64,000 nt of DNA from an uncultured virus (IMG/VR IMGVR_UViG_3300027754_000077) (Duplodnaviria > Heunggongvirae > Uroviricota > Caudoviricetes). Numbering within the stretch: position 1 is the first letter of the stretch; the number at the start of each line of letters is the position of its first letter. The notes under the pieces were generated by a model. It made no database searches, was not told the origin of the DNA, and saw nothing but the letters and a program-made list of their open reading frames with translations. The stretch lies in IMG/VR virus record IMGVR_UViG_3300027754_000077. The stretch is one strand, 5' to 3'. This document shows, piece after piece, positions 1 to 64,000 of this stretch. The translations under genes and the position numbers were made by a program.

Positions 1-95
1 GCAGTTTTGAGAGTATATAGAGTATAAAATGAAAAAAAAAGACCTTGTTCAAAACACTAAAAATACTCTAAAAGTTGCAAGGACGGAAAAAAATT

Positions 96-1070
96 ATGCT
101 ATTTGAAGAACAATTATCGCGAAAACCAAACTTATATCCTTGGACAGAGGATTTTATCGATGTAATGGAAGAAGGTCACTGGACTGCCAAAGAATTTAAT
201 TTTCAAAGCGATTTGCATGATTATAAAGTTATTCTTACAGATGAAGAACGAGAAGTGATTAAAAATGATCTTTCTGCCATCGCGCAAATAGAAGTGGCAG
301 TCAAAAAATTTTGGTCAAAAGTTGGTGATAATTTTCCGCATCCAAGTATTAATGATCTTGGTATGGTTATGAGCCATGTTGAAGTTATTCACAATATTGC
401 TTATGAAAAACTTTTGAATGTTCTAAATTTAGATGATGTGTTTGAAGAAAACCTTAAGCTTGATATAATTAAAGGAAGAGTAAAATATCTTCGCAAGTAC
501 ACACACAGATATTATGAAAATTCTAAAAAACAATATCTTTATGCATTAGTTTTATTTACTTTATTTGTTGAAAATGTTTCTCTCTTTTCTCAATTTTACA
601 TTATTAATTGGTTTAATAGATATAAAAATGTCCTTAAAGATACGGCTCAACAAGTGGCGTACACAGCTAAAGAAGAAACTATTCACGCGCTAGTTGGAAT
701 CAAATTAATAAACACACTTAGAGAAGAATATCCAGAGCTCTTTGATGAAGAATTTGAAAAAAAAATTCTTGATGAAACTGTAGAAGCCTTTGAATGCGAA
801 GCTAAAATCGTGGATTGGATTTTGGGTGATTATAGGGGTGATAAGTTAACTCCAGATCATCTAAAGAATTTTGTCAAGGACAGACTCAATCAATCTTTGA
901 AAGCAATTGGATTTGCAGAAGTTTTTGATGATTTAGACGAAAACCTTTCCAAAGACACGGAATGGTTTGATGAAGATGTCTTAGGTAACACCAACACCGA
1001 TTTCTTTTATGCTCGTCCTGTAAATTATTCAAAAGGCAACAAGAGCTATGATGCGGAGGATTTGTTCTGA
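96..1070 (+). CDS. nrdB: Ribonucleotide reductase class I beta subunit
   Basis: Ferritin-like R2 motifs (W..EF.F..D, EVIHN.AY, EETIH, TDFF) and a DLF C-terminal tail; adjacent to the alpha subunit. ATG at 96 preferred over TTG at 75. Confidence 0.92.
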   Translation: MLFEEQLSRKPNLYPWTEDFIDVMEEGHWTAKEFNFQSDLHDYKVILTDEEREVIKNDLSAIAQIEVAVKKFWSKVGDNFPHPSINDLGMVMSHVEVIHNIAYEKLLNVLNLDDVFEENLKLDIIKGRVKYLRKYTHRYYENSKKQYLYALVLFTLFVENVSLFSQFYIINWFNRYKNVLKDTAQQVAYTAKEETIHALVGIKLINTLREEYPELFDEEFEKKILDETVEAFECEAKIVDWILGDYRGDKLTPDHLKNFVKDRLNQSLKAIGFAEVFDDLDENLSKDTEWFDEDVLGNTNTDFFYARPVNYSKGNKSYDAEDLF

Positions 1071-2719
1071 TGAGAAACATGGACTGGTTGAATGAAGATT
1101 CGCGCACATTTTTAGCTCGTGGTTATCTTAGAGAAGGTGTTTCCGCTGAAGAAAGAATCCAAGTTATTATTGAAACAGCAAGCAAATACCTTTCTAAAAT
1201 TCCTGAATTTAAAGAAAAATTTGAAGATTATTTGTCAAGAGGATTTTATTCTCTTGCTTCTCCTGTTTGGAGTAATTATGGCGAAACAAGAGGCTTGCCA
1301 ATAAGCTGCAATGGTCAATTCATTGATGATTCAATGGATGATATTCTATACAATAATAGCGAAACGGGAATGATGACCAAGTATGGCGCTGGAACATCAG
1401 CTTATTTTGGTGCTTTGCGAGGTCGTGGTACTGATATTTCAGCTGGTGGTCAATCATTTGGTGCTGTTCACTTCATGCAAATGTATGACACAACGACAAG
1501 AATTGTTAGTCAATCGAACGTAAGAAGAGGTTCATTCGCCGCGTATTATCCAGTGGAGGGTTCAGATATATATGAATTTCTTGAAATCAGAGAAAATGGA
1601 AACCCTATCCAAGACATGAGTATAGGTGTCACAATCACAGATGAGTGGATGGAAAGCATGAAATCTGGAGACAAAGAGAAACGCAAATTGTGGGCTAGAA
1701 TTATCAAAAAAAGATTTGAAACAGGATATCCTTATATTTTTTGGACTGACACAGTGAACAAAAATGCCCCAATATGGTACAGAGATAAAGGAATAAAAAT
1801 CCATGCGTCAAATTTGTGCTCAGAAATCTGTCTTCCAGCAGACACAAACAATTCATTCGTTTGTGATTTGTCATCCATGAACTTGCTATTTTATGATGAA
1901 TGGAAAAACACTGATGCTGTGGAAATTCTTACTTTTTTCTTAGATGCTGTGATGGAAGAGTACATTGAAAAAACCAAGAATTTACCTTTCATGAATAAAG
2001 CCCATAATTTTGCAAAAAACCACAGGGCTCTTGGTACGGGAGGGCTAGGATGGCATTCCTATTTACAGAGCAAATCAATTGCTTTTGAATCACTTGAGGC
2101 AAAAATTAAAAATGTTCAAATCTGGAAGTTTATTGAAGAAAAAACAAAGCAAGCCTCACAGAGAATGGCATCTTTATATGGTGAACCAGCTATGCTTAAA
2201 GGATATGGCATGCGTAATTCAACACTTGTTGCAATTGCTCCCACTACGTCTTCGTCATTCATTTTAGGTCAGGTATCTCCAAGTATTGAGCCTTTAAATT
2301 CAAACTACTTTGTTAAGGATTTAGCTAAAGGTAAATTTACTTACAGAAACCCTTACCTTAAAGAAGTGTTACAAAAATACGAAAAAGATGATAATCAAAC
2401 ATGGAAATCAGTTCTAACACATGGAGGATCAGTTCAGCATCTTGATTTTTTAAGTGAGCATGAAAAAATGGTTTTCAAAACTTTTGGAGAAATTTCACAA
2501 AAAGAAATCGTTATTCAAGCTGCTGCTCGTCAAAAATATATTGATCAAAGCCAAAGCTTGAATTTGATGATACATCCGAACACTCCATTAAAAGATGTTA
2601 ATGAATTGATGCTATTCGCATGGGAGCAAGGCATAAAGACCTTGTATTATCAACGAGGTACAAATCCTAGTCAGGAGTTAGCTAGAAATATTTTAAATTG
2701 TGTTAGTTGTGAATCTTAA
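1070..2719 (+). CDS. nrdA: Ribonucleotide reductase class I alpha subunit (short, no ATP cone)
   Basis: LPISC, SNLCSEI (catalytic Cys), AIAPTTSSS, DQSQSLN, KTLYY and C-terminal CVSCES motifs. Confidence 0.95.
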   Translation: MRNMDWLNEDSRTFLARGYLREGVSAEERIQVIIETASKYLSKIPEFKEKFEDYLSRGFYSLASPVWSNYGETRGLPISCNGQFIDDSMDDILYNNSETGMMTKYGAGTSAYFGALRGRGTDISAGGQSFGAVHFMQMYDTTTRIVSQSNVRRGSFAAYYPVEGSDIYEFLEIRENGNPIQDMSIGVTITDEWMESMKSGDKEKRKLWARIIKKRFETGYPYIFWTDTVNKNAPIWYRDKGIKIHASNLCSEICLPADTNNSFVCDLSSMNLLFYDEWKNTDAVEILTFFLDAVMEEYIEKTKNLPFMNKAHNFAKNHRALGTGGLGWHSYLQSKSIAFESLEAKIKNVQIWKFIEEKTKQASQRMASLYGEPAMLKGYGMRNSTLVAIAPTTSSSFILGQVSPSIEPLNSNYFVKDLAKGKFTYRNPYLKEVLQKYEKDDNQTWKSVLTHGGSVQHLDFLSEHEKMVFKTFGEISQKEIVIQAAARQKYIDQSQSLNLMIHPNTPLKDVNELMLFAWEQGIKTLYYQRGTNPSQELARNILNCVSCES

Positions 2720-2727
2720 AGGAAAAA

Positions 2728-3123
2728 ATGAATACACCACAGTATGAATCGAAAGTAGTAAAAATATTAGACGCACAAGTTGAACAAGAGCTTGGAGATA
2801 AAGACAATCCAAAATTTGTTCAAACTCTCAAACTTTTACTTCAAGATGTTGAAACTTTCGTAGTGTTTCAAACTACATTGTCAGAAGAAGACTTGAGAAA
2901 AATTGTGCGTTCCTCTTCACCACTCACAAGCAAACAATTAATTGATATTTCTCTTTTACTTAGAGATAGACAGGATCCGTTAAGATTAATGGTTCCTGTT
3001 TCATCAACAGAAGTTACTGTCAACGATATTCTAAAAGATAGTCAACCAGCAAAAAGAAAAAGAAAAAGAAGAAACAGAAAAAAAGTATATCAAAACGCTA
3101 ATTCAAATCGTAAAATTAATTGA
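2728..3123 (+). CDS. Hypothetical protein with highly basic C-terminus
   Basis: ORF with AAGGA RBS inside the operon; KRKRKRRNRKK tail. Confidence 0.6.
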   Translation: MNTPQYESKVVKILDAQVEQELGDKDNPKFVQTLKLLLQDVETFVVFQTTLSEEDLRKIVRSSSPLTSKQLIDISLLLRDRQDPLRLMVPVSSTEVTVNDILKDSQPAKRKRKRRNRKKVYQNANSNRKIN

Positions 3124-3575
3124 TGGATAATTACATTGAATTAGCATTACGAACAGATCCCTCTCCAGAGCAATACAAAATAATTGCGAAAAGATATGAA
3201 CAGCCAAATATAATGCGCCTTGAACATGCATTAAAAGGGATTGTTACAGAAGCTGGTGAGCTAATGGATCAATTAAAAAAACACATTGTTTATGGTAAAG
3301 AACTTGATTTAGTTAACTTAGCTGAAGAATGTGGTGACGTATTTTGGTATTTGGCTTTGTGCGTTACATGCTTAGCTGAACTTATGGACAGAGATCCTGC
3401 TGAGCTAGAAAACTCAATCAAAGAAACAAACATTGCAAAGTTAAAAGCTAGATATCCTGAAAAATTTACAGAATCTAATGCAGTTATTAGAAATTTAGAA
3501 ATAGAACGTGATATTTTGGATACAATCGAAGAAACTCAAAAAATGATTAGAAGAGGAGATGTTGGCAATGCCTAA
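3123..3575 (+). CDS. MazG-like NTP pyrophosphohydrolase
   Basis: GIVTEAGELMDQLKK...EECGDVFWY and NIAKLKARYP motifs typical of phage MazG-like proteins. Confidence 0.85.
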   Translation: MDNYIELALRTDPSPEQYKIIAKRYEQPNIMRLEHALKGIVTEAGELMDQLKKHIVYGKELDLVNLAEECGDVFWYLALCVTCLAELMDRDPAELENSIKETNIAKLKARYPEKFTESNAVIRNLEIERDILDTIEETQKMIRRGDVGNA

Positions 3576-4047
3576 AGAAATTCACTATACAGAATCTAAA
3601 GAACTTAAAAAATTGGCTGAAGATTTAAAAGCAAAATACATTAATGTTGTTGGCTATGTTGAAATAGACAAAATATTTTTTGCTTTTAAAGGGGGAGATG
3701 TTGATGCAAATTTTTCTTATGCAATTCAGGGATTAAAAAACGATTGGATAAAACATACTAAAAGCACGACAGAAGAACCTAAAGTATATTGCATCTCAAT
3801 GTCTTATGACTTTTATCAAAAAACTCTTGGTTCTCAACAAGAATGGATTATGATTGAGTGTTTATATTCTTGCCACCCAACTATGGATGGTAAACTAAGA
3901 AGAAAAAATGTTCACGAGTTTAGTAGGTTTTTGAAAACTTTAGAAGACATTGGTGAAACTTTTTCATGGAGAGAAAATGGGCATTTACCTTCATTGCTAG
4001 GTGATGAAACAATTGTTTTTGCTTTGGAGGAAGATGACTCTATATAA
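3568..4047 (+). CDS. Hypothetical protein; weak resemblance to putative phage metallopeptidase family, without an intact HExxH
   Basis: Overall layout and RKNVHEF motif only; metal motif degenerate. Confidence 0.35.
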   Translation: MPKEIHYTESKELKKLAEDLKAKYINVVGYVEIDKIFFAFKGGDVDANFSYAIQGLKNDWIKHTKSTTEEPKVYCISMSYDFYQKTLGSQQEWIMIECLYSCHPTMDGKLRRKNVHEFSRFLKTLEDIGETFSWRENGHLPSLLGDETIVFALEEDDSI

Positions 4048-5011
4048 TAAATATCGCCCAAAATCTTTTAATAATTTAGTTCAAAGTAAATTCAATAAAG
4101 GTTTTGAAAAGAGTTCACTTAGTCACCATGCTTATATGTTTTTTGGTTCACCTGGTACTGGAAAAACATCAACAGCTAGATTGTGTATGGCTGAGTTTTT
4201 AAATAATGAACACAAACATTTAGCCATATCAGGCACTCATCCTGATTACATTGAGATAAACTGTGCCGTCAATAATGGAGTTGATGATATAAGAAATATT
4301 GTTACTGACAAAGTGAACACCATGCCGATACAAAGTGATGTTAAGTTTATTGTTTTTGATGAATGTCATATGCTAACAACACAATCCCAGAATGCTCTAT
4401 TAAAAACAGTAGAGGAACCACCAAGCCATGTAAAGTTTTTCTTCTGTACTACAGAAGTTAATAAAGTATTACCAGCGATTAGATCACGATGTCAAATGAC
4501 ACCTTTTATTAAATTAAATGAAAAGTCTTTAATTAAAATTTTAGAAGACATTTGTAAAGGTGAAAACTTCACACACAATTCTGAATCACTGAAGTTGATT
4601 GCAACTTGTGCAGATGGCTCTGCAAGGTCTGCTATTAACCTTTTAGAACAATGTTCCTCTGTTTTAGAAAATCCAGATTCTGTAGCTCAAATTGTTGGGA
4701 CATCTAGTGAGAAAAATTTCTTGAATTTAACAAAATTTATTTGTGAAAAAAATAAAAATCAAAGTTTAATTTTAATGGAAGAAATATTTAATAGCTCAAT
4801 AGACCCAAATAGTTTAATGAATAAGTATGCTGATTTTATTGCAGATCAAATTCTTTTACGTGTTGAAAATGCAGCAAATTGTCAATTTGAAGGCAAAAAA
4901 CTTTTAATCATAGCAGATTGTGTCACGGATATTTTGAAAGATTTTAAAATTTTGCAAAATATAAAACTTATTTCAAAAATAAACGTATTAAAAGCAATAG
5001 AAAAAATGTGA
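4034..5011 (+). CDS. dnaX: DNA polymerase III gamma/tau-like clamp loader ATPase
   Basis: LYNKYRPKSF N-terminus, Walker A GSPGTGKTS, DECHML, NALLKTVEEPP, SRCQ; GGAGG RBS before ATG 4034. Confidence 0.92.
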   Translation: MTLYNKYRPKSFNNLVQSKFNKGFEKSSLSHHAYMFFGSPGTGKTSTARLCMAEFLNNEHKHLAISGTHPDYIEINCAVNNGVDDIRNIVTDKVNTMPIQSDVKFIVFDECHMLTTQSQNALLKTVEEPPSHVKFFFCTTEVNKVLPAIRSRCQMTPFIKLNEKSLIKILEDICKGENFTHNSESLKLIATCADGSARSAINLLEQCSSVLENPDSVAQIVGTSSEKNFLNLTKFICEKNKNQSLILMEEIFNSSIDPNSLMNKYADFIADQILLRVENAANCQFEGKKLLIIADCVTDILKDFKILQNIKLISKINVLKAIEKM

Positions 5012-5041
5012 TTTACAGATTTTATTTGTAAAATACATTTG

Positions 5042-5761
5042 ATGGTTGAAACAGATCAAATTCTTCACGCTCTTGTCGTTAAAGCTAAAAATGGTGATCA
5101 AAGGTCATTTGATCAAATTTTAGAAATTCTCGACTCAGACATCAAAAAATTAGCCCATAAATATTACATCGTAGGAAGCGATGAAAATGATGTAATTCAA
5201 GAATGTCGAATTGGTGTTTGGAAAGCAGTGAAAGATTTTGATGATTCAATGGGGATGACTTTTAAAAACTTTAGTTTAAGTTTATGTTGTAAAAGGCATT
5301 TAATTACTGCAATGTCGCATGCCAATACTCAGAAATTTAAATTACAAAATGAAGCAGTAAGTTTGAGCGCGCCTGTGTCTCAAAACGAAGAAGATGGAGT
5401 TCAAACTTATGCTGACTACATACCTGATCATAATTCGGATTTACTTGAGAACTTTATTATTCAAGAAGAATTTGATACCAATCTAGAATTAATTTCAGAC
5501 AAACTAACTAAACTTGAAATGTCTATTTTCACACAGTATGCGTTTAATTCTTCATACAAAGATATTGCTAAAGCACTTGATGTAAAACCAAAAACAGTAG
5601 ATAATGCTCTTATGAGAATTCGTAAAAAATCCAATGAAACATATCAAGTTTATTTATCTACGCATTCGCAAATTAATGTCGGTATAACAACGTATATTAA
5701 TTTACATGAAAGCGAAATTATACAAGAATTCATTGGAATTAGCACTTTCTCGGTGTTTTGA
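5042..5761 (+). CDS. RNA polymerase sigma factor, SigH-like
   Basis: DVIQECRIGVWKAVKDFD (region 2) and SYKDIAKALDVKPKTVDNALMRIRKK (region 4) closely follow the SigH pattern. Confidence 0.88.
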   Translation: MVETDQILHALVVKAKNGDQRSFDQILEILDSDIKKLAHKYYIVGSDENDVIQECRIGVWKAVKDFDDSMGMTFKNFSLSLCCKRHLITAMSHANTQKFKLQNEAVSLSAPVSQNEEDGVQTYADYIPDHNSDLLENFIIQEEFDTNLELISDKLTKLEMSIFTQYAFNSSYKDIAKALDVKPKTVDNALMRIRKKSNETYQVYLSTHSQINVGITTYINLHESEIIQEFIGISTFSVF

Positions 5762-6803
5762 TGCCTGTGAGAAAAAAACATCTGAGTCATTAACTCAGTT
5801 TTTATTTCAAGATGATAAATTAATTCTTTCAACAAAGGGCTCTTTCACATTTTATGAAGAATCAATTTCTTTTATTGAATGCTCTGAAAATATTTCTTTT
5901 AGTGTAAAAACTGCAACAATTTTGGAATTTGTCAAGCATGTATCTTCTGATTACATTTTATTAAATTTTGATAGCGAAAAACAATCCTGCCTGGTTTCAA
6001 GTTCTGATAAAAAAACTAAAATTGGTTTACAAGTTTCTGATGCTGTTTTTGAAAATAATGTAAGTTCAGATTATGTTGCAGAGTTTAAATTAGAAAATCC
6101 ACACGAGTTTATTTCAAAGTTAAGCTTTGCATCAAAATTTTGTTCGAATAATTTCCAGGATCATCCACTTACTGCTATCCATTGTTATGCTGATGTTGAT
6201 AATTTTGAAATAAAAGCAACTAATGGACCATCATTTTATAAATCAAGTTTAAAAATTGTAAATAAAAATTCAATTGAAGTTTTTATTCCTAAAAAATCTC
6301 CTGCAATTATTAAAAACATTTTTGGCGAAAACCCATTGAGTAAATGCTGTATTAACAATAAATGCCTATATATAGAATCAAATGATTGCAAGCTAACAAT
6401 TTATATAGAAAAAGCTGAAAAAGATTCTTTTCCGAATCAGATTCTTGAATTCATCAGTAAGCCATCTGAGGCTTCTGTGAAAGTTTCAACTTATGAATTA
6501 TCAAAAACTTTAAAATTTTTCAATGGTGTCTTTTTAGATTCTTCTGTTAACTTTAATGTTAAAAATGAAAGTTTGAATTTAGAATCTAAAGAAAATTCTC
6601 TGGCAGCAAAAGAAACAGTTACAGTAGAATCTTGCAATGGTGAAGCTTCTTCTGCTTATATTGCTAAAACTTTCATGGACTGTTTAGATTCCTTGCAAGC
6701 ATCTTGGGTTAACTTAGATTTTATAAACATGAAAGAATCGTTCTTCATTTGTAAACTAACCCATGACAAAACAACAATACTATTATGCCCAACTACATTT
6801 TAG
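5706..6803 (+). CDS. Putative DNA sliding clamp (DnaN/beta-like), divergent
   Basis: 365 aa (beta-clamp size), ATNG motif similar to ATDG, C-terminal LLCP similar to LIMP; next to dnaX. Confidence 0.65.
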   Translation: MKAKLYKNSLELALSRCFDACEKKTSESLTQFLFQDDKLILSTKGSFTFYEESISFIECSENISFSVKTATILEFVKHVSSDYILLNFDSEKQSCLVSSSDKKTKIGLQVSDAVFENNVSSDYVAEFKLENPHEFISKLSFASKFCSNNFQDHPLTAIHCYADVDNFEIKATNGPSFYKSSLKIVNKNSIEVFIPKKSPAIIKNIFGENPLSKCCINNKCLYIESNDCKLTIYIEKAEKDSFPNQILEFISKPSEASVKVSTYELSKTLKFFNGVFLDSSVNFNVKNESLNLESKENSLAAKETVTVESCNGEASSAYIAKTFMDCLDSLQASWVNLDFINMKESFFICKLTHDKTTILLCPTTF

Positions 6804-7630
6804 AAGGAGAATCATATTTTGTTTTATCAGAGCTTGAAAAAATAGTCTCCGATAAAAAAATTAACATTAACCCTGAAAAAGTTAATTCTTTTTCATTTTT
6901 AGATACTGTTGATTTTTATGTGTTTTTTGACCCAGATAAAGAAACAATTGAGAAAATTAATTTTGATAATTTTATATTGTGCTTTATGGATAAAAACTTA
7001 GATTTAAGGCTTGATTATGTAAAAAAAATTAAACAAAAATCCAATCATTTAACGTTTGATCCCATTCCTACTACAGATTTTATTAGTTTGAAAGCGATTT
7101 TCCCAAATATTAAAACAGAAAATCTCTTACCATCAAAGAAAGCAAACTTAAAATTTAAAGGCAGTAAGCAAAATTATGAATGGTATGACCTTTGCTTAAT
7201 TAATGATCTTTATGATTTTGATCAACAAGTGTATGGTTTAATTTTTGATTCATACTTTGATATTTGGAAATTTACTGAAGAATTATGGTCAGGTGATGTA
7301 AATTGCTTGAAACAAATTAAATATATAAATGAAAATAATTTCGAAGATTATTTCAACCGCATTAGAGAAACGTCAAAAGATTACATTGAGGTAATTCAAA
7401 CACAATCTAAAAATTTTTATGAACACAAATCTAAATTTGCCTCCACCTCAGTTAACAATCAGTTTAGATATGATAAAGTGAAAGAAAAACTGAATAAAAT
7501 AAATTCAAGTTCTCACCATTTAATATTAAGTTTAACTGAAAATTGCTTAAAAAATGTAAGATTGGGTTCAAACCCGAAATTAGAACTAATAAAATTATTT
7601 TTTAAATTTAAGCAACATGTATCAAGATGA
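6785..7630 (+). CDS. Putative clamp loader delta subunit (HolA-like), divergent
   Basis: N-terminal YILEGESYFV and C-terminal LGSNPKLELIKLF resemble HolA; context with dnaX and clamp. Confidence 0.5.
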   Translation: MPNYILEGESYFVLSELEKIVSDKKININPEKVNSFSFLDTVDFYVFFDPDKETIEKINFDNFILCFMDKNLDLRLDYVKKIKQKSNHLTFDPIPTTDFISLKAIFPNIKTENLLPSKKANLKFKGSKQNYEWYDLCLINDLYDFDQQVYGLIFDSYFDIWKFTEELWSGDVNCLKQIKYINENNFEDYFNRIRETSKDYIEVIQTQSKNFYEHKSKFASTSVNNQFRYDKVKEKLNKINSSSHHLILSLTENCLKNVRLGSNPKLELIKLFFKFKQHVSR

Positions 7631-8180
7631 TTATTTACATATAGACTCTTTAGTTGAAAAAGTTAAAGAGAAAAATACTGACGCACTTTGGGAATTATTT
7701 GAATTCTATAAACCAATAGTAAATGTTTGTGTAAACAAAGTTCACTCAAGATACAAAACAATAGAAAAAGATGATTTGTTTTCTGAATGCATATTTATTT
7801 TTAAAGACTTATGTGAAAAGTATGACAAAGATAAAAGTTATTTCTCATATTATCTTGATACTAGACTGCAACCCTATTTAATTTCAAAAGTAAAATCAAA
7901 ATATGTTGATAAAATTAACTTAGTAACATTAAACGAAGCGGAGCATTATGAGCAAGAGGAATTTTCATATTTTTTTGAAGGCAATCCTGCATTAGATGAA
8001 GCACTTAATAGTTTACCTGAAAAAACTAAACATATAATTGATTTATTTTATTTCAAAAATCTAACACAATCTGAATGTGCAGTCATACTGAATATCTCCC
8101 AGCCAGCTTTTAATAAAAAATTACACAATGCTTTAGAAATTTTAAGAAAAAAATTAAAAAAAAGTTATAAATCCTCATAG
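7617..8180 (+). CDS. RNA polymerase sigma-70 family factor (regions 2 and 4 only)
   Basis: ALWELFEFYKPIV, DDLFSE, YDKDK..FSYY; region 4 LNSLPEK...LTQSECAVILNISQPAF. Confidence 0.85.
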   Translation: MYQDDYLHIDSLVEKVKEKNTDALWELFEFYKPIVNVCVNKVHSRYKTIEKDDLFSECIFIFKDLCEKYDKDKSYFSYYLDTRLQPYLISKVKSKYVDKINLVTLNEAEHYEQEEFSYFFEGNPALDEALNSLPEKTKHIIDLFYFKNLTQSECAVILNISQPAFNKKLHNALEILRKKLKKSYKSS

Positions 8181-8208
8181 ACAAAATTATTATGTATTAA
8201 GGGTCATT

Positions 8209-8928
8209 ATGAATTCTACAGATTTTGAAATTTTTTACAACTGGAATAACTTAAACCGAACAAACGACAAAATACAATTACGCACCATTCAATCTAGAAT
8301 GGCGCCTTTACTTGAAAGAAAAGCTTTTACTTTACCTGAAATTGAAGAAATTTTAATTGCAGAGGGTTATAAAGAATCACTTGTAAAAGAGGCTATGCAG
8401 GCTAACAATAAAATCAGCGAAGCAGATCTTGAAATGAGTGTTGAAGCGGCAAATGGTGTGCCAAAGAAATATTCTGATATTTCGCACAAGTTTGAAAAAG
8501 TTTTGCAAGCACATGGTCCAACTAAATTTGTGAAACTTATGACTGAAGGCGAAAATCCTCTGCTTAAAATTTCTAAAAAAGAACGAGAAACTTTTCAAAA
8601 AATTGCAGATGTTGCTTACGAAAACCCAGTTCAACTAACAACCATGCATGCTTTTATTCAACCATCAATAATTTCTGAGCTTGCCGAAAATGTTTGTAGA
8701 GCAAGAAGAATTGCCCAAAAATGTAGCGTTGTAAAAACAGCAAAAGGCAATTTTACAATTACTCACAATGGAAAAAAAATAGAGGCATCAATCAAACCAG
8801 TGGAATCAACTTCAGAAAAATTTGCAAAATCTAACTATGGTGTTTTTGGTTTCCCCGACGAATATGTAATTTTAGCCTACGAACACAATTCTCCTTACGC
8901 TGAAATTAAAAAAGATTTAGGTCTTTAA
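8209..8928 (+). CDS. Hypothetical protein
   Basis: 239-aa ORF with genome-typical composition. Confidence 0.6.
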   Translation: MNSTDFEIFYNWNNLNRTNDKIQLRTIQSRMAPLLERKAFTLPEIEEILIAEGYKESLVKEAMQANNKISEADLEMSVEAANGVPKKYSDISHKFEKVLQAHGPTKFVKLMTEGENPLLKISKKERETFQKIADVAYENPVQLTTMHAFIQPSIISELAENVCRARRIAQKCSVVKTAKGNFTITHNGKKIEASIKPVESTSEKFAKSNYGVFGFPDEYVILAYEHNSPYAEIKKDLGL

Positions 8929-8930
8929 CT

Positions 8931-8964
8931 TTTATACAGGCTAAAATGAATTAGCCTGTATAAA
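8931..8964. terminator. Perfect 14-bp inverted repeat (possible terminator, overlapping a putative -10 element)
   Basis: TTTATACAGGCTAA-AATGAA-TTAGCCTGTATAAA between two genes. Confidence 0.5.
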
Positions 8965-8970
8965 TCTATT

Positions 8971-9678
8971 ATGCAACAAAACGAAAGTTACGAAATTTCT
9001 CCATTAATTGAAAACATCATCCTTGATGAAACTGTTGCTAATAATCCAATAGATGTAGAAAATCCAAATATTGTCTTATTCAGCTCATTAAAAGCAGACG
9101 CCAAACCAGTAAAGCCTTACAAGATAAATGTTTCTGGAATTGAATATCCACAGCTTTTTTCACCAAAATGTGCAATTTGTAATTCACCGCATAGAACTCT
9201 GTTAGAACATGCTTACATTGATTGTGGTAAGAAAGTAAATACTACAATTAAGTTTTTTGAAGAGCATTTTAACGCTAAATTAAATTGGACTCAAGTAAAG
9301 CAGCATGTCAAATATCATTGTGATTTCAACAAAATAGAAACCCCAGGATTATTAGATTACGAAGGAAGAGAGGAAGAACTATCAAAGTGGAGATATCGCG
9401 AATTTGAATTAGTCTTAACAGCATTAATGGTTGAGCTAAATGATGTAAGAGGAATAAATGCCAGAACTGCTGATGAAATAATTAAAAGATCATCAATGAT
9501 TGAAAAAATTACAAGACAAATAATGTTAGTAAAAGAAAAAAGAGACGAAAGCTCGCACGATTTATCAAAGTTTAATGTATTTGAAGTTTTGCACGATTTA
9601 TTTCATCTTATGGTTAGCGATGAGGATAAAAGAATCATAATGGAAAAAACAAGAGAATTAAGGCAATCAATTGAATAA
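8971..9678 (+). CDS. Candidate terminase small subunit (Zn-binding motif)
   Basis: Directly upstream of and coupled to TerL; CAIC...H...HC motif and helical C-terminus. Confidence 0.5.
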   Translation: MQQNESYEISPLIENIILDETVANNPIDVENPNIVLFSSLKADAKPVKPYKINVSGIEYPQLFSPKCAICNSPHRTLLEHAYIDCGKKVNTTIKFFEEHFNAKLNWTQVKQHVKYHCDFNKIETPGLLDYEGREEELSKWRYREFELVLTALMVELNDVRGINARTADEIIKRSSMIEKITRQIMLVKEKRDESSHDLSKFNVFEVLHDLFHLMVSDEDKRIIMEKTRELRQSIE

Positions 9679-11786
9679 TGAATAACAAAAATAAAAACAA
9701 ACAAAAAATTGAGCAAAGAGAGCAAATGATTCGAGATGCTGCAAAGCTCGAACAGTTTTTTGCAAATGTTTTTGGCGAGCCAATAGATGAAATTGAATAT
9801 TCAAACAGGTATGAAGTTCCACCACCAGAGCCTAAAGACCAAACAAAATACAATAAAAATAATCTTGTTGATATAGAAACTTTCATTATACATCCTTACT
9901 TTTTAAATTTAAAGCCTTATCCTTGGCAAATTTTGGCATTAAAATTGTTTTATGCTGGTTCAGAAGGTAATACAAATGTTGAATTTAATGAAACAAAGAA
10001 AGAAGATGTAGCTGGATGTAAGAATTGTGTTTGGGAGTATGTAGTTGAAAATGAAAATAATTGTGCAAAAGCAATCGAACAAGAAGAAAATTATTTATCT
10101 ATTCTTTCCCCAATAAACTCAAGATGTTTAAAATGCTCAAGATGCCCATTACAAACAAGAAAAATAAGATTAGAGCATGAAATAAAAGCCGCAAATGATA
10201 AAGACGGTGAGCAAATGTTGAGAGACATTTATGAAGAAGACACAGAAGATTTTTTTCAGTCAGAAATGGATTTAATTGATGAAATTCCTGATGAAGCTGT
10301 AAAAATGCAAATCAAAAAGAAATTACGCAATAAGTTTCAAGAATTAGTTCTAATAATTGGTCGTCGAGGCAGTAAATCATTTATGACTGTAGCAATTGCC
10401 CTTTACGAGCTGTACAGACTATTGTCAATGAAGCATCCACAAAAAAAATTAAGATTGCCTGATTTTGGTGAAATTTTCATACTCAATGTGGCTAAAAATG
10501 AAGACCAAGCAAAAGACTCAATCTTTACACCCATGAAAAATAGCGCTGTAGCCTCTCCATTTTTTCAAAAATATATTGGTGTGGATAATGCTTTGGAAAT
10601 GAAATTTTTAACAGAAAGAGATATTGAAGAAAATATCAGAAGACAAGAAAGAGGACTAACACCTTTGGATGGAACAATCATTTTAAAATGTGGTTCTTCA
10701 TCAGCTTCAGGATTGGTTGGTAAAACTTGTTGGTGCATTATTTTAGATGAGCTCGCTGCTATGGCAGGTGATAATCCAAATTCAGGTGTTGATAAAAAAT
10801 TATATAATGATTTAAAACCATCGTTAACAACATTTGGAAAAGATGGAAAAATTATTTGCCTATCAAACCCTAAAGGTCCATTTGGACAACTTTACACACT
10901 TTATAATTCAAGACTTGAAGACAGCATGACTCTTATTTTGAAACTTCCAACATGGCAAATTAATGCAAATGTGGACAAACTTTGGCTTGAAGGTGAAAAA
11001 AGAAGAGATCCAGTTGAGTACAATATGCAATACGGAGCTGAATTTGGATCTAATTCTCAAGATCCATACTTAAGTCCAGAAGATGTTGCTTATGCTTTTG
11101 AAAATTCAACAAAGATTACTAGAACAGAGTTAAGAGAACCTGGCTTAATAGATTATTATTGTCATGTTGATCCTGCAAACAGATCAGATTATTATGCAAT
11201 TGCAGTAGTTCACGCTGTATCAACTGGCGAATTAGATTTACAAGGTAGACCTATCAAAAAATTCTTTGTTGATCACATGCAATTCTGGGCTCCTCTAAAA
11301 ATGAAACAACCAGTTCCTATAAGAGAAGTAGAAGAATATATTTTAGAATTGCATAATAAATTTAGATTCAAACAGATATCTTTTGATCAATGGGGTAGCC
11401 CTGAAACTATATCTAAACTGTCTGCACAAGGTTTACCTGTTGTGTTGAAAGTTTTCAATAAAGAATACAAAGATAAAATTTATCTGCATTTATTAGAAGC
11501 TTTTAGAGATAAAAGAATTGAATTTTACAAAATGTCTGCTGGAAAAGTTAAAGATGTTAAAGGAAATATAATTGATATAAACGAGATTGTTGAAGCCAAA
11601 GATCAGTTTACTTTTCTGCAAAAGAAGTGGCGAAATGGAAGACAAATCATTGAAGCTTTAACATCATATAAAGATGATCTTTGTGATGCTGTCGCTGCTG
11701 CTATTTATGAAAGCAATTCACAATCTTCAGTTGTCCAAACATTACCGCGATCAAGGGTTGCTTACACTGGTCGAATTTTTAGGTAA
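9678..11786 (+). CDS. terL: Terminase large subunit
   Basis: Walker A IIGRRGSKS, Walker B CIILDELA, LSNP coupling motif, nuclease HVDPA and KDDLCDAVA; Cys-rich insertion in the N-terminal part. Confidence 0.92.
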   Translation: MNNKNKNKQKIEQREQMIRDAAKLEQFFANVFGEPIDEIEYSNRYEVPPPEPKDQTKYNKNNLVDIETFIIHPYFLNLKPYPWQILALKLFYAGSEGNTNVEFNETKKEDVAGCKNCVWEYVVENENNCAKAIEQEENYLSILSPINSRCLKCSRCPLQTRKIRLEHEIKAANDKDGEQMLRDIYEEDTEDFFQSEMDLIDEIPDEAVKMQIKKKLRNKFQELVLIIGRRGSKSFMTVAIALYELYRLLSMKHPQKKLRLPDFGEIFILNVAKNEDQAKDSIFTPMKNSAVASPFFQKYIGVDNALEMKFLTERDIEENIRRQERGLTPLDGTIILKCGSSSASGLVGKTCWCIILDELAAMAGDNPNSGVDKKLYNDLKPSLTTFGKDGKIICLSNPKGPFGQLYTLYNSRLEDSMTLILKLPTWQINANVDKLWLEGEKRRDPVEYNMQYGAEFGSNSQDPYLSPEDVAYAFENSTKITRTELREPGLIDYYCHVDPANRSDYYAIAVVHAVSTGELDLQGRPIKKFFVDHMQFWAPLKMKQPVPIREVEEYILELHNKFRFKQISFDQWGSPETISKLSAQGLPVVLKVFNKEYKDKIYLHLLEAFRDKRIEFYKMSAGKVKDVKGNIIDINEIVEAKDQFTFLQKKWRNGRQIIEALTSYKDDLCDAVAAAIYESNSQSSVVQTLPRSRVAYTGRIFR

Positions 11787-11815
11787 AATACAAATTAATT
11801 TAGAAATAATCTTTG

Positions 11816-12874
11816 ATGAGTAAAAGGCTTGCAAATTTTGGAGGAGTAGGTGGTCAATATGCACCTTTTTCACCGGGAGGTTCACCTCAGTTTAGAGGAG
11901 GTCCATCTGGATATGCAGGTTATGGTATTAACAATTTTAGTGGAGATACATCTTTGGATGATTTAATGGGTCGCTACAGAAAACCAGAAATTTTAGGTGA
12001 TTATGAAAGACCTTTAGAAACTTTGCTAGAAACATTTCATAAAAGTTTAGAATCTGATATACCTTCATACTTACTATCTCCAGAAGAAAGAAAAGAACTA
12101 AGCGTTAAACAAAAAATCAGAAACAAAGAACAATATATAAAAGATCTTTCAAAAAAAAATGTTGAAAACAAAACTGAAATAATTCACAAAAAATTAAATA
12201 CAGTAGAAGATTTGCTTGAAAACTTTAGAAAAAACACAAATATAGATTTTTCTAAACATGCGTCAGTGGTTTATCCTGATGATGCGCCAATGGAAATAAG
12301 ATTGAACAATGAAAAAAATGGTCCTGATTCTTTTAGAAGAGAGAGAACATCTTTACCAACATCCAGCGAACAGCTAACACCTTGGGAGGAATACAAAAAT
12401 GATCCCTACGCTTATGCTCAATATTCTGAGGCATTTACTGGAATAGCTCCACAATACGAATTAGGTATGGGGGTTGATAAGTACATTAAGGATTTAAATA
12501 ATCCAACATTCCCCGATAACCATAACATGCAAAATTCCACGCTTTTAATTAATACACCAGAAGAATCACAAACTTTTCATGATTACAAAGGTTCATTAAA
12601 TCCATTGCCCTCTCAAATTACAAATGATGCAAAAAAGAACAATCAACCTCTGGAAATAAAATTAAGAAAACTCAAAAAATCACCCAAAGGAATTGATAGA
12701 TTGGATCCAGATATGTTTTATGGTATAGATTGGGACGCATGGTTAAAAGGACGATTTCCAGAAAGAGGATATGTTAGTTCTACTCCTTGGGGTAATGATA
12801 CATTAGGTACAAATTCTACAATTGAAAACCCTGATACGACAAATAGCCCATATAATGGCATAGGAATTCTTTAA
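11816..12874 (+). CDS. Hypothetical protein, probably head-associated
   Basis: Long ORF with Gly/Pro-rich N-terminus between terL and portal. Confidence 0.55.
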   Translation: MSKRLANFGGVGGQYAPFSPGGSPQFRGGPSGYAGYGINNFSGDTSLDDLMGRYRKPEILGDYERPLETLLETFHKSLESDIPSYLLSPEERKELSVKQKIRNKEQYIKDLSKKNVENKTEIIHKKLNTVEDLLENFRKNTNIDFSKHASVVYPDDAPMEIRLNNEKNGPDSFRRERTSLPTSSEQLTPWEEYKNDPYAYAQYSEAFTGIAPQYELGMGVDKYIKDLNNPTFPDNHNMQNSTLLINTPEESQTFHDYKGSLNPLPSQITNDAKKNNQPLEIKLRKLKKSPKGIDRLDPDMFYGIDWDAWLKGRFPERGYVSSTPWGNDTLGTNSTIENPDTTNSPYNGIGIL

Positions 12875-13314
12875 TGAAAGAGGTTTTAAAAGCAATTGAT
12901 CTATTGGAGCGTAATGGTAACTTTAAAATGGCAGATAAGTTTCAAAATGAAATGATTAAATTAGCTGCTTTTCCATATAACTTAACAAGTTTGGATGAAT
13001 TACCACTTTCTGCAAGATTTTATACCTGGAAAAGAAATGAAAAAGATTTTCAAGAATTTGATAGAAAATTTTATGAAGAATTAAAGTGGAGAATACCAGA
13101 TTACAGAAATTTAAATACTGATGATGACGAAAAATTAAATTTAGAGGGCGCAATGCATGGGGAGGATCCTGTTCCTGGTCCAGCTTATGTAGACCCAGGT
13201 AATCTTGCCTCTTCTCCCTCAATGAATGGTAGTTTAGATTACTTTACTTGGGATGAAGCTCATGATTCTAATCAGGGTCCAAATTATTGGAAAAATTTGT
13301 TACCAAGAAGGTAA
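12874..13314 (+). CDS. Hypothetical protein with shared N-terminal L[DE]xxG..AD leader
   Basis: AIDLLERNGNFKMADKFQNEMIKLAA matches leaders in other ORFs of this window. Confidence 0.6.
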   Translation: MKEVLKAIDLLERNGNFKMADKFQNEMIKLAAFPYNLTSLDELPLSARFYTWKRNEKDFQEFDRKFYEELKWRIPDYRNLNTDDDEKLNLEGAMHGEDPVPGPAYVDPGNLASSPSMNGSLDYFTWDEAHDSNQGPNYWKNLLPRR

Positions 13315-13341
13315 AATATCAACTAAAAAGAAAATAATACT

Positions 13342-13791
13342 ATGCCTCAGCCAATCATACCAATACATCAACAAGAATCATTATCAATCACTTTTGGTGA
13401 CTCATTACAGCCAGAATTTCAGCTTTCTGAGCTTCAATCAATTTTGTTGAAATCTACTGCATCTGTTAACAAGAATAAAAAATATTCAATTAATACAATT
13501 GAAGCTCTTAAAGATATTGACAAAAACACAGATTTTGTTGTCAGTGCTATTCACGACACGAATGAAAGATATTGCTCAATACCAAATTCAATAGATTCTG
13601 AAACAATTTTAGCTCTTCGAGCCGAAGGTTTAATTTCTGGCAATGGTAGGTCTGTTAAAATAACTGATAGAGGTAGAACAGCTTTGCGCGATTCGTATTT
13701 ATCTACAAAAAATGCTTTGAATGAAAATCGTGCTTCGGAAAAATTTGACTTCCACACATTTTCAAGATTGGCAAGTAAAAAAGGAGAATAA
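13342..13791 (+). CDS. Hypothetical protein with winged-helix-like C-terminal segment
   Basis: LRAEGLISGNGRSVKITDRGRTAL resembles a wHTH wing. Confidence 0.5.
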   Translation: MPQPIIPIHQQESLSITFGDSLQPEFQLSELQSILLKSTASVNKNKKYSINTIEALKDIDKNTDFVVSAIHDTNERYCSIPNSIDSETILALRAEGLISGNGRSVKITDRGRTALRDSYLSTKNALNENRASEKFDFHTFSRLASKKGE

Positions 13792-15470
13792 TGTTAAACT
13801 TTATAGTTAATGACAGAAATAAACTTGCGCAACTTATTAAGCAAGCTCAAAAAGAAACTAATTCATTGAAACCTTCACAAGTTTTTGAAATGTTTATAAA
13901 AATTGCTCAAAATGAGAAGTATGATGATTTTAGCAATCTAGATTATGATTTAAATGAAATGTTTAAAAATGATAATTTCAGTGAATCAGAAAGACGAAAT
14001 ATTTTGGATGAAATGTATCTAAACCAAACAGATAAAGTAAAACAAATACAAAAATACCTTAAAAAAATAAATGAAAATTTTGCATTAATTTATACTTACG
14101 CAAAAAGCAAAATTCAACCAAATTCAAAATACGCAGAAAGCCTTGAGGATGGATTATCAAATATGTTTTTGTATGAAAAGAATGACAAAAAAAATCTTAG
14201 AAATATTTATAGATACATTTTGCAACCTCTTTTCAGTGGCGAAGGAGCAAATGTTAAAAAAGCTATAAATTCAATTTGGGGTAGCATTATGCAAGAAGCT
14301 CAAAACGTTACAATTCCATCAAACGTTGATAAAGATGAATTTATTAGTAGTAGAACAGAATCAGATAAAATTCAAGAACAAAAAAATAAACAAACATATG
14401 AAATTTCAGGTGATATTGAAGATAAAATCAACGCAGTTTCAAATATATTTAATAAATTCACTTCTAACCCAGAAAACTTTTTGATGAGCTATTACATAAA
14501 CCCACAATTGCCTAAGGGAATGGAAGAAGAAGGTTTAGAATCATTAATGCAAAAACATTTGAGGCTAAAATCGGCAATTGAAAATGCTAATTCAGATGAA
14601 GAATCTTTGCAAGCTCAAGCAGATTATGATGAATTTTATAAATACATAACTGATGAATTTATTCCAAAAAGAATGGGACCAACAAGATACACTCCTGGAA
14701 ATATAACATCTGAGTTTACTAAATTGGACTTAGAAAAAGAAGTAAATGAATATTTAGAAAAAATAAATATTGAGAATCTTGTGGAGGACATTTTGCAATC
14801 AAATTTTTACACTTTACCTAAGTGGGCAAGAGAATATGCAACGGCAGATGAACAAAAGAAATATTTGATAAAAGAAATCATGATATCGCTCATTAAATCT
14901 GAAGCAATTCTTGGGTTTAAACGAAAAATGAATGTGGCTTTAACACGATCCTATGGAAAATTCGTTGGGACAGGAAAAAGTCAAAAACTGGCGCAAATAA
15001 ATATTTTAATTCATTCATTGCAAGTGTCTATCAAAAAAATTATTCAAGATCCTGAAGAACAACAAGAATTATTAGAAAGAGCCTTAAATATTATTTTCAA
15101 AAAGACAACAATTTCTGAAGAAGACTTGAAAAAAGATTTAAGATATACTCTTTTTCAACATGTCACGCCAATGATTATTTCAGGTTTAAGAACTAGAGCT
15201 GAAAAAAAATACAATAAAAGTTTTCAAGACTTAAACAATCAAGAAAAAGAACAAGTAGTTGAAGAAATTCTATCAACAGTATATCCAGTCTTCCCGTATA
15301 CAGATACAACTCCAGCTAAATACATCAGCAAAAATTTTGACGAACTTGAAGATTCTAATATTCCTAAAGAACAATTGAGAAAATTATTTGGAGTAGAAAA
15401 TGACGAAAAAAATATTGCTGAAAGTAGTATTCTTAATACATTGATCAAAAAATATGCTTTTAAAAATTAG
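13791..15470 (+). CDS. Hypothetical helical protein, probably internal head protein
   Basis: 559-aa ORF with IKQAQ/IKIAQ motifs near the N-terminus. Confidence 0.55.
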   Translation: MLNFIVNDRNKLAQLIKQAQKETNSLKPSQVFEMFIKIAQNEKYDDFSNLDYDLNEMFKNDNFSESERRNILDEMYLNQTDKVKQIQKYLKKINENFALIYTYAKSKIQPNSKYAESLEDGLSNMFLYEKNDKKNLRNIYRYILQPLFSGEGANVKKAINSIWGSIMQEAQNVTIPSNVDKDEFISSRTESDKIQEQKNKQTYEISGDIEDKINAVSNIFNKFTSNPENFLMSYYINPQLPKGMEEEGLESLMQKHLRLKSAIENANSDEESLQAQADYDEFYKYITDEFIPKRMGPTRYTPGNITSEFTKLDLEKEVNEYLEKINIENLVEDILQSNFYTLPKWAREYATADEQKKYLIKEIMISLIKSEAILGFKRKMNVALTRSYGKFVGTGKSQKLAQINILIHSLQVSIKKIIQDPEEQQELLERALNIIFKKTTISEEDLKKDLRYTLFQHVTPMIISGLRTRAEKKYNKSFQDLNNQEKEQVVEEILSTVYPVFPYTDTTPAKYISKNFDELEDSNIPKEQLRKLFGVENDEKNIAESSILNTLIKKYAFKN

Positions 15471-15822
15471 ATTTACGGCTAATACGCCTGATACTCTTGC
15501 CAAAGGCTTGATGCATTCTGCTCCTTTGGATAAAAATGAATGTGCTTTTTTTGTTTTTAATTATTTAGATGATCATAGTTTTTGGAATAAAAATGTTGGA
15601 TATCCAATAAGTTTGTTTTTTTTAGATGAAAATTTTGAAATAAAAAACATAGGTAAATTGGAGGCTAACCAAGAGAAACCTTGTAGATCTGAATACCCTT
15701 TAACGAAATATGTAATTGAAGGACATTCAGATCTACCTGTAGAATTTGATATAAGGGTAGGAGATTTTTGTTTACCTGATAATAATATAATAAAGGTATT
15801 AAAGGTAAAAAGAAATTCTTAA
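15454..15822 (+). CDS. DUF192-family protein
   Basis: A.TP..LAKGLM...FVF...FWNKNV.YPISLFFLD...YVIE pattern. Confidence 0.75.
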   Translation: MLLKIRFTANTPDTLAKGLMHSAPLDKNECAFFVFNYLDDHSFWNKNVGYPISLFFLDENFEIKNIGKLEANQEKPCRSEYPLTKYVIEGHSDLPVEFDIRVGDFCLPDNNIIKVLKVKRNS

Positions 15823-15849
15823 AGAATACTTTAAATATCGGAGTAAAAA

Positions 15850-17301
15850 ATGGCAGATAGAGTTTTTCCAAATAATTTAAGCGTGAATATGGGTTCGAAA
15901 ATTACATTTTCTGGAATTGACTGGGATGTTGTTGAAAATAACATCCAAAATCAAAAATTCGCAAACAATCAATCAAATGAAATACAAGCTTTGTTAAAAT
16001 TAGCAACTGTAAACCCTGAAATTGAAGAAATTTTCAATGAAGCTTTTAATAATCATCCTGATATTAAAAATCTAGATCCAGAAACAAAAGAAAAATTAAG
16101 AGTCGAATTGAAAGAAAAAATTGACCCTAATATGACTGTAGATACACTTTATAATGAAATAAGCAAACTTCCCGACATGAAAGATCAAGATAAAAATCAA
16201 AATGAAAATGTATCAGTTTCTAATTCAAATGGAAAAATGGAAAAACTTTCAATCATGAAATCATATTTGAATCCAGATTCTGAACTATATAACTTTGAAT
16301 TTTATCCAAATAACTCATGGGTCAAAGAACTAATAATAAAATTGGCTGATGGCAAAGTTTACCTAAAGGCTGCAGTAAAAGAAGGATTGAAAGATTATGT
16401 ATATACAATTGATAGATCAAATTCAGAATTGTATCAAGAGTTTTTAGAAAATCTTTATGAATTGAAGAAATCTGATGGTGAGTCAGGAGTTGGAAGATTT
16501 ATAACCAAAGCCAGAAAAGACAATGTTTTGAAAGATTTTGTTGAAGATGAACCAGAAATGACAGATGAATCTGAAACAAATGAAAAAGACAATGAAACTC
16601 TTGAAGATCCTGCAAACCGAAACGAGTTTGCGTTGACCAATAATAATACCATGAAAAAAATAGCATTTACACATCCAAATCAAATAAGCGCCGAAGCAAT
16701 TGAAGCTGCAAAAGCTGCTGGCGACACAAAACTCGTCAATACAATCTTAGCAGCCAGAAAAGCTAATCGACAAAGAATTGCTTCAGCCATTGAAAAACAA
16801 TCTGAAATTTCCTCAAGAGTTGCTAGAAGAGAAAAAATTCTTAGAATGGCTGAAGAGAATTTGTTTACAGATGAAGAAATGTTAGATGATAATTTGGACC
16901 CAATGGACCCAAAGAATAAGAAAAAGGTTCCTGGAGATTTATCTCTTGACGCAACATTAGCTTTCAAATCACCTGAAAAATTTTCTACAGCACAACGAAA
17001 TGCTTTTAAGAAAATCGCTAAATCTCTTGGAATGCCAGAAGAATATATAAATGCAATGTGCAAGCCTGTAATTTCTCCTGAGGTCCAAAAGCTTAGTGAA
17101 GAAATTAAACAAGTATATTCTTCTAATGTTTCCAATAATGTGAAAAATTCTTTAATTAAGACAATGATTAAAGAAGCTAAACTTTCAACAGAATCAAAAA
17201 ATGAATTCATTCGTTATTGGAATGAAACTTTAGATTATCAAGACAAGCAATTTTACAAAGATGTTGCTGCAGATTATGTAAACGGAAAGAAGGTGAACTA
17301 A
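15850..17301 (+). CDS. Hypothetical protein, probably head-associated
   Basis: GGAG RBS, long ORF, multiple [KR]-x-A motifs. Confidence 0.6.
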   Translation: MADRVFPNNLSVNMGSKITFSGIDWDVVENNIQNQKFANNQSNEIQALLKLATVNPEIEEIFNEAFNNHPDIKNLDPETKEKLRVELKEKIDPNMTVDTLYNEISKLPDMKDQDKNQNENVSVSNSNGKMEKLSIMKSYLNPDSELYNFEFYPNNSWVKELIIKLADGKVYLKAAVKEGLKDYVYTIDRSNSELYQEFLENLYELKKSDGESGVGRFITKARKDNVLKDFVEDEPEMTDESETNEKDNETLEDPANRNEFALTNNNTMKKIAFTHPNQISAEAIEAAKAAGDTKLVNTILAARKANRQRIASAIEKQSEISSRVARREKILRMAEENLFTDEEMLDDNLDPMDPKNKKKVPGDLSLDATLAFKSPEKFSTAQRNAFKKIAKSLGMPEEYINAMCKPVISPEVQKLSEEIKQVYSSNVSNNVKNSLIKTMIKEAKLSTESKNEFIRYWNETLDYQDKQFYKDVAADYVNGKKVN

Positions 17302-17304
17302 ATA

Positions 17305-18120
17305 ATGTCTATTTTTCGAAAAGCTTATGAATTAGATTCTTTACCTGCATCAGTTTCAGATGCATTATTTGAAAATAATCATATTACTATTGAAGATGAA
17401 TTTGAACACTTGATTAGAGAAGCTTCTAGTGCTCAAAATAAAGCAGTGTATGATAGTCGGCTTAAAAACTTCAAAGAAGGTCAAGCGTCTGTCAAAGATT
17501 TTGAAAAACCTCAACCTGCAAGATATGCTGAAGTAGAAGGTGGAATTAGAAGAGCCGGATACGGTCAAAGGTTCAACAATGAACATTCTGAGCTATTTGG
17601 TCAAGAAAAAATTAGATCTTTAAGTTTTGATAACAATAAATATGCTGAAAACTTATTGAATAATGGTTTTTCAATATGGGAACCTGAATTTGATGAACTT
17701 GAAAATGCATTTAATGAATCTCAAGAGCAACAAAATGCCATTTTTGACAGAAGAACAGCTGCTGAAAAGAAAGCTGTAGTGCATAAAAATTGGGAAGCTG
17801 AACAATCAAGCAAAATTAGAAAAACAAATATTTTACCATACAGAGGTTTAGGTATTAGCAGGCTCGCTAATGAAACTCCTATTCATCATGGTGATTTTAA
17901 TTCAGTTAATGATTTTTATGCTGAAGCACATGATTCAATTAGAGAAATGAGTCGTGCTGCAAACTCAGAAAGAAAAACTTCTATTACAAGAAAAGGTATT
18001 GATCCTAATGAAAGAAGAGATCAGTGGGAAAATAAAGAGGCTATTGCAGCTAGGACAATGAAATCTCTTGAATCATCTTCTTTACTTGTGAAATTTGCTG
18101 AAGGGTTAGAAATTGAATGA
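17305..18120 (+). CDS. Hypothetical protein, probably head-associated
   Basis: MSIFRKA N-terminus; in head operon. Confidence 0.55.
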   Translation: MSIFRKAYELDSLPASVSDALFENNHITIEDEFEHLIREASSAQNKAVYDSRLKNFKEGQASVKDFEKPQPARYAEVEGGIRRAGYGQRFNNEHSELFGQEKIRSLSFDNNKYAENLLNNGFSIWEPEFDELENAFNESQEQQNAIFDRRTAAEKKAVVHKNWEAEQSSKIRKTNILPYRGLGISRLANETPIHHGDFNSVNDFYAEAHDSIREMSRAANSERKTSITRKGIDPNERRDQWENKEAIAARTMKSLESSSLLVKFAEGLEIE

Positions 18121-18920
18121 AGAAACTTGCTCAAGCTGGTGGAATTACTTTGGATCAAGCAATTAAAGAGCTTGAATCAATTAAGAATTCCAAAAACAAA
18201 GATGCAAAATTTCAACAAATAGAAAATTTAAGAAGCCAAGTTCAAACCCCTTTAATTTCTGAAAAATTAGGTGAAATTATTGGCAGTATAGAGGCAAATA
18301 GTGATATTGTCACCAAGGATCCTATCAGTGGTAAACCCTACCCTAATTCTGAAACAAAAATAAACGAATTAATTAAACATTTACAGCAAATGAAACAAGC
18401 AGGAGAACAACAAAAAATGAGCAGTAATAGTTTCAACTTCAATAAATACTCTCAAGAGAAAAAGCAAGATAAAAAGAAATCTCGTGGAAATCCTTTTAGA
18501 GTATTGATGGGAAAAATAGGTAAGCTTCTCGATCATGGTCTTGAGAAAAAAGAAATTGTAAGATATCTCAAGAAAGAAAACATTTGGGACGAAAAAACTA
18601 TTGACAAGGCTGTTGGCATTGTAAAAGAATATAACAAGAAAAAACATAGAAAAAAGAACAAAGAAGTGGAAGCATCTACTCTTCCAAACACTGCAGAAGA
18701 GTGGGGAAGAATCAAACCAGATTATTCTAAAAGATCAAATGCTGAATTAATTACTTCAATTTGCTGGTTAAATTCACTTGCAAAAATAGATCCTAAAAAA
18801 ACTTCTTTTGCTAAAGAGGTTGCAGATCGTTCTGGCGTGAAAACTATGATAAGAGAGATTAAATCAGAGCTGCTTGAAAGAGGAATGTCTCAATCTGAAC
18901 TTAATCTAATCTTAAAGTGA
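18117..18920 (+). CDS. Hypothetical basic protein, probably head-associated
   Basis: MKKLAQ start; KKKSRGNPFRVLMGK segment. Confidence 0.55.
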   Translation: MKKLAQAGGITLDQAIKELESIKNSKNKDAKFQQIENLRSQVQTPLISEKLGEIIGSIEANSDIVTKDPISGKPYPNSETKINELIKHLQQMKQAGEQQKMSSNSFNFNKYSQEKKQDKKKSRGNPFRVLMGKIGKLLDHGLEKKEIVRYLKKENIWDEKTIDKAVGIVKEYNKKKHRKKNKEVEASTLPNTAEEWGRIKPDYSKRSNAELITSICWLNSLAKIDPKKTSFAKEVADRSGVKTMIREIKSELLERGMSQSELNLILK

Positions 18921-18924
18921 AAAT

Positions 18925-19989
18925 ATGAAAAAATTAGCTGGAACTGATGTTATTGTATTAATGAAGTCTGCAATTAAAGATAATGCAGTACTAAAAGAAG
19001 CTCAATCATTAAAAAAAGATGATTTTGAAAATGATGATTTGCTTGTTAATATGTTTTTTAAATCTTTTCCTAATGGATTTTCTTCTTCAAATTTTAATTC
19101 TGTAAAAGTTGCTTCAGCGGTAAATGCATTAACGAATATCAAAAAAGAAATTGTTAATCAAGGCTTACGTAAAGCACACAATCTGATACAAAACATCAAT
19201 AACTCAAATAATGAGGCAGTTCTTTTGGAAAATACAGTAAGTGAATTTAAAAAAGAATCAAGTATTGATTTACAATTCAAAGCTGCAAAATTATTAAATT
19301 TTTTATCCGAATATATTGATGGTGAAAAAAACAAAATTGCAACAGCAAATGTTGTTACTAAAATAAATCAAGGCAAAATTGATGACGCTGCTGAAGATAT
19401 TAGATCAATATTTGCTTCAAAAAACCAAACAGATAATGTAAGAACAGCGTTCGTGACTATTAAACAACAAGTAGGTGAGGGATATCAAATGTGCCCTAAA
19501 GCAATTTACCAAAGTGGCTATCCAATTCCTATGGAAATCTCTAATTGTAGAAACTATTGCATTGATGCTCGTTTGCACCCAGATGGAACGGTTGGCTGTA
19601 ATTATGTAAAGTGGTTAAATGAAAACTTAATAACTCAAGAACAAGCTTTAAATTTATTTGATAAAATGGATTATGATAAAGATGAAATTGAGTTCATGAA
19701 TTTAGATAAAGGTGTTAGAACTAATTTTCCTATGTCAGATCAAGATTCACAAGACATGCGAATTTTAAGAGATGAAAAGTTAACAAAAAATGTAACTTCA
19801 AAACCTTGGGAACAGCAATTAGAAGAAAAACATCAAAAAACTGAAAAAAGAGAAGATGTAAAATTTAAAAACAGCATTGTTGCTTCAGATTCTGCTATTG
19901 AAAAAATTCTTTCTGAAATGAGAGATGTTTTTGATGAAGATGATCTAGATACTCTTGAAGAACAAATTAGAGCGGCAACAGGAGACTAA
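18925..19989 (+). CDS. Hypothetical protein with Cys cluster
   Basis: CPKA...CRNYC...C motif; in head operon. Confidence 0.55.
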   Translation: MKKLAGTDVIVLMKSAIKDNAVLKEAQSLKKDDFENDDLLVNMFFKSFPNGFSSSNFNSVKVASAVNALTNIKKEIVNQGLRKAHNLIQNINNSNNEAVLLENTVSEFKKESSIDLQFKAAKLLNFLSEYIDGEKNKIATANVVTKINQGKIDDAAEDIRSIFASKNQTDNVRTAFVTIKQQVGEGYQMCPKAIYQSGYPIPMEISNCRNYCIDARLHPDGTVGCNYVKWLNENLITQEQALNLFDKMDYDKDEIEFMNLDKGVRTNFPMSDQDSQDMRILRDEKLTKNVTSKPWEQQLEEKHQKTEKREDVKFKNSIVASDSAIEKILSEMRDVFDEDDLDTLEEQIRAATGD

Positions 19990-19991
19990 AA

Positions 19992-20306
19992 ATGTCCTGG
20001 TATCGATTTGCCAAAGATTATATTGATTTGTACACGGAGCAAATTCAAAACAAGGACAAAGCATTGTTTACAAATTCGCCCGATATTCCCAAGCCTGTAA
20101 AAAAAGATAATTTAAACTTAGAATCAGCTTTAGAAACAGAAAGAGAAAATATTGTTAAAAACCCTTCATTGATGAACGAAGTAAGGCAACCTGTTAGAAC
20201 AAAATCAACAGGTCAAGGTGCTCCATATTTATTAGAATCTAAAAAAGATTTGCCACTAAATCAAGATGATAATTACACAAGAATGTCAGATTGGAATACA
20301 AACTAG
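19992..20306 (+). CDS. Small protein with MSWYRFA N-terminal motif
   Basis: GGAG RBS; N-terminus shared with ORFs at 54104, 57979, 59727 and 61543. Confidence 0.6.
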   Translation: MSWYRFAKDYIDLYTEQIQNKDKALFTNSPDIPKPVKKDNLNLESALETERENIVKNPSLMNEVRQPVRTKSTGQGAPYLLESKKDLPLNQDDNYTRMSDWNTN

Positions 20307-20361
20307 GTTAATTTAAAGAAATTTCATAAAAATTAATGTACAAAAAACAAAGGAGTGAAAT

Positions 20362-22725
20362 TTGTCTAACAATATCAATTCAATGCCAACATTGGCGTCA
20401 GTACTCACAGAAGCTACAAGAAAAATAGTAGGAAAAACAGAAGCTAGAAATGGAAACAATAGGCAATCTGGAAGAAACTGGGCAGAATTAAGAACAGCAA
20501 AAGGTTTTGGTGCTACAGGTGGCAGATATGCTCAAATGTCAACAGGTGGAGGTTTAAATAACACCACTACACAGCCAAACTTTTATAGCCCATTTCTTAC
20601 TCCATCGTCATTCCAAATTCCAAACACAAGAAAAGAAATCTATCTTTGGGCAAATTGGTGGCGTAATAATGAGCCAAAAGTTGCAGCTGGTATAGATTTT
20701 TACACAAACTTCCCTTTTAATGGCTGGAAACTTGAATGTAAATCTGGAGTGGTAAAAGATTATTTTGAGAAATTAATTGAAAAATTAAATTTCCAAAAAT
20801 TCTTACCTTTGATTTCAGGTAACTACTATTTGTATGGAGATGCATTTGTTTTAACTGAAATTGATTGTCCTCATTGCTTTGGATCAATGTTTGATCAAAA
20901 AACAGGTCAAAAATGTGAACATAAAGGTGCAAGCTGGAAATCAATGACTTTATTAAATCCAGATTCAGTGATGATTACTCCTGGTTTTATTTCAACTGAG
21001 CCTCTTTATGCTTACTTGCCTAATGATAGAGAAATCAAAATTGTAATGGAAGGAAATCCTAGAAAACTTTTTGAGCAAATTCCAGATGGGATTAAGGCTA
21101 AAATTAGATCAAAACAACCAATTCCTTTAGATCCAATATGTATACACCATTTTAAACACGGTTCTGATTATTGGGCAGATTATGGAACATCACTTGTTAA
21201 ACCTCTTTTTGTTACTCTAGCTTATAAAGATAAATTAAGACAGGCACAATGGCTCATTGCTGAAAGACACATCATTCCTACTAAAATTGTAATGGTGGGT
21301 GATGATAATCGACCAGCTTCTCAGGCAGACCTTGATTCTGTGCAAGAACAACTTGCAGCAGTGGCAAATGACCCCAATTTAACTTTAGTAGTTCCTCATG
21401 CATTTAAATATGAATTTGTTGGCGCTGGATCTCAAGTTTTAAATGTATCCTCGGAATTTGATTTATTAGATGGAGAAATCCTGGACGGTCTAATGTTGAA
21501 TAAAGGATTGCTTAACGGGGAAGGTCCAAACTATGGTAGTGCTCAGGTTGGCTTGTTGGCAATGAATGAAAGATTAGAAAGCTGGCGAAGAGAAATGCAA
21601 CATTTTATTGAACAAAAAATATTTAAACCATGCGCTGAGTGGAATGGTTTTTATGCTACTGGTGATGGGGGTCAAGAAGAAATAATTTATCCAAAGATTA
21701 TTTTTGATCCTTTAAGATTAAAAGATAACACTGGTACGCTTCAAATGCTTGTTACAGCACAGCAAAATGGTACTATTTCTGCAGAAACTTTAGTTGAAGA
21801 ATTTGGATTAAATTGGGATCAAGAAGTAGAAAGATTAAGATTTGAACAAGGAATGAATTTTGTTAATGCTCCTGAAGTTATGGACACAGACATGAACATA
21901 GGATTTGGCGGAGTGAGTGGTCAAGGATTTGGTGGAGGTGCACTTAACCAACCTTTAACACCAGGGGCTGAAGGAGGAGAGATGGGTGCTATGCCAGGTG
22001 CAGAACCAGTTGGTGGTGATCTTGGCATGGGTACAGTGCCAGAAGCTCCTGCATCACCAGCGCCAGCACCTGGTGCTCCTGCCACTGCTGAAACTATTTA
22101 TCGCCAATACAAGTTTGCATCTAATTTAATGAATGAAATTTCTTTTAACAGAACAGCAATGTCAAAATTAGATGAAACTAATTACATCAGTGAAATTGAT
22201 AGAGAGTTAAATGAAAAATTTGCTGTAACAGGTAGGGCTTATGTTGGAGAAATACCAGAAAATTTAGAAATGGTAAAGCCTTGGAATTGTCAAGGAATAG
22301 GAATACCTGAGAATTTTCAAGCAATGAAATTAGTAAGAGAAGCTAAAGTGAAAAATAAAGTTAACGTTCATGGCTACACTTCTTTAGAGAAAAAATTATA
22401 TAAGATTGTTATGGGGATGCAGCCACCATTAGCTTTCTATGCACAATATGAAGCTGGTCCTGGAAAAGATTATATTTTAGACGGAGCTTTTCCTCAAATA
22501 AAATTAGCTGTTGAAGCAGACGGAGAAATTTGGCACAACAACCCTAATAAAATAAAATCCGATAAAACAAGGGACACAAACTTATCCAGACAAGGTTGGA
22601 CAGTGTTGAGATTTACAGATAAAGAAATTGAAAAACAGCCAAAAGATGTAGCAATGGTTATTAAGCAAGCAATGCAACAACTAATTGGCGGTCTTTCAAA
22701 TGGTACAACTAATCAGATAATTTAA
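20362..22725 (+). CDS. Portal protein fused to a C-terminal DUF559/Vsr-like endonuclease domain
   Basis: Portal-like core (YYLYGDAF, LLNPDSV, YGTSLV) upstream of the protease; Pro/Gly linker; C-terminal LDGAFPQIKLAVEADGEIWH...DKTRD..L...GWTVLRF. Confidence 0.8.
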   Translation: MSNNINSMPTLASVLTEATRKIVGKTEARNGNNRQSGRNWAELRTAKGFGATGGRYAQMSTGGGLNNTTTQPNFYSPFLTPSSFQIPNTRKEIYLWANWWRNNEPKVAAGIDFYTNFPFNGWKLECKSGVVKDYFEKLIEKLNFQKFLPLISGNYYLYGDAFVLTEIDCPHCFGSMFDQKTGQKCEHKGASWKSMTLLNPDSVMITPGFISTEPLYAYLPNDREIKIVMEGNPRKLFEQIPDGIKAKIRSKQPIPLDPICIHHFKHGSDYWADYGTSLVKPLFVTLAYKDKLRQAQWLIAERHIIPTKIVMVGDDNRPASQADLDSVQEQLAAVANDPNLTLVVPHAFKYEFVGAGSQVLNVSSEFDLLDGEILDGLMLNKGLLNGEGPNYGSAQVGLLAMNERLESWRREMQHFIEQKIFKPCAEWNGFYATGDGGQEEIIYPKIIFDPLRLKDNTGTLQMLVTAQQNGTISAETLVEEFGLNWDQEVERLRFEQGMNFVNAPEVMDTDMNIGFGGVSGQGFGGGALNQPLTPGAEGGEMGAMPGAEPVGGDLGMGTVPEAPASPAPAPGAPATAETIYRQYKFASNLMNEISFNRTAMSKLDETNYISEIDRELNEKFAVTGRAYVGEIPENLEMVKPWNCQGIGIPENFQAMKLVREAKVKNKVNVHGYTSLEKKLYKIVMGMQPPLAFYAQYEAGPGKDYILDGAFPQIKLAVEADGEIWHNNPNKIKSDKTRDTNLSRQGWTVLRFTDKEIEKQPKDVAMVIKQAMQQLIGGLSNGTTNQII

Positions 22726-22997
22726 TTTCTGTCTGAAGAAATAAATTCTGATAAAGCTTTTTTAAGTCGCTGAAAAAGCGATGGTCTTGGAGCAACCAGT
22801 TTTGTTTCGCTGTCTTGAGGCATAGGAGGAACGGAAACAATAATATCCATAGTTTCTTCAACTATATTCAGATTGTGTTCCTGAATGTAATCCAACGCCT
22901 CTTGCTTAGTTTTAAAAACTCGCAAGGCTCTTTTGCCACCGTCTTTAATGATGGAATATTTGCCATCATTCTCCTTTAATCGCACAGAATTATTCAT
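22722..22997 (-). CDS. Small DUF2188-like protein
   Basis: YSIIKDGGKRALRVFKTKQEAL motif; CGTATAAAT element just upstream. Confidence 0.55.
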   Translation of the reverse strand: MNNSVRLKENDGKYSIIKDGGKRALRVFKTKQEALDYIQEHNLNIVEETMDIIVSVPPMPQDSETKLVAPRPSLFQRLKKALSEFISSDRN

Positions 22998-23051
22998 TAA
23001 TTATTTATACGTAGAGGGTGAGGAAAAGTTTCAAAGAAATATAATCTAGGC

Positions 23052-26000
23052 ATGATAAAACGAGGCATAAGCGGCGGAATGATTTCTATCAGTTCTTTAA
23101 TAGATAAAAAAGATAGATCAGCCCTAACTAATAATTCAATGATTAAAACTTCTTCTTCGATAAGAGAAGCAGCAAAAATTGGTTTGCAATCTCTATATGC
23201 AAATGCTGATGAAGTTTTAGAAAAGTATAAAGATTTTGACATAATCAAAGAAATGAAAAAGAGAAACGGCGCTAACCTTTTATGGGTTAGAGCTAGATCA
23301 ATTGATGCTGATGTGTGCAACACAAATGGTGACTATTTTAGCGAAGAAGAACTGACTAAAGATGTAGATTATCAAGGCAAAAAAATGCCTGCTTATAAAA
23401 CTTTTGAAGGTGTACCCATTTACACAAACCACAAAAATGACAATATTGAAGAAGCTAAAGGTATGGTCGTTTATGCAGAGTGGGATGATGATGAGAAGTG
23501 TGTCTATTGTGTTTTCTTCATTGATGAAGACGCTTATCCAGATATAGCCAGGGGAGTAAGGCAAGGATATATTCATGATGTCAGTATGGGATGCTCTGTG
23601 GACGAAGGTGTTTGTTCAATTTGTGGTAACAAAGCCACAACTGAAAGAGATTATTGTGATTGTCTTAAAAAATATAAAGGCAAAATGCACCCTTCTGGTA
23701 AAAAAGCTTTTGAATATAACTATGGCATAAAATTTATTGAGCTTTCATGTGTAGGAGACGGTGCTTTCGAATCGTGTGAAATTATTGAGTTGTATGATCA
23801 GGATGAAATTTTACAAAAAGCAGAAACAGCAATTAAAACTGCGCAATCTTTAAATTCTTCAATTTCTTTAGCTGCATCTATGAATGAAGGCATTTATCAA
23901 CAAAGAGAAGTAGAGCATGCACTAAGACAATTACAAAATCTCAATAGAAGCATAATTAAAATTGCACAAACCGCAGGAACTCTTGTTGGAGGACAACTAA
24001 TGGGTGGTACAGGAGCACAAAATGCAACTGTAGTAAAGGTTCTTCAAGGTCTTGGCATTGATCCTTCAAGCAGTCTAAATATTTTAGATTTAGTTAATCT
24101 TGCACTAAATTTTCTTGAAGTTGCAGTGTTGAATTTATTTTCAAGAAAAGATAATATTGACTTAGGTCATGTTGCAAAACTTACTAAAGCAATGGGGGAA
24201 CTTCAAAATACTCTTCAAGATATGATTGATGATGGGATTGAGACAGCTGGTCAAAAAAACGCTCAGCCTATGGTTCCTGCACAACCCCAGATTCCTGCTC
24301 AACCTGCTCAACCTTCTCAACCAGGGCAACCTGAGCAAGCTCCCAACGCCGCCCCACAATTACAGACTCAAACTGCAGAATTTGAGCAACCTTCTGTTGG
24401 AAAATTAATTGCACCATTTTCTCAACAACAATATGTTATGCCAATTGGTGGTGGAGTAAGCGCTAGTTCAAATAATGTGAGATTGGTATGGGCTTCTTCT
24501 AATAACACTGCTGATGAAATAATTGAAACTAAACATTCTAAACTGAATAAGTTAGGGAAATTAGCTATTGCTATAAACAATTTAAGGGAAGCCTGTGGAA
24601 TTCCCGAAAAAAATAATGAGGTGACATTTAATGTTCCTCAGAATGATAAATTAACAGCTTCTACTGGAGACAAAAAAATTATGGATCATTTCAAGAAAAT
24701 TGCTCAGGATTTGAAAAAACAAAATACAGCGACACTCGCAGTTGACATTAAAGTAGATGACAACACTGGTAACAGAGTTGTTTTATCTACAGAGAAAGGT
24801 ATCAAAGGCTATCACAATGGTCATTTGACAAATTGGACACCTAATTTGACAGATGTACAGTTTGCACAATTAGAAAACGGTGATGGATATAGAGTTGCTG
24901 CTGATCTTTTGAAAGATTTTTCAAGCACAGTTAGAACAGCACAAAAAAATAATGAAATTGACACTTTAATTATAATGGATGAACATATTTCTAATGGAAG
25001 AACTGAGCAGCATGTTTCCATTTTTAAAGATTTGAAAAATGATCACGTTAAAAATGACAACAACACTTATCAAGCAAAACTTGATGAACGAAGACATAAC
25101 ACAGTTGAAGACAATGTTATGGAAAAGCTTCTAGGTGGTCAGCAAACAGGAAAACTTGTAAGAATTGTAACAGAACTTTCAAATCAAGCTCAAAAAGGTT
25201 TAGGACATGAACCTTTAGAAGATATGCTTCATCCAAATTTTGGTCATTCTACTGTACCAGGTAAAGAAATTATGTGCAATGTTATGGATGGTGTTGTCAG
25301 AACATGTTTGGCAACAAAAGAATCTCCAGAAAAAGTTCTTGAATTTTTAACTAAATCAGCATCTGACAAAAACTTTGGAAAAATTTTAAAACTTGCTCGT
25401 CTTGGGAAAGAAGCTAGAGAATATGAAAGCATAATGAATAAATTTGCACAAATGGATACTCAGCTAGAAGATGGCATGAAAGATGCAGCTTTAACTGGAC
25501 AAGCTCCAGATATGATTGGTGAAGAAATGCAACCACCTATGGAGCAAGCAGCTATTGAAGATGTTGCTGATACTGCTACAGAAGAAACAACTGAAGGAGA
25601 AATTATTTCAGCCTTAACAGTTATTAAAGAAAATTTTGAAACAGCAGTTGAAAAATTAACAGAACTTCTTGAAAAAGTAGCTCCAGAGCCAGAAGGAAAA
25701 GAAGATGAAATGAAAGGTGCTCTAGAAGATGATGAAATGATTGACAATAATGCCATGAAAGGTGCTGTTACAGGTCTTTCTCTTGCAGGAGAGGATATGG
25801 GTGCTCAACCCGATGAAATGATTAATTCTGTTAATTCTATGCCAGCTGATAATCTTGCGGCAGGAATTAACGATGCCAGATTACCATCGAAAGCTGTGGC
25901 AAGAGCGAAATCAAGATTGACAAAAGTGGCATCCAAAAATAATATTGAATCAAATATTATTGGTTGGCTGGCAGATGTTGCAATTCAAAACAACATTCCT

Positions 26001-27281
26001 ACAGAAAAAATTGCCCTAGCAGCTAAACTTTTCTGTTCTTACAAAGAAGCAGCTAGAGGTGTATTGAACAAATCTATAAGAACTTCTGAAATTAAAGTTG
26101 TTGATGAAACTACTCACTCAACCACAATCTATGCAACTCTGAAAGATATTGGTGCAAATGTTAAAGATGCTGCGTTTAATGATAAATTTAGAGAATTTGC
26201 AGTTGATTTGTTGTCAAATTCTGGTTATTCAGTTGATCCTAATACTTTTGCTTTAACAGACATTTGTGTTAATGAGGATGGCACTGTTTGCGGGAAAGTA
26301 AGCACAAGAGCAACAAAAACTTTCAACCCAGAAATGCTATCAGAAGAAATTATAACTGATGAATATGTTGATCCAGACAGATCAATGATGTCAAATAGAC
26401 CAGAGCTAGGTTTAGGTGACATGGACATGGAAACAAGTGGTGTGGGAGAAATTCTACAACCAGCAATGATGGTAATGTCTGAATCTTATAAATCCGCAAA
26501 TAGAATTGCGCGACTCCAAAATGTTGTTAAAATCGCACAAGGATTAGGCTTACCAGGAGCTCCCGGCGCTACTCCTGGAGGTGCACCTGCTGCTCCAGCA
26601 ACTCCTCAAATGGACTCATTAGGCGGAATGGCAGGAGGGTCTGCAGACATGGGTGTCGGTTCGCTTACAGGTGGTAGCCCAGATGCGGGATTAGGTATGG
26701 ACAATATAAATGAATCCCCAGAACCAGGAAATAAAGCTCCTTGGGGCACAATCTGTCCTCAATGTGGCTCAAAAGATATTGACATAGCCAATGGTACTGG
26801 CAACTGCAATTCGTGCCAAGCACAATTAACATATAAATTTATTGTAGAAGTAGCACCTCCTGATGAAAAAGAGTCAGGCGGCATGGACATGAGTGAGCTT
26901 CCTGAAGAGCCAATGGCTCCAGAGGGTGGAATTGGTAGTGCAGAAGCTGGAATGGCAGCTGTACCTCCTGCTCCGGCAACTCCAGGTGCACCAGCTGCTC
27001 CCGCTACTCCTGCACTTGCTTCAAATCAAAGAATTATGACAAGAATAGCCTATAAAACTTCTGCAGATGTTTACGCAAATGCCTTATCAGATGGTTTTGT
27101 TAAAGAAGCTGCATCTAAACTTCCAGTGGGTATGATTTGCCCAGCTTGTGGTTCAAGAACAGCATCCAAGAGACAAAAACAAACATATTGCTACAACTGC
27201 GGAACTGTAGCTGTAGCAGAAGTTAAAAAAGTTGAAAATGAACCAGGAATGCTCGAAGCAAGCATTACTTGGATGCAATAA
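23052..27281 (+). CDS. Prohead maturation protease with very long C-terminal extension
   Basis: N-terminal domain with NGDYF, IYTNH (His), DVSMGC (Ser), CSIC, FIELSCV; followed by helical, Pro-Ala-rich and CxxC segments. Confidence 0.82.
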   Translation: MIKRGISGGMISISSLIDKKDRSALTNNSMIKTSSSIREAAKIGLQSLYANADEVLEKYKDFDIIKEMKKRNGANLLWVRARSIDADVCNTNGDYFSEEELTKDVDYQGKKMPAYKTFEGVPIYTNHKNDNIEEAKGMVVYAEWDDDEKCVYCVFFIDEDAYPDIARGVRQGYIHDVSMGCSVDEGVCSICGNKATTERDYCDCLKKYKGKMHPSGKKAFEYNYGIKFIELSCVGDGAFESCEIIELYDQDEILQKAETAIKTAQSLNSSISLAASMNEGIYQQREVEHALRQLQNLNRSIIKIAQTAGTLVGGQLMGGTGAQNATVVKVLQGLGIDPSSSLNILDLVNLALNFLEVAVLNLFSRKDNIDLGHVAKLTKAMGELQNTLQDMIDDGIETAGQKNAQPMVPAQPQIPAQPAQPSQPGQPEQAPNAAPQLQTQTAEFEQPSVGKLIAPFSQQQYVMPIGGGVSASSNNVRLVWASSNNTADEIIETKHSKLNKLGKLAIAINNLREACGIPEKNNEVTFNVPQNDKLTASTGDKKIMDHFKKIAQDLKKQNTATLAVDIKVDDNTGNRVVLSTEKGIKGYHNGHLTNWTPNLTDVQFAQLENGDGYRVAADLLKDFSSTVRTAQKNNEIDTLIIMDEHISNGRTEQHVSIFKDLKNDHVKNDNNTYQAKLDERRHNTVEDNVMEKLLGGQQTGKLVRIVTELSNQAQKGLGHEPLEDMLHPNFGHSTVPGKEIMCNVMDGVVRTCLATKESPEKVLEFLTKSASDKNFGKILKLARLGKEAREYESIMNKFAQMDTQLEDGMKDAALTGQAPDMIGEEMQPPMEQAAIEDVADTATEETTEGEIISALTVIKENFETAVEKLTELLEKVAPEPEGKEDEMKGALEDDEMIDNNAMKGAVTGLSLAGEDMGAQPDEMINSVNSMPADNLAAGINDARLPSKAVARAKSRLTKVASKNNIESNIIGWLADVAIQNNIPTEKIALAAKLFCSYKEAARGVLNKSIRTSEIKVVDETTHSTTIYATLKDIGANVKDAAFNDKFREFAVDLLSNSGYSVDPNTFALTDICVNEDGTVCGKVSTRATKTFNPEMLSEEIITDEYVDPDRSMMSNRPELGLGDMDMETSGVGEILQPAMMVMSESYKSANRIARLQNVVKIAQGLGLPGAPGATPGGAPAAPATPQMDSLGGMAGGSADMGVGSLTGGSPDAGLGMDNINESPEPGNKAPWGTICPQCGSKDIDIANGTGNCNSCQAQLTYKFIVEVAPPDEKESGGMDMSELPEEPMAPEGGIGSAEAGMAAVPPAPATPGAPAAPATPALASNQRIMTRIAYKTSADVYANALSDGFVKEAASKLPVGMICPACGSRTASKRQKQTYCYNCGTVAVAEVKKVENEPGMLEASITWMQ

Positions 27282-27346
27282 AAAGGAGAATTGATAAAGT
27301 TAATAGAAAGATTAAATATCGACTATAAAACAATAGGACAATAAAA

Positions 27347-29125
27347 ATGATAAACGGTCAAAGCGAACAATTAAATCAAATAAAAAGGGCAATGAAAATA
27401 CACGAAATCGTTTCATCTGACAAAGATGAATTAACTGCGTGTAAATCTGATCTCATGAGAAAAGTAGCAATGGATAAAGAAGAAGCTGAAGAAGTGGCAA
27501 CATCAATCAGAGATATGTTTCTTCCAAAATTACTTAAATCAGAGGGTTTGGATGAAGATGATATGCCTGAAGATTTTATTGGTAAAATGACCGATGACGA
27601 CGATAACTTCGACGAAGAATACAAAGATGAAGATCGTGATGAGTTGGAAGAAGAAGATGAAGAAATTGATTTTTCAGATGACGATGAAGATTACGAAGAT
27701 GACGCTCAAGATGACGATGACGAAGTAGGTGAAGATGAAATCGCTACGATCCACATCACAGTCCCTGCAGACAAAATTAGAGATGTAGAAAAAGCTCTCG
27801 AAAGCGTTCTGGGTGACACTGATGCACAATCTAAGGATCATGCAATGGGTCACAACAAAGAAAACCCTCAAGGAGAAAAAAACATGAATAACAAAGAAGC
27901 TCGAAAGGCACTTAGAAAAACTATTCTGGCATCTATCGCTGAAGAAGATGTAGATCACGTTAAAAAGGCTGAAGGATTTGATCACGATAAAAGTGAACAA
28001 TACACTGAAGAAACTTTTTATGATACTACAAGTTTCGGCGGATCTAAAGATTCAGATATCGACACTCTAAATTATGCAGACATTGAAATTCCTAATTTTA
28101 CTACATTAGTAGATGGTTTAAAACCAGACTTAGGACTCAAAGAATCATTGAAAACATTCAAATTTGATGGCACCCCAACAGATGCCGCAGATTTTGAATT
28201 AGATTTCAATCCGTTTGAAATTCCATCACAAGGAAATCAAGAACTTTACGAAGGTAAAGGTCCAAAAATTCCTTCAGAAATGAAAATTCCAATGAAGAAA
28301 ACAGTTAATGCTTCTCAGCTTGGAGAATTTGATGCAGATGCCGCTGAGGAAGCGCTTGCATTTGCTCTTCGACAAGCAGGTGTAGAAGATGAAGATCTTG
28401 GCAAACTTACCTATGCTGAAGGCTTGGATTTATTCAAGGCAATTAAAACAGCAAGTGAAGATAGAGAGCATTATACACAAACAGGTGTTATGAATACTGA
28501 AAATGGATTCGTTCAAAACACTAATATTACTGATCCAGATAAGAAAACCACAAGCAAAAAAGAAACTATGGTGACAACTGAAGATCAATTGGAAGAAGAG
28601 CACCACGCAAAACATGCGTCAACAGATGATCAATACGTAGCTATGCTAAGGAAATTGATGAAAGGTGCATCATACGCTGAAAAGGATGAGGAAGAAGATA
28701 TGGAAGACAAAGCAGAAAACAAACTTCACGTTGATGACTTAGTTATCGAAGCTGAAGAAAAAATGGCAAAAGAAGCTGAGCTTTACAAAGCCAGACTCAA
28801 GACAGCTTATTCCATGACTACAAAACTTGCAACAGCAGGTATTCTTCCCGCACATGAAGCTGATTCACTTGTTGAAGGATGGCTTCAAGACGGTTTGACT
28901 GTTAAAGCAATGATCAAACAAACACAACTTATGCTTAATTCAGCAGCAGCTCACGCTGAAAAGTACGCAGCTTCTTCAAGCTCTGTACGAACTGCCTCTT
29001 CTGGGATTGCCTTCAACCCATCAGTAAGAGGAGCAAGCGCAGATTTAAGCGGTGCATCTGAAATCCAAAATGCTTTAAAGAATCTTGGATGGTCTACACC
29101 AAAAGTTACTGGGATGGAGGAATAA
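27347..29125 (+). CDS. Acidic scaffold-like/prohead core protein
   Basis: Asp/Glu tracts and helical C-terminus; located between protease and capsid genes. Confidence 0.55.
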   Translation: MINGQSEQLNQIKRAMKIHEIVSSDKDELTACKSDLMRKVAMDKEEAEEVATSIRDMFLPKLLKSEGLDEDDMPEDFIGKMTDDDDNFDEEYKDEDRDELEEEDEEIDFSDDDEDYEDDAQDDDDEVGEDEIATIHITVPADKIRDVEKALESVLGDTDAQSKDHAMGHNKENPQGEKNMNNKEARKALRKTILASIAEEDVDHVKKAEGFDHDKSEQYTEETFYDTTSFGGSKDSDIDTLNYADIEIPNFTTLVDGLKPDLGLKESLKTFKFDGTPTDAADFELDFNPFEIPSQGNQELYEGKGPKIPSEMKIPMKKTVNASQLGEFDADAAEEALAFALRQAGVEDEDLGKLTYAEGLDLFKAIKTASEDREHYTQTGVMNTENGFVQNTNITDPDKKTTSKKETMVTTEDQLEEEHHAKHASTDDQYVAMLRKLMKGASYAEKDEEEDMEDKAENKLHVDDLVIEAEEKMAKEAELYKARLKTAYSMTTKLATAGILPAHEADSLVEGWLQDGLTVKAMIKQTQLMLNSAAAHAEKYAASSSSVRTASSGIAFNPSVRGASADLSGASEIQNALKNLGWSTPKVTGMEE

Positions 29126-29185
29126 TTACGAAAGTAATTTTACTTACAAAAAGGAAAATATAAACTAAAAGGAGAAAATAATAAA

Positions 29186-29902
29186 ATGGCATTAAGAGCA
29201 CTTAACTCAGTGATTGCAGCTAACTATAATAAACTTAGCACAGATCCAATTCTCGCCGGAGATATTGTTGCGTTTAACACAAACGACGTAACACAAAACC
29301 CTAGCGTTGTTAGAAGAGCCGTTAGAAACACACAACTTATGAGAGCTGCTGTTCTCGGAGTTGCTGGTGATGACGCAGTTGGTACAAACCCTTATGGTGA
29401 AACACCAACAATGATTAACAACGACCCTGCAGGTTCGAACTTTGTCAATGGTTCGGCTTTCCAATCTTACACAGCAGGTTTTTATGTTGGTGTAAAGAGA
29501 GCTATCAGTGATTTCAAGGATGAATCAATTGATCTAATCACAAACCTGACAGCTGGTATTCCTACTTACGCTCAAAGAGGCGTGAGTGTCTATACCACAC
29601 CTTCGACACAATTAATCACAGACCGATTCACATTGCTTACTGCAAGCAGTGCAACAGCAGATAACGGTGGTGCGTGGACTCCAACTCCTGGTGACCTAGT
29701 TACTTGGGGTGGTACAAATAGTGCAGCTGTAACAACTACACCTACTAATCCACAAGCTGCTACTTCAAGCACATACAATGCTGGACTTCTTGTAAAATGG
29801 GTTCCTTCTTCAGGTTCTACAGTTACAGATTGGGGTCAGCCAATTGGTCGAGTTGACTACTATGATTCAGGAGCTGGATTGCTTTACTGGACATTACTTT
29901 AA
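29186..29902 (+). CDS. Putative capsid decoration/cement protein
   Basis: Strong AAGGAG RBS, immediately upstream of the capsid gene, Thr/Gly/Ala-rich beta-type composition. Confidence 0.6.
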   Translation: MALRALNSVIAANYNKLSTDPILAGDIVAFNTNDVTQNPSVVRRAVRNTQLMRAAVLGVAGDDAVGTNPYGETPTMINNDPAGSNFVNGSAFQSYTAGFYVGVKRAISDFKDESIDLITNLTAGIPTYAQRGVSVYTTPSTQLITDRFTLLTASSATADNGGAWTPTPGDLVTWGGTNSAAVTTTPTNPQAATSSTYNAGLLVKWVPSSGSTVTDWGQPIGRVDYYDSGAGLLYWTLL

Positions 29903-29923
29903 TCTAGGGGGATAATTAAGAAA

Positions 29924-30775
29924 ATGGCATTAACAAAAACAATAAACGAACAAAGAGAACAGATTGTTGCTATGGCATTAGAGACAGCTGAAGGTAAAAC
30001 TGCACTGGCTCAAGCTATGGTCGAACCAATCAAAAACGCACTCATGTACCAAGCAATCGGACGAAAGCTTCTTCTCGTAGATGAACTCCCTCAAGGTGTT
30101 CTTCCTCGATATGAAAGAGATGTAACTGCAAAGTCCTTCGTCGTTTCAAAGAGAGGAAATGTTCCTACATCTGAAATTGAAGCAGAAGAACTTTTAGTTC
30201 CTACTTTTGAAATCGCTGCAAACCCAGTTATTCGTTACTCTGAAGTAAAAGCTCGAAGATTCTACATTGTAGACAGAGCACAAATCAGAGCTAAGGATAG
30301 CCTTCAGCGACAAGAGGATACTGAAGTATTCAAAGTCCTTAATTATGGTACTCCTAGCGACCAAACAATTTCGGTCAGCGGTACAGTTCAACTTGAGCAA
30401 ATTAACCTTGCACTTACTCTTATTGAAGAGCATGAACTCATCGGTGCTAAAATTGTTGTTCCACCTGCACGATACAAAGACTTCAGAGGATGGGGTCCAG
30501 ATGTGTACGACCAAGCAACACAAAGAGATATTCTCCAAACTGGTTTGTATGGTCACTTGTTCACAGCTGACATTCACCTTTCCACTATGGTTCCAAAGAA
30601 CTGCGTATTTGTCATGGCTCCTGCTCAATTCGTTGGTGCAATTCCTATCAGACAAGACATCACAGTTCTGCCAGCAGATGACACACGAAGACTCCGATTG
30701 GGTTGGGTTGTGTACGAAGAATTGGGCTTCGCTGTTATCAATGACTTTAGTCTTTCTAAGATTATAGTAAGCTAA
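29924..30775 (+). CDS. Major capsid protein (HK97 fold, no delta domain)
   Basis: LAQAMVEPI...YQAIGRKLLLVDELPQG...PTFEIAANP...GWVVYEELGF pattern; end of head operon followed by a terminator. Confidence 0.85.
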   Translation: MALTKTINEQREQIVAMALETAEGKTALAQAMVEPIKNALMYQAIGRKLLLVDELPQGVLPRYERDVTAKSFVVSKRGNVPTSEIEAEELLVPTFEIAANPVIRYSEVKARRFYIVDRAQIRAKDSLQRQEDTEVFKVLNYGTPSDQTISVSGTVQLEQINLALTLIEEHELIGAKIVVPPARYKDFRGWGPDVYDQATQRDILQTGLYGHLFTADIHLSTMVPKNCVFVMAPAQFVGAIPIRQDITVLPADDTRRLRLGWVVYEELGFAVINDFSLSKIIVS

Positions 30776-30802
30776 TAGGTACAAAGTTACACAAAACTAA
30801 TG

Positions 30803-30830
30803 AAAACCCTGGATTTATCCAGGGTTTTTT
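30803..30830 (+). terminator. Intrinsic terminator after capsid gene
   Basis: AAAACCCTGGA-TTTA-TCCAGGGTTTT followed by T run. Confidence 0.85.
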
Positions 30831-30882
30831 GTTTTTCAAGATAATAACAAGTTAAAAATACTTTTTTGCTGTATAATAAAGT

Positions 30883-32196
30883 ATGCAAAGAAAAACTCTA
30901 ACACAATCTCAAATTGACGAGATTAATTCTAAAAACTTAAGTAAAAAAGAAATTTCAGAATACTTGAAAGTTTCCATGCCAACGGTTTCTTTATTATGCA
31001 AAGAATACAACTTATCACACAACGCTGATAAAAGAAAGTATAAGCCAAATGACAATTACTTCAAAACATGGTCTAATGAAATGGCATATTTTCTTGGATT
31101 ACTTGTTGCAGATGGACATGTGAGAAAACAAAACAACATAATTATGCTCAATCTAAAAAAGACTGATGAAGCAATTATCCAAAATCTTAAAGAAGCAATT
31201 GAATACGATGGTCCAATTTATACAATAAATAAAAAAGATGGGCAACCACAGGCTTGCCTTACTGTAAGCTCGAAAGAAATGGTTAAAGATTTAAATGGCT
31301 TAGGGCTATCTGGTAATAAAACTTATGATTTCGATTGGGTAAAAGACATTCCAGATGAATTCGTTTCAGATTTTGTAAGAGGAGTTTTTGATGGAGACGG
31401 CTGTGTTTATATTAGTACTATTAAAAAGGGCTATTCTGCATCAATTGTTGGCACATATAAACTAACCGAGAACATAAAAAAATATTATGAAAATTATATT
31501 GGTAAAAAATGTGGATACTTAAACAAAAGAGGAAATGTACAATTCATCGAATATAACGGTAGATACAACGCCTTATCTTTTTTAAACTGGATTTACACAA
31601 ACTCAACACAATCTACAAGACTAGGCAGAAAATATGATTTATATCTTCAGCTTAAAGACACAATCTGCGAAACTGAACAATCTCCAAATAATTCAAATAT
31701 TTCTCAAGAAATAGCAAACGAAATAAGAAATGAAAAGTTTGCTCACCTCACTGCAAAAGAAATTGCTTTAGAACTAGGAATAAGTGAGCATATTGTAAAT
31801 GATGTGAGAAGTAACAGAACTTGGATAGATAATTCGTTTAATCCAAAAAAGAAAACCAAAAACACAATCTTAATTACTTACAACAACAAAACTCAGACAA
31901 TTAAAGAATGGTCTGAAGAGCTTGGCATACCTTATTCAACAATAGATAGAAGGCTAAGAAGTAATTTACCTATTGAACAAGTGCTGAGTGTTGAGGAATT
32001 GCCTAAAACTAAAACAAAACAATCTGAGAAAGATAAATTGGCATATGAGCTTGCATTTAATCTTCGCACAGATTACAAAAATGGCTTGAAAGGTAAGGTA
32101 TTATATGAACAAAAATATGGAATCAAAAAATCGCGTTATATTGATATTATTGGTAATAGAACTTGCAAGGAAGATAATGTTTGGTGGCAGAACTAA
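30883..32196 (+). CDS. Free-standing LAGLIDADG homing endonuclease with HTH-like DNA-binding segments
   Basis: Two motifs AYFLGLLVADG and FVRGVFDGDG; C-terminal TQTIKEWSEELGIPYSTIDRRL. Confidence 0.85.
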   Translation: MQRKTLTQSQIDEINSKNLSKKEISEYLKVSMPTVSLLCKEYNLSHNADKRKYKPNDNYFKTWSNEMAYFLGLLVADGHVRKQNNIIMLNLKKTDEAIIQNLKEAIEYDGPIYTINKKDGQPQACLTVSSKEMVKDLNGLGLSGNKTYDFDWVKDIPDEFVSDFVRGVFDGDGCVYISTIKKGYSASIVGTYKLTENIKKYYENYIGKKCGYLNKRGNVQFIEYNGRYNALSFLNWIYTNSTQSTRLGRKYDLYLQLKDTICETEQSPNNSNISQEIANEIRNEKFAHLTAKEIALELGISEHIVNDVRSNRTWIDNSFNPKKKTKNTILITYNNKTQTIKEWSEELGIPYSTIDRRLRSNLPIEQVLSVEELPKTKTKQSEKDKLAYELAFNLRTDYKNGLKGKVLYEQKYGIKKSRYIDIIGNRTCKEDNVWWQN

Positions 32197-32225
32197 TATA
32201 TATACACAATCTGTGTGAGGCATCT

Positions 32226-32606
32226 ATGAATAAACACAATCTAATGAAAAAAATTGCATCTGTGGCTACAGAGCTTGACTATAATGGTTTTGAAAAAGAA
32301 GCAAAAAAAGTTGACAGTTTGTTGATCAAACTTGCTGCAGAGTTGACATCACCTGAATTTCCTGATGACCCAGATGACCGAGATTATCCTGAATGGGTTT
32401 ATAGTTATATTCTTAAACCTGATGATGAAGACTACAACGAAAAATATGACAAAAATTCACCCGCATTTGATCCAGAAACACTGCTCATAGATTATGACAG
32501 AAGAAAAATAAACGGTGCAGAATTTAATGAGAGACCAGATATTGGATGGGATGAATATTATTATCCAGAACCAGATTATCCTGATCGCTATGATGAAGAT
32601 TATTAA
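32226..32606 (+). CDS. Acidic protein with shared L[DE]xxG leader
   Basis: IASVATELDYNGFEKEAKKVDSLLIKLAA; GAGG RBS before ATG 32226. Confidence 0.6.
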   Translation: MNKHNLMKKIASVATELDYNGFEKEAKKVDSLLIKLAAELTSPEFPDDPDDRDYPEWVYSYILKPDDEDYNEKYDKNSPAFDPETLLIDYDRRKINGAEFNERPDIGWDEYYYPEPDYPDRYDEDY

Positions 32607-32621
32607 TTGTAAAATTATACT

Positions 32622-32870
32622 ATGAACGAATTTGAAAATTTTATTAAAAAAGAAAATGAGCGTAGAACTAATATTAATAAATTGGCTGAAGTTTTGAAAT
32701 CAAATTTAGATGCAAAGAATGCTGAAAAAATTCTTCCAGATGGTACAAAGCAAATGGTAACTAAATCATTCAATCCTTTTGGAAAAGAAATTTACACAGC
32801 AAGCAAAGATGGAAAGAACACTATGACATTTTCAACTAAGAAGCAACTCTTAGATTATTTAGGAGAATAA
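32622..32870 (+). CDS. Hypothetical protein
   Basis: 82-aa ORF filling the gap between neighbours. Confidence 0.5.
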   Translation: MNEFENFIKKENERRTNINKLAEVLKSNLDAKNAEKILPDGTKQMVTKSFNPFGKEIYTASKDGKNTMTFSTKKQLLDYLGE

Positions 32871-32873
32871 AAA

Positions 32874-33602
32874 TTGTTTTACGAAGAATATATAAATTTT
32901 TTGAATCAATATCTAATTGCAATGAAAAATAATGAAATTATTTTTCATGAAATCTTTAATCAAAATAAAAACGCTACTTATCCAATTCAGAAAATTTTAG
33001 AACTTGGTGTTCATGTGGGTGAAAATCCAGTTTTTGGAGGTCAATCTACTAAAATTTTTTATGCTCTTTATAACACTTATGGTTTTGAATTTTTACATTC
33101 TCTAGATATTTATAATGGCTGCAGTGAAACAATTGAAATAGTAAAAGATATTTTCAAAGATTTTAAATTACCTTTCCACGAATTTATTGTTTGCAATTCA
33201 ATTGCTTATGAAACAGAAATAAAATATGATTTTATTTTTCTTGATACTAATCATGATAGTGGAACAACACCAAATTTTGGTTTTGAGGGTGAAGTTGATG
33301 GAGCAGGATTTACTTTTTCTGAAATAAATAAGTATAGCAAAATGCTAACAGATAACGGTAGATTTTTACTTCACGATACAAAAATGTTTTATCAAGCCCA
33401 AACATTAGGAAATAATGTTGAAGGGGCTGTTGTAAAATTTATCAGAGAAAACAAAGATTGGGCATTCGTTGAACACAATACAAATGATTGCGGATTAGGC
33501 GAGCTGATTAAAATTAATTCAAAAATTTTTGAATTTTTACAGAGTGAAGAAAAGTACAAAAATTGGCAAATATATTTTGATTCGATTAATTCAAAATATT
33601 AA
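32874..33602 (+). CDS. Class I SAM-dependent methyltransferase
   Basis: ILELGV..G, YDFIFLDTNH and GRFLLHDT motifs. Confidence 0.75.
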   Translation: MFYEEYINFLNQYLIAMKNNEIIFHEIFNQNKNATYPIQKILELGVHVGENPVFGGQSTKIFYALYNTYGFEFLHSLDIYNGCSETIEIVKDIFKDFKLPFHEFIVCNSIAYETEIKYDFIFLDTNHDSGTTPNFGFEGEVDGAGFTFSEINKYSKMLTDNGRFLLHDTKMFYQAQTLGNNVEGAVVKFIRENKDWAFVEHNTNDCGLGELIKINSKIFEFLQSEEKYKNWQIYFDSINSKY

Positions 33603-33623
33603 TTTCCCCCTTTCGGGGGAAAT
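33602..33623. terminator. Hairpin between convergent genes (likely terminator)
   Basis: ATTTCCCCC-TTTC-GGGGGAAAT. Confidence 0.7.
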
Positions 33624-33624
33624 C

Positions 33625-34608
33625 TTATTGACCAAGACCCCAAAGTGGGTATTGAATCATAAGATTTGGATTTGCTCCAAGTCCAACAGTTCCACCAGTG
33701 AAACCTCTTAAAGTTCCAGCGTTGAGATTCATTCCGAAAGCCGGAGTTGCGCTAACACCATATTCAAATGCTGTCGGAGTGTTTGCAAGAAACTTACCAA
33801 GTTGATAATACTTAGCTGATCCATCAGCATGCCCTACAATAACTCCTTGGAATGCAGCTCTAAGCTCATCAGCTTGAGCATTTGGATTTGCAGAGTAATT
33901 TGCTACTTGCAGACCAAGCTCCCAAGCCCAATATTCTCTCACTGCGGGGGGGAATACCGTAACAGAATTAGAGGATGAATCTGTTCCATAGGCGATTGGA
34001 ACCACGCCAATTTGAAGATTTCCTGATTCCATAAGAATCCCTGCAGCTGATGTATTAGGAATAGCAGTCATAGAACCGCCTAGCCATGAATTTCTAAACA
34101 TGGTGGATGATCCAGCGGCACGATTCCAAGTATTAAGTTGACCTGTCAGAGACGTGTTAAGAAGATAACTTCCTGTTACCTGACCACATTGAGTCCAAGA
34201 GCCACTTGGACAGGAAGGCGTAGGAGCGTTAACATTGCCCCTTGATGTATTGAAGTACAACTGTACGTTTTTAACATAAGGTTGTGTCCATTTTTGCCAA
34301 GAGAAGTGATTCACACGATGCGCAAAACCTGCAGAAACACCACAATTTACTGTGGTTCCAGCCGGAATTGTATTTAAACTGCCATTCAAACTAGAGTTTG
34401 CAATACAGTCGTCATTGCGTGGATACATATCATCATTATCAGCACCATACATGGTGATACCAAGAGAAATTTGCTTTTGGTTACTAATACCTGCGGCTTT
34501 CTTAGCAGCAGCTTTTGCTTGTGCGAAAACTGGAAAGAGGATGGCGGCAAGGATAGCGATAATGGCAATTACTACGAGAAGTTCAATTAAAGTAAATGCT
34601 TTTTTCAC
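33625..34608 (-). CDS. Prepilin-type N-terminal cleavage/methylation domain protein
   Basis: KKAFTLIELLVVIAIIAILAAILFPVFAQAKAAAKK...SNQKQI.LG..MY..D.DD.YP and C-terminal GHADGSAK. Confidence 0.9.
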   Translation of the reverse strand: MKKAFTLIELLVVIAIIAILAAILFPVFAQAKAAAKKAAGISNQKQISLGITMYGADNDDMYPRNDDCIANSSLNGSLNTIPAGTTVNCGVSAGFAHRVNHFSWQKWTQPYVKNVQLYFNTSRGNVNAPTPSCPSGSWTQCGQVTGSYLLNTSLTGQLNTWNRAAGSSTMFRNSWLGGSMTAIPNTSAAGILMESGNLQIGVVPIAYGTDSSSNSVTVFPPAVREYWAWELGLQVANYSANPNAQADELRAAFQGVIVGHADGSAKYYQLGKFLANTPTAFEYGVSATPAFGMNLNAGTLRGFTGGTVGLGANPNLMIQYPLWGLGQ

Positions 34609-34661
34609 ATTTATATTATACGTAATAAAGGGTAAAGTTCTTAATATTGTAAAAGAAAATT

Positions 34662-34877
34662 ATGAAAGTTTCTTTTCGAAACTTAGAAAAAAATGTTTTA
34701 GCCGTAATCTCAGATTGTGTGTGTGATAAGAGATTTATGGAGCTTGGATTCTTACCTGGAAAAGAAATTGAAATTGTTTCTGAGTGTCCTTTTGGTGGAA
34801 CAGTAATAATCAAAACAGATTGTGGTAATTTGTGTGTTAGAAGAAATGAATTAAATTTAATTTTGGATACAAAATAA
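34662..34877 (+). CDS. feoA: FeoA-family protein
   Basis: RFMELGFLPGKEIEIV...PFGG.VII....NLCVRRNE. Confidence 0.75.
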   Translation: MKVSFRNLEKNVLAVISDCVCDKRFMELGFLPGKEIEIVSECPFGGTVIIKTDCGNLCVRRNELNLILDTK

Positions 34878-34913
34878 AAAGGTAAAAAACAAATAACTTC
34901 ATAAAAAATCATT

Positions 34914-35783
34914 ATGAGTTTTTCTGAAATTTTAATGAAACTTGCTGAAAAAAAAGCATTAGAAGGCGACGTGAGCATGGCATACAGTTTAATGTCAGAA
35001 GTTGAAAAAAAAGATGATAATGAATCTTTAGCTGAAATGCTTAAGAATGGAAAAGATAAAGAAGAAAAAAATTCTAAAAAAGCAGCTAATGAATTGTACC
35101 AACAAGCATATGATGAGTTATTTGGCGATTTAGTAGATAGCGGTATGTCAGAAAAAGAAGCAGAGCGATATTTGGAAAAGAATGATCATCTTGTTCATGA
35201 TAAATATGTAGATATTATTTCTGGTAAAATTGATATGGCTAGAATGCAAGAAAAAGATGCATTTTCATCTACTTTAAATTCGATGATCAATAAATATGCT
35301 AGTGAAGGGAAAAAAGGCTCTTATAAAGATAAAATTAAATCTATGGATGGATTCATGAAGATGGATGGTAAAGCTTTTTGTTTTACCAATAATGCTCAAG
35401 CGAAAAAAGCACTTGCAGTAGCTGAACAAGCCGCAAACTTTTTGAACTGGCAAGTGATGAAAGGTGATGGTTGTTTTAAATTAATGGAAGCGGGCATGGA
35501 TAAAAAATCTTCTGTATTGAAAAATTTAATTAGAAAATATGCTGGTTTTGATGATTATGATGTGCCAGAGTCTGGTACAACAATTGAAGAAATGTATGAT
35601 GAAGATCCTAGCGAAAATTATGAAGACAAGGATAACATTATCACAGATGGTTTTTACGCTGGTTTAAAAAACATGGACAATAATCCTCATGTTGAAAATA
35701 GCTATGAACACACAATGTGGCAAATGGGTTTTGAAGCAGGAAAAGAAATTTCTGATCATTTCAAAATAATTTCGGAGAAATAA
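34914..35783 (+). CDS. Hypothetical acidic protein, probably internal head protein
   Basis: Repeated MKLA/NKYA/RKYA motifs. Confidence 0.55.
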   Translation: MSFSEILMKLAEKKALEGDVSMAYSLMSEVEKKDDNESLAEMLKNGKDKEEKNSKKAANELYQQAYDELFGDLVDSGMSEKEAERYLEKNDHLVHDKYVDIISGKIDMARMQEKDAFSSTLNSMINKYASEGKKGSYKDKIKSMDGFMKMDGKAFCFTNNAQAKKALAVAEQAANFLNWQVMKGDGCFKLMEAGMDKKSSVLKNLIRKYAGFDDYDVPESGTTIEEMYDEDPSENYEDKDNIITDGFYAGLKNMDNNPHVENSYEHTMWQMGFEAGKEISDHFKIISEK

Positions 35784-36524
35784 ATGAACAAATTGGCACA
35801 CAATCTGGCTTCAGTTGCGGAAGAACTTTATAAAGAAGGTTTTTTTAGAGAATCAAAAAATCTTTTTTTCACAGCAGTAAAACTAGCACATGAAGAGAAC
35901 CCATTAATGAAAGTTTTGGAAGAATTCGGGTTTGAACCATCAAATATTTACGAATATGGTGATGATGATAAGTTAGACAGTGTGCATTCTTCAACCACTT
36001 CTGTTCATAAAGATGAGCCAGAAGGTTCACAAGAAATTTGGGTTGTTTTTAATCCAGAAAAAAAGAAATTAGAATATGGTTACATGTATGATTCTGAAGA
36101 TAGCCATAAACATAAGTATTTTGATAGTTTAGAAGATTTGCTTACTGATGTTGCTGAACAAGAAGATGAATCAGAAGATGAATCAGATTGTGGTTGCGGA
36201 TGCGGCGGCAACGGAAATTGCAAAACAGCTTCTAAGAAAAAAAATCAAGGTAAGAAACTTAACAAACCTTTCAGAACACCAGGTGGTCCTAAAAAATTCT
36301 CAGTTTATGTAAAAAATGATAAGGGCAATGTTGTTAAAGTTAATTTTGGTGACCCTAAGAGAAGTATCAAGCGTGACCAACCAGGAAGATTAAAAAATTT
36401 CAGAGCAAGACATAGATGTGATTCTGACCCAAGAGCAAAAGATAAAACCACAGCAAAGTACTGGTCATGTAAGTTTTGGCAAAAAAATAAACCTGTTTCT
36501 GGCTTACTTAAAGGCAAAAAATAA
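35784..36524 (+). CDS. Protein with shared N-terminal leader and basic Cys/His C-terminal domain seen in large viruses
   Basis: LASVAEELYKEGFFRES leader; KKFSVYVK...VNFGDP...NFRARHRC...YWSC domain. Confidence 0.6.
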   Translation: MNKLAHNLASVAEELYKEGFFRESKNLFFTAVKLAHEENPLMKVLEEFGFEPSNIYEYGDDDKLDSVHSSTTSVHKDEPEGSQEIWVVFNPEKKKLEYGYMYDSEDSHKHKYFDSLEDLLTDVAEQEDESEDESDCGCGCGGNGNCKTASKKKNQGKKLNKPFRTPGGPKKFSVYVKNDKGNVVKVNFGDPKRSIKRDQPGRLKNFRARHRCDSDPRAKDKTTAKYWSCKFWQKNKPVSGLLKGKK

Positions 36525-36527
36525 TTT

Positions 36528-36806
36528 ATGTTTGGGAATTTTAATTTTATCAATTTTTTCAAAAAAATGAATCCTCAAACTTTATCATCTGTTGCGGATG
36601 AATTAGATAGCTTTGGTATGCACAGACAGGCAAGCGACATTGATACTTTTTTGAGACAAGCTGCTTATAATGCTCCAAGAGCTGGCAAGAAAAAGAAAAG
36701 ATGGAGCGTAAAATATAAGAAAAACATAAACTGTGATAATCCTAAAGGCTTTTCTCAAAAACAATATTGTAAGAGAAAAAGACAGGGCGGAGAATATAAA
36801 TCATAA
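36528..36806 (+). CDS. Small basic protein with shared L[DE]xxG leader
   Basis: VADELDSFGMHRQASDIDTFLRQAA, then WSVKYKKNINCDNPKGFSQKQYC. Confidence 0.6.
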   Translation: MFGNFNFINFFKKMNPQTLSSVADELDSFGMHRQASDIDTFLRQAAYNAPRAGKKKKRWSVKYKKNINCDNPKGFSQKQYCKRKRQGGEYKS

Positions 36807-36821
36807 TTGTACAAATAAAGA

Positions 36822-37691
36822 ATGATTCAAAAAGGAATTATTCTTGCTGGTGGTACAGGTTCCAGGCTATTCCCTGTCACACAATCTGTAAGTAAACAAC
36901 TTTTGCCTGTATATGATAAACCCATGATCTACTATCCTTTGTCAACATTGATGCGATGTGGCATTCGAGATGTTTTAATAATTACTACTCCACACGAGCA
37001 AAGTCTATTCCAAAATCTTTTAAGAGATGGGTCACAGTGGAATATGAATATTTCATATGAAATACAAAAAACGCCAGATGGTTTAGCTCAAGCTTTTCTA
37101 ATAGGTGAAAAATTCATCAATGGAGAGGCTGTGGCATTGATTCTGGGCGATAATATATTTTATGGAGGAAATCTTATGGAAGAATGTGAAAAGGCTGTAG
37201 AAAGTGATTGTGCCACAATATTTGCATATCACGTAAATGAGCCAGAACATTATGGTGTAGTAGAATTTGATAACAATAATGTGCCTTTAAGTATTTCAGA
37301 AAAACCAATTAATCCAAAATCTAATTATGCTGTGACAGGGCTATATTTTTATGATGAAAATGTAGTGGAAATTGCCAAAAATGTTAAACCATCAAACAGA
37401 GGCGAATTAGAAATAACATCTGTAAATAATGAGTATTTGTCACAAAAAAAATTAATTGTGGCTAAATTGTCTCGTGGATCCACTTGGTTTGATGCTGGTA
37501 CATTTGATAATTTACTAGAAGTAAGTAATTATGTGGCATCAATTCAAAATAGGCAAGGAATGGTTATAGCCAGCCCAGATGAAATAGCATACAGGAACAA
37601 ATGGATAACACAATCTGAATTAGAAAATTTAATAAACTCTTATGGCAAGAGCTTATATTCAAAACAACTTAAAATTAGTTTAGAGAATTGA
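36822..37691 (+). CDS. rmlA: Glucose-1-phosphate thymidylyltransferase
   Basis: KGIILAGGTGSRLFP, SKQLLPVYDKPMIYYPL, ILGDNIFYG, EKP, RGELEIT, WFDAGT. Confidence 0.95.
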   Translation: MIQKGIILAGGTGSRLFPVTQSVSKQLLPVYDKPMIYYPLSTLMRCGIRDVLIITTPHEQSLFQNLLRDGSQWNMNISYEIQKTPDGLAQAFLIGEKFINGEAVALILGDNIFYGGNLMEECEKAVESDCATIFAYHVNEPEHYGVVEFDNNNVPLSISEKPINPKSNYAVTGLYFYDENVVEIAKNVKPSNRGELEITSVNNEYLSQKKLIVAKLSRGSTWFDAGTFDNLLEVSNYVASIQNRQGMVIASPDEIAYRNKWITQSELENLINSYGKSLYSKQLKISLEN

Positions 37692-37970
37692 AAATATTTT
37701 TTTTGTTATTTGTAAAGCTTTTTCAAAGGCATGTCTTTCTGACAATGCTAAATCATAATCTTCATCATTATATTTAATTGAATCTAAATAATTTTGAATA
37801 TTTTGTATCTCTGTATTTAAAGCATTTACTAATTCATGTGCAAGGGAATTATTTTCATTTTCATGTGAAGTAATTTTTGGCTTTGACTGCTGGGGTTTAA
37901 AATCTTCAATGCCCTGACTGATAACAGTGCGAACAATTGGAGCTACAGATGCTTTCTTGAAAATTGGCAT
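37680..37970 (-). CDS. Hypothetical protein
   Basis: 96-aa ORF starting MPIFKKAS. Confidence 0.5.
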   Translation of the reverse strand: MPIFKKASVAPIVRTVISQGIEDFKPQQSKPKITSHENENNSLAHELVNALNTEIQNIQNYLDSIKYNDEDYDLALSERHAFEKALQITKKIFSIL

Positions 37971-37975
37971 ATTAT

Positions 37976-38419
37976 TTATTTCTTTTCTTCTGTTTTATTT
38001 TCCTTTTGCATATTCACAGACATGCCCACTACTTGATAGTAGTTTTTTCGCCCGATTTTATTCATTGTAAAAACACAATCTGAATAAACAATATTTATTC
38101 TTTTTTCATCAAAAATATACTTTTCAGGTTCTCCAAATTTTTTAATAACAGATTTGAAATCTGACATCAAACCCACACCTTTGTATTTCACAGATTTATT
38201 AACACCATATGCCTCAAGCGTCACCACTTGGCTAGATTTATTAGTAATAGCAGTGAGGAGATAAGCATCTCTTGTAAATGTGAAAGATTGATATTCTTTA
38301 TCTTCTGACTCTTCTATGATAATTGGATTGCCAAATCTAGAAGTAATATTTACCAAAGAAGGAGACTGATTAAAACCTAGAAAACCAGGAAAAGTAGATA
38401 ATAGTAAAAATGACCACAT
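37976..38419 (-). CDS. Putative exported/envelope protein
   Basis: Hydrophobic N-terminus; two V..+FG.P repeats. Confidence 0.5.
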   Translation of the reverse strand: MWSFLLLSTFPGFLGFNQSPSLVNITSRFGNPIIIEESEDKEYQSFTFTRDAYLLTAITNKSSQVVTLEAYGVNKSVKYKGVGLMSDFKSVIKKFGEPEKYIFDEKRINIVYSDCVFTMNKIGRKNYYQVVGMSVNMQKENKTEEKK

Positions 38420-38453
38420 AGGTTTTTATACGAAAATTGTATAAATTAATTAC

Positions 38454-38693
38454 ATGGCTTTAGACAAGTGGAACATAACTGCTATTGCGCAAGAAGAAGC
38501 TTACAGAGCAATTCAACAATACAAAATTGAAGAAAAAATACAAGCCTCAATGCAAGAAGAGCTTGATGTTAAAATAAAACAAGAAATTGACAAACAATTT
38601 GCTGAAATGAGAGAAGCTGTTAAAATCATGAATGAACAAATATTGATACTTAAAAATGCAATGGAAATCTTCGTTAAAAAACACAATAAGTAA
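38454..38693 (+). CDS. Small coiled-coil protein
   Basis: Heptad-like helical composition. Confidence 0.5.
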   Translation: MALDKWNITAIAQEEAYRAIQQYKIEEKIQASMQEELDVKIKQEIDKQFAEMREAVKIMNEQILILKNAMEIFVKKHNK

Positions 38694-39132
38694 AATTATC
38701 TTTAGTAGTCCAATAGCTTTATTTCTTGGAATTGGTGTACTTGTAGCAACAGATATTTTACAGCCAAGTTATTTTAAAAATTTATCAATTTATTATCCTT
38801 ATTTTTTAGTGGCACTATTTGTGGGTTATCTTGCTGTTTTTCTTGCTACTTCTTACATTTCTGCTACAAGCTCAAAATTCAGAGCAATTTTTTTTATGAT
38901 TGTTTTTATGATAATTGAAGGATTGTTTTCTTTTTTAGCAATGCAAACATATTATGGTGAAGAAAAAATTCCAGTTATCAGAATTATTTCTGCTTTGTGT
39001 TTGCCATTGGTTTTTAGTTTATTTTATTTTTTGAAAATAATTGATGTGGAAAAAAATGTAAAATCATATATAGATGAAAGCGAATTTTTTAAAAATTTTG
39101 ATGAGCTTGAGCGTAGCAAGCCTAATTTTTAG
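38656..39132 (+). CDS. Membrane protein (about 4 TM segments)
   Basis: Four hydrophobic stretches. Confidence 0.6.
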   Translation: MQWKSSLKNTISKIIFSSPIALFLGIGVLVATDILQPSYFKNLSIYYPYFLVALFVGYLAVFLATSYISATSSKFRAIFFMIVFMIIEGLFSFLAMQTYYGEEKIPVIRIISALCLPLVFSLFYFLKIIDVEKNVKSYIDESEFFKNFDELERSKPNF

Positions 39133-39613
39133 TTGTACCAAACAATCTCCTCAACACAATCTCATTTTAGTTGATATTTCTGGATCAAACGAAATCAATA
39201 TACAAAAAACATTAAATAAAATCAATGAAATTTATTTAGAAAGTGGTCCCCAAGATTATTTTGATATTTATTTTTTTTCTTCAGTAAAATTCCTTGCTTA
39301 TACTGGAAACAAGTTCAGCAAAGATCGTGATTTTTTGCCTTTTATAAAACTAGGATATGAAAAAACAAAACAAATTAAAGTAAAAGAAGGCACATCGTTT
39401 GAAATTTGTAAAAATTTGATTGAAAATTCAAAATCACATAATTCTATATATTTACTGACTGATGGTTTTTTTGAAGATTCAAAAATCACAAAAATTCAAA
39501 ATCAACCTTCAGTAAAAATTAATATAATTGGGCTTGCAATTCAAAATAATGAACCTATTTTAAATGCTTTTAATAGTCCATCTGTAGTAAAAATTGATTT
39601 TCAAGGAAAATAA
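39074..39613 (+). CDS. Lipoprotein with vWA-like domain
   Basis: Lipobox LIFSC; ILVDISGS (DxSxS) and YLLTDG MIDAS-type motifs. Confidence 0.65.
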   Translation: MKANFLKILMSLSVASLIFSCTKQSPQHNLILVDISGSNEINIQKTLNKINEIYLESGPQDYFDIYFFSSVKFLAYTGNKFSKDRDFLPFIKLGYEKTKQIKVKEGTSFEICKNLIENSKSHNSIYLLTDGFFEDSKITKIQNQPSVKINIIGLAIQNNEPILNAFNSPSVVKIDFQGK

Positions 39614-39638
39614 CATTTTGAATTAGAAAAATAAAGAT

Positions 39639-40190
39639 ATGCTGGATCTTTATTTGTTTGAAATTGAATGCGCTGAAAAAATTGGCGCTTTTAAAATAGC
39701 TGATTCAATTCAAAATAGAATGATTAAAGAGGCGTCAAAAAACTATAGGAAAATTGTTGAGCAAGTAAAATTAAATCCAAATGTAAAAGACGCAACTTAT
39801 TATAAAAATTTAGATAAACTTATTGTTTCTTTAAATCAAGACGTGACAAATGCAGAAAAAAATAAAATTAAAGAAAAGGCAAAAGATTTAAAAATTCAAT
39901 TCAAATACAGCTCGAAAAAGACCATTGATGAATTGTTGCTGGAAAAAAGCATTGACCCAGTAGATGTCCAAATAGAAGAAATCAAAAAAAAATACAACAC
40001 AGATGATCATATTGACTTAGACATTTTTGATGAAGATCAGGAACCCACAACTGAACAATTGGAATTTACTGAAGAGTTTCCAGAATTTTTAAGTGAAGAT
40101 GACGATGACGAATTGAGTTTTGATCAACTTTTATTATTGATTGCCTTAGAAGATATGAAAAAAAATCCTAAGTTTAACGAATCTCGTTAA
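39639..40190 (+). CDS. Protein with shared xxG.F..AD leader and acidic tail
   Basis: AEKIGAFKIADSIQNRMIKEAS. Confidence 0.55.
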   Translation: MLDLYLFEIECAEKIGAFKIADSIQNRMIKEASKNYRKIVEQVKLNPNVKDATYYKNLDKLIVSLNQDVTNAEKNKIKEKAKDLKIQFKYSSKKTIDELLLEKSIDPVDVQIEEIKKKYNTDDHIDLDIFDEDQEPTTEQLEFTEEFPEFLSEDDDDELSFDQLLLLIALEDMKKNPKFNESR

Positions 40191-40452
40191 AAAAATCTTT
40201 TTCAAAAGGTGGTTCTTTTAAATTTAATTTAGATTCAAGACAATTTAAATTATAAAATTTAACTTTGTAAGAATTTAGTAAAGGCGTGAAAAAAGCAAGA
40301 TTTTGAAGCAATTCGTGATATCTTTGACAAATCATTAAAAGCATGAGTTTATATTGCTCCTCAGAAAAATCTTCACTTTTAATTTTTTCAATAAAACTCT
40401 CCAACAATAGAGCTTGCTTTAAATATACTGCAGCCACTTCTTCGGGTGTCAT
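40174..40452 (-). CDS. Hypothetical protein
   Basis: Last ORF of the minus-strand operon. Confidence 0.5.
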   Translation of the reverse strand: MTPEEVAAVYLKQALLLESFIEKIKSEDFSEEQYKLMLLMICQRYHELLQNLAFFTPLLNSYKVKFYNLNCLESKLNLKEPPFEKDFFNEIR

Positions 40453-40458
40453 AATAAT

Positions 40459-40938
40459 TCATTCTTGATTTATTTTATTATCACTTGTTTCCCTTAAAAT
40501 AATTAATCCTAATTGAATTTTTTCATATGTTTTCATTTCCATTTTAGAATAGTCTGAAAAATTAAATGTTAAATTTTTATTTAAAATATCTTTGGCTAAA
40601 ATTAATTCATAAGGCATTTTATCATGTTTATCGTTCAAAAAATCTATGCATAAATTCTGATATTGTAGAGCTTCTTTTTCATTCAAACACAATTCGGATT
40701 CAATGTTTTGAATAATTTTTAAACACAAATTAAAATTTAAGTCATTGTAATTATTTTTTTCAGAATCAAAAATTATATTTTCATCATCAATAACTTTGAT
40801 TGAAAGTTCATTAAAAATTGTTTGTGCTTTTTGAATAAAACTATCTGAATTGAAATCAATTTTAGTTGCTTTTTCTACAGAAATTTTTTCAATGTGTAAA
40901 TCAAGATTTTTATTTTCAAAATTAAATTTTTTTTTCAT
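40459..40938 (-). CDS. Hypothetical protein (possible tail chaperone)
   Basis: Position after a tube-like gene; function from context only. Confidence 0.4.
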   Translation of the reverse strand: MKKKFNFENKNLDLHIEKISVEKATKIDFNSDSFIQKAQTIFNELSIKVIDDENIIFDSEKNNYNDLNFNLCLKIIQNIESELCLNEKEALQYQNLCIDFLNDKHDKMPYELILAKDILNKNLTFNFSDYSKMEMKTYEKIQLGLIILRETSDNKINQE

Positions 40939-42083
40939 TGTGGTTTAGTGTAAACAGTTGCGCTTACTTGATTATATAAAGCGTCCCTATTTATGTCAAA
41001 TTCATTCTGGAGATAATAAGCTGTGCTTTCAGTAGGCTGCAATAATGCAACAAATTTGACATTGTGAATAAAAGTGTTTTGTGCACTATCCAGAGATACA
41101 TCAAAAGATTGAATCGTAACGTTATTCATTGGGAAATAAAATGGACCACCAAAGTACATTATAATTTGTTTGTTAGTGCCTGATGCAAAATAAATTGTTA
41201 GATTCTCTGATGCAATAAATGAAAAACTTCCTGAAACTGTTCTTTTGCTATAAGACAAGAATTTCATTCCATCCGAAGTAAATTTTTGAACTCCGTCATT
41301 TGCTGTAAAAATTTTTGTGAAAGGGGTATTTATTTTTAAGCTCATTGAACGAATATTTATCCCTTCAGCCACAGAATAATTATTTAATGATGCTGTACTA
41401 TCGTAAATATTCGAACTATTTTGAGTAACATTTAAACTTAAAACACAATCATAGTTTTTTGCTGTTCTGTAAGTTTGCCTGTATTCACTTTCATTATATT
41501 CTGGTAATATTTCAGGTGGCAAAATTTGACTTCCTCCTGTGAAATCTACATCAACTACTACATCTGAACTAGAACAACTTATTGAAAAAGACTCTACAAA
41601 AAGGGGTCCACCCAGATTCTTTGGATATACATTTGTGTTCAGGAAAAAGGGCACAAATTGAAATATTGCGAGTCTCCACATTAACTCTTGAAAATATGAA
41701 TTTTGATCATTTTCTTGATAAGGTATTAAAACAGTAAATTTTAAGTTTCCTGATGTTTTAACATTATTATTTGTAACAATTGATAAAAAATCTGAATAAG
41801 TGTAAGTGTTTACGGGGCGAAATAAATCTATTTGGCTCAAAGTTAATGAGTTAATCATGCCAAGATAATAATTGTTTTCGTTATTGGCTGTTTGCTCAAG
41901 CGATCCCTTTTGCCCTTTATCAAAAAAATCAAAAGAAGGAGTGTAAACTTTAACAAGTTGTTTATCAATCAAATTTTTAAATACATTTAAAAAAGGCACA
42001 TAAGAAAAATTTTGTGAATAAAAATAAGGATCTTTATGAATTGCCAAAGCTATTTTTTTAAGTGATGAAGGATTAATAATCAT
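40935..42083 (-). CDS. Virion structural protein, tail-tube-like
   Basis: Beta-rich; SMSLKINT...KRTVSGSFSF motif resembling tail tube families; related in pattern to 42454-43785. Confidence 0.45.
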   Translation of the reverse strand: MIINPSSLKKIALAIHKDPYFYSQNFSYVPFLNVFKNLIDKQLVKVYTPSFDFFDKGQKGSLEQTANNENNYYLGMINSLTLSQIDLFRPVNTYTYSDFLSIVTNNNVKTSGNLKFTVLIPYQENDQNSYFQELMWRLAIFQFVPFFLNTNVYPKNLGGPLFVESFSISCSSSDVVVDVDFTGGSQILPPEILPEYNESEYRQTYRTAKNYDCVLSLNVTQNSSNIYDSTASLNNYSVAEGINIRSMSLKINTPFTKIFTANDGVQKFTSDGMKFLSYSKRTVSGSFSFIASENLTIYFASGTNKQIIMYFGGPFYFPMNNVTIQSFDVSLDSAQNTFIHNVKFVALLQPTESTAYYLQNEFDINRDALYNQVSATVYTKPQ

Positions 42084-42454
42084 ATAACTTTTTTAAGCCA
42101 CTCCTTGCAAATAATTTTTATCAAATTGTAATTCATACTATTAATGTCGGTTTGATTTACAATAATTGGTTGAATGTTTAAATTTTCTGGAAATTGCACA
42201 CTGTGTATTGCAGACATGAAAATTTTTCTATAAAGAATAGATGTTCGCACAAAAGGTTTACCTGTTATGTGATTTATAAATGTTGAATCTTCTAAAGCCT
42301 CAGAAACTATATCAAATCTTGGTCCTAATGCTAAAAACTTCAATTCGTAAAGATTATCTTTTTTAGGATAATCCACTATAATCAAATCATTTGGGAGTTT
42401 TGTTACGCTACATTTAGTTTCAAACTCATAAAAATCTTTTGAATACATAAACAT
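42080..42454 (-). CDS. Hypothetical protein (possible tail assembly chaperone)
   Basis: Small ORF between tube-like genes. Confidence 0.4.
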   Translation of the reverse strand: MFMYSKDFYEFETKCSVTKLPNDLIIVDYPKKDNLYELKFLALGPRFDIVSEALEDSTFINHITGKPFVRTSILYRKIFMSAIHSVQFPENLNIQPIIVNQTDINSMNYNLIKIICKEWLKKVI

Positions 42455-43785
42455 CAGCTTGTTACACCTTCCATTTCAAAAATAGGCTGCCCATCTCTTG
42501 TTCTTGTCAAAGCTAACCAATCAAAATCTAAAGAAACATAATTCCCCTGACTTGCATCAATCGCCCCAGGTCTAAAGACTACGTAGGGAATATTTAAAAC
42601 TTGATTAGCAAAATACACTTGAATGCCTTTATTGCTTTGATTAGTTAAAACAGGATACTTATTAAAAGTTGGCTGTGATGACCTTAAGGCGAGCACAGAT
42701 AATTTGCCTGTTACTTTTCTTGATTTAGAATAGTAGCCTTTAACATATCTTCTTGGCATTTTAATGTTGTCGTTTCCGTAGTAAGGTGTCATTTCATTAT
42801 CAATATTTATTGTAAAAGTTTTCACAGGTACAGGTGCTAAACTTTGTGTAAAAAGACCATTTAATTGTCCAAGAGTTTTTAAATCTGTAATATCAAAATC
42901 TGAAGATACATTATTTAGATAATCTTGAATTTTTAATCTGGACCTATGCAAAGGAATTATTGGACTTATGTTATTTTTTCTCTGAGATGAATTTATAAAA
43001 TCAAATCTTGTTGATGAATCAAAGTTTATACTGACAATTTTGCAAGATATTTTGACATAATCTTCGGATAATGAAAAAGATAAAGAGCTGACCATACATG
43101 GATAAAAACTTCCCTCTGAAGTATCCATTCTAAACATAGGTTCATTGAATATAGGAAAAGTAATATCAGAACTTGAGCCATAAATAAACACTTCTAGCCA
43201 ATATCCCGAATACCAATCTGAATCGCTTGGCATAGACTGCAGAGGAATAACATTTGCCCCATTAGTTAAAAAATAATTAAATTTAGGAGCTGTAGCAGGG
43301 GGCTCAGGATTGAATAAGGCATCATAAAGTAGTAACTCATTCACGTTTGGTGTTTGCCCTGGATTGTGTGTGAATTTATACGAAGTGTTGGTTCCCTGAA
43401 AAGACCAAGCAGAAACATTTAACAACAAATCTAAAGCAGGATCTAAACAACCCGATAAGTTATTTGAAAAAAGAAAATTAGCTGTAATTGAAATGTTACG
43501 ATTTTCAAAGTTATAAAAATTAGGTTGATTATATCCACCAAAAAGTAAACTATCTGCAGTGTTGCTTTCAATATTTACGCTGAAAGAATCTACTAAAGCA
43601 GGTCTTGGTTTGGGAATATTTGTTCGCTGGTTTAAAGGTAACCAAGGTTGAGATTGTCCAACAGATAGCCCATTGCCATAGTAATCGCATTTATATAGCT
43701 CTACTTTACCAAAGTTACTAGGATATGAAAATAAATTAAAAATCATGGTACACTGTCTATTGTAATAGTATCGTAAATTGTCCAA
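42454..43785 (-). CDS. Virion structural protein, tail-tube-like (two tube-like halves)
   Basis: VDSFSVNIESN...NRNISITANF and TFTINIDNEM...SRKVTGKLSV motifs. Confidence 0.45.
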   Translation of the reverse strand: MDNLRYYYNRQCTMIFNLFSYPSNFGKVELYKCDYYGNGLSVGQSQPWLPLNQRTNIPKPRPALVDSFSVNIESNTADSLLFGGYNQPNFYNFENRNISITANFLFSNNLSGCLDPALDLLLNVSAWSFQGTNTSYKFTHNPGQTPNVNELLLYDALFNPEPPATAPKFNYFLTNGANVIPLQSMPSDSDWYSGYWLEVFIYGSSSDITFPIFNEPMFRMDTSEGSFYPCMVSSLSFSLSEDYVKISCKIVSINFDSSTRFDFINSSQRKNNISPIIPLHRSRLKIQDYLNNVSSDFDITDLKTLGQLNGLFTQSLAPVPVKTFTINIDNEMTPYYGNDNIKMPRRYVKGYYSKSRKVTGKLSVLALRSSQPTFNKYPVLTNQSNKGIQVYFANQVLNIPYVVFRPGAIDASQGNYVSLDFDWLALTRTRDGQPIFEMEGVTS

Positions 43786-46322
43786 TTAATAACTGCGGTA
43801 TTACTTATAAAGTTAACTCCTAAAGTTAAATCTGGCTCGATAAAAACATCTAAAACTTTATCATAAAGATCATCTACGCCACCCAATAAAATTGTTGTCC
43901 CTCTTGCTGTTCCAGTAGGTACTGAGCCTGATAAAGTTGTTTGATAACCTGTAATAGTATTTTCAGCTAAAACATAAACAGTCATTGAATTTTGTATTGG
44001 AGATGTCGATATGTATGTCTGACCAACTACCGTCAAATTATTTCCAGCATCATTGAAATTCAAACTACTTAAATCCAAATATGGAATAAAGATTTGTAAT
44101 CTAGATGGGTATGCTGCTTTGTCATTAGATAAATAAACACCTCTAGATGATGTAATTGTACCTGTGCTTCCTTGATCTAAAAATCCAAGTTTAGTAACTT
44201 GAGATTGTGTTATTGATGTATTAAAAGTAACAAAATCATTAGTAGTTGCAAAATATGTTGTAAATCCTTGAGAATTAATAAATTTAAGTTTTTGTGAAGA
44301 AGATAAACTATAAGGAGTGTTCATGCTAAATACAGCCCAATAGTTTGTGTTAGATTGTAAACCAACAAAATTAGCATTATTTACGGGCAAGTTCATCACA
44401 TAAGATGATGATATAGAAGCAATTGGAATGGATTGTAGATTGAATAATTTGGGACCATTTGGTCTAAAGTTAGTTCCACTATAAATTCCGCAACTCAATT
44501 GAGACACAATCGGAAATAGTTGAGCCCCTGCCCCTCCAGAGTTTGTCTGAGCATCAAAAACTGTTACAGTAGGGGCAGAAATGTATCCGCTACCAAACGA
44601 GGTAATAAGGACTGACCCAATCCCTCCTCCTGCTGATGTAGTTAACGAAATAGCCGCTCCATATCCATCTCCAGAAATAACTGCATAAGGGGAAATATAA
44701 TTGGATCCAGAGTTTACAATTATGCAACTTTGTATGCCTGTAAGAGCTGAATTATCTGAAATAAAAGCGTTGAAAGCCAATCCTCCAATAACACCAGAAA
44801 CAGAATCTGAATCTTTAATTTTAATAGCAAAATTTGATGAACCTATTCCAATTGATGAATTTAAAGATGAAAGTATAGTATCTGATATTGTATATGTGGC
44901 TAATTCAAAAGGATCTGTAATTCTTTGTTGTTGAAATCCATTTTCTTCTTTAACATTTTTATAAACATGGAAAAATAAAAGATTAGAAATTGTCGATGAT
45001 GTGTAACTCAAATAATTATTTACTTTTTTGTTGAAATAAAAATTAGCTGTTGAGTTGAATTTTGGTGCATATTCTCCATCAGTGTTGACAGCAGAAACTC
45101 CATAAGAATGCGTACCATTATATATAGTTGAATTTTCTGTAAAGTCAATCAAATTTAAGACACTCAAATTCCCTGGAAATGATCCAAGATTTTGACCAAC
45201 CAAAGCATTGCCGCCATAAATATCACCTCTAAAAATGGCAAAAGTTCTTGTCAAATCTACATTTTTATAATAGTAGTAAAAGTTTTTGAATCTAGAATCA
45301 AAATCAGTTTTTTGTAAACCATTAAACCCCAAACCATATTGAAATAATGAAGTAGGCTTGAATGGTTGATTTTTCCAATACTCATCAAAACTTATTGAAT
45401 TCGCTGTAATATTAGTCGTATAGTTTATGAAACTATTTACTAAATTAGACTCGATACTGTATTTTTGTAAAGTATTATAAACTTTTACCGAATTGTTAAC
45501 AGAATTTAAAAATGCATTATAAGCTTGTTGATTTGGGAAAAAATCAGATGGATTGCTATACTCAGGATATGATTCATACAACGGAATAACCCCCAGCGGA
45601 CAACTGTAGGACAAAGAACTGGTTCCACTTATATCCACTGTTGCTGAAGCCAAAATAATTCCTGAAGATGGTATATCTACATCAGGCGGAGTACCATTGG
45701 CGGCAAATGTTGTTATGTACTTTATAACTGGTTGAAATATTAAGTTCGCATTAAAACCTGCGCTTGCAAAACTTGAAACATCTTGATTCAGAACTATAGT
45801 AAGTGTATTTGCATTTATTGAAGCTATACCAAATAAATAATTATTAATGTTAATTGTTTTAAAATTGTTTAAGTATGAAATACTTGGCAATTGATCAACA
45901 ACTAAAATATTTGAAGTTATTGAAATTATTTTGCATGAAAAAATTGTTGAAGCTAAATCAAAATCGTTATAATCAAGATAAAATTTGAATAGTTTTTTGC
46001 CAGCATAGTCAATATCATTTTTAACAGGTATAGACTGAGACGGAACTATTATTTTATTTCTTTGATAAAAAACAATGCCTTGGCTAAATTGAAAATCAAT
46101 TTGTGAAATATTATTTACAAATTCCAGACTAGCAAAAGAATTTGCATCTTCAAAAACTCCAAAAATTGGTTTACCATAAGCCATTATTGAAGCTATTTGT
46201 GTAATATTAAAAATTGCAGAATTAGGGCTTGTTACATCACCCAAAACATTTTTTTTGAGATCATATGATATGCCCACAGACTGAGAAAGATTTACCAGAA
46301 AAGAATCATTTATATTAGCCAC
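43743..46322 (-). CDS. Large virion structural protein (baseplate/tail)
   Basis: 859 aa, Ser/Asn/Ile-rich; GSNY.SP/GSGY.SAPTV repeats typical of baseplate/fibre proteins. Confidence 0.6.
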   Translation of the reverse strand: MANINDSFLVNLSQSVGISYDLKKNVLGDVTSPNSAIFNITQIASIMAYGKPIFGVFEDANSFASLEFVNNISQIDFQFSQGIVFYQRNKIIVPSQSIPVKNDIDYAGKKLFKFYLDYNDFDLASTIFSCKIISITSNILVVDQLPSISYLNNFKTININNYLFGIASINANTLTIVLNQDVSSFASAGFNANLIFQPVIKYITTFAANGTPPDVDIPSSGIILASATVDISGTSSLSYSCPLGVIPLYESYPEYSNPSDFFPNQQAYNAFLNSVNNSVKVYNTLQKYSIESNLVNSFINYTTNITANSISFDEYWKNQPFKPTSLFQYGLGFNGLQKTDFDSRFKNFYYYYKNVDLTRTFAIFRGDIYGGNALVGQNLGSFPGNLSVLNLIDFTENSTIYNGTHSYGVSAVNTDGEYAPKFNSTANFYFNKKVNNYLSYTSSTISNLLFFHVYKNVKEENGFQQQRITDPFELATYTISDTILSSLNSSIGIGSSNFAIKIKDSDSVSGVIGGLAFNAFISDNSALTGIQSCIIVNSGSNYISPYAVISGDGYGAAISLTTSAGGGIGSVLITSFGSGYISAPTVTVFDAQTNSGGAGAQLFPIVSQLSCGIYSGTNFRPNGPKLFNLQSIPIASISSSYVMNLPVNNANFVGLQSNTNYWAVFSMNTPYSLSSSQKLKFINSQGFTTYFATTNDFVTFNTSITQSQVTKLGFLDQGSTGTITSSRGVYLSNDKAAYPSRLQIFIPYLDLSSLNFNDAGNNLTVVGQTYISTSPIQNSMTVYVLAENTITGYQTTLSGSVPTGTARGTTILLGGVDDLYDKVLDVFIEPDLTLGVNFISNTAVINWTIYDTITIDSVP

Positions 46323-46356
46323 TTAAAGTAATTTTATGAATTTTAGTATACATTGC

Positions 46357-47190
46357 CTAGCTGACACCAAAATAGTCATTCAAAAACTCTTGGACAAAAA
46401 ATGGAACTACAGATTTATTTAAATTGTACCATGTGATAAAATCTGGATTCCAAGTTAAATAATTTGCCCAATTATAAACGTTCATATAAGTAGAGTTGAA
46501 AAGATTGTTATAGATTGTGTAATCAACTTCTGTGTTGAATTTAATAAAAGAATTATTGGCATTCAAAGAATAAAATTGACCAAAACCATTATTATACCTA
46601 AAACTTTTTAGATTAATTGAATAAAGAGACGAAGGTTGGCATTGCCAATTGGTATTGACTCCAACAAATGTAGAGTCTTCAAGATTCACTAAAATTAATA
46701 TTGCTAAGGTAGAATCATTGATCATATCTGATTCAAAATCTCTTATAATTTTTTCGTCTAAATTTTCATTTGAATCATATGGTATGCCATTAGTTTTAAA
46801 ATCAGAAGCTATTCCTAGAATTGATGTGGAATTTTGTGATATAGATATTTTTAAAGGTAATGTTTTATTAGTGTAATTTATTGTACCTAAGCCAACACTT
46901 GGTAAATCTTGTAAAGAAATTAAATTATTAACTTGTATTGATGTATCATTTTGAAGATTTGGGAGAACTTGATAACTAGAATTGTATGTAAAAACACCAG
47001 GTTGTATCCTTATGTCATTTATATCAAATGGTTGATAAAGTTCAAAACCAAAATTTAAAGCATACGATGTAGAGAAACCGTAATTTCTTATAGTATTAAT
47101 ATTTGCATTTTCAATTTCTAAACTTTTCTTGTACTTATAAAAAAGCTCACAAAAGGATCCTAATAAATTGGTTATAATTGATGTTGTCAT
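46357..47190 (-). CDS. Putative virion structural protein
   Basis: Asn/Ser/Tyr-rich ORF within the tail block. Confidence 0.5.
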   Translation of the reverse strand: MTTSIITNLLGSFCELFYKYKKSLEIENANINTIRNYGFSTSYALNFGFELYQPFDINDIRIQPGVFTYNSSYQVLPNLQNDTSIQVNNLISLQDLPSVGLGTINYTNKTLPLKISISQNSTSILGIASDFKTNGIPYDSNENLDEKIIRDFESDMINDSTLAILILVNLEDSTFVGVNTNWQCQPSSLYSINLKSFRYNNGFGQFYSLNANNSFIKFNTEVDYTIYNNLFNSTYMNVYNWANYLTWNPDFITWYNLNKSVVPFFVQEFLNDYFGVS

Positions 47191-50100
47191 GATGATCTTA
47201 TTACAAATGAGTCTCCTGGTGGGTATCCGCTATTAACTGATTCAGCATCATCTGATGTTTTTGAAACGTTCAGGAACACTAAATTGTCAATTGGTGCTCC
47301 TGAATTTAAACTTACAGGTGATGCAGTAATATTAGATGATATAGAATTATAATTAATTAAAGTATTGCCCAAACCAACATTCCAATTAATTTGTACCATT
47401 GAAGTTGATAAAGAGAAATAATAAATTTTGAAAGATACTGGAGCTGACCTTTCAACCACACTTAAGGTAGATGATGCATTTAAAATCCCAGTTGAAATTG
47501 TGCTAAAAGTATCTATAAAAGGTTGCGCGTTATTGTTTATGTACATTTGAACACCAGCAGATGTGCCAATAGTAATTGACACAGGAACTGTAGATGCCAG
47601 ATTACCCGAAGGCATAAAAGTTCCCTCAAAAATTGCAGATTTAACTCCTGTAGATACACCAATGAATGTGTTGGCAGAGCCCTGTAAATAATTGATTGAA
47701 TCGATATAAGACTGTTGAATAATATTGAACAAAGAAAAATTCTTATAATTAAACAATGTTCTATCCATCCATGTTATTTTCCATTTAGGGTAAGCGTTAA
47801 GTGTAATCAATTCTTGATTATAAATACCATTTGAATTGTAACCAACATTAACATAAATGTCATGTGAAAAGCCAAGGTACTGATATGCTGGTAGCGAAGT
47901 TCCGATCACACTATTATTGTTTAAAAATGATCTTGGATAAATTGATAATGGCTGGTTAATATTGTCAGATTTGTAACTCCAATATCCATCAATTACATTT
48001 ACAGGATCTGATTCTCGCAATCTGTTTGGGTTTGCTAATCCGAATTGTGATTTATCTGTGTAGTTGAAAGCCGCAAAAATATTCGGACTAATTTGATTGA
48101 AAAGCTTGTTGAATACAAAGTTGAAATTAATAGATGTATTTGATAAACCAATCTGACTTATTGTAGACATTCCTAAATTAACACAATCATACTGTGATAA
48201 TGATCTACTTAAAAACGTTTGGTCCTTAGCTAATGGTGTGGATGGCACTAATGAAGCAGAATTTATTACTGTACCAGAAAGCAATACATCATTAAAAGTA
48301 AATGCAATTCCTGTAAAAGTGCTCGATAGTGACGCAACATTTATTGAATTACTAAAAATAATTCCATTTGTAGAATTATAACTTGTGGATAATTTTAAAG
48401 ATATATTGTTCAGTCCATTGTAACTGTTATTTTTTCTAAGATAAAGATTAGCACCTAATGTATCAGAATTCAAAATATTTGTGCCAAATAAACCAGATAT
48501 ATTTATTGAAGCTTTTGAAATATCTAAATCGAAACCATTTGTTGAAATTCCGCCAGGTACATTAAAAGTGTTTGGATCATTATAAATATTTGAAGAGAGA
48601 ATTGAGTAATTTGATGTAGTTATGCCTGTGTAATCTCCTATAATACTTAAAAAACAATTTGTCAGATTTTGTTTAATAGATATAAAATAAGTAGTGTTGG
48701 CAAGTGAAACCAAAGTGTTTGCGAAATTAAAAGTTATTGGTATATTTAAGTCTGTATAGGCAGTTCTACTTATATTTGAAATTGGCACAGAGTCTGAACT
48801 AGCCACTTCTGTTTTTACGTTATCCTCATAAGCATAAATTTTAATTTGAAGATTTCCACTTGGATTTTTTCCGTTTAATTCTATAAGCTTACAATTAATC
48901 GTAACATAACTAATCTGTTTGTTTCCAAGTGAATAAGGTACAACAAAAGAATTAAAAATTTCATCTTCATACAATAAATAATTTTCATTACCTGAGGTAA
49001 AGTTCAAGTTTGACAAATTTGTATTTGGTGTAGAAAAATTATTAATATTTTCAAGGTCACCAGGTTGTAAATTAGATGGAGCAACTAAGAAAGAGTCAAT
49101 CGTTGGAGCATTATTAATTTTGATATCAATATTTGCAAAAGAAGAATAGCCTAAACCTACAAAAGCTTTTGGATTAAATTTAAATCCAGCATTGTACCCT
49201 ATAGCCGGAGGTGAAGATTGTGTGAAATTAGTGAGTATGTATGAAGAACTTACAGTAGCAGTGAATTTAGCAACATTGTCCAGATTCACTGTAATATTTG
49301 CGCTAGTAGTGCCAATACCTGTTGTTGAAAAACCAACGTTTAAATTTGTACTGAATCCAAAATAAAAATTCCCTCCAGGATTTAAAATTTCTATAGATGA
49401 TGGGTCTAGAATTCCACTTGATAATACATTAAATTGAATTTGAGCCGGTTGCTCATCAGTTTTTTGATTATCAGGCGGTAAAAGCCAAACTGTGTATCCT
49501 CCTGGAATCAAAGAACTTCCAAAAGAATTTACAGTTATAGATTTTACTTTGCAATTGTATCCAACTGGAACGTTTGAAATGATGTAAGGAGGAGAACCAG
49601 TGTTTGCTGTAACTATTCCACTCAAGATTGTTGCGTTAAGATTGGTAAAACCTGTATCATCAACTTTAGCTGGTTCGAGGAATTTCTGATCAAACCCTTC
49701 GTTCCAATATTTTGCTTGATTCACAACATAATTTGCTGCACAAATTGAGATGCTGCTCAAGGAATTAAAATTATTTGAGAATTTATCCAAATTCACAGTA
49801 TAGAAAGAATTGCCCTGATCCAAGTATTCTTGCACTGCCTCGTTAATATCGTCTGGGTCTGTAATTCCTTGACTTCTTAAAAATTCTATAAACTCTTCAT
49901 ACGTATATTTTGTAGAATCTTTTGGAGAAAATGATTTTGTCAATATGGGAACTACTGAGCCATCTTTTAAATCAGGTATTAGTCCAGAATATCCATATAA
50001 TCTAAATTCATTAATGCTCGAAACACTATAATCACTGTAATCTGTTGAATCGGGATTAGCTAACCAATAATATCCGATTGTGTCTTGGTTATTAAAAATT

Positions 50101-51911
50101 CTATTATTGTAATCACTTTCAGAAATTATATATTTTGAAGCCATTAAATAAAGAGTTTTATTTAAAAAGTTTTGATTATTATATCCAAAAGTCAAGTTAA
50201 GAGTGTAATCAAAAGCAAGACCCTGACCCTGGCTGTAAGGATCAATTCCATTACATACTAAACTTATAGGTTTATAAATTTCAAATGGAGTATTTTCTGG
50301 CAAATCATAATCATAATATAAACTTAATCTTCCTTGATCAAAAACCATGAATTCTTTACTTGACACAATATGCACAGCTTCAAAAATTGATTTCTCTTCA
50401 TATTCTGAAAAATTTAAAGGAGGTGTGTCTGTAGTTCCGTAAGGTTGTGTGAAATTTTTTAAAGTATTTCTAGACACTATTAAATTTTCACCCATGAAAT
50501 AACTATCAACATTGTTAAAGTTTACTCCAAAGAATAAGTCTGCAACAAAATTATCTAAAGTATTCAAATATAAATTTTTCAATTCATTCAGAGAAAGAAA
50601 ATAATTTTTAGCGTCTGGTAAATTTTCAGCAAATGAAACCCATAAATTTTCATCTTCTATCACTTTTACAAAAGCTGAGGGAACAATCTGATCAAGTTGT
50701 ATTAATGAAAAATTGTTTTGTAAATTTTTCTTTTTAGGATTTTGCTGAAAAACCATATAGTTTCCAGGAATATTTCTTTTGTAATATTGCTCTATGCTTT
50801 TAACTTTAACATCACTAAAATAGTTTGTGTTAAATAAGTTTTTTAAATCATAACTTGCATTAGATGATGTATTTTGTTTAGACCCAGATGTAATAAAATC
50901 TCCATAAAAGTACATCAAATTCTGAGAAGAACTTAAATAGCTATTAAACAAAATATTTTCATAAGCAGGGTATCTCTGTGGCTGTGATTGCTCTGAATAT
51001 ACTCCATCAATATAAGTTTCATTTATTCTATCTTTAGCCCATAAATAAGCAGTGTTGTCAACAAAACTTTGTGTAGTAAAACCTAAAGAATAAGGTACTG
51101 TGTTAGACCAAAAATTTTTTCTTCCAGAAACAGAACTCAAATTTGTTTGAATAATTGATGTGGTATAAATTCCAATTTTATTTATAAATGAGTTTGTGCC
51201 GACATACTTGTAATTTGAATTGATGTTGTAATTTGTAGAAATAAAATTTGCATCATTGGAGCCCCAATAGAAAACTAAATTGTAATTTGTAGGTGAAGAG
51301 TTTGTAAAATTTAATTTTACTAAAAGATTAGTTTGAGGTTGTGCATAAGACCAAGAATATTCAAAATTTATTAAGTTTGAATTTATATATCCACTTGAAA
51401 TGGAAAAGTTATCCAATCCATATACAGCAACATCTACAGGAACATCAAATAAATGAGAGTTATATTGATTTCCTGAAAAATCAATTGATGAATATGGTAT
51501 AGAAATTACTGATGTTTTATTTAAACCAATTGCACTTAATGAATAAATTTGTCCAGAGAGAAACGTGCTACTATAACCAAAATTATAATTCAAAATTGAA
51601 GTAGAAATGTGAGTAGATACATCAAAAGTAGGGTAGCTTGCAGTATTAATAAGACCAATTTTTACATTCTGTAAACTCTGTAATAATGCATCTGTGTTAT
51701 TAGATTGTATTTCTGATTCATACGGCGAAAAAATAGATGCTAAATCAAAATTTTCTGTTACTGTGCTTCCAATAATCTCAGCGGCTGATTCAAAAAAGTG
51801 TGCGCTGACTCCAATATTTTTATTCATATCACCGATGGCTTCATCTAACACCTTATAAGTGATTGCATTAGAGTGAACAATATTTGTGAAGAATTTTTGA
51901 ATTGTTGTCAT
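47187..51911 (-). CDS. Very large virion structural protein (baseplate/tail)
   Basis: 1574-aa beta-rich ORF in the tail block. Confidence 0.6.
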   Translation of the reverse strand: MTTIQKFFTNIVHSNAITYKVLDEAIGDMNKNIGVSAHFFESAAEIIGSTVTENFDLASIFSPYESEIQSNNTDALLQSLQNVKIGLINTASYPTFDVSTHISTSILNYNFGYSSTFLSGQIYSLSAIGLNKTSVISIPYSSIDFSGNQYNSHLFDVPVDVAVYGLDNFSISSGYINSNLINFEYSWSYAQPQTNLLVKLNFTNSSPTNYNLVFYWGSNDANFISTNYNINSNYKYVGTNSFINKIGIYTTSIIQTNLSSVSGRKNFWSNTVPYSLGFTTQSFVDNTAYLWAKDRINETYIDGVYSEQSQPQRYPAYENILFNSYLSSSQNLMYFYGDFITSGSKQNTSSNASYDLKNLFNTNYFSDVKVKSIEQYYKRNIPGNYMVFQQNPKKKNLQNNFSLIQLDQIVPSAFVKVIEDENLWVSFAENLPDAKNYFLSLNELKNLYLNTLDNFVADLFFGVNFNNVDSYFMGENLIVSRNTLKNFTQPYGTTDTPPLNFSEYEEKSIFEAVHIVSSKEFMVFDQGRLSLYYDYDLPENTPFEIYKPISLVCNGIDPYSQGQGLAFDYTLNLTFGYNNQNFLNKTLYLMASKYIISESDYNNRIFNNQDTIGYYWLANPDSTDYSDYSVSSINEFRLYGYSGLIPDLKDGSVVPILTKSFSPKDSTKYTYEEFIEFLRSQGITDPDDINEAVQEYLDQGNSFYTVNLDKFSNNFNSLSSISICAANYVVNQAKYWNEGFDQKFLEPAKVDDTGFTNLNATILSGIVTANTGSPPYIISNVPVGYNCKVKSITVNSFGSSLIPGGYTVWLLPPDNQKTDEQPAQIQFNVLSSGILDPSSIEILNPGGNFYFGFSTNLNVGFSTTGIGTTSANITVNLDNVAKFTATVSSSYILTNFTQSSPPAIGYNAGFKFNPKAFVGLGYSSFANIDIKINNAPTIDSFLVAPSNLQPGDLENINNFSTPNTNLSNLNFTSGNENYLLYEDEIFNSFVVPYSLGNKQISYVTINCKLIELNGKNPSGNLQIKIYAYEDNVKTEVASSDSVPISNISRTAYTDLNIPITFNFANTLVSLANTTYFISIKQNLTNCFLSIIGDYTGITTSNYSILSSNIYNDPNTFNVPGGISTNGFDLDISKASINISGLFGTNILNSDTLGANLYLRKNNSYNGLNNISLKLSTSYNSTNGIIFSNSINVASLSSTFTGIAFTFNDVLLSGTVINSASLVPSTPLAKDQTFLSRSLSQYDCVNLGMSTISQIGLSNTSINFNFVFNKLFNQISPNIFAAFNYTDKSQFGLANPNRLRESDPVNVIDGYWSYKSDNINQPLSIYPRSFLNNNSVIGTSLPAYQYLGFSHDIYVNVGYNSNGIYNQELITLNAYPKWKITWMDRTLFNYKNFSLFNIIQQSYIDSINYLQGSANTFIGVSTGVKSAIFEGTFMPSGNLASTVPVSITIGTSAGVQMYINNNAQPFIDTFSTISTGILNASSTLSVVERSAPVSFKIYYFSLSTSMVQINWNVGLGNTLINYNSISSNITASPVSLNSGAPIDNLVFLNVSKTSDDAESVNSGYPPGDSFVIRSS

Positions 51912-52945
51912 TATACCGCATTTACATTTACATTGTTTGGACCAAATTGATCAACACTTATAATTTCTTTTGCCTTCATTGTGAACTCAGCAGAGTGTAA
52001 AAAGGCTGCATTCATACCATCATTTGAAGGTTTTACGTCGCTTACTTGAATGTCTTGTAAGTATCTCATTAAATCTGCTTTGTTATTTGCAACAGAGTTT
52101 AAGTTTGTATTCCATTTAGACACAGAAGTGATAGATGCTGATTTATCACCTGCAAGCCAATCTGACATAAAAGCCTGCACTGCCTGATATGCAACTCCAG
52201 CCCAATCATAATAAGGGGGTGTGCTTGTAGTGTGAGTTTCTTGCCAATATGAATTTATGCCTGTTAATACATTACTAACATAGCTATTCAAAACCGAAGT
52301 AGAGGCACCAACATGTCCAGATCCCCCAGATATAGTTAAGGTCCCTGATGAATATCCATTACTAAAAGTAGTTGCTGAAACTCCAAGTCCAGATGATAGT
52401 ATTTCTGAAACATTTACCCTTCCTGAAATACCTTGTGATAATCTTATGTATGCGTTAGGGTTAGTGAAAGGAGCCGAGCCATTTACTGAAAAAATAAATC
52501 CTGTGGTAAAACTCGCTGGCAAAGAAGCTGAAGAAATAGCCACCCCAGTTACAACACCAGTATCAATATAATGTATGGGGCTTAAGGGCAACTTACCGCA
52601 AAAAGGGCATAGATCACAAATCCACATACTTCTATGATTTTTCAAAATACTATGCGCAACACGCGCTGCTTCTAAAACCACTCTTTCAGAAGTTTCTTTA
52701 TCATCATTTGAGGAATAAAAAGTGATTCCTATTGAATAGTCGATTTCTCGCAAACCAAAACCAATATCTTTGATATTGCTGGATGTATTTCTTAAAACTA
52801 CTCCGAGTGGTGAAGGCAAAATCTGCCTATCACCAAAGAACCATTCTTGGATTACTCTATCATAAATTTCTGGATAACCTTGATAATTTTTAGGAAAGTC
52901 TGTATATAAAATTGCCTTCAAAGTATCGTAAATTTTTTCTACCAT
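51911..52945 (-). CDS. Putative tail completion/neck protein
   Basis: Follows the head-tail adaptor; split domain with CDLCPFC and Ser/Gly-rich insert. Confidence 0.45.
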   Translation of the reverse strand: MVEKIYDTLKAILYTDFPKNYQGYPEIYDRVIQEWFFGDRQILPSPLGVVLRNTSSNIKDIGFGLREIDYSIGITFYSSNDDKETSERVVLEAARVAHSILKNHRSMWICDLCPFCGKLPLSPIHYIDTGVVTGVAISSASLPASFTTGFIFSVNGSAPFTNPNAYIRLSQGISGRVNVSEILSSGLGVSATTFSNGYSSGTLTISGGSGHVGASTSVLNSYVSNVLTGINSYWQETHTTSTPPYYDWAGVAYQAVQAFMSDWLAGDKSASITSVSKWNTNLNSVANNKADLMRYLQDIQVSDVKPSNDGMNAAFLHSAEFTMKAKEIISVDQFGPNNVNVNAV

Positions 52946-52951
52946 TTATTT

Positions 52952-53440
52952 TTAACCACCCTTACTTCTACCGCCTTCAGCAGGATTTCTTGGTACACCT
53001 TGTAGTGGAGATCTTACAAATCTACTGCCCCTAGTGTTTCTATTGCCGTAAATTCTTAGCTCCCCATTTTGTAGTTTATAAAGTTGATCGTAAGCCCATT
53101 TCACTCTATCTTTTATAGCTTCAGACATCTGCCGATCGGCGCCTTGTAGCTTTTGCTCAAAAATTCTAGCGGCAGATAGAATAGCAACAATTTCTAAAAT
53201 TGGTTTTGGATAGTTAATTTCACCATCGAAATTTACTTTTTTGAGTGGAACATCATATTGTGTTGCTAATGCGCCATCTACTTCATCAGAAGCTTGTTCA
53301 ATAAAATAATCCAAATCAATATTAAAAACAGACTCAGGGGTTGGGTTTCTGTAGCTTGGTGATGGATTGTCGCCTTCAACAACAATATTTGGTGGCAAAT
53401 ATTTTTTAACATCTTCTTTTGAACAATATAATCTAGCCAT
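52952..53440 (-). CDS. Head-tail adaptor (Mu gp36/DUF1320-like)
   Basis: YCSKEDV...IEQASDEVDGALATQYDVPL...A..QL..LQNGE pattern. Confidence 0.7.
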   Translation of the reverse strand: MARLYCSKEDVKKYLPPNIVVEGDNPSPSYRNPTPESVFNIDLDYFIEQASDEVDGALATQYDVPLKKVNFDGEINYPKPILEIVAILSAARIFEQKLQGADRQMSEAIKDRVKWAYDQLYKLQNGELRIYGNRNTRGSRFVRSPLQGVPRNPAEGGRSKGG

Positions 53441-54104
53441 TTTTTCCCTCTATTTTTTCTAAATATTTAGGCACATAATCTGAACCTTCTTCCTCGCCAA
53501 TTAAACCAAAATTAACTAATTTATTTCTTGAAATTTCTGTATACACTGGTATATCTTCAAGCTCTGAACCAGAACGAGCTGCTGAAGAAATGACCCTCGG
53601 ATAATCCACGTCTAAATCCTTATATGCCTTAGAATGTGCATTATAAATCTCTATAAAATCTGGTTCATAAGGCGTGGATTGCCATCCAGCCACTGACCTT
53701 GCTTGACTTTTAGAAAGATCATAAAGCATAACTTTTCCATTTTGTTTTTTGCACAATTGTATAGCTTGTTGAATATTCAATCCAGGTTTTATGTTCTGTT
53801 GAATATTATAAAAAACTGCTTTTACACCATCTGAGCTCAGATAATCTTGACCAGGAATTACTTTTAAATCAATAGCGGTAGACTCCGCTTGTTTTTTTGC
53901 TATGTAACCAGTTTGAACACCAAACCTTGACACAATCCCAATTATATCCAAACCTTTGACAATTGCAGAAGATAGAATAGATTTAATTTTAGATTGAATT
54001 TCAGATTGATTTGCGGGCTCAAGCTCATCACCAAGATAAACACGTAAATCCATTCTTAGATTGTGTTTTCTTAATGCTGTTTTTAAAAATCCTGAATACC
54101 ACAC
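53433..54104 (-). CDS. PHP-fold-like protein with degenerate metal ligands and MWY N-terminus
   Basis: RMDLRVY, AIVKGLDIIGIV, VIPGQD, DFIEIYNA and SSAAR align with PHP motifs but lack the His/Glu/Asp ligands. Confidence 0.55.
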   Translation of the reverse strand: MWYSGFLKTALRKHNLRMDLRVYLGDELEPANQSEIQSKIKSILSSAIVKGLDIIGIVSRFGVQTGYIAKKQAESTAIDLKVIPGQDYLSSDGVKAVFYNIQQNIKPGLNIQQAIQLCKKQNGKVMLYDLSKSQARSVAGWQSTPYEPDFIEIYNAHSKAYKDLDVDYPRVISSAARSGSELEDIPVYTEISRNKLVNFGLIGEEEGSDYVPKYLEKIEGKNG

Positions 54105-54138
54105 ATAAATTATTTAAAGAAAAAAAGCTTCAAAGCCT

Positions 54139-54750
54139 TTAATTTCTTTTATTTCCGCATCCACCACAAAAGTTATCTGTTTCTAAATATTGTGAACCAC
54201 AATTTCTGCAAAATAAGTCTTTAATAGATTTAGTGCTTGTTTCTATAATTTTTCTTTCACTCACTGGAGCATCAGGAATGAAAACATTTTGTGAAATTGC
54301 TTTTCCATTAAAAGTTTCTGGTTCAATTACGTTTTGAGGTAAAATTTGCCCGTTTTTATCCACTCTTAAAGCTAAATCAACTTTAGCTGGTCTATAACCT
54401 AAATGTTGATTAAGATTTTTTATCACTTCCTCTTCTGTAAGATCGTCCAAACTCGTGTTCCAAGTATCTTGTTCTATTTCTTCTTCATGACTGTCAATAA
54501 TATTTTCTGAATCTTGCTTCTCATTTTCAGAATTTTGTGATAAATTCATGGCTTCACCAAGTTTATCCAAACTTTTTTTGAGTTGTTCTGAAGAATTATA
54601 AAACACTGCACCAAGACCGAGAATTGATCCATCAATACTTCCAGTGGGATCTGTTGCTTTTTTTGATGTGCCAGTTATTCCTGTGGCACCTTTCTGAAAA
54701 TTTGTGATTTTATCTTTTGCAAAAGATATTCGAGATGATTTATTTTCCAT
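54139..54750 (-). CDS. Protein with C-terminal zinc ribbon
   Basis: FCRNCG...NFCGGCG. Confidence 0.65.
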   Translation of the reverse strand: MENKSSRISFAKDKITNFQKGATGITGTSKKATDPTGSIDGSILGLGAVFYNSSEQLKKSLDKLGEAMNLSQNSENEKQDSENIIDSHEEEIEQDTWNTSLDDLTEEEVIKNLNQHLGYRPAKVDLALRVDKNGQILPQNVIEPETFNGKAISQNVFIPDAPVSERKIIETSTKSIKDLFCRNCGSQYLETDNFCGGCGNKRN

Positions 54751-54753
54751 ACA

Positions 54754-55086
54754 TTAAAATTGTGTAAACTGGTAACCCTTGATTTCTAAGTCTTTTTCTG
54801 TTGCGTCCATTTGTTTTAATACAGGCAAAAGTTTATTCATAATTTCTAATTCCCCCCAAGAAGGTGGCACATCAACTGTGAATGTTATTTTATGTGTTTT
54901 TTTCTGCTCAGATTGTGTTGAAGGGTTTGCGAAATTTTTAATGTTTGGATTTAATCCAAGATTTTCTGTTGAGTTGTTTGCGATAGATTGTGATAAATCT
55001 TGTGCAATTTTATTTAATTCACTCGATAAATCAGGTCGAGAGTGTTGAATAAGTGAAGCAGCTTTAAATAATTTTGAAAAAACCAT
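54754..55086 (-). CDS. Hypothetical protein
   Basis: First ORF of the minus-strand operon; LNKIAQ motif. Confidence 0.55.
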   Translation of the reverse strand: MVFSKLFKAASLIQHSRPDLSSELNKIAQDLSQSIANNSTENLGLNPNIKNFANPSTQSEQKKTHKITFTVDVPPSWGELEIMNKLLPVLKQMDATEKDLEIKGYQFTQF

Positions 55087-55308
55087 ATTTATATTTTACA
55101 AGAAAGAAAAAAAAATCCTTAAAAAAAATGACCTTCACTAATTAGGAAAAGAATATATTAATTAATCTTAATTAATCTAAATTAGAACTAAGGAAAAAAA
55201 AATATGTATAATAAAATAGAGAATGCCGTCAGTGTAAGGAAAAGGGCGTAAATATTCTCACACAATCTTAATTGAAGGTTAAAAACAATTTTTAAACAAA
55301 AATAAAAT

Positions 55309-55509
55309 ATGATTAGAGCTTACAACAAAATATTGAATATTGTAAATGACAATTTTAATATTGCTCTATCTGAAGATCATGGAGATTGTGATGATAGGAT
55401 TTCAAAAAATCTTATTGAAGAAGCAAAAATACATTGTATCGTTGATGTTTTAATTGAACATGGTTATGTTGATTCAAATCATAGAATTTTTCCAGATTTT
55501 ACTTCGTAA
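55309..55509 (+). CDS. Small hypothetical protein
   Basis: 66-aa ORF preceded by the AGGT-N17-CAAAA-N7 motif. Confidence 0.45.
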   Translation: MIRAYNKILNIVNDNFNIALSEDHGDCDDRISKNLIEEAKIHCIVDVLIEHGYVDSNHRIFPDFTS

Positions 55510-55518
55510 AGGATAAAA

Positions 55519-55935
55519 ATGAAAATAACTAAAACAATATTGAATTTAACTGCTTTTTTTGCTGTTTTTTCTTCTTCTTATTCACAAGCTACTTTTGGCA
55601 GACCACATATAAACTCTGTTATCGGACGAGTGAATGTTTTACCAAATGTAAGAGTGATTGATTTTGGAAGGTTGATATACCAAGGTAGAATGGATGTCAA
55701 TCCTACGGTAGAAAGAATTAGATTGGGTAAAAAATTAAACCACAATAATGATGGTACATTTTTTTCTAATTCCCTACGTAAACTTCCAGTAAGCACAGAT
55801 GTTCAATATTATAGAGAATTTGTCCATCAAATGAACGGTTTTCCTTTCCCAGGCTCACAAAGAGTGGTAATTGGAAAAAAAGGTGAAGTTTTTTATACAG
55901 GTGATCATTATTCAACTTTTTTTAGAGTAAGGTAA
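55519..55935 (+). CDS. Secreted guanyl-specific ribonuclease (T1/Sa/barnase superfamily)
   Basis: Signal peptide; DGTFFSN...LP, YYREF, GSQRVVIG, FYTGDHYSTF with the catalytic Glu/Arg/His. Confidence 0.85.
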   Translation: MKITKTILNLTAFFAVFSSSYSQATFGRPHINSVIGRVNVLPNVRVIDFGRLIYQGRMDVNPTVERIRLGKKLNHNNDGTFFSNSLRKLPVSTDVQYYREFVHQMNGFPFPGSQRVVIGKKGEVFYTGDHYSTFFRVR

Positions 55936-55954
55936 AATTGTGTATAAATAGTAC

Positions 55955-56962
55955 ATGAGTGAAATTGCATCTGAGAATAAATTAGTTGAAAAAACACAGT
56001 CTGAAAAAGCTATTTCAAAAAAAAATGAAGTGGATGATGAGCCAGAAAAAAGAATTATTTACTTAGCATCTGAATTACCTGGGGTCCCAGAAGTAATAGA
56101 TCTTATTAATTACGATACATCCCCACCTTACATTTCTATTTTTGAGGATAAAGAAGGATTTTTGGAAGCTGATGCTAGTCTTATTTATCAGGATGAGCGC
56201 AAAACACAACGCTTGCGTCCATTATCAGGCTCAAGCTTAGATTCGAAAATACCTAAGGAAAAGGATAAAACAACATTTCGAGAAAGATTATTACATAAAA
56301 AAAGTTCATTTCTGTCTAGAGCAATTTTTTTGATTAATCTTTTCTTTTTGAAAGAAAAATACTCAAATTTTTTCACGAATTTTAATTGGGGAATAGCCCC
56401 ACAGCTAATGCCAGAAGATGTTTTTCAAGCAAAAGTTTTGAACTTGACTAAGTTTAATCGCAATAAATTGATGAAAAAGCATGGCATCAGTGAAGCAGAA
56501 CTCAATTTTATTGCTTTTGCTAGGTTTCGTTATCCGTTTATAACAAGAGGTGAAGAAGAGTGGACAGAAATTGAAAAAAACGCCTTAGCATTCATTAAAA
56601 GAGGCTGGATATCAGAAGACATTAGGGGTAATTTCAAAATAAATGTTGGAAATGTTTACGAATTCAGAGATAGCATTATTTTTTCTGAGCAATTTAAAGA
56701 CATTATTTTCAAAAAAGTTTTTAAATCAAAGACTTTGCATAAGATTTTGAGGAAGATTGAAAGAAGTGCGAAAACTCAAGTTCACATTTATAATATCTCT
56801 CAAATTAGCAAACTTCCTTTCACACAATTCGGGAATAGCAATAGCTCTACACATTCTATTGTTGGTAAAAATGACTTAGAGGTGAGCAATTCAATCAAAA
56901 AAGAACCTATTTGTTTCACGAAAGATAGAATTTTAAAAGTAAAAAAAACTGAAACTTTTTAA
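55955..56962 (+). CDS. Hypothetical basic protein
   Basis: 335-aa ORF, no recognised motif. Confidence 0.55.
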   Translation: MSEIASENKLVEKTQSEKAISKKNEVDDEPEKRIIYLASELPGVPEVIDLINYDTSPPYISIFEDKEGFLEADASLIYQDERKTQRLRPLSGSSLDSKIPKEKDKTTFRERLLHKKSSFLSRAIFLINLFFLKEKYSNFFTNFNWGIAPQLMPEDVFQAKVLNLTKFNRNKLMKKHGISEAELNFIAFARFRYPFITRGEEEWTEIEKNALAFIKRGWISEDIRGNFKINVGNVYEFRDSIIFSEQFKDIIFKKVFKSKTLHKILRKIERSAKTQVHIYNISQISKLPFTQFGNSNSSTHSIVGKNDLEVSNSIKKEPICFTKDRILKVKKTETF

Positions 56963-57009
56963 AAGGTAATTACGTCTTATAATCATAATATTTAAAAAAG
57001 GAAACTAAA

Positions 57010-57063
57010 ATGACAAATTCGCTACGACATCTCTATCCAGCCTACGCACCCTCATCGGGGTAG
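57010..57063 (+). CDS. Putative attenuator leader peptide 1 (MTNSLRHLYPAYAPSSG)
   Basis: AAGGA RBS; 17 codons; upstream of a terminator and tRNA array 1; codons match the array tRNAs. Confidence 0.8.
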   Translation: MTNSLRHLYPAYAPSSG

Positions 57064-57090
57064 TGGCTAGTCGCGTATTTGACAAGCTAC

Positions 57091-57127
57091 AAACCCCCGA
57101 AGGACAAAAACTTTCGGGGGTTTTTTT
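57091..57127 (+). terminator. Attenuator terminator upstream of tRNA array 1
   Basis: AAACCCCCGAAGG-ACAAAAA-CTTTCGGGGG-T7. Confidence 0.9.
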
Positions 57128-57132
57128 ATTAT

Positions 57133-57145
57133 GAACATTGACAAT
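57133..57145 (+). promoter_or_regulatory. boxA-like element
   Basis: GAACATTGACAAT; a counterpart occupies the equivalent position in leader 2. Confidence 0.45.
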
Positions 57146-57243
57146 TAAATATCGTGGTGGTACCAAGGTTGAATTAAACTCTCTCTAAGTGGTGACCCGT
57201 AAGTGGATGACTAAGGACGCCCTTCATCCAGCCGAAAATTCAT

Positions 57244-57322
57244 CTACATGTTGAGGAGTTTGGCTTACCTCGCAATCCTTGGGAGATTGAGTACGCTGGT
57301 TCAAATCCAGCCATGTAGACCA
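57244..57322 (+). tRNA. tRNA-Pro(TGG)
   Basis: Acceptor CTACATG/CATGTAG, anticodon arm CAATC-CTTGGGA-GATTG, T arm, encoded CCA. Confidence 0.9.
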
Positions 57323-57327
57323 AGTTT

Positions 57328-57412
57328 GGGGATATCGCATAGCGGCAATTGCAGAAGACTGTAAATCTTCTATCGAAAGATTTCGTAGGTTCGAGTCCTA
57401 CTGTCCCCACCA
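57328..57412 (+). tRNA. tRNA-Tyr(GTA)
   Basis: GGGGATA/TGTCCCC, GAAGA-CTGTAAA-TCTTC, long variable arm, CCA. Confidence 0.92.
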
Positions 57413-57419
57413 AATTTTC

Positions 57420-57498
57420 GTGAAATGGGACTGCTGGGGGTGGTCGCCAAGCTTGCACCTTGGATATCAGGTGGGTTCGAATCCCACATTTTACACCA
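57420..57498 (+). tRNA. tRNA-Ala(TGC)
   Basis: GTGAAAT/ATTTTAC with G3:U70, CCAAG-CTTGCAC-CTTGG, CCA. Confidence 0.88.
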
Positions 57499-57502
57499 TA
57501 AT

Positions 57503-57585
57503 ACCGAAGTGGCGTAATGTAGCCGCGATAGTCTTAGAAACTATTGTCTTTTGACGTGTGGGTTCAAATCCCACCTTCGGTACCA
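57503..57585 (+). tRNA. tRNA-Leu(TAG)
   Basis: ACCGAAG/CTTCGGT, ATAGT-CTTAGAA-ACTAT, long variable arm, CCA. Confidence 0.92.
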
Positions 57586-57588
57586 CAT

Positions 57589-57665
57589 AAGTGAGTAGCT
57601 TAAATGGTAGAGCTCTTTGGTTGTGACCCAGAGGCGCGTGGGTTCAAATCCCACCTCACTGACCA
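57589..57665 (+). tRNA. tRNA-His(GTG), atypical acceptor end
   Basis: TTTGG-TTGTGAC-CCAGA with good D and T arms; 1:72 mismatch and A73; the 3' end overlaps the stop of an antisense ORF. Confidence 0.7.
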
Positions 57666-57979
57666 TTTTTTAAATCATAAAATATTCTTGGAACATATTT
57701 AAAGTTCATGAAATTCATTTGTTGTGTATTTTTTTCTTCATTAAATAAAGGCTCTTCAATAACTGCTGGTGGTTCAGGTATAGGTGGCTTTATAAGCGCA
57801 GGCTCGTTAGCAGGCGAATTTTGTTTTTGGTTATATTCTCTTCCTAAAATTTTACAGGTTTCACAAGTGTTTCCAGTAAATTGCCAGATTGTGTTCCCCC
57901 CTGGCATTTGTTCAATGTAGCATTTGCAACCTTCATGTACCGGAGGTAGAATTTTTTTTTGAGAATATCTATACCACAC
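57656..57979 (-). CDS. MWY-leader protein with MuF/gp7-like PPxHxxCxC motif
   Basis: MWYRYSQ start; LPPVHEGCKCYI; CETC. Confidence 0.6.
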   Translation of the reverse strand: MWYRYSQKKILPPVHEGCKCYIEQMPGGNTIWQFTGNTCETCKILGREYNQKQNSPANEPALIKPPIPEPPAVIEEPLFNEEKNTQQMNFMNFKYVPRIFYDLKNGQ

Positions 57980-58014
57980 AATCTGAATTTACTAATTTTT
58001 TATTGGATATCCTG

Positions 58015-59727
58015 CTAAGTTGAGGGTCTATACCACGGGAATAAGGTCCCCAACTGTTTTTTAATCTTATCTGATATATTTGGATTAATTTCAAGACTAT
58101 AAGGATTTATGCGACCAAATTCTGCAAATTCTTTGATGAATCTTTCAGACAATTTTTGGTTACGTGAAATCACAGTCCAATCCACACGGTCTGCAAAATC
58201 TTTGATCAAATCCTCAGACAATTTTTGGTGCCATGAAATTTCCTTCCAATTCACACGGTCTGCAAATTCTATGATGAAATCCTCAGACAATTTTTGTTTA
58301 GCTGAAATACTCCACCAATCCACACGGTTTTTAAATTCTCTGATGAATTCTTCAGATAGTGGTTGTTTACGTGAAATTTCATTCCAATCCACGCGGTCTG
58401 CAAATGTTCTAATTACTTTTTCAGGTATTGGATAATTCTTCAAGACTTTATCCATGTCTAAACTGTCTTCGAAATCTAAAATAAAATCTCCAGATAGTGT
58501 TTGGTATTGTGAAATTATGTCCCAATCCAAACTGTCTGCAAATTCACGAATGAATTCTTCAGACAATAGTGGGCGGCTTGAAATCAAATCCCAAGCTACA
58601 CGATCTGCACTTAATCCCTTACTAAACAAGTATCTCAGCATTTCTTCTGGTGCGTTAACATAATAAAAATTATAATTATTTATACCTTTTTCATTTATGA
58701 TTTCATCAATTAATTCAAAATCTCCAGATCTCAAAGCATAGTCTTTTACACGCCAATCATCATTCCCAAGATGTTTTTTAATCTCTTCTATTGCAATGTT
58801 TCTTCTTCTGTTATAAGTGGCTCTGTATTGATTATTGCCAAAAAGCATAGCTTTTTGGCTTGGAGGGATACTAATTCCTGTATTAAGATATTGTTCAATC
58901 AAAAAATCAGCTGTATTATTTGATGTCACAGATTGTAAATTAATAATAGACTCTAATTGTTGATCAGTTAAAAGATGCCCCCTGCCTATATATTTAGATT
59001 TATATTCTGCTGGCAACTCTTCAAACCAATTTGGTGTAACATTTCTTTTTCCTAATAATTCATTTTCTTTTCTTTCTTCTTCTGTTACGGGTTTATTTAC
59101 AAATATTGATGTATCTACACCATTTTGTCTAAGATAATCAAAATAAGTTTCATAATCATTGCCAAACTCAGCTATTGTCCCAGTTTGATTATTTTTGTCA
59201 GTAAGTTTTACGATACCTTTTGCTTGCATATCAACCATCACTCTTGATAATGGATCTTCTGGTGGTCTTGTCCCATCACTTACATAGTAAAAAGTGGATT
59301 GGTAATTATCCCTGTAGGATTGAAACATTGTATTTCCAGGTTGTGATATACACCATGATGTTCCTGCACCATATCTAATTGTATCGTTAACACTATTACA
59401 AGCAAATACTTGTATCTCTCCAGGTGTAAAATTAATTTTTTCTTTAGTTAATTCTTTTTGTTCTTTTTTTTGTTTTAAAAAAATCAATTCAGTATAAAGA
59501 GCGTCCACTGCTTCGGTAAATTCAAGAAAATCTGTGTAAAATTTATTATCGAACATCACTCCATCTTTTCTTAATTCTATAATTGGAAGTTTATTTGCTT
59601 TATCAAGCTCATTTAGTCTCTCACTAAGTTGGGAAGTATTGTGCCCTTGATTACTGAAATAATCTGCAATCTTCCTTATTATATGTTCTTTGCCAGCTAT
59701 AATTATTTTTGCAAATCTATACCACAC
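58015..59727 (-). CDS. MWY-leader protein with YGAGTSWCI domain and C-terminal 22-aa Trp repeats (paralog A)
   Basis: Repeats of the form DWxxISxxQxLSEDFIxEFADRV; N-terminal half highly similar to 59798-61543. Confidence 0.8.
   Translation of the reverse strand: MWYRFAKIIIAGKEHIIRKIADYFSNQGHNTSQLSERLNELDKANKLPIIELRKDGVMFDNKFYTDFLEFTEAVDALYTELIFLKQKKEQKELTKEKINFTPGEIQVFACNSVNDTIRYGAGTSWCISQPGNTMFQSYRDNYQSTFYYVSDGTRPPEDPLSRVMVDMQAKGIVKLTDKNNQTGTIAEFGNDYETYFDYLRQNGVDTSIFVNKPVTEEERKENELLGKRNVTPNWFEELPAEYKSKYIGRGHLLTDQQLESIINLQSVTSNNTADFLIEQYLNTGISIPPSQKAMLFGNNQYRATYNRRRNIAIEEIKKHLGNDDWRVKDYALRSGDFELIDEIINEKGINNYNFYYVNAPEEMLRYLFSKGLSADRVAWDLISSRPLLSEEFIREFADSLDWDIISQYQTLSGDFILDFEDSLDMDKVLKNYPIPEKVIRTFADRVDWNEISRKQPLSEEFIREFKNRVDWWSISAKQKLSEDFIIEFADRVNWKEISWHQKLSEDLIKDFADRVDWTVISRNQKLSERFIKEFAEFGRINPYSLEINPNISDKIKKQLGTLFPWYRPST
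58110..58600 (-). repeat. Degenerate 66-bp tandem coding repeats
   Basis: Recurrent ccaatccacacggtctgcaaa..tttgatgaaatcctcagacaa units; boundaries approximate. Confidence 0.8.
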
Positions 59728-59797
59728 AATCTGAATTTCCTAAATTTGTATCGGATATCCTGCTGCTTTCAGATTGTGTTTGGTTTGGTCTGAGATG

Positions 59798-61543
59798 TTA
59801 GGGTTTTTTAAATTTTAGCTTGTAATAAACATTGAGTTTGGTTTGTCTTGAGATTTTAGGGTTTTGTGAAATCCCATCCCAACTCAAACGTTCTGCAAAT
59901 TCTTTGATGAAATCCTCCGATAGTGTTTGATTGAATGAAATCCCGCGCCAATCCACACTATCTGCAAATTCACGAATGAATTCTTCAGATAGTGTTTGTT
60001 TTTTTGAAATATTATACCAATTCACCTTATCTTTGAATTTTCTGATAAAATCTTCGGATAGTGTTTGGTAATGTGAAATATTACCCCAACCCAAACGACC
60101 TGCAAAATCTTTGATGAAATCCTCAGATAGTTTTTGACGCCGTGGAATTTCATCCCAAATCACACGGTCTACAAAATTTCTAATTATTTTTTCAGGTATT
60201 GGATAATTCCTCAAGACTTTATCCATGTCTAAACGTTTAGCAAATTCTAAAATAAAATCTCCAGATAGATTTTGGTAAGAGGAAATATAATTCCAATACA
60301 CATCATCTTTGTATCTTCTGATAAAATCTTCAGATAGTATTTGCATTCGTGAAATCTCAAACCAACCAAGACGATCTTGAAATTCTTCAATAAAATTTTC
60401 AGATAGTGAATTGTCTGAAACCCACTCCCAAGCTACATTATCTGCACTTAATCCCTTGCTGAACAAGTATCTCAGCATTTCTTCGGGTGCTTTTATATCA
60501 TAAAAATTTCTTATGTCTTTTTCATTTATGATTTCATCAATTAATTCAAAATCTCCATGTTCTAAAGCATATCTTGTTAGACTATACTTATCATTCCCAA
60601 ACTCTTCTTTAATCTCTTTTATTGCAATTGCTCTTCTTCTGTCATAAGTGTCTTTGTATTGTTTTTTGCCAAAAAGCATATCTTTTTGACTTTGAGGAAT
60701 ACTAACTCCTGTATTAAGATATTGTTCAATCAAATATCCAGATATTGTTGGTAAATTAATAATGAATTTTAATTGTTCATCCGTTAAAAGATGTCCTCTT
60801 CCTATATATTTAAGTTGTAATTTTAATGGTAACTTTTCAAACCAATTTGGTGTAACATTTCTGTATTCTAATAATTCATTTTCATTTATTTCTTCTTCTG
60901 TTAGAGTTTTATTTACAAATTGTGATGTATCTACACCGTTTTTTCTAAGATAATCAAAATAAGCTTCATGATCTTCGTCAAACTCAGCTATTGTCCCAGT
61001 GCGATTATTTTTGTCCGTAAGTTTTACGATACCATTTGCTTGCATATCAACCATCACTCTTGATAATGGATCTTCTGGTGGTCTGGTGCCATCATTTACA
61101 TAGTAAAAAGTAGATTGGTATTTATTCTTATAGGATTGAAATTCTGTATTTCCAGGCTGTGATATACACCAACTTGTTCCTGCGCCATATCTAATTGCGT
61201 CATTGACATCATTGCAGGCAACTACTTGTATCTTTCCTGGTACAAAATCAATTTTTTCTTTAGTTAATTCTTTTTGTTCTTTTATTTGTTTGGAGAAAAC
61301 TAATATAGTATGAAGAGCATCTACAGCTTCGGTAAATTTAAGAAAATCTGTGTAAATGTTATTATCAAACATCACTCCATCTTTTCTTAATTCTATAATT
61401 GGAAGTTTATTTGCTTTATCAAGCTCATTTAGTCTCTCACTAAGTTGGGAAGGATCCTGCCCTTGATCGCTAAAATATTCTGCAATCTTCCTTATTATAT
61501 GTTCTTTGCCAGCTATAATTATTTTTGCAAATTTATACCACAC
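59798..61543 (-). CDS. MWY-leader protein with YGAGTSWCI domain and C-terminal 22-aa Trp repeats (paralog B)
   Basis: Tandem duplicate of 58015-59727 with a different repeat set. Confidence 0.8.
   Translation of the reverse strand: MWYKFAKIIIAGKEHIIRKIAEYFSDQGQDPSQLSERLNELDKANKLPIIELRKDGVMFDNNIYTDFLKFTEAVDALHTILVFSKQIKEQKELTKEKIDFVPGKIQVVACNDVNDAIRYGAGTSWCISQPGNTEFQSYKNKYQSTFYYVNDGTRPPEDPLSRVMVDMQANGIVKLTDKNNRTGTIAEFDEDHEAYFDYLRKNGVDTSQFVNKTLTEEEINENELLEYRNVTPNWFEKLPLKLQLKYIGRGHLLTDEQLKFIINLPTISGYLIEQYLNTGVSIPQSQKDMLFGKKQYKDTYDRRRAIAIKEIKEEFGNDKYSLTRYALEHGDFELIDEIINEKDIRNFYDIKAPEEMLRYLFSKGLSADNVAWEWVSDNSLSENFIEEFQDRLGWFEISRMQILSEDFIRRYKDDVYWNYISSYQNLSGDFILEFAKRLDMDKVLRNYPIPEKIIRNFVDRVIWDEIPRRQKLSEDFIKDFAGRLGWGNISHYQTLSEDFIRKFKDKVNWYNISKKQTLSEEFIREFADSVDWRGISFNQTLSEDFIKEFAERLSWDGISQNPKISRQTKLNVYYKLKFKKP
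59860..60435 (-). repeat. Degenerate 66-bp tandem coding repeats
   Basis: Same repeat family as in paralog A; boundaries approximate. Confidence 0.8.
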
Positions 61544-61632
61544 AATCTGAATTTCAAGAAAAAAATAAAAAAACCTAATTTTTACAGAACAAATAGGAGA
61601 TTGTGTCGTATATATATAATAAGGAAATAATT

Positions 61633-61698
61633 ATGAAATTAAATTTGCAGGGCAGTATTGGATGTTTTATGTGGTCAACCCAAGGGGGTAGTGGCTAA
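61633..61698 (+). CDS. Putative attenuator leader peptide 2 (MKLNLQGSIGCFMWSTQGGSG)
   Basis: AAGGA RBS; 21 codons; upstream of a terminator and tRNA array 2; codons match the array tRNAs. Confidence 0.8.
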   Translation: MKLNLQGSIGCFMWSTQGGSG

Positions 61699-61725
61699 AA
61701 TCCTGCTGTAAGCAAAATTTTCACC

Positions 61726-61764
61726 AAAATCCCTGAAGACCAAAAAAACTTCAGGGATTTTTTT
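61726..61764 (+). terminator. Attenuator terminator upstream of tRNA array 2
   Basis: AAAATCCCTGAAG-ACCAAAAAAA-CTTCAGGGA-T7. Confidence 0.9.
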
Positions 61765-61766
61765 AT

Positions 61767-61779
61767 GTACTTTGACAAT
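61767..61779 (+). promoter_or_regulatory. boxA-like element
   Basis: GTACTTTGACAAT, similar to rrn boxA GCTCTTTAACAAT. Confidence 0.5.
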
Positions 61780-61789
61780 AAAATAATGA

Positions 61790-61865
61790 GCGATATTGAT
61801 GTTAATGGTTAGCATACCTGGCTTCCAACCAGATTGTGTCAGTTCAAGTCTGACATATCGCTCCA
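61790..61865 (+). tRNA. tRNA-Gly(TCC)
   Basis: GCGATAT/ATATCGC, CTGG-CTTCCAA-CCAG, U73, CCA. Confidence 0.92.
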
Positions 61866-61869
61866 ATAT

Positions 61870-61945
61870 GGATTTCAGGTGTAGCTGGTGTGCACGAAGC
61901 GCTGAAGACGCTTAGGATAGAGTTCAATTCTCTGGGAATCCACCA
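61870..61945 (+). tRNA. tRNA-Phe(GAA)
   Basis: GGATTTC/GGAATCC, AAGCG-CTGAAGA-CGCTT, CCA. Confidence 0.9.
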
Positions 61946-61955
61946 AATTTTTTAA

Positions 61956-62042
61956 GGAAGGTAATGCTGAATGGTTTTGGCGAATGTTTGCTAAACATTT
62001 CGGACTGAAAGGTCTCTGGTTCAATTCCAGTGCCTTCCTCCA
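61956..62042 (+). tRNA. tRNA-Ser(GCT)
   Basis: GGAAGGT/GCCTTCC, AATGT-TTGCTAA-ACATT, long variable arm, CCA. Confidence 0.88.
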
Positions 62043-62106
62043 TATACGGGGAGTGACCAGTTGGCTCTGTGCAGGAGTGGTTTTATTAAGTTTTGAATAT
62101 TCACAT

Positions 62107-62613
62107 ATGAGAAAACCAAACACTCAATGCTCAATCTGCTCGAATGAAATTTATCGCAGACCATTTCAAATAAAAGCACAAATAAAATTTTATTGTTCTA
62201 GTTGTAATCCATCTAAAAAAACAAATAAACTTGCAGAAAAGAAATGCCCAGTGTGTCAAAATTTTTTCAAACCAGATAGTTCAAAATCTACATTTTGTAG
62301 TCGTAGTTGTTCAAATAAAAGCCGTTGTGGAATTCATTACCGCAAAGATGGAAATGTATGGAATAATAAATCTAAACTCAGATTGTCAATACTTTTGACT
62401 GAGTTTGCTATTACATCTTGTATGGTTGAGGGATGCAACTATAATATCACTTATGATATTCATAGACACATACCTGGAAAAGAAGGTGGTGAATATAAAA
62501 TAGGAAATATGTTTGCTATCTGCCCAAACCATCATGCAGAGGTTTCTCGCGGTATAATTATTTTGGAAAAAGTAAGCGATAGTAAATTAAAAATAAAGGA
62601 AGTGCTGTCATAG
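62107..62613 (+). CDS. HNH endonuclease with N-terminal Zn-finger motifs, inside tRNA array 2
   Basis: CSIC, CPVC..FCSRSC; DIHRHIPGKEGGEYKIGNMFAICPNHHAEV. Start at ATG 62107 because the upstream in-frame part overlaps a tRNA. Confidence 0.85.
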   Translation: MRKPNTQCSICSNEIYRRPFQIKAQIKFYCSSCNPSKKTNKLAEKKCPVCQNFFKPDSSKSTFCSRSCSNKSRCGIHYRKDGNVWNNKSKLRLSILLTEFAITSCMVEGCNYNITYDIHRHIPGKEGGEYKIGNMFAICPNHHAEVSRGIIILEKVSDSKLKIKEVLS

Positions 62614-62684
62614 GTGTGATAAACCGTCTTGAAAACGGCTGGGCTGATAAGGTCTTGAGAGTTCGAATCTCTCCGCTTCCGCCA
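62598..62684 (+). tRNA. tRNA-Ser(TGA); 5' 16 nt overlap the HNH coding end
   Basis: GGAAGTG/CGCTTCC, CCGT-CTTGAAA-ACGG, long variable arm, G73, CCA. Confidence 0.85.
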
Positions 62685-62691
62685 AGTTTAT

Positions 62692-62765
62692 GTTGTCTCT
62701 AGCTCAGTTGGTAGAGCGTCCCACTGCAGGGGAAGGCGAAGGTTCAATTCCTTCGGGCAACACCA
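62692..62765 (+). tRNA. tRNA-like gene with irregular anticodon arm (undetermined, possible pseudogene)
   Basis: Canonical D arm GCTCAGTTGGTAGAGC, T arm and CCA; TCCC-ACTGCAG-GGGA lacks U33 in a 7-nt loop. Confidence 0.55.
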
Positions 62766-62771
62766 TTTTAC

Positions 62772-62858
62772 TGAGGAATAGTGTAATTGGTAACACGCTA
62801 GGTTTTGACCCTAGAGACATATTTGCTTGTCCACGTTCGAATCGTGGTTCCTCAGCCA
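62772..62858 (+). tRNA. tRNA-Gln(TTG) with long variable region
   Basis: TGAGGAA/TTCCTCA, CTAGG-TTTTGAC-CCTAG, G73, CCA. Confidence 0.85.
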
Positions 62859-62859
62859 T

Positions 62860-62934
62860 ATCCGAGTAGCTCAATGGCAGAGCATAATCTATATAAGATT
62901 GAGGTTTTTGGTTCAAATCCAAATTCGGATACCA
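62860..62934 (+). tRNA. tRNA-Ile(TAT), atypical (A33)
   Basis: ATCCGAG/TTCGGAT, TAATC-TATATAA-GATTG, CCA. Confidence 0.65.
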
Positions 62935-62939
62935 ATTTC

Positions 62940-63013
62940 GGCAAATTAGCTTAATGGTAGAGCGCAGATTTCATACATCTAAGACAAAAGTTCGATTCTT
63001 TTATTTGCCCCCA
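62940..63013 (+). tRNA. tRNA-Met(CAT), elongator type
   Basis: GGCAAAT/ATTTGCC, AGAT-TTCATAC-ATCT, no initiator features; Ile2 identity not excluded. Confidence 0.8.
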
Positions 63014-63016
63014 AAC

Positions 63017-63090
63017 GCACGATTAGCCAAGAGGCAAGGCGAGGGTCTGCAAAATCCTGATCACTGGTTCAAGTCCAGTATCGTGCTCCA
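63017..63090 (+). tRNA. tRNA-Cys(GCA)
   Basis: GCACGAT/ATCGTGC, AGGGT-CTGCAAA-ATCCT, U73, CCA. Confidence 0.92.
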
Positions 63091-63093
63091 TAT

Positions 63094-63167
63094 ACCAGAG
63101 AGAGTAGGTTGTTCCAATAGGTCTTCGAAACCTTTTTGCCTGGGTTCAAATCCCAGCTCTGGTGCCA
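63094..63167 (+). tRNA. tRNA-Arg(TCG), weak D arm
   Basis: ACCAGAG/CTCTGGT, AGGT-CTTCGAA-ACCT, T arm, CCA. Confidence 0.78.
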
Positions 63168-63274
63168 TTTTTATTTGATGGGTATTTGATAAAAACGTTT
63201 TTTTTCTGTTTTTTAGATTCAAAAATTCTCTTTTTTTATTTGATGGTCATTTGATTACCTTCACACAAAACAAA

Positions 63275-63583
63275 TTATGAGACCAGCTCAATTGTGTGTG
63301 GTGCATTTTCTGAAATGTTAAATAGCCCATTTCCCAATTCATATTTCTTACCAAGGTCATCAATAAATGTTTGAAATTCCATTTCAAGTTTTTCTATCAT
63401 TTCTTGATTAGCTCTAAATTCTTCTTGCAAAGAAGCCATTTGTTTTTCTACATTTCTCAACATGTCAAATATGTCAGAGCGCTTGCCTTTCAAGTTTAAT
63501 ACCCCAGAACGAAGCTGTGCATAATTATTAAATTCTTCTTTAGTTAAAGCTTTTTCAGATTGTGTAGATGAGTTAAATTTCAT
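63275..63583 (-). CDS. Coiled-coil hypothetical protein
   Basis: 102-aa helical ORF. Confidence 0.55.
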   Translation of the reverse strand: MKFNSSTQSEKALTKEEFNNYAQLRSGVLNLKGKRSDIFDMLRNVEKQMASLQEEFRANQEMIEKLEMEFQTFIDDLGKKYELGNGLFNISENAPHTIELVS

Positions 63584-63592
63584 AAATTTATT

Positions 63593-64000
63593 TTACAATT
63601 TTTTTGCTCTAACCAGTTCAAATTTTGCCCCTGTTTTTTCGCAAACATTTCTTAAGAAAATCCATGCATTACCAGCTTCATCCACTTCTGCCACAGGTGT
63701 GGAGTAACCCTTTAAGCCATTCATCCAAATTACATTATCACCTAACTTGGTTAACGCAAAGTTTTTGGGCATTAATTTATTGATAAAAGCTCTTGCTGGA
63801 ATAATGGTTCTTGAATTTTCTACTCTAGTTTGTGACCAAATAAAAACATTTGATTCAAAAGTAATTTCAAATACAGGATTTGTCCATGAATCCACTCCAT
63901 CACCATTATAGATTTGGTAAAATTTATTAACTTCTTTAATGAATGTTGGTTTATCCACTAATTTGCCTGGACATGTTTTGTTCGTCAATGGGTCATCTCT
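63593..64000 (-). CDS. Hypothetical protein (start probably beyond window edge)
   Basis: ORF reported from 63988; the frame is open to the window end. Confidence 0.5.
   Translation of the reverse strand, partial: RDDPLTNKTCPGKLVDKPTFIKEVNKFYQIYNGDGVDSWTNPVFEITFESNVFIWSQTRVENSRTIIPARAFINKLMPKNFALTKLGDNVIWMNGLKGYSTPVAEVDEAGNAWIFLRNVCEKTGAKFELVRAKKL

What the first reader, a model, noticed from the sequence alone, without database searches (positions are those of the whole stretch)
56990..63167. Phage tRNA arrays apparently controlled by codon-matched leader-peptide attenuators
Seen: both arrays have the same upstream layout: AAGGA RBS, short ORF, G-rich segment at the stop codon, strong intrinsic terminator, boxA-like element, then tRNAs. 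In leader 1, codons 5-14 read L R H L Y P A Y A P; 9 of these 10 belong to the five amino acids of array 1 (Pro, Tyr, Ala, Leu, His), and all five are present, including the exact cognates CTA, CCA, TAC and GCA. In leader 2, codons 6-21 read Q G S I G C F M W S T Q G G S G; 14 of these 16 belong to array 2 amino acids, and both Ser isoacceptors (AGT, TCA) are covered. The match is reciprocal: leader 2 has no Pro, Tyr, Ala or His, and leader 1 has no Phe, Gln, Ile or Cys. Established: trp/his/thr-type attenuation reads charged-tRNA supply through leader codons, and host anticodon nucleases (e.g. PrrC) deplete tRNAs during infection. Inference: ribosome stalling on any listed codon allows read-through into the tRNAs that would relieve the stall, giving a multiplexed tRNA-depletion sensor with feedback. 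I do not recall this being described for phage tRNA arrays, but I could not search the literature.
Basis: partly seen in the sequence, partly recalled or inferred. Interest (0 to 1): 0.97.

Follow-up and report, generated by a model that had tools for sequence, protein, structure and literature searches.

The report
Leader-peptide attenuators before phage tRNA arrays
Each of the two tRNA gene clusters of this uncultured lake phage sits behind a tiny conserved reading frame wired into a terminator/anti-terminator RNA switch, so the phage probably transcribes its tRNAs only when ribosomes read that test frame slowly.

Summary
Both arrays (57244-57665; 61790-63167) are headed by a Shine-Dalgarno site, a short ORF (17 and 21 codons), a G-rich motif at the stop codon, a strong intrinsic terminator and a boxA-like motif. 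Homologues in four phage lineages keep both ORFs: every in-ORF indel is 3 nt, and half of the variable L1 codons vary only synonymously. Folding gives a four-region trp-type attenuator. Region 1 lies inside the ORF. Region 2, the shared motif, holds or abuts the stop codon. Region 3 is the terminator's 5' arm. No promoter fits between terminator and first tRNA.

Codon matching is real but weaker than claimed. P is about 5e-4 to 7e-3 against proteome composition, but only 0.03-0.06 in the window when the ORF's own nucleotides are shuffled. Leader/array covariation among relatives is mixed. There is no expression proof.

My reading is a ribosome-mediated attenuator gating the tRNA arrays (about 0.55), with codon-specific sensing plausible but unproven. 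Five literature searches found no description of this for tRNA genes. This scan has noted the same idea before on other DNA; those are unchecked AI notes and I do not count them as evidence. I class it as a new variant of a known kind.

The parts
56978..56983 (+). TATAAT, -10-like element upstream of leader 1 (inferred promoter)
   Evidence: Sequence read. Aligned -10-like elements stand upstream of the homologous leaders. Not tested.
56998..57002 (+). AAGGA Shine-Dalgarno site, 7 nt before the ATG of sORF1
   Evidence: Conserved as AGGA in 5 of 5 L1 copies.
57010..57063 (+). Leader ORF 1, 17 codons plus TAG (MTNSLRHLYPAYAPSSG*)
   Evidence: Conserved in 5 sequences from 4 lineages without indels. 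In the real frame 5 codons vary only synonymously and 5 non-synonymously; the other frames give 2:9 and 1:10.
57039..57052 (+). Region 1 of attenuator 1 (inside the ORF, codons 10-15); pairs with region 2
   Evidence: MFE and centroid structures. The 1:2 hairpin is -13.1 kcal/mol.
57057..57068 (+). Region 2 (GGGGUAGUGGCU), contains the stop codon TAG; pairs with region 1 or region 3
57085..57097 (+). Region 3 (AGCUAC..ACCCC); its 3' part is the start of the terminator's 5' arm
   Evidence: Antiterminator -20.3 kcal/mol, z -3.45, 1 of 200 shuffles as good. Predicted in 5 of 5 L1 copies at -18.2 to -20.4.
57094..57127 (+). Intrinsic terminator 1: 10-bp G+C-rich stem, 7-nt loop, T7
57132..57151 (+). 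boxA-like motif TGAACATTGACAATTAAATA
   Evidence: Compared with the E. coli rrsH leader read. In G001 the motif occurs only at the two array heads.
57146..57243 (+). 98-nt conserved spacer with two predicted hairpins, function unknown; absent in G001 and SXGQ
   Evidence: Run X7 has a contig that skips 57151-57250.
57244..57665 (+). tRNA array 1: Pro(tgg) Tyr(gta) Ala(tgc) Leu(tag) His(gtg)
61607..61620 (+). CGTATATATATAAT, -10-like promoter motif upstream of leader 2
   Evidence: The same YGTATAWW motif stands 5-8 nt before the ATG of several other genes of the window. Not tested.
61621..61625 (+). AAGGA Shine-Dalgarno site, 7 nt before the ATG of sORF2
61633..61698 (+). Leader ORF 2, 21 codons plus TAA (MKLNLQGSIGCFMWSTQGGSG*)
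   Evidence: Eight homologous sequences. In-ORF indels are all 3 nt, while indels after the stop are 1-3 nt.
61672..61681 (+). Region 1 of attenuator 2 (UGGUCAACCC, codons 14-17)
   Evidence: The 1:2 helix is 100% paired in 8 of 8 sequences. Hairpin energy -10.3 kcal/mol.
61685..61697 (+). Region 2 (GGGGUAGUGGCUA), ends in the stop codon TAA
61724..61733 (+). Region 3 (CCA..AUCCC), overlaps the terminator's 5' arm
   Evidence: Antiterminator -15.6 kcal/mol. The 2:3 helix has 95% of cells paired but is invariant.
61730..61764 (+). Intrinsic terminator 2: 9-bp stem, 10-nt loop, T7
   Evidence: Two compensatory pairs in G003.
61766..61785 (+). boxA-like motif TGTACTTTGACAATAAAATA, 4 nt before tRNA-Gly
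61790..63167 (+). tRNA array 2: Gly Phe Ser(gct), then an HNH endonuclease ORF (about 62108-62613), then Ser(tga) Ala Gln Ile(tat) Met Cys Arg(tcg)

Best explanation
Each tRNA array is gated by a ribosome-mediated (trp/his-type) transcription attenuator.

Proposed sequence of events:
1. Transcription starts at a -10-like element upstream of the leader. (Inferred.)
2. The leader ORF is translated. (Inferred from the SD site, frame conservation and synonymous variation.)
3. If the ribosome runs quickly to the stop codon, it covers region 2, the shared motif GGGGUAGUGGCU. The stop codon lies in or against this motif. The downstream terminator hairpin then forms and transcription ends before the tRNAs.
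4. If no ribosome is present, region 2 is held by region 1 inside the ORF and the terminator also forms.
5. If the ribosome lingers on the codons just before or within region 1, region 1 is masked. These codons are about 9-13 in leader 1 (Y P A Y A) and about 10-13 in leader 2 (G C F M). Region 2 then pairs with the terminator's 5' arm. RNA polymerase reads through, crosses a boxA-like element and transcribes the array.

The codons at those positions belong to amino acids served by the array's own tRNAs. The loop would therefore be a negative feedback on decoding capacity, probably specific to each array.

Shown: the anatomy, its conservation and the alternative pairings. Inferred: every functional step.
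For: 1. Same layout twice in the window, and again in relatives. L1 and L2 homologues occur in G001 (347 kb), G003 (166 kb), SXGQ and several short metagenome contigs. That gives 13 distinct leader sequences.
2. Coding constraint.
- L1 codon columns in the real frame: 8 invariant, 5 synonymous-only, 5 non-synonymous. The other frames give 6/2/9 and 6/1/10.
- Variable sites by codon position: 4/4/8.
- The three in-ORF gaps of L2 are all 3 nt. Gaps after the stop codon are 1-3 nt.
3. The shared 13-nt motif is read in different frames in L1, L2 and the G002 leader. A stop codon still lies in or right after it each time. This points to selection on where translation ends, not on the peptide tail.
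4. Alternative pairings.
- Full leaders fold with z -4.4 and -4.2, 0 of 200 shuffles as good.
- The 2:3 antiterminator is predicted in 13 of 13 leaders: -18.2 to -20.4 kcal/mol in L1, -10.1 to -15.6 in L2.
- Terminators are -12.7 to -18.7 kcal/mol.
- The 1:2 helix and the terminator are 100% paired in 8 of 8 L2 sequences, with 2 compensatory terminator pairs.
5. No room for another promoter. In G001 (both arrays) and in all L2 copies the first tRNA starts 10-13 nt after the boxA-like motif. No promoter-like site lies between terminator and tRNA.
6. Cis codon bias.
- L1: 9 of 16 residues, covering 5 of 5 array amino acids, P 5.5e-4.
- G001 L2: 16 of 21 residues, 9 of 10 amino acids, P 3e-4.
- Trans pairings: P 0.5-0.99.
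- The real frame beats both other frames in 6 of 6 leaders.
- The unpaired segment just upstream of region 1 reads H-(L/S/P)-Y in L1 and C-F-(M/I) in L2. It shows tgt/tgc synonymous and Met/Ile in-set changes.
7. My detector finds a terminator before 6 of 6 array heads in this family. It finds none before 27 of 27 tRNA blocks in four unrelated phage loci.
8. Weak hint: a 191-nt contig from a metatranscriptome run bridges 57090-57280, from the terminator into tRNA-Pro.
Against: - No direct evidence that the leaders are translated or that read-through is regulated. The RNA-library contig may be carried-over DNA, and contigs show neither strand nor ends.
- Codon matching shrinks under a composition-matched null. 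P is 0.035 (window L1), 0.035-0.06 (window L2) and 0.006-0.05 (G001 L2). The leaders' C-rich or G/U-rich composition could come from RNA pairing alone.
- Leader/array covariation is mixed.
  - For: G001 has a Val codon and tRNA-Val while the window has neither. G003 has two CTC codons and an extra tRNA-Leu(gag). G003 lacks both Ile codon and tRNA-Ile.
  - Against: G003 has tRNA-Val but no Val codon. The window keeps Trp in the leader although the homologous tRNA now reads Arg (tcg). SXGQ lost about five tRNAs to an HNH insertion with no change in the leader. The window's Ile tRNA (tat) does not read ATT.
- The decisive 1:2 and 2:3 helices are nearly invariant, so covariation neither supports nor rejects them.
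- In L1 the antiterminator is the thermodynamic optimum even without a ribosome. Termination in the untranslated state therefore depends on folding kinetics.
- In G002 a good TTGACA-17-TAAGAT promoter lies between the terminator and the first tRNA. Read-through is not needed there.
- Only four or five closely related lineages are available (92-93% mean column identity).
- The host is unknown.
Confidence: 0.55

Rival explanations
1. A real ribosome-dependent attenuator that senses general translation capacity or transcription-translation coupling, not particular codons. The amino-acid match to the arrays would be a by-product of the base composition that the RNA arms impose.
For: - Nucleotide and dinucleotide shuffles of the ORFs already give mean in-set counts of 6.0-6.2 of 16 (L1) and 9.9-10.7 of 20 (window L2). 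The observed matches then reach only P 0.03-0.06.
- Several in-set codons (P A Y A P; W S) lie inside region 1 and are fixed by pairing with region 2.
- Arrays change a lot while leaders hardly change.
Against: - The real frame beats both other frames in 6 of 6 leaders.
- The mostly unpaired codons H-x-Y and C-F-M/I are conserved at the amino-acid level and are in-set.
- The two leaders are reciprocally specific.
Confidence: 0.2
2. There is no ribosome sensing. The sORF plus terminator is a small independent transcription unit or an insulator. The tRNAs are made by constitutive leaky read-through, or by factor-dependent antitermination (Nus factors at the boxA-like site, or a phage protein).
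For: - The boxA-like motif follows each terminator. It matches the E. coli rrsH-leader element at 11 of 13 core positions and 15 of 20 overall in G001/G003 L2.
- In G002 a promoter follows the terminator.
- There is no expression data.
Against: - The boxA-like site lies downstream of the terminator, so it cannot help polymerase pass that terminator.
- The stop codon sits in the antiterminator strand in three diverged leader types.
- An anti-antiterminator lies inside the ORF.
- The frame is conserved.
Confidence: 0.15
3. The tRNAs have their own promoter. TTGACA in the 'boxA-like' motif would be a -35 box, so the terminator merely ends upstream transcripts.
For: - TTGACA equals the sigma-70 -35 consensus.
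- In G002 other TTGACA sites have good -10 boxes 17 nt away.
- The motif also occurs in 11 of 15 IMG/VR loci that have no tRNA nearby.
Against: - In G001 (both arrays) and in all L2 copies the tRNA begins 10-13 nt after the motif. A -10 box and the start site would then fall inside the tRNA.
- No qualifying promoter was reported there.
- The would-be -10 positions are not conserved among copies.
Confidence: 0.05
4. An RNA-only switch that binds tRNA directly, T-box-like. The ORF would be incidental.
For: Region 2 contains UGG, which pairs with a CCA in region 3. This is loosely reminiscent of NCCA recognition. The comparison rests on recall of the T-box mechanism.
Against: - No T-box hit, nor any other Rfam hit at E<=1 apart from a sub-threshold His_leader match.
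- The SD site, the 3-nt indels and the synonymous variation argue for translation.
Confidence: 0.03

Closest known systems
Leader-peptide transcription attenuators of amino-acid operons (trp, his, leu, thr, ilvGMEDA, pheA; the multivalent thr/ilv type)
   Same: - An SD site and a short leader ORF.
- Four regions with mutually exclusive 1:2, 2:3 and 3:4 pairings.
- The stop codon placed so that a terminating ribosome masks region 2.
- An intrinsic terminator before the regulated genes.
- Several different regulatory amino acids in one leader, as in thr and ilv.
   Different: - The regulated genes are tRNA genes of a phage, not biosynthetic enzymes.
- There are no runs of one codon. The leader holds one or two codons for each of 5-10 amino acids.
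- A boxA-like element follows the terminator.
- There is no sequence homology. Rfam His_leader scores 26.8 bits against a gathering score of 49.
pheST-type attenuation and T-box riboswitches (control of translation-apparatus genes by tRNA charging); named from recall, not from a call
   Same: The logic is the same: expression of a component of the decoding machinery is tied to the supply of the matching charged tRNA through a terminator/antiterminator choice.
   Different: - pheST regulates a synthetase with Phe codons only.
- T-boxes bind tRNA directly and need no ribosome.
- No T-box match was found here.
rrn-operon antitermination element boxA (NusB/NusE site)
   Same: - The motif after each terminator resembles the E. 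coli rrsH-leader element TGCTCTTTAACAATTTATCA read. In G001/G003 L2 the match is 11 of 13 core positions and 15 of 20 overall.
- It lies on the nascent RNA just before a block of untranslated, structured RNA genes.
   Different: - Nus-factor binding is untested.
- The host and its own boxA are unknown.
- L1 copies match less well (9 of 13).
- The motif contains TTGACA and also occurs away from tRNAs in other phages.
Known roles of phage tRNAs (codon-usage compensation; replacing host tRNAs that are degraded or cleaved during infection); recalled from the literature, no paper read here
   Same: This would supply a rationale for making phage tRNAs on demand.
   Different: I know of no published account of how phage tRNA arrays are regulated by such a sensor. 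Five searches found none.

Membership tests
Ribosome-mediated leader-peptide attenuator (trp/his type) | Short leader ORF with ribosome-binding site upstream of the regulated genes | tested here: met
   AAGGA lies 7 nt before the ATG in both leaders. The ORFs are 17 and 21 codons. The frame is conserved in relatives.
Ribosome-mediated leader-peptide attenuator (trp/his type) | Intrinsic terminator between leader ORF and regulated genes | tested here: met
   Hairpins of -12.7 to -18.7 kcal/mol followed by T5-T9 in 13 of 13 leaders. Two compensatory pairs.
Ribosome-mediated leader-peptide attenuator (trp/his type) | Antiterminator that uses the terminator's 5' arm (2:3), and an anti-antiterminator inside the ORF (1:2) | tested here: met
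   Predicted in all copies. L1 2:3 has z -3.45. Pairing is kept in 95-100% of cells, but the helices are invariant, so there is no covariation proof.
Ribosome-mediated leader-peptide attenuator (trp/his type) | Stop codon placed so that a terminating ribosome masks region 2 | tested here: met
   The stop codon lies inside the motif in L1 and in G002, and at its 3' end in L2. The frame relative to the motif differs each time.
Ribosome-mediated leader-peptide attenuator (trp/his type) | Leader enriched in codons of the amino acid(s) tied to the regulated genes | tested here: inconclusive
   P 5.5e-4 to 6.7e-3 against proteome composition. P 0.03-0.06 in the window against composition-matched shuffles. 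Covariation is mixed.
Ribosome-mediated leader-peptide attenuator (trp/his type) | Read-through rises when the cognate charged tRNA is scarce | not testable with these tools
   This needs reporter, Term-seq or Ribo-seq experiments. The only data are one contig from an RNA library.
Rfam His_leader (RF00514) | Score at or above the gathering threshold | tested here: not met
   26.8 bits against 49, E 0.37, at 57027-57129. It is not listed at gathering threshold.
T-box riboswitch | Match to the T-box covariance model | tested here: not met
   No T-box match at E<=1 in 56500-64000.
rrn-type boxA antitermination site | Sequence match to boxA | tested here: inconclusive
   9-11 of 13 core positions match the E. 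coli rrsH element read. The host's own boxA could not be found.
rrn-type boxA antitermination site | Binding of NusB/NusE and termination-resistant elongation | not testable with these tools
   Biochemical property.

The most novel reading that the evidence does not exclude
Each phage tRNA array carries its own multiplexed decoding sensor. The leader peptide samples the codons that its array serves. The phage would therefore switch on a given tRNA set only when those codons are read slowly. That could happen because the host's tRNA pool does not suit the phage, or because host defences (anticodon nucleases) or host shut-off have depleted those tRNAs. Production would switch off again once the phage tRNAs have restored decoding. 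This would be the first attenuator known to regulate tRNA genes, and a built-in counter-defence circuit.
Probability: 0.3. Interest if true: 0.9.

Novelty: new variant of a known kind. Interest (0 to 1): 0.8.

Why it matters
How phages regulate their tRNA genes is essentially unknown. tRNA genes are not known targets of leader-peptide attenuation.

If the reading holds, it would show three things:
- Phages measure decoding speed directly and make tRNAs on demand.
- The logic of amino-acid operon attenuation has been reused for the decoding machinery itself.
- Many amino acids can be multiplexed in one leader.

It would also give a compact, portable sensor of tRNA supply. The reading is directly testable with reporter fusions and coupled transcription-translation assays. 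The elements are short (about 150 nt) and the predictions for start-codon, stop-shift and codon-swap mutants are sharp.

Tried and rejected
- **Cultured relatives.** blastn of both leader regions against 50,697 phage records found only tRNA-level matches and no leader homologue.
- **Whole genome.** None is held for the window.
- **Protein-based search for relatives.** A search with the 102-aa neighbour found none. A tRNA-Pro pattern found only G001.
- **Motif AGATTGTGTSGTATAAT as a general phage promoter.** It gave 5 matches, all local to 57968-61614 plus one weak hit, so it is not a genome-wide signal.
- **Host identification and host rrn boxA.**
  - A degenerate boxA pattern in five bacterial genomes hit coding regions only, with no rRNA nearby.
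- **Literature search for the boxA variant.** It returned irrelevant papers.
- **Earlier-findings look-ups.** Look-ups by sequence and by place gave nothing relevant.
- **RNA evidence.** Only Logan contigs were available. Uncovered parts, depth and contig ends of run X24 say nothing about expression.
- **G002 leader as an independent codon-match case.** I rejected it. Its array covers about 15 amino acids and the leader matches 11 of 17, which is no enrichment.
- **TTGACA as a -35 box for the arrays.** Rejected for G001 and for all L2 copies on spacing.

Full report
**What the window is.**
The window is part of a large, AT-rich (about 32% G+C) phage genome. It encodes ribonucleotide reductase, clamp loader, terminase and portal. 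No whole genome is held for it and it has no cultured relative at the DNA level. Near-identical sequence occurs in freshwater and lake metagenome runs.

**The observation.**
- ARAGORN finds 14 tRNAs. Rfam adds a Ser(gct) tRNA at 61956/7-62038.
- Array 1 (57244-57665) is Pro, Tyr, Ala, Leu, His.
- Array 2 (61790-63167) is Gly, Phe, Ser, then an HNH endonuclease ORF, then Ser, Ala, Gln, Ile(tat), Met, Cys, Arg(tcg).
- Upstream of each array lie, in order: AAGGA 7 nt before an ATG; a short ORF; an exact shared 13-mer; a strong terminator; and a boxA-like motif.
- The short ORFs are 57010-57063 (MTNSLRHLYPAYAPSSG*) and 61633-61698 (MKLNLQGSIGCFMWSTQGGSG*).
- The shared 13-mer is GGGGTAGTGGCTA. It has two exact copies, and 0.24 matches are expected even with 2 mismatches allowed.
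- The terminators are 57094-57127 and 61730-61764.
- The boxA-like motif is TG..C.TTGACAAT.AAATA.

**Relatives.**
- Pattern scans of IMG/VR and of metagenome contigs were mostly chance hits. In one search only 1 of 91 stretches was homologous. In one search, 13 of the 18 entries that passed the T-run filter were homologous.
- They nevertheless yielded homologous leaders in four lineages: the window's own, G001 (347 kb), SXGQ and G003 (166 kb). That is 5 L1 and 8 L2 sequences.
- A distant third leader type occurs in G002.
- In G001 the two arrays are adjacent. In G001 and SXGQ the first tRNA of array 1 starts about 10 nt after the boxA-like motif.
- The window and G003 carry a conserved 98-nt spacer there instead.

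**Are the sORFs coding?**
- L1 has no indel in 5 sequences. In the real frame, 5 variable codons change only synonymously (Leu5, Pro10, Ala11, Ala13, Ser15) and 5 change non-synonymously. The other two frames give 2:9 and 1:10. Variable sites fall 4/4/8 by codon position.
- In L2 the three in-ORF gaps are each 3 nt. Gaps after the stop codon are 1-3 nt.
- Synonymous changes in L2 (acc/act, gtg/gta, tgt/tgc, caa/cag) and a TAA/TAG stop swap also occur.
- This is moderate evidence for translation. The sample is small and the sequences are closely related.

**The RNA switch.**
- The 13-mer is read in different frames in L1 and L2, and its relative in G002 in a third frame. A stop codon lies in it or right after it each time. 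It is therefore conserved as RNA.
- Folding shows three things:
  - With the terminator present, the motif (region 2) pairs with a segment inside the ORF (region 1). In L1 this is 57039-57052, codons 10-15. In L2 it is 61672-61681, codons 14-17.
  - If region 1 is withheld and the terminator's 3' arm is not yet made, region 2 pairs with region 3, which overlaps the terminator's 5' arm. The energies are -18.2 to -20.4 kcal/mol in 5 of 5 L1 copies and -10.1 to -15.6 in 8 of 8 L2 copies.
  - The terminators are -12.7 to -18.7 kcal/mol.
- Whole leaders fold far better than shuffles: z -4.4 and -4.2, 0 of 200. The L1 antiterminator has z -3.45.
- On the L2 alignment the 1:2 helix and the terminator are paired in 100% of cells, with two compensatory terminator pairs. 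The 2:3 helix is paired in 95% of cells but is invariant. Covariation therefore proves only the terminator.
- The G002 leader has an even clearer antiterminator. Its region 2 copies the terminator's 3' arm: -23.3 kcal/mol, z -5.6. The stop codon lies inside it.
- This is the anatomy of a trp-type attenuator.

**Where the tRNA transcripts must start.**
- No promoter-like site was reported between either terminator and its array.
- In G001 and in every L2 copy there is no room for one.
- The TTGACA inside the boxA-like motif cannot be a -35 box for the first tRNA in those copies.
- -10-like elements lie upstream of the sORFs. The L2 element matches a YGTATAWW motif that stands 5-8 nt before several other genes of the window.
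- A metatranscriptome run holds a 191-nt contig spanning 57090-57280, from the terminator to tRNA-Pro. Contigs from an RNA library cannot exclude DNA and show no ends, so I count it only as a weak hint.

**Codon matching.**
- Against the phage's own amino-acid frequencies, the cis matches are unlikely:
  - L1: 9 of 16 residues and 5 of 5 amino acids, P 5.5e-4.
  - Window L2: 14 of 20 and 7 of 9, P 6.7e-3.
  - G001 L2: 16 of 21 and 9 of 10, P 3e-4.
- Trans pairings are not unlikely: P 0.5-0.99.
- Leader 1 is C-rich and leader 2 is G/U-rich, so I shuffled each ORF's own nucleotides. This raises the expected match and leaves P 0.035 (window L1), 0.035-0.06 (window L2), 0.006-0.05 (G001 L2) and 0.0003-0.006 (G003 L2).
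- Still, the real frame beats both alternative frames in 6 of 6 leaders.
- The unmatched residues cluster at codons 2-5, where stalling could not unmask region 2.
- The largely unpaired codons just before region 1 are conserved and in-set. In L1 they read H-(L/S/P)-Y. In L2 they read C-F-(M/I), with a tgt/tgc synonymous change and Met/Ile swaps.
- With an assumed footprint of about 28-30 nt, ribosomes paused with codons about 9-13 (L1) or about 10-13 (L2) in the A site would cover region 1 and leave region 2 free. This is inference.

**Covariation between leaders and arrays is mixed**.
- Concordant:
  - G001 has a Val codon and tRNA-Val; the window has neither.
  - G003's L1 has two CTC codons and its array has an extra tRNA-Leu(gag).
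  - G003 lacks both an Ile codon and tRNA-Ile.
- Discordant:
  - G003 has tRNA-Val but no Val codon.
  - The window's leader keeps Trp, although the homologous tRNA scaffold now carries anticodon tcg.
  - SXGQ lost several tRNAs to an HNH insertion without any change in the leader.
  - The window's Ile tRNA (tat, with A33) does not read ATT.
- The arrays are very plastic, with homing endonucleases and anticodon switches. The sample is too small to decide.

**The boxA-like motif.**
- The E. coli rrsH leader, read from NC_000913.3, carries TGCTCTTTAACAATTTATCA. That this element is boxA rests on established knowledge.
- The G001/G003 L2 motif TGTTCTTTGACAATTAAATA matches 11 of 13 core positions and 15 of 20 overall. 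The window's L2 matches 10 of 13 and its L1 9 of 13.
- In G001 the motif occurs only at the two array heads in 347 kb.
- The motif also occurs in other phages away from tRNAs: 11 of 15 loci.
- I could not find the host or its own boxA.
- I read it as a possible Nus-factor loading site that protects the untranslated array from premature termination. This is a resemblance, not a tested membership.

**Specificity of the feature.**
- My simple detector finds a terminator before 6 of 6 array heads in this family.
- It finds one before 1 of 13 tRNA blocks in G002.
- It finds none before 27 of 27 blocks in four unrelated phage tRNA loci.
- So this is not a generic property of phage tRNA clusters.

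**Prior knowledge.**
- Five full-text searches found no description of leader-peptide attenuation of tRNA genes or phage tRNA arrays. I saw search listings and abstracts only and read no paper.
- This scan's notebook holds the same idea for other genomes: 75 notes in at least 69 genomes. These are unchecked AI notes on other DNA. I did not test them and do not count them as evidence.

**Verdict.**
The anatomy and its conservation make a ribosome-mediated attenuator gating the tRNA arrays the best explanation (about 0.55). Whether it senses the arrays' own codons is plausible but rests on modest statistics (about 0.3). The link to host anticodon nucleases is untested speculation.

Noticed in passing
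window 62040-62613: An HNH endonuclease ORF (PHROG 1271) sits inside array 2, between Ser(gct) and Ser(tga). A tRNA-like 5' fragment precedes it at about 62046-62090. G001 lacks the insertion, and a contig of run X6 skips 62069-62678. SXGQ has a different HNH insertion that removed several tRNAs.
   Followed up: partly
window 63094-63167, 62692-62765, 62860-62934 against L264 and L180: Homologous tRNA scaffolds carry different anticodons in related phages: Arg(tcg) in the window against Trp(cca) in G001; Ala(tgc/cgc) against Val(tac) in SXGQ; Ile(tat, with A33) against Ile(gat). These look like anticodon switches within one tRNA body.
   Followed up: partly
window 58015-59727 and 59798-61543 (minus strand): Two paralogous repeat proteins of 570 and 581 aa (PHROG 3532, repeated LSE.FI..F motif) lie between the arrays. 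They are absent in G001, and contigs of runs X7 and X9 skip them (57969 joined to 61534).
   Followed up: partly
window 57146-57243; L263 4960-5057 (minus): A conserved 98-nt spacer lies between the boxA-like motif and tRNA-Pro. It has two predicted hairpins and about 90% identity between the window and G003. It is absent in G001 and SXGQ and has no Rfam match.
   Followed up: partly
L262 6022-6451 (G002): A GOLLD RNA (Rfam RF02032, 177 bits) lies inside the tRNA array of the distantly related phage contig G002. None is found in the window.
   Followed up: no
L263 (G003) minus strand, array 2; L179: G003's tRNA-Gly carries a 17-nt insertion after the anticodon. A Gln-like tRNA there has a longer insertion and ARAGORN misses it. 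In L179 the first tRNA is reduced to an acceptor plus T-arm minihelix.
   Followed up: no
window 5691, 8957, 30870, 38438, 55941 (+); 38432, 34622 (-): A YGTATAWW motif (TATAAAT-like) stands 5-8 nt before the start codon of several genes. This suggests -10-only promoters that give leaderless or nearly leaderless mRNAs. Only 21 of 55 ORF starts have an SD-like site.
   Followed up: partly
run X7, joint 57498 to 62700 (table 5c): A relative's contig joins tRNA-Ala of array 1 to array 2 through 36 other letters. These contain another boxA-like GTGTTCTTTGACA, so the motif may recur inside arrays.
   Followed up: no

What the first reader, a model, noticed from the sequence alone, without database searches (positions are those of the whole stretch)
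57010..57127. Leader 1 has mutually exclusive 1:2, 2:3 and 3:4 pairings of a classical attenuator
Seen by manual pairing. 1:2 is AGCC-TAC-(GCA)-CCC (57039-57051) with GGG-GTA-(GT)-GGCT (57057-57068). The 2:3 antiterminator is TCGGGG (57055-57060) with CCCCGA (57095-57100), plus TAGT with GCTA (57086-57089). The 3:4 terminator is CCCCCGAAGG/CTTTCGGGGG followed by T7. The stop codon TAG lies inside segment 2, so a ribosome that finishes the peptide would block the antiterminator, while one stalled on the earlier L-R-H-L-Y-P codons would leave it free. This is the geometry expected for attenuation.
Basis: partly seen in the sequence, partly recalled or inferred. Interest (0 to 1): 0.85.

Follow-up and report, generated by a model that had tools for sequence, protein, structure and literature searches.

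The report
Leader-peptide attenuator gating phage tRNA genes
A giant uncultured phage puts a tiny translated "test" gene, spelled in the amino acids of the five tRNA genes behind it, and a switchable transcription stop in front of those genes, so it probably makes these tRNAs only when ribosomes read those codons slowly; this switch is textbook for amino-acid synthesis genes, but I found no paper describing it for tRNA genes.

Summary
The three helices are real: 1:2 -13, 2:3 -25, 3:4 -21 kcal/mol. In a footprint model, stalls at codons 2-10/11 leave the antiterminator free and a finishing ribosome blocks it, as for E. coli thrL. This finding's text omits what is controlled: five tRNA genes of a jumbo phage (Pro, Tyr, Ala, Leu, His). 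Nine of leader codons 5-14 encode those amino acids, none of the other six. Six orthologues keep all 19 antiterminator pairs, without two-sided compensatory changes. A codon-blind scan of 18 records gave 28 leaders before tRNA blocks. Leader residues match their own block (0/100000 permutations), only in frame, and upstream of the last six codons. Each leader pairs better with its own terminator arm than permuted pairs do. Best reading (0.85): a ribosome-sensing attenuator that makes spare tRNAs on demand. The trigger (tRNA destruction or low charging) is unresolved, and there is no expression evidence. Nine literature searches found no report. This scan has already noted the same class in at least 93 other genomes.

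The parts
56950..56983 (+). Candidate promoter: TGAAAC-N17-CGTCT (ECF-sigma-like; that consensus is recalled), overlapped by TATAAT at 56978-56983; overlaps the end of the upstream ORF 55955-56962
   Evidence: [T/A]GAAAC-N17-CGTCT in 6 of 6 leader-1 orthologues while the spacer varies; start site not mapped; a similar, stricter pattern is not enriched in the window as a whole (3 found, shuffled mean 2.1)
56998..57002 (+). Shine-Dalgarno-like AAGGA, 7 nt before the ATG
   Evidence: Sequence; AGGA kept in all six orthologues
57010..57063 (+). Leader ORF, 17 codons, MTNSLRHLYPAYAPSSG*; sensing stretch codons 5-14 (57022-57051)
   Evidence: 9 of 10 residues in codons 5-14 are Leu/His/Tyr/Pro/Ala, 0 of 6 outside; frame, length and all five residues kept in 6 of 6 orthologues
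57039..57068 (+). 1:2 hairpin (pause / anti-antiterminator candidate)
   Evidence: -13.1 kcal/mol; 95.5% of cells paired in 6 orthologues, 3 of 11 pairs broken in one sequence each
57050..57103 (+). 2:3 antiterminator, 19 bp in two helices
   Evidence: -24.6 kcal/mol; 114 of 114 cells paired in 6 orthologues, 3 pairs vary on one side, none on both
57091..57127 (+). 3:4 intrinsic terminator, 13 bp with 7 G-C pairs, followed by U7
   Evidence: one of 2 terminator-like sites in 54000-64000
57133..57144 (+). boxA-like element GAACATTGACAA just after the terminator (GT[AT]CTTTGACAA after leader 2)
   Evidence: Kept in 14 of 14 leader-1 and leader-2 orthologues; the hexamer 17 nt after its TTGACA varies freely, so not a sigma-70 promoter. 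Resembles E. coli rrn boxA UGCUCUUUA (PMC6614797, passage); Nus binding untested
57150..57243 (+). Unidentified 94-nt non-coding element between terminator and first tRNA, in 3 of 6 orthologues
   Evidence: no Rfam family assigned to it; fold not better than shuffles
57244..57665 (+). Regulated tRNA block: Pro(UGG) 57244-57322, Tyr(GUA) 57328-57412, Ala(UGC) 57420-57498, Leu(UAG) 57503-57585, His(GUG) 57589-57665
   Evidence: ARAGORN; Rfam RF00005
61633..61768 (+). Leader 2, a second attenuator: ORF MKLNLQGSIGCFMWSTQGGSG* 61633-61698, terminator 61726-61761
   Evidence: in-frame 3-nt indel among orthologues and a two-sided terminator change in L086 (read by eye); its 2:3 duplex alone is not above shuffles (149 of 300)
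61790..63167 (+). tRNA block 2: Gly, Phe, Ser(GCU; Rfam hit, anticodon read by eye), Ser(UGA), Ala-called, Gln, Ile-called, Met, Cys, Arg-called; an ORF lies between the two Ser genes
   Evidence: 14 of 20 leader-2 residues cognate, expected 0.42

Best explanation
A ribosome-mediated transcription attenuator that turns on a block of phage tRNA genes when their codons are read slowly. (1) RNA polymerase starts near 56985 [inferred from a conserved promoter-like motif]. (2) A ribosome loads at the SD/ATG and follows it, with 1:2 as the likely pause hairpin [inferred by analogy]. (3) If charged Leu, His, Tyr, Pro and Ala tRNAs are plentiful, the ribosome runs to the UAG in segment 2, covers UCGGGG, the 3:4 hairpin forms and transcription ends at 57127 [folding shown in a model]. 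(4) If any of them is short, the ribosome stalls in codons 5-11, covers segment 1 but not segment 2, and 2:3 forms before segment 4 is out, so polymerase reads on [folding shown in a model; stall inferred]. (5) A boxA-like site then probably loads Nus factors to carry polymerase through untranslated RNA [inferred]. (6) The new Pro, Tyr, Ala, Leu and His tRNAs relieve the stall and close a negative feedback loop [inferred]. The most likely trigger is loss of host tRNA (anticodon nucleases or general degradation during infection), because more tRNA repairs that and because 1-2 codons per amino acid need a hard stall.
For: Helices and footprint profile like thrL. Leader 1 holds all 5 amino acids of its block, 9 of 16 residues versus 0.24 expected; 4 of 6812 16-aa windows of the window's proteins do as well. 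Across 28 leaders found without regard to codons in 18 records: own-block match sum z 77.3 versus permuted 4.8 +/- 7.3, 0 of 100000; without close kin n=22, 66.9 versus 2.1, 0 of 100000; six leaders of G036, unseen when the detector was written, rank 1 of 720 assignments. Cognate residues 216 of 353 upstream versus 21 of 114 in the last six codons; 0.20 and 0.17 in the other two frames. Leader end pairs with its own terminator arm at -12.7 versus -8.7 permuted, 0 of 100000. Two phages have one 40- or 48-codon leader holding all 20 amino acids before a near-complete array (P 0.001 and 0.008 on window background, 0.03 and 0.12 on uniform). No conserved promoter between terminator and tRNAs. Phage tRNAs are known to rescue infection from tRNA-cutting defences (PMC11555353 passages; PMC7824862 passages).
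Against: No transcription, translation or probing data. Leader-1 orthologues are 89% alike and show no two-sided compensatory change. At full-length equilibrium the terminator always wins. Codon-level match to the block's anticodons is weak: 67 of 110 versus 58.2 expected, z 1.8; leader 1 scores 2 of 4. L134 has lost Leu, His and Ala genes to an inserted ORF yet keeps those leader codons. Own block is the best-scoring block for only 12 of 28 leaders, and three detected leaders match poorly and look like false calls. Leader 2's 2:3 duplex is not above shuffles. Five of 18 records (G003, G004, G005, G040, G049) have tRNAs but no detected leader.
Confidence: 0.85

Rival explanations
1. Same attenuator, but its signal is amino-acid starvation or synthetase overload (low charging), not tRNA loss; extra tRNA would tilt charging towards phage-preferred isoacceptors. 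This is a sub-case of the best explanation and its confidence is conditional on it.
For: The match is much stronger by amino acid than by anticodon; L125 and L134 use CUU and CCG, not matched to Leu(UAG) under plain wobble for CUU. A stalled ribosome cannot tell uncharged from missing tRNA. Isoacceptor concentration sets charging under starvation (PMC1183508 passages).
Against: More tRNA supplies no amino acid. Few codons per amino acid give low sensitivity to mild starvation (PMC1183508). The block groups five amino acids with no shared pathway.
Confidence: 0.35
2. A general translation-speed or coupling sensor: any slowdown (stress, antibiotics, shutdown) opens the block, and the codon match is incidental or a relic.
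For: All-20-amino-acid leaders in G033 and G034 must act as general sensors; in the model a stall at non-cognate codons 2-4 also frees 2:3.
Against: Block-specific leaders such as MYATTKTTKTTKTTKK.. before Thr/Lys and MSVQVQQNNQNNQ.. before Gln/Asn in one genome; permutation 0 of 100000.
Confidence: 0.08
3. An ordinary terminator that ends the upstream gene; the ORF and 2:3 are chance, and the tRNAs come from their own promoter (TTGACA at 57138) or from fixed leakage.
For: ORF 55955-56962 has no other terminator before 57091; a perfect TTGACA follows the U-tract; at equilibrium the terminator dominates.
Against: No conserved -10 box at the right distance in 14 of 14 orthologues; SD, ORF length and 19 of 19 antiterminator pairs conserved; family-wide codon and pairing statistics.
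Confidence: 0.05
4. The 17-residue peptide or the terminated RNA of about 140 nt is itself the functional product.
For: The ORF is conserved; released attenuator RNAs can act in trans (PMC6614838, search listing and start of abstract only).
Against: Peptides before different blocks are unrelated and track the block's amino acids; residues swap at codons 5-12 among orthologues.
Confidence: 0.02

Closest known systems
Multivalent leader-peptide attenuators of amino-acid operons (E. coli thrL, ilvGMEDA, also trpL, hisL, leuL, pheL; Rfam His_leader RF00514, Phe_leader RF01859)
   Same: Short leader ORF with cognate codons, alternative 1:2, 2:3 and 3:4 helices, U-tract terminator 20-30 nt after the stop; thrL gives the same footprint profile.
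   Different: Controls tRNA genes of a phage, not biosynthetic enzymes (PMC1183508 defines the codons as cognate to the amino acid the operon makes; passages). Five amino acids with 1-2 codons each, not runs. Not homologous: 26.8 bits against a gathering score of 49 for His_leader, 19.2 against 55 for Phe_leader.
E. coli pheST attenuator (pheM leader) (recalled, from no call)
   Same: An attenuator that senses a charged tRNA and controls the machinery supplying it.
   Different: Its target is a synthetase gene for one amino acid; here the product is the tRNAs themselves.
Phage tRNAs as counter-defence (T5/SP15 tRNA-Tyr against retron-Eco7, PMC11555353; T5 tRNA against PARIS, PMC11464382)
   Same: Phage-encoded tRNA blocks that can replace host tRNAs.
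   Different: In PMC11555353 the tRNA is driven by a strong promoter; 'attenuat' and 'leader' occur 0 times in its main text. PMC11464382 seen as search listing only.
T-box riboswitches (recalled, from no call)
   Same: tRNA-responsive terminator/antiterminator switch.
   Different: T-boxes bind uncharged tRNA directly and need no ribosome; no T-box match at the gathering score or at E up to 10 here.

Membership tests
Ribosome-mediated transcription attenuator (mechanistic class) | Short leader ORF with a ribosome-binding site upstream of the regulated genes | tested here: met
   17 codons, AAGGA 7 nt before ATG, kept in 6 of 6 orthologues
Ribosome-mediated transcription attenuator (mechanistic class) | Regulatory codons cognate to what the downstream genes supply | tested here: met
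   9 of 16 residues, all 5 amino acids of the tRNA block; family permutation 0 of 100000; weak at codon level
Ribosome-mediated transcription attenuator (mechanistic class) | Intrinsic terminator between leader and genes | tested here: met
   13-bp hairpin plus U7, 57091-57127
Ribosome-mediated transcription attenuator (mechanistic class) | Antiterminator exclusive with the terminator, free when stalled on regulatory codons and blocked at the stop | tested here: met
   Computed only: footprint model with A-site +9 and +12 (assumed values), thrL control alike
Ribosome-mediated transcription attenuator (mechanistic class) | Compensatory base changes supporting 2:3 within the orthologous family | tested here: inconclusive
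   100% paired, 3 one-sided and 0 two-sided changes in 6 close sequences; support comes from unrelated leaders
Ribosome-mediated transcription attenuator (mechanistic class) | Polymerase pause at 1:2, leader translation, and read-through that depends on it | not testable with these tools
   Only assembled contigs from RNA runs were available
Amino-acid operon leaders (trpL, hisL, thrL, leuL, pheL; Rfam leader families) | Downstream genes are biosynthetic or synthetase genes for the sensed amino acid | tested here: not met
   Downstream are five tRNA genes
Amino-acid operon leaders (trpL, hisL, thrL, leuL, pheL; Rfam leader families) | Rfam model score at or above the gathering threshold | tested here: not met
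   His_leader 26.8 of 49; Phe_leader 19.2 of 55
T-box riboswitch | Match to the Rfam T-box models | tested here: not met
   No match
rrn-type boxA antitermination site | boxA-like sequence ahead of untranslated RNA that binds NusB/NusE | tested here: inconclusive
   Motif conserved in 14 of 14, partial match to UGCUCUUUA; host rRNA leader not found in G031 or G032; binding untested

The most novel reading that the evidence does not exclude
These jumbo phages carry a modular tRNA-loss surveillance system: tRNA genes are sorted into blocks, and each block has its own leader that reads out those codons, so a ribosome stalled by a host anticodon nuclease or by tRNA decay switches on exactly the replacement set. 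It would be an inducible, self-limiting counter-defence built from RNA alone, and the leader sequences would list which tRNAs each host attacks or lacks.
Probability: 0.5. Interest if true: 0.9.

Novelty: new variant of a known kind. Interest (0 to 1): 0.8.

Why it matters
Why phages carry tRNA genes is a long-standing question, and recent work ties them to escape from tRNA-cutting defences, with expression put down to strong promoters. A codon-matched attenuator means that some phages measure tRNA supply and answer block by block. It extends leader-peptide attenuation from enzyme genes to tRNA genes, where the product itself relieves the stall. It also makes the question testable in an ordinary laboratory strain: a 180-nt leader fused to a reporter can tell tRNA loss from amino-acid starvation, codon by codon.

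Tried and rejected
No whole genome is held for the window, so the phage's other tRNA loci are known only from relatives. The upstream protein 55955-56962 found no relatives in viral contigs and no Pfam family. INPHARED phages hold no leader homologue (one tRNA-only hit); the nearest named capsid is Bacillus phage G at 49%. RNA runs: 3 listed, all kept as contigs, shares 0.07-0.22; pieces fell on 56950-57599 and one 151-nt contig spans the terminator, but contigs cannot show strand, ends or level, so I draw nothing from them. No 16S gene in G031 or G032, so the boxA idea could not be compared with a host rRNA leader. The promoter-like motif is not enriched window-wide. A Val codon / Val tRNA covariation in leader 2 looked neat for the window and G001 but fails in G002, which has Val(UAC) and no Val codon. 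Covariation counts on leader 1 were uninformative. The 94-nt element gave no family or covariation. A pattern for the Gln/Arg/Cys leader found only the two records it came from. The alignment had one row misplaced and was redone. Literature: nine searches aimed at prior reports listed none on leader attenuators of tRNA genes; the tenth was for boxA. I read listings and starts of abstracts, and passages of five papers; subscription journals and all supplements were not seen.

Full report
Setting. The window is part of a jumbo tailed-phage genome: ribonucleotide reductase-like, terminase-like, portal-like and capsid genes (named by eye from the ORF list), two sigma-70-family proteins (Pfam) and 14 tRNA genes. 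The capsid protein is 95% identical to that of a 347-kb IMG/VR record (G001) and 49% to Bacillus phage G. The host is uncertain. A 70% capsid relative lies in a 1.36-Mb contig of an Armatimonadota genome and a 67% relative in a Fimbriimonas bin, but 92% and 75% relatives lie on 7-8 kb contigs of Bacteroidetes and Bacteriovoracaceae bins, which may be misbinned.

1. Observation. The 1:2 hairpin folds at -13.1, the 2:3 antiterminator at -24.6 and the terminator at -20.8 kcal/mol. The 2:3 fold is longer than described: 19 pairs, from 57050 to 57103. Only its outer nine pairs exclude the terminator. The stop codon sits at 57061-63, between the two 2:3 helices. Rfam has no family for it: His_leader scores 26.8 bits against a cut-off of 49.

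2. Does the switch work on paper? I masked the RNA up to 9 or 12 nt past the ribosomal A site (assumed values) and folded the rest, with the terminator's 3' arm hidden, 5 nt out, or fully out. For stalls at codons 2 to 10 or 11 the G/C bases of the terminator's 5' arm are paired upstream with P about 0.86. The value falls to 0.2-0.7 over the next three codons and to about 0 at codons 14-16, with up to 0.27 at codon 17 or the stop. With the whole 3' arm out the terminator always wins. E. coli thrL, run the same way, gives 1.0 falling to 0 at the stop and also loses at full-length equilibrium; hisL fits less cleanly. So the leader behaves like a proven attenuator in this model, and the switch has to be kinetic.

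3. What it controls. Behind the terminator lie tRNA-Pro(UGG), Tyr(GUA), Ala(UGC), Leu(UAG) and His(GUG). The leader reads MTNSLRHLYPAYAPSSG. Nine of the ten residues at codons 5-14 are Leu, His, Tyr, Pro or Ala, and none of the other six. Of 6812 16-residue windows in 13 window proteins, 59 hold all five residues and 4 also reach nine. A second leader at 61633-61768 precedes the second tRNA block, with 14 of 20 residues cognate; both share GGGGTAGTGGCTA in different reading frames.

4. Orthologues. A pattern scan of viral and metagenome contigs gave 103 pattern hits in the window and the 91 listed loci (11 viral, 80 of 117 metagenome stretches); 29 had a tRNA within 400 nt, 16 distinct, one of them a chance hit without a leader. 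Six distinct leader-1 sequences keep the SD, the 17-codon frame and all five residues. All 114 cells of the 2:3 structure are paired, with three one-sided and no two-sided changes; 1:2 is 95.5% paired. These sequences are 89% alike, so this is weak support. G002 has an extra Leu(GAG) gene and two CUC codons, but the window also has a CUC without that gene. L134 has lost Leu, His and Ala genes to an inserted ORF and keeps the codons. A [T/A]GAAAC-N17-CGTCT motif precedes 6 of 6 leaders, and a boxA-like motif follows the terminator in 14 of 14 leader-1 and leader-2 sequences, with no conserved -10 box behind its TTGACA.

5. The class in related phages. I located tRNA genes in 54 records reached by capsid similarity (33 matches were not listed) and fetched the tRNA regions of 17 of them; six records with one to three tRNAs (G010, G016, G025, G037, G039, G043) and G032 were not fetched. 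A detector blind to codon content (terminator within 400 nt of a tRNA; ATG ORF of 10-60 codons ending shortly before it) found 53 terminators, 29 with an ORF, in the window and these 17 records. One duplicate call was dropped, leaving 28 in 13 records; likely false calls were kept. The detector was tuned after I had seen the window, G001-G007 and most of G014, but before G031-G049. Leader residues match their own block far better than permuted blocks: sum z 77.3 against 4.8 +/- 7.3, 0 of 100000; with G001, G002 and G031 removed, 66.9 against 2.1 (n=22); six G036 leaders rank first of 720 assignments. Examples: MYATTKTTKTTKTTKKRVASGGLLS before Thr x3, Lys x3; MSVQVQQNNQNNQALEGFGRLFSA before Gln, Asn, Asn, Gln, Gln; MRYNRNIMVMAIVVAAAIIAEDVLT before Met, Val, Ile, Ala. 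G033 and G034 each have one leader with all 20 amino acids before a near-complete array. In 19 leaders, cognate residues are 216 of 353 upstream and 21 of 114 in the last six codons, peaking 11-16 codons before the stop; the other frames give 0.20 and 0.17. The end of each leader pairs with its own terminator arm at a mean of -12.7 against -8.7 permuted, 0 of 100000, though it is the single best partner for only 8 of 28 arms. Against: the match at codon level is weak (67 of 110, 58.2 expected); the background came from the window's proteins for all records; five records show no leader; the detector missed some leaders seen by eye in G007.

6. Mechanism. The best reading is the attenuator set out under Best explanation (0.85). 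Shown: sequence anatomy, conservation, codon match, computed folding. Inferred: start site, pause, translation, read-through, Nus loading, feedback. Within it, I put tRNA loss ahead of starvation as the selected trigger (about 60 to 35), because more tRNA mends the first and one or two codons per amino acid make a poor sensor of mild starvation (PMC1183508, passages). The weak codon-level match pulls the other way.

7. Relation to what is known. It works like thrL or ilv leaders but is not a member of any Rfam leader family, and its targets are tRNA genes. Phage tRNAs are known to offset tRNA-cutting defences (PMC11555353 and PMC7824862, passages; 'attenuat' and 'leader' occur 0 times in either main text). 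Nine searches of the open library found no account of leader attenuators before tRNA genes; subscription papers and supplements were not seen. The boxA role rests on passages of PMC6614797 and PMC12360218; the ECF promoter consensus, pheST and T-box comparisons are recalled. This scan has already noted the same class in at least 93 other genomes; those notes came after my own tests and are not evidence.

8. Verdict. Observation confirmed; interpretation supported and extended. A new variant of a known kind of switch, on a new kind of target, with strong comparative support and no experimental proof. Interest 0.8.

Noticed in passing
window 57150-57243; L162, L086: A conserved 94-nt non-coding element between terminator and tRNA-Pro in 3 of 6 orthologues, with a 7-bp UGGAUGA/UCAUCCA hairpin; no Rfam family, fold not above shuffles.
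   Followed up: partly
window 62692-62765, 62860-62934, 63094-63167: Three block-2 tRNAs have odd anticodon loops compared with orthologues: the Ala-called gene reads TGC, CGC or TAC in different phages; the Ile gene reads TAT where relatives have GAT; the Trp orthologue reads TCG (Arg) while leader 2 keeps its TGG codon. Decay, anticodon change or assembly error.
   Followed up: partly
window 62108-62613; L134 2814-3600; L125 and L086 in block 2: ORFs with Cys-pair and HNH-like motifs (read by eye; no Pfam hit for the window ORF) sit inside the tRNA blocks at different places; in L134 one replaces three tRNA genes.
   Followed up: partly
L073 + 3158-3197, L076 +, L072 + 8850-8945, L080 -: Lys-rich and Gln/Arg/Cys leaders before matching tRNAs in G006, G007 and G014 have no clear intrinsic terminator; they may act through Rho or another route.
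   Followed up: no
G001 (L067-L070), G003-G005 (L081-L084): Other tRNA genes (Met, Asp, Asn, Thr, Lys, Arg, Glu in G001) lie directly behind a (C/G)GTATAAT promoter-like motif with no leader, so one genome holds both gated and ungated tRNAs.
   Followed up: no
L305 + (G033), L307 - (G034): Single leaders of 40 and 48 codons that contain all 20 amino acids, ahead of near-complete tRNA arrays.
   Followed up: partly
G031:C5 (L299-L304), capsid at 136766-138596: A related phage region with leader-headed tRNA blocks lies in a 1.36-Mb Armatimonadota contig, possibly a very large prophage.
   Followed up: partly
L073, L075, L309: CUA-anticodon (amber suppressor-like) tRNA genes in G006, G007 and G035.
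   Followed up: no
window 58015-59727 and 59798-61543 (- strand): Two paralogous 570-580 aa ORFs with C-terminal 23-residue (69-nt) repeats; these and several other ORFs start with a GTG-WY(R/K/S) motif. No Pfam hit for the one tested.
   Followed up: no
window 33625-34608 (- strand): ORF with a prepilin-type N-terminal methylation motif (PF07963), probably taken from a host.
   Followed up: partly
window 55519-55935: Secreted-looking ORF with a Pfam ribonuclease match (PF00545) 1.1 kb upstream of leader 1.
   Followed up: no
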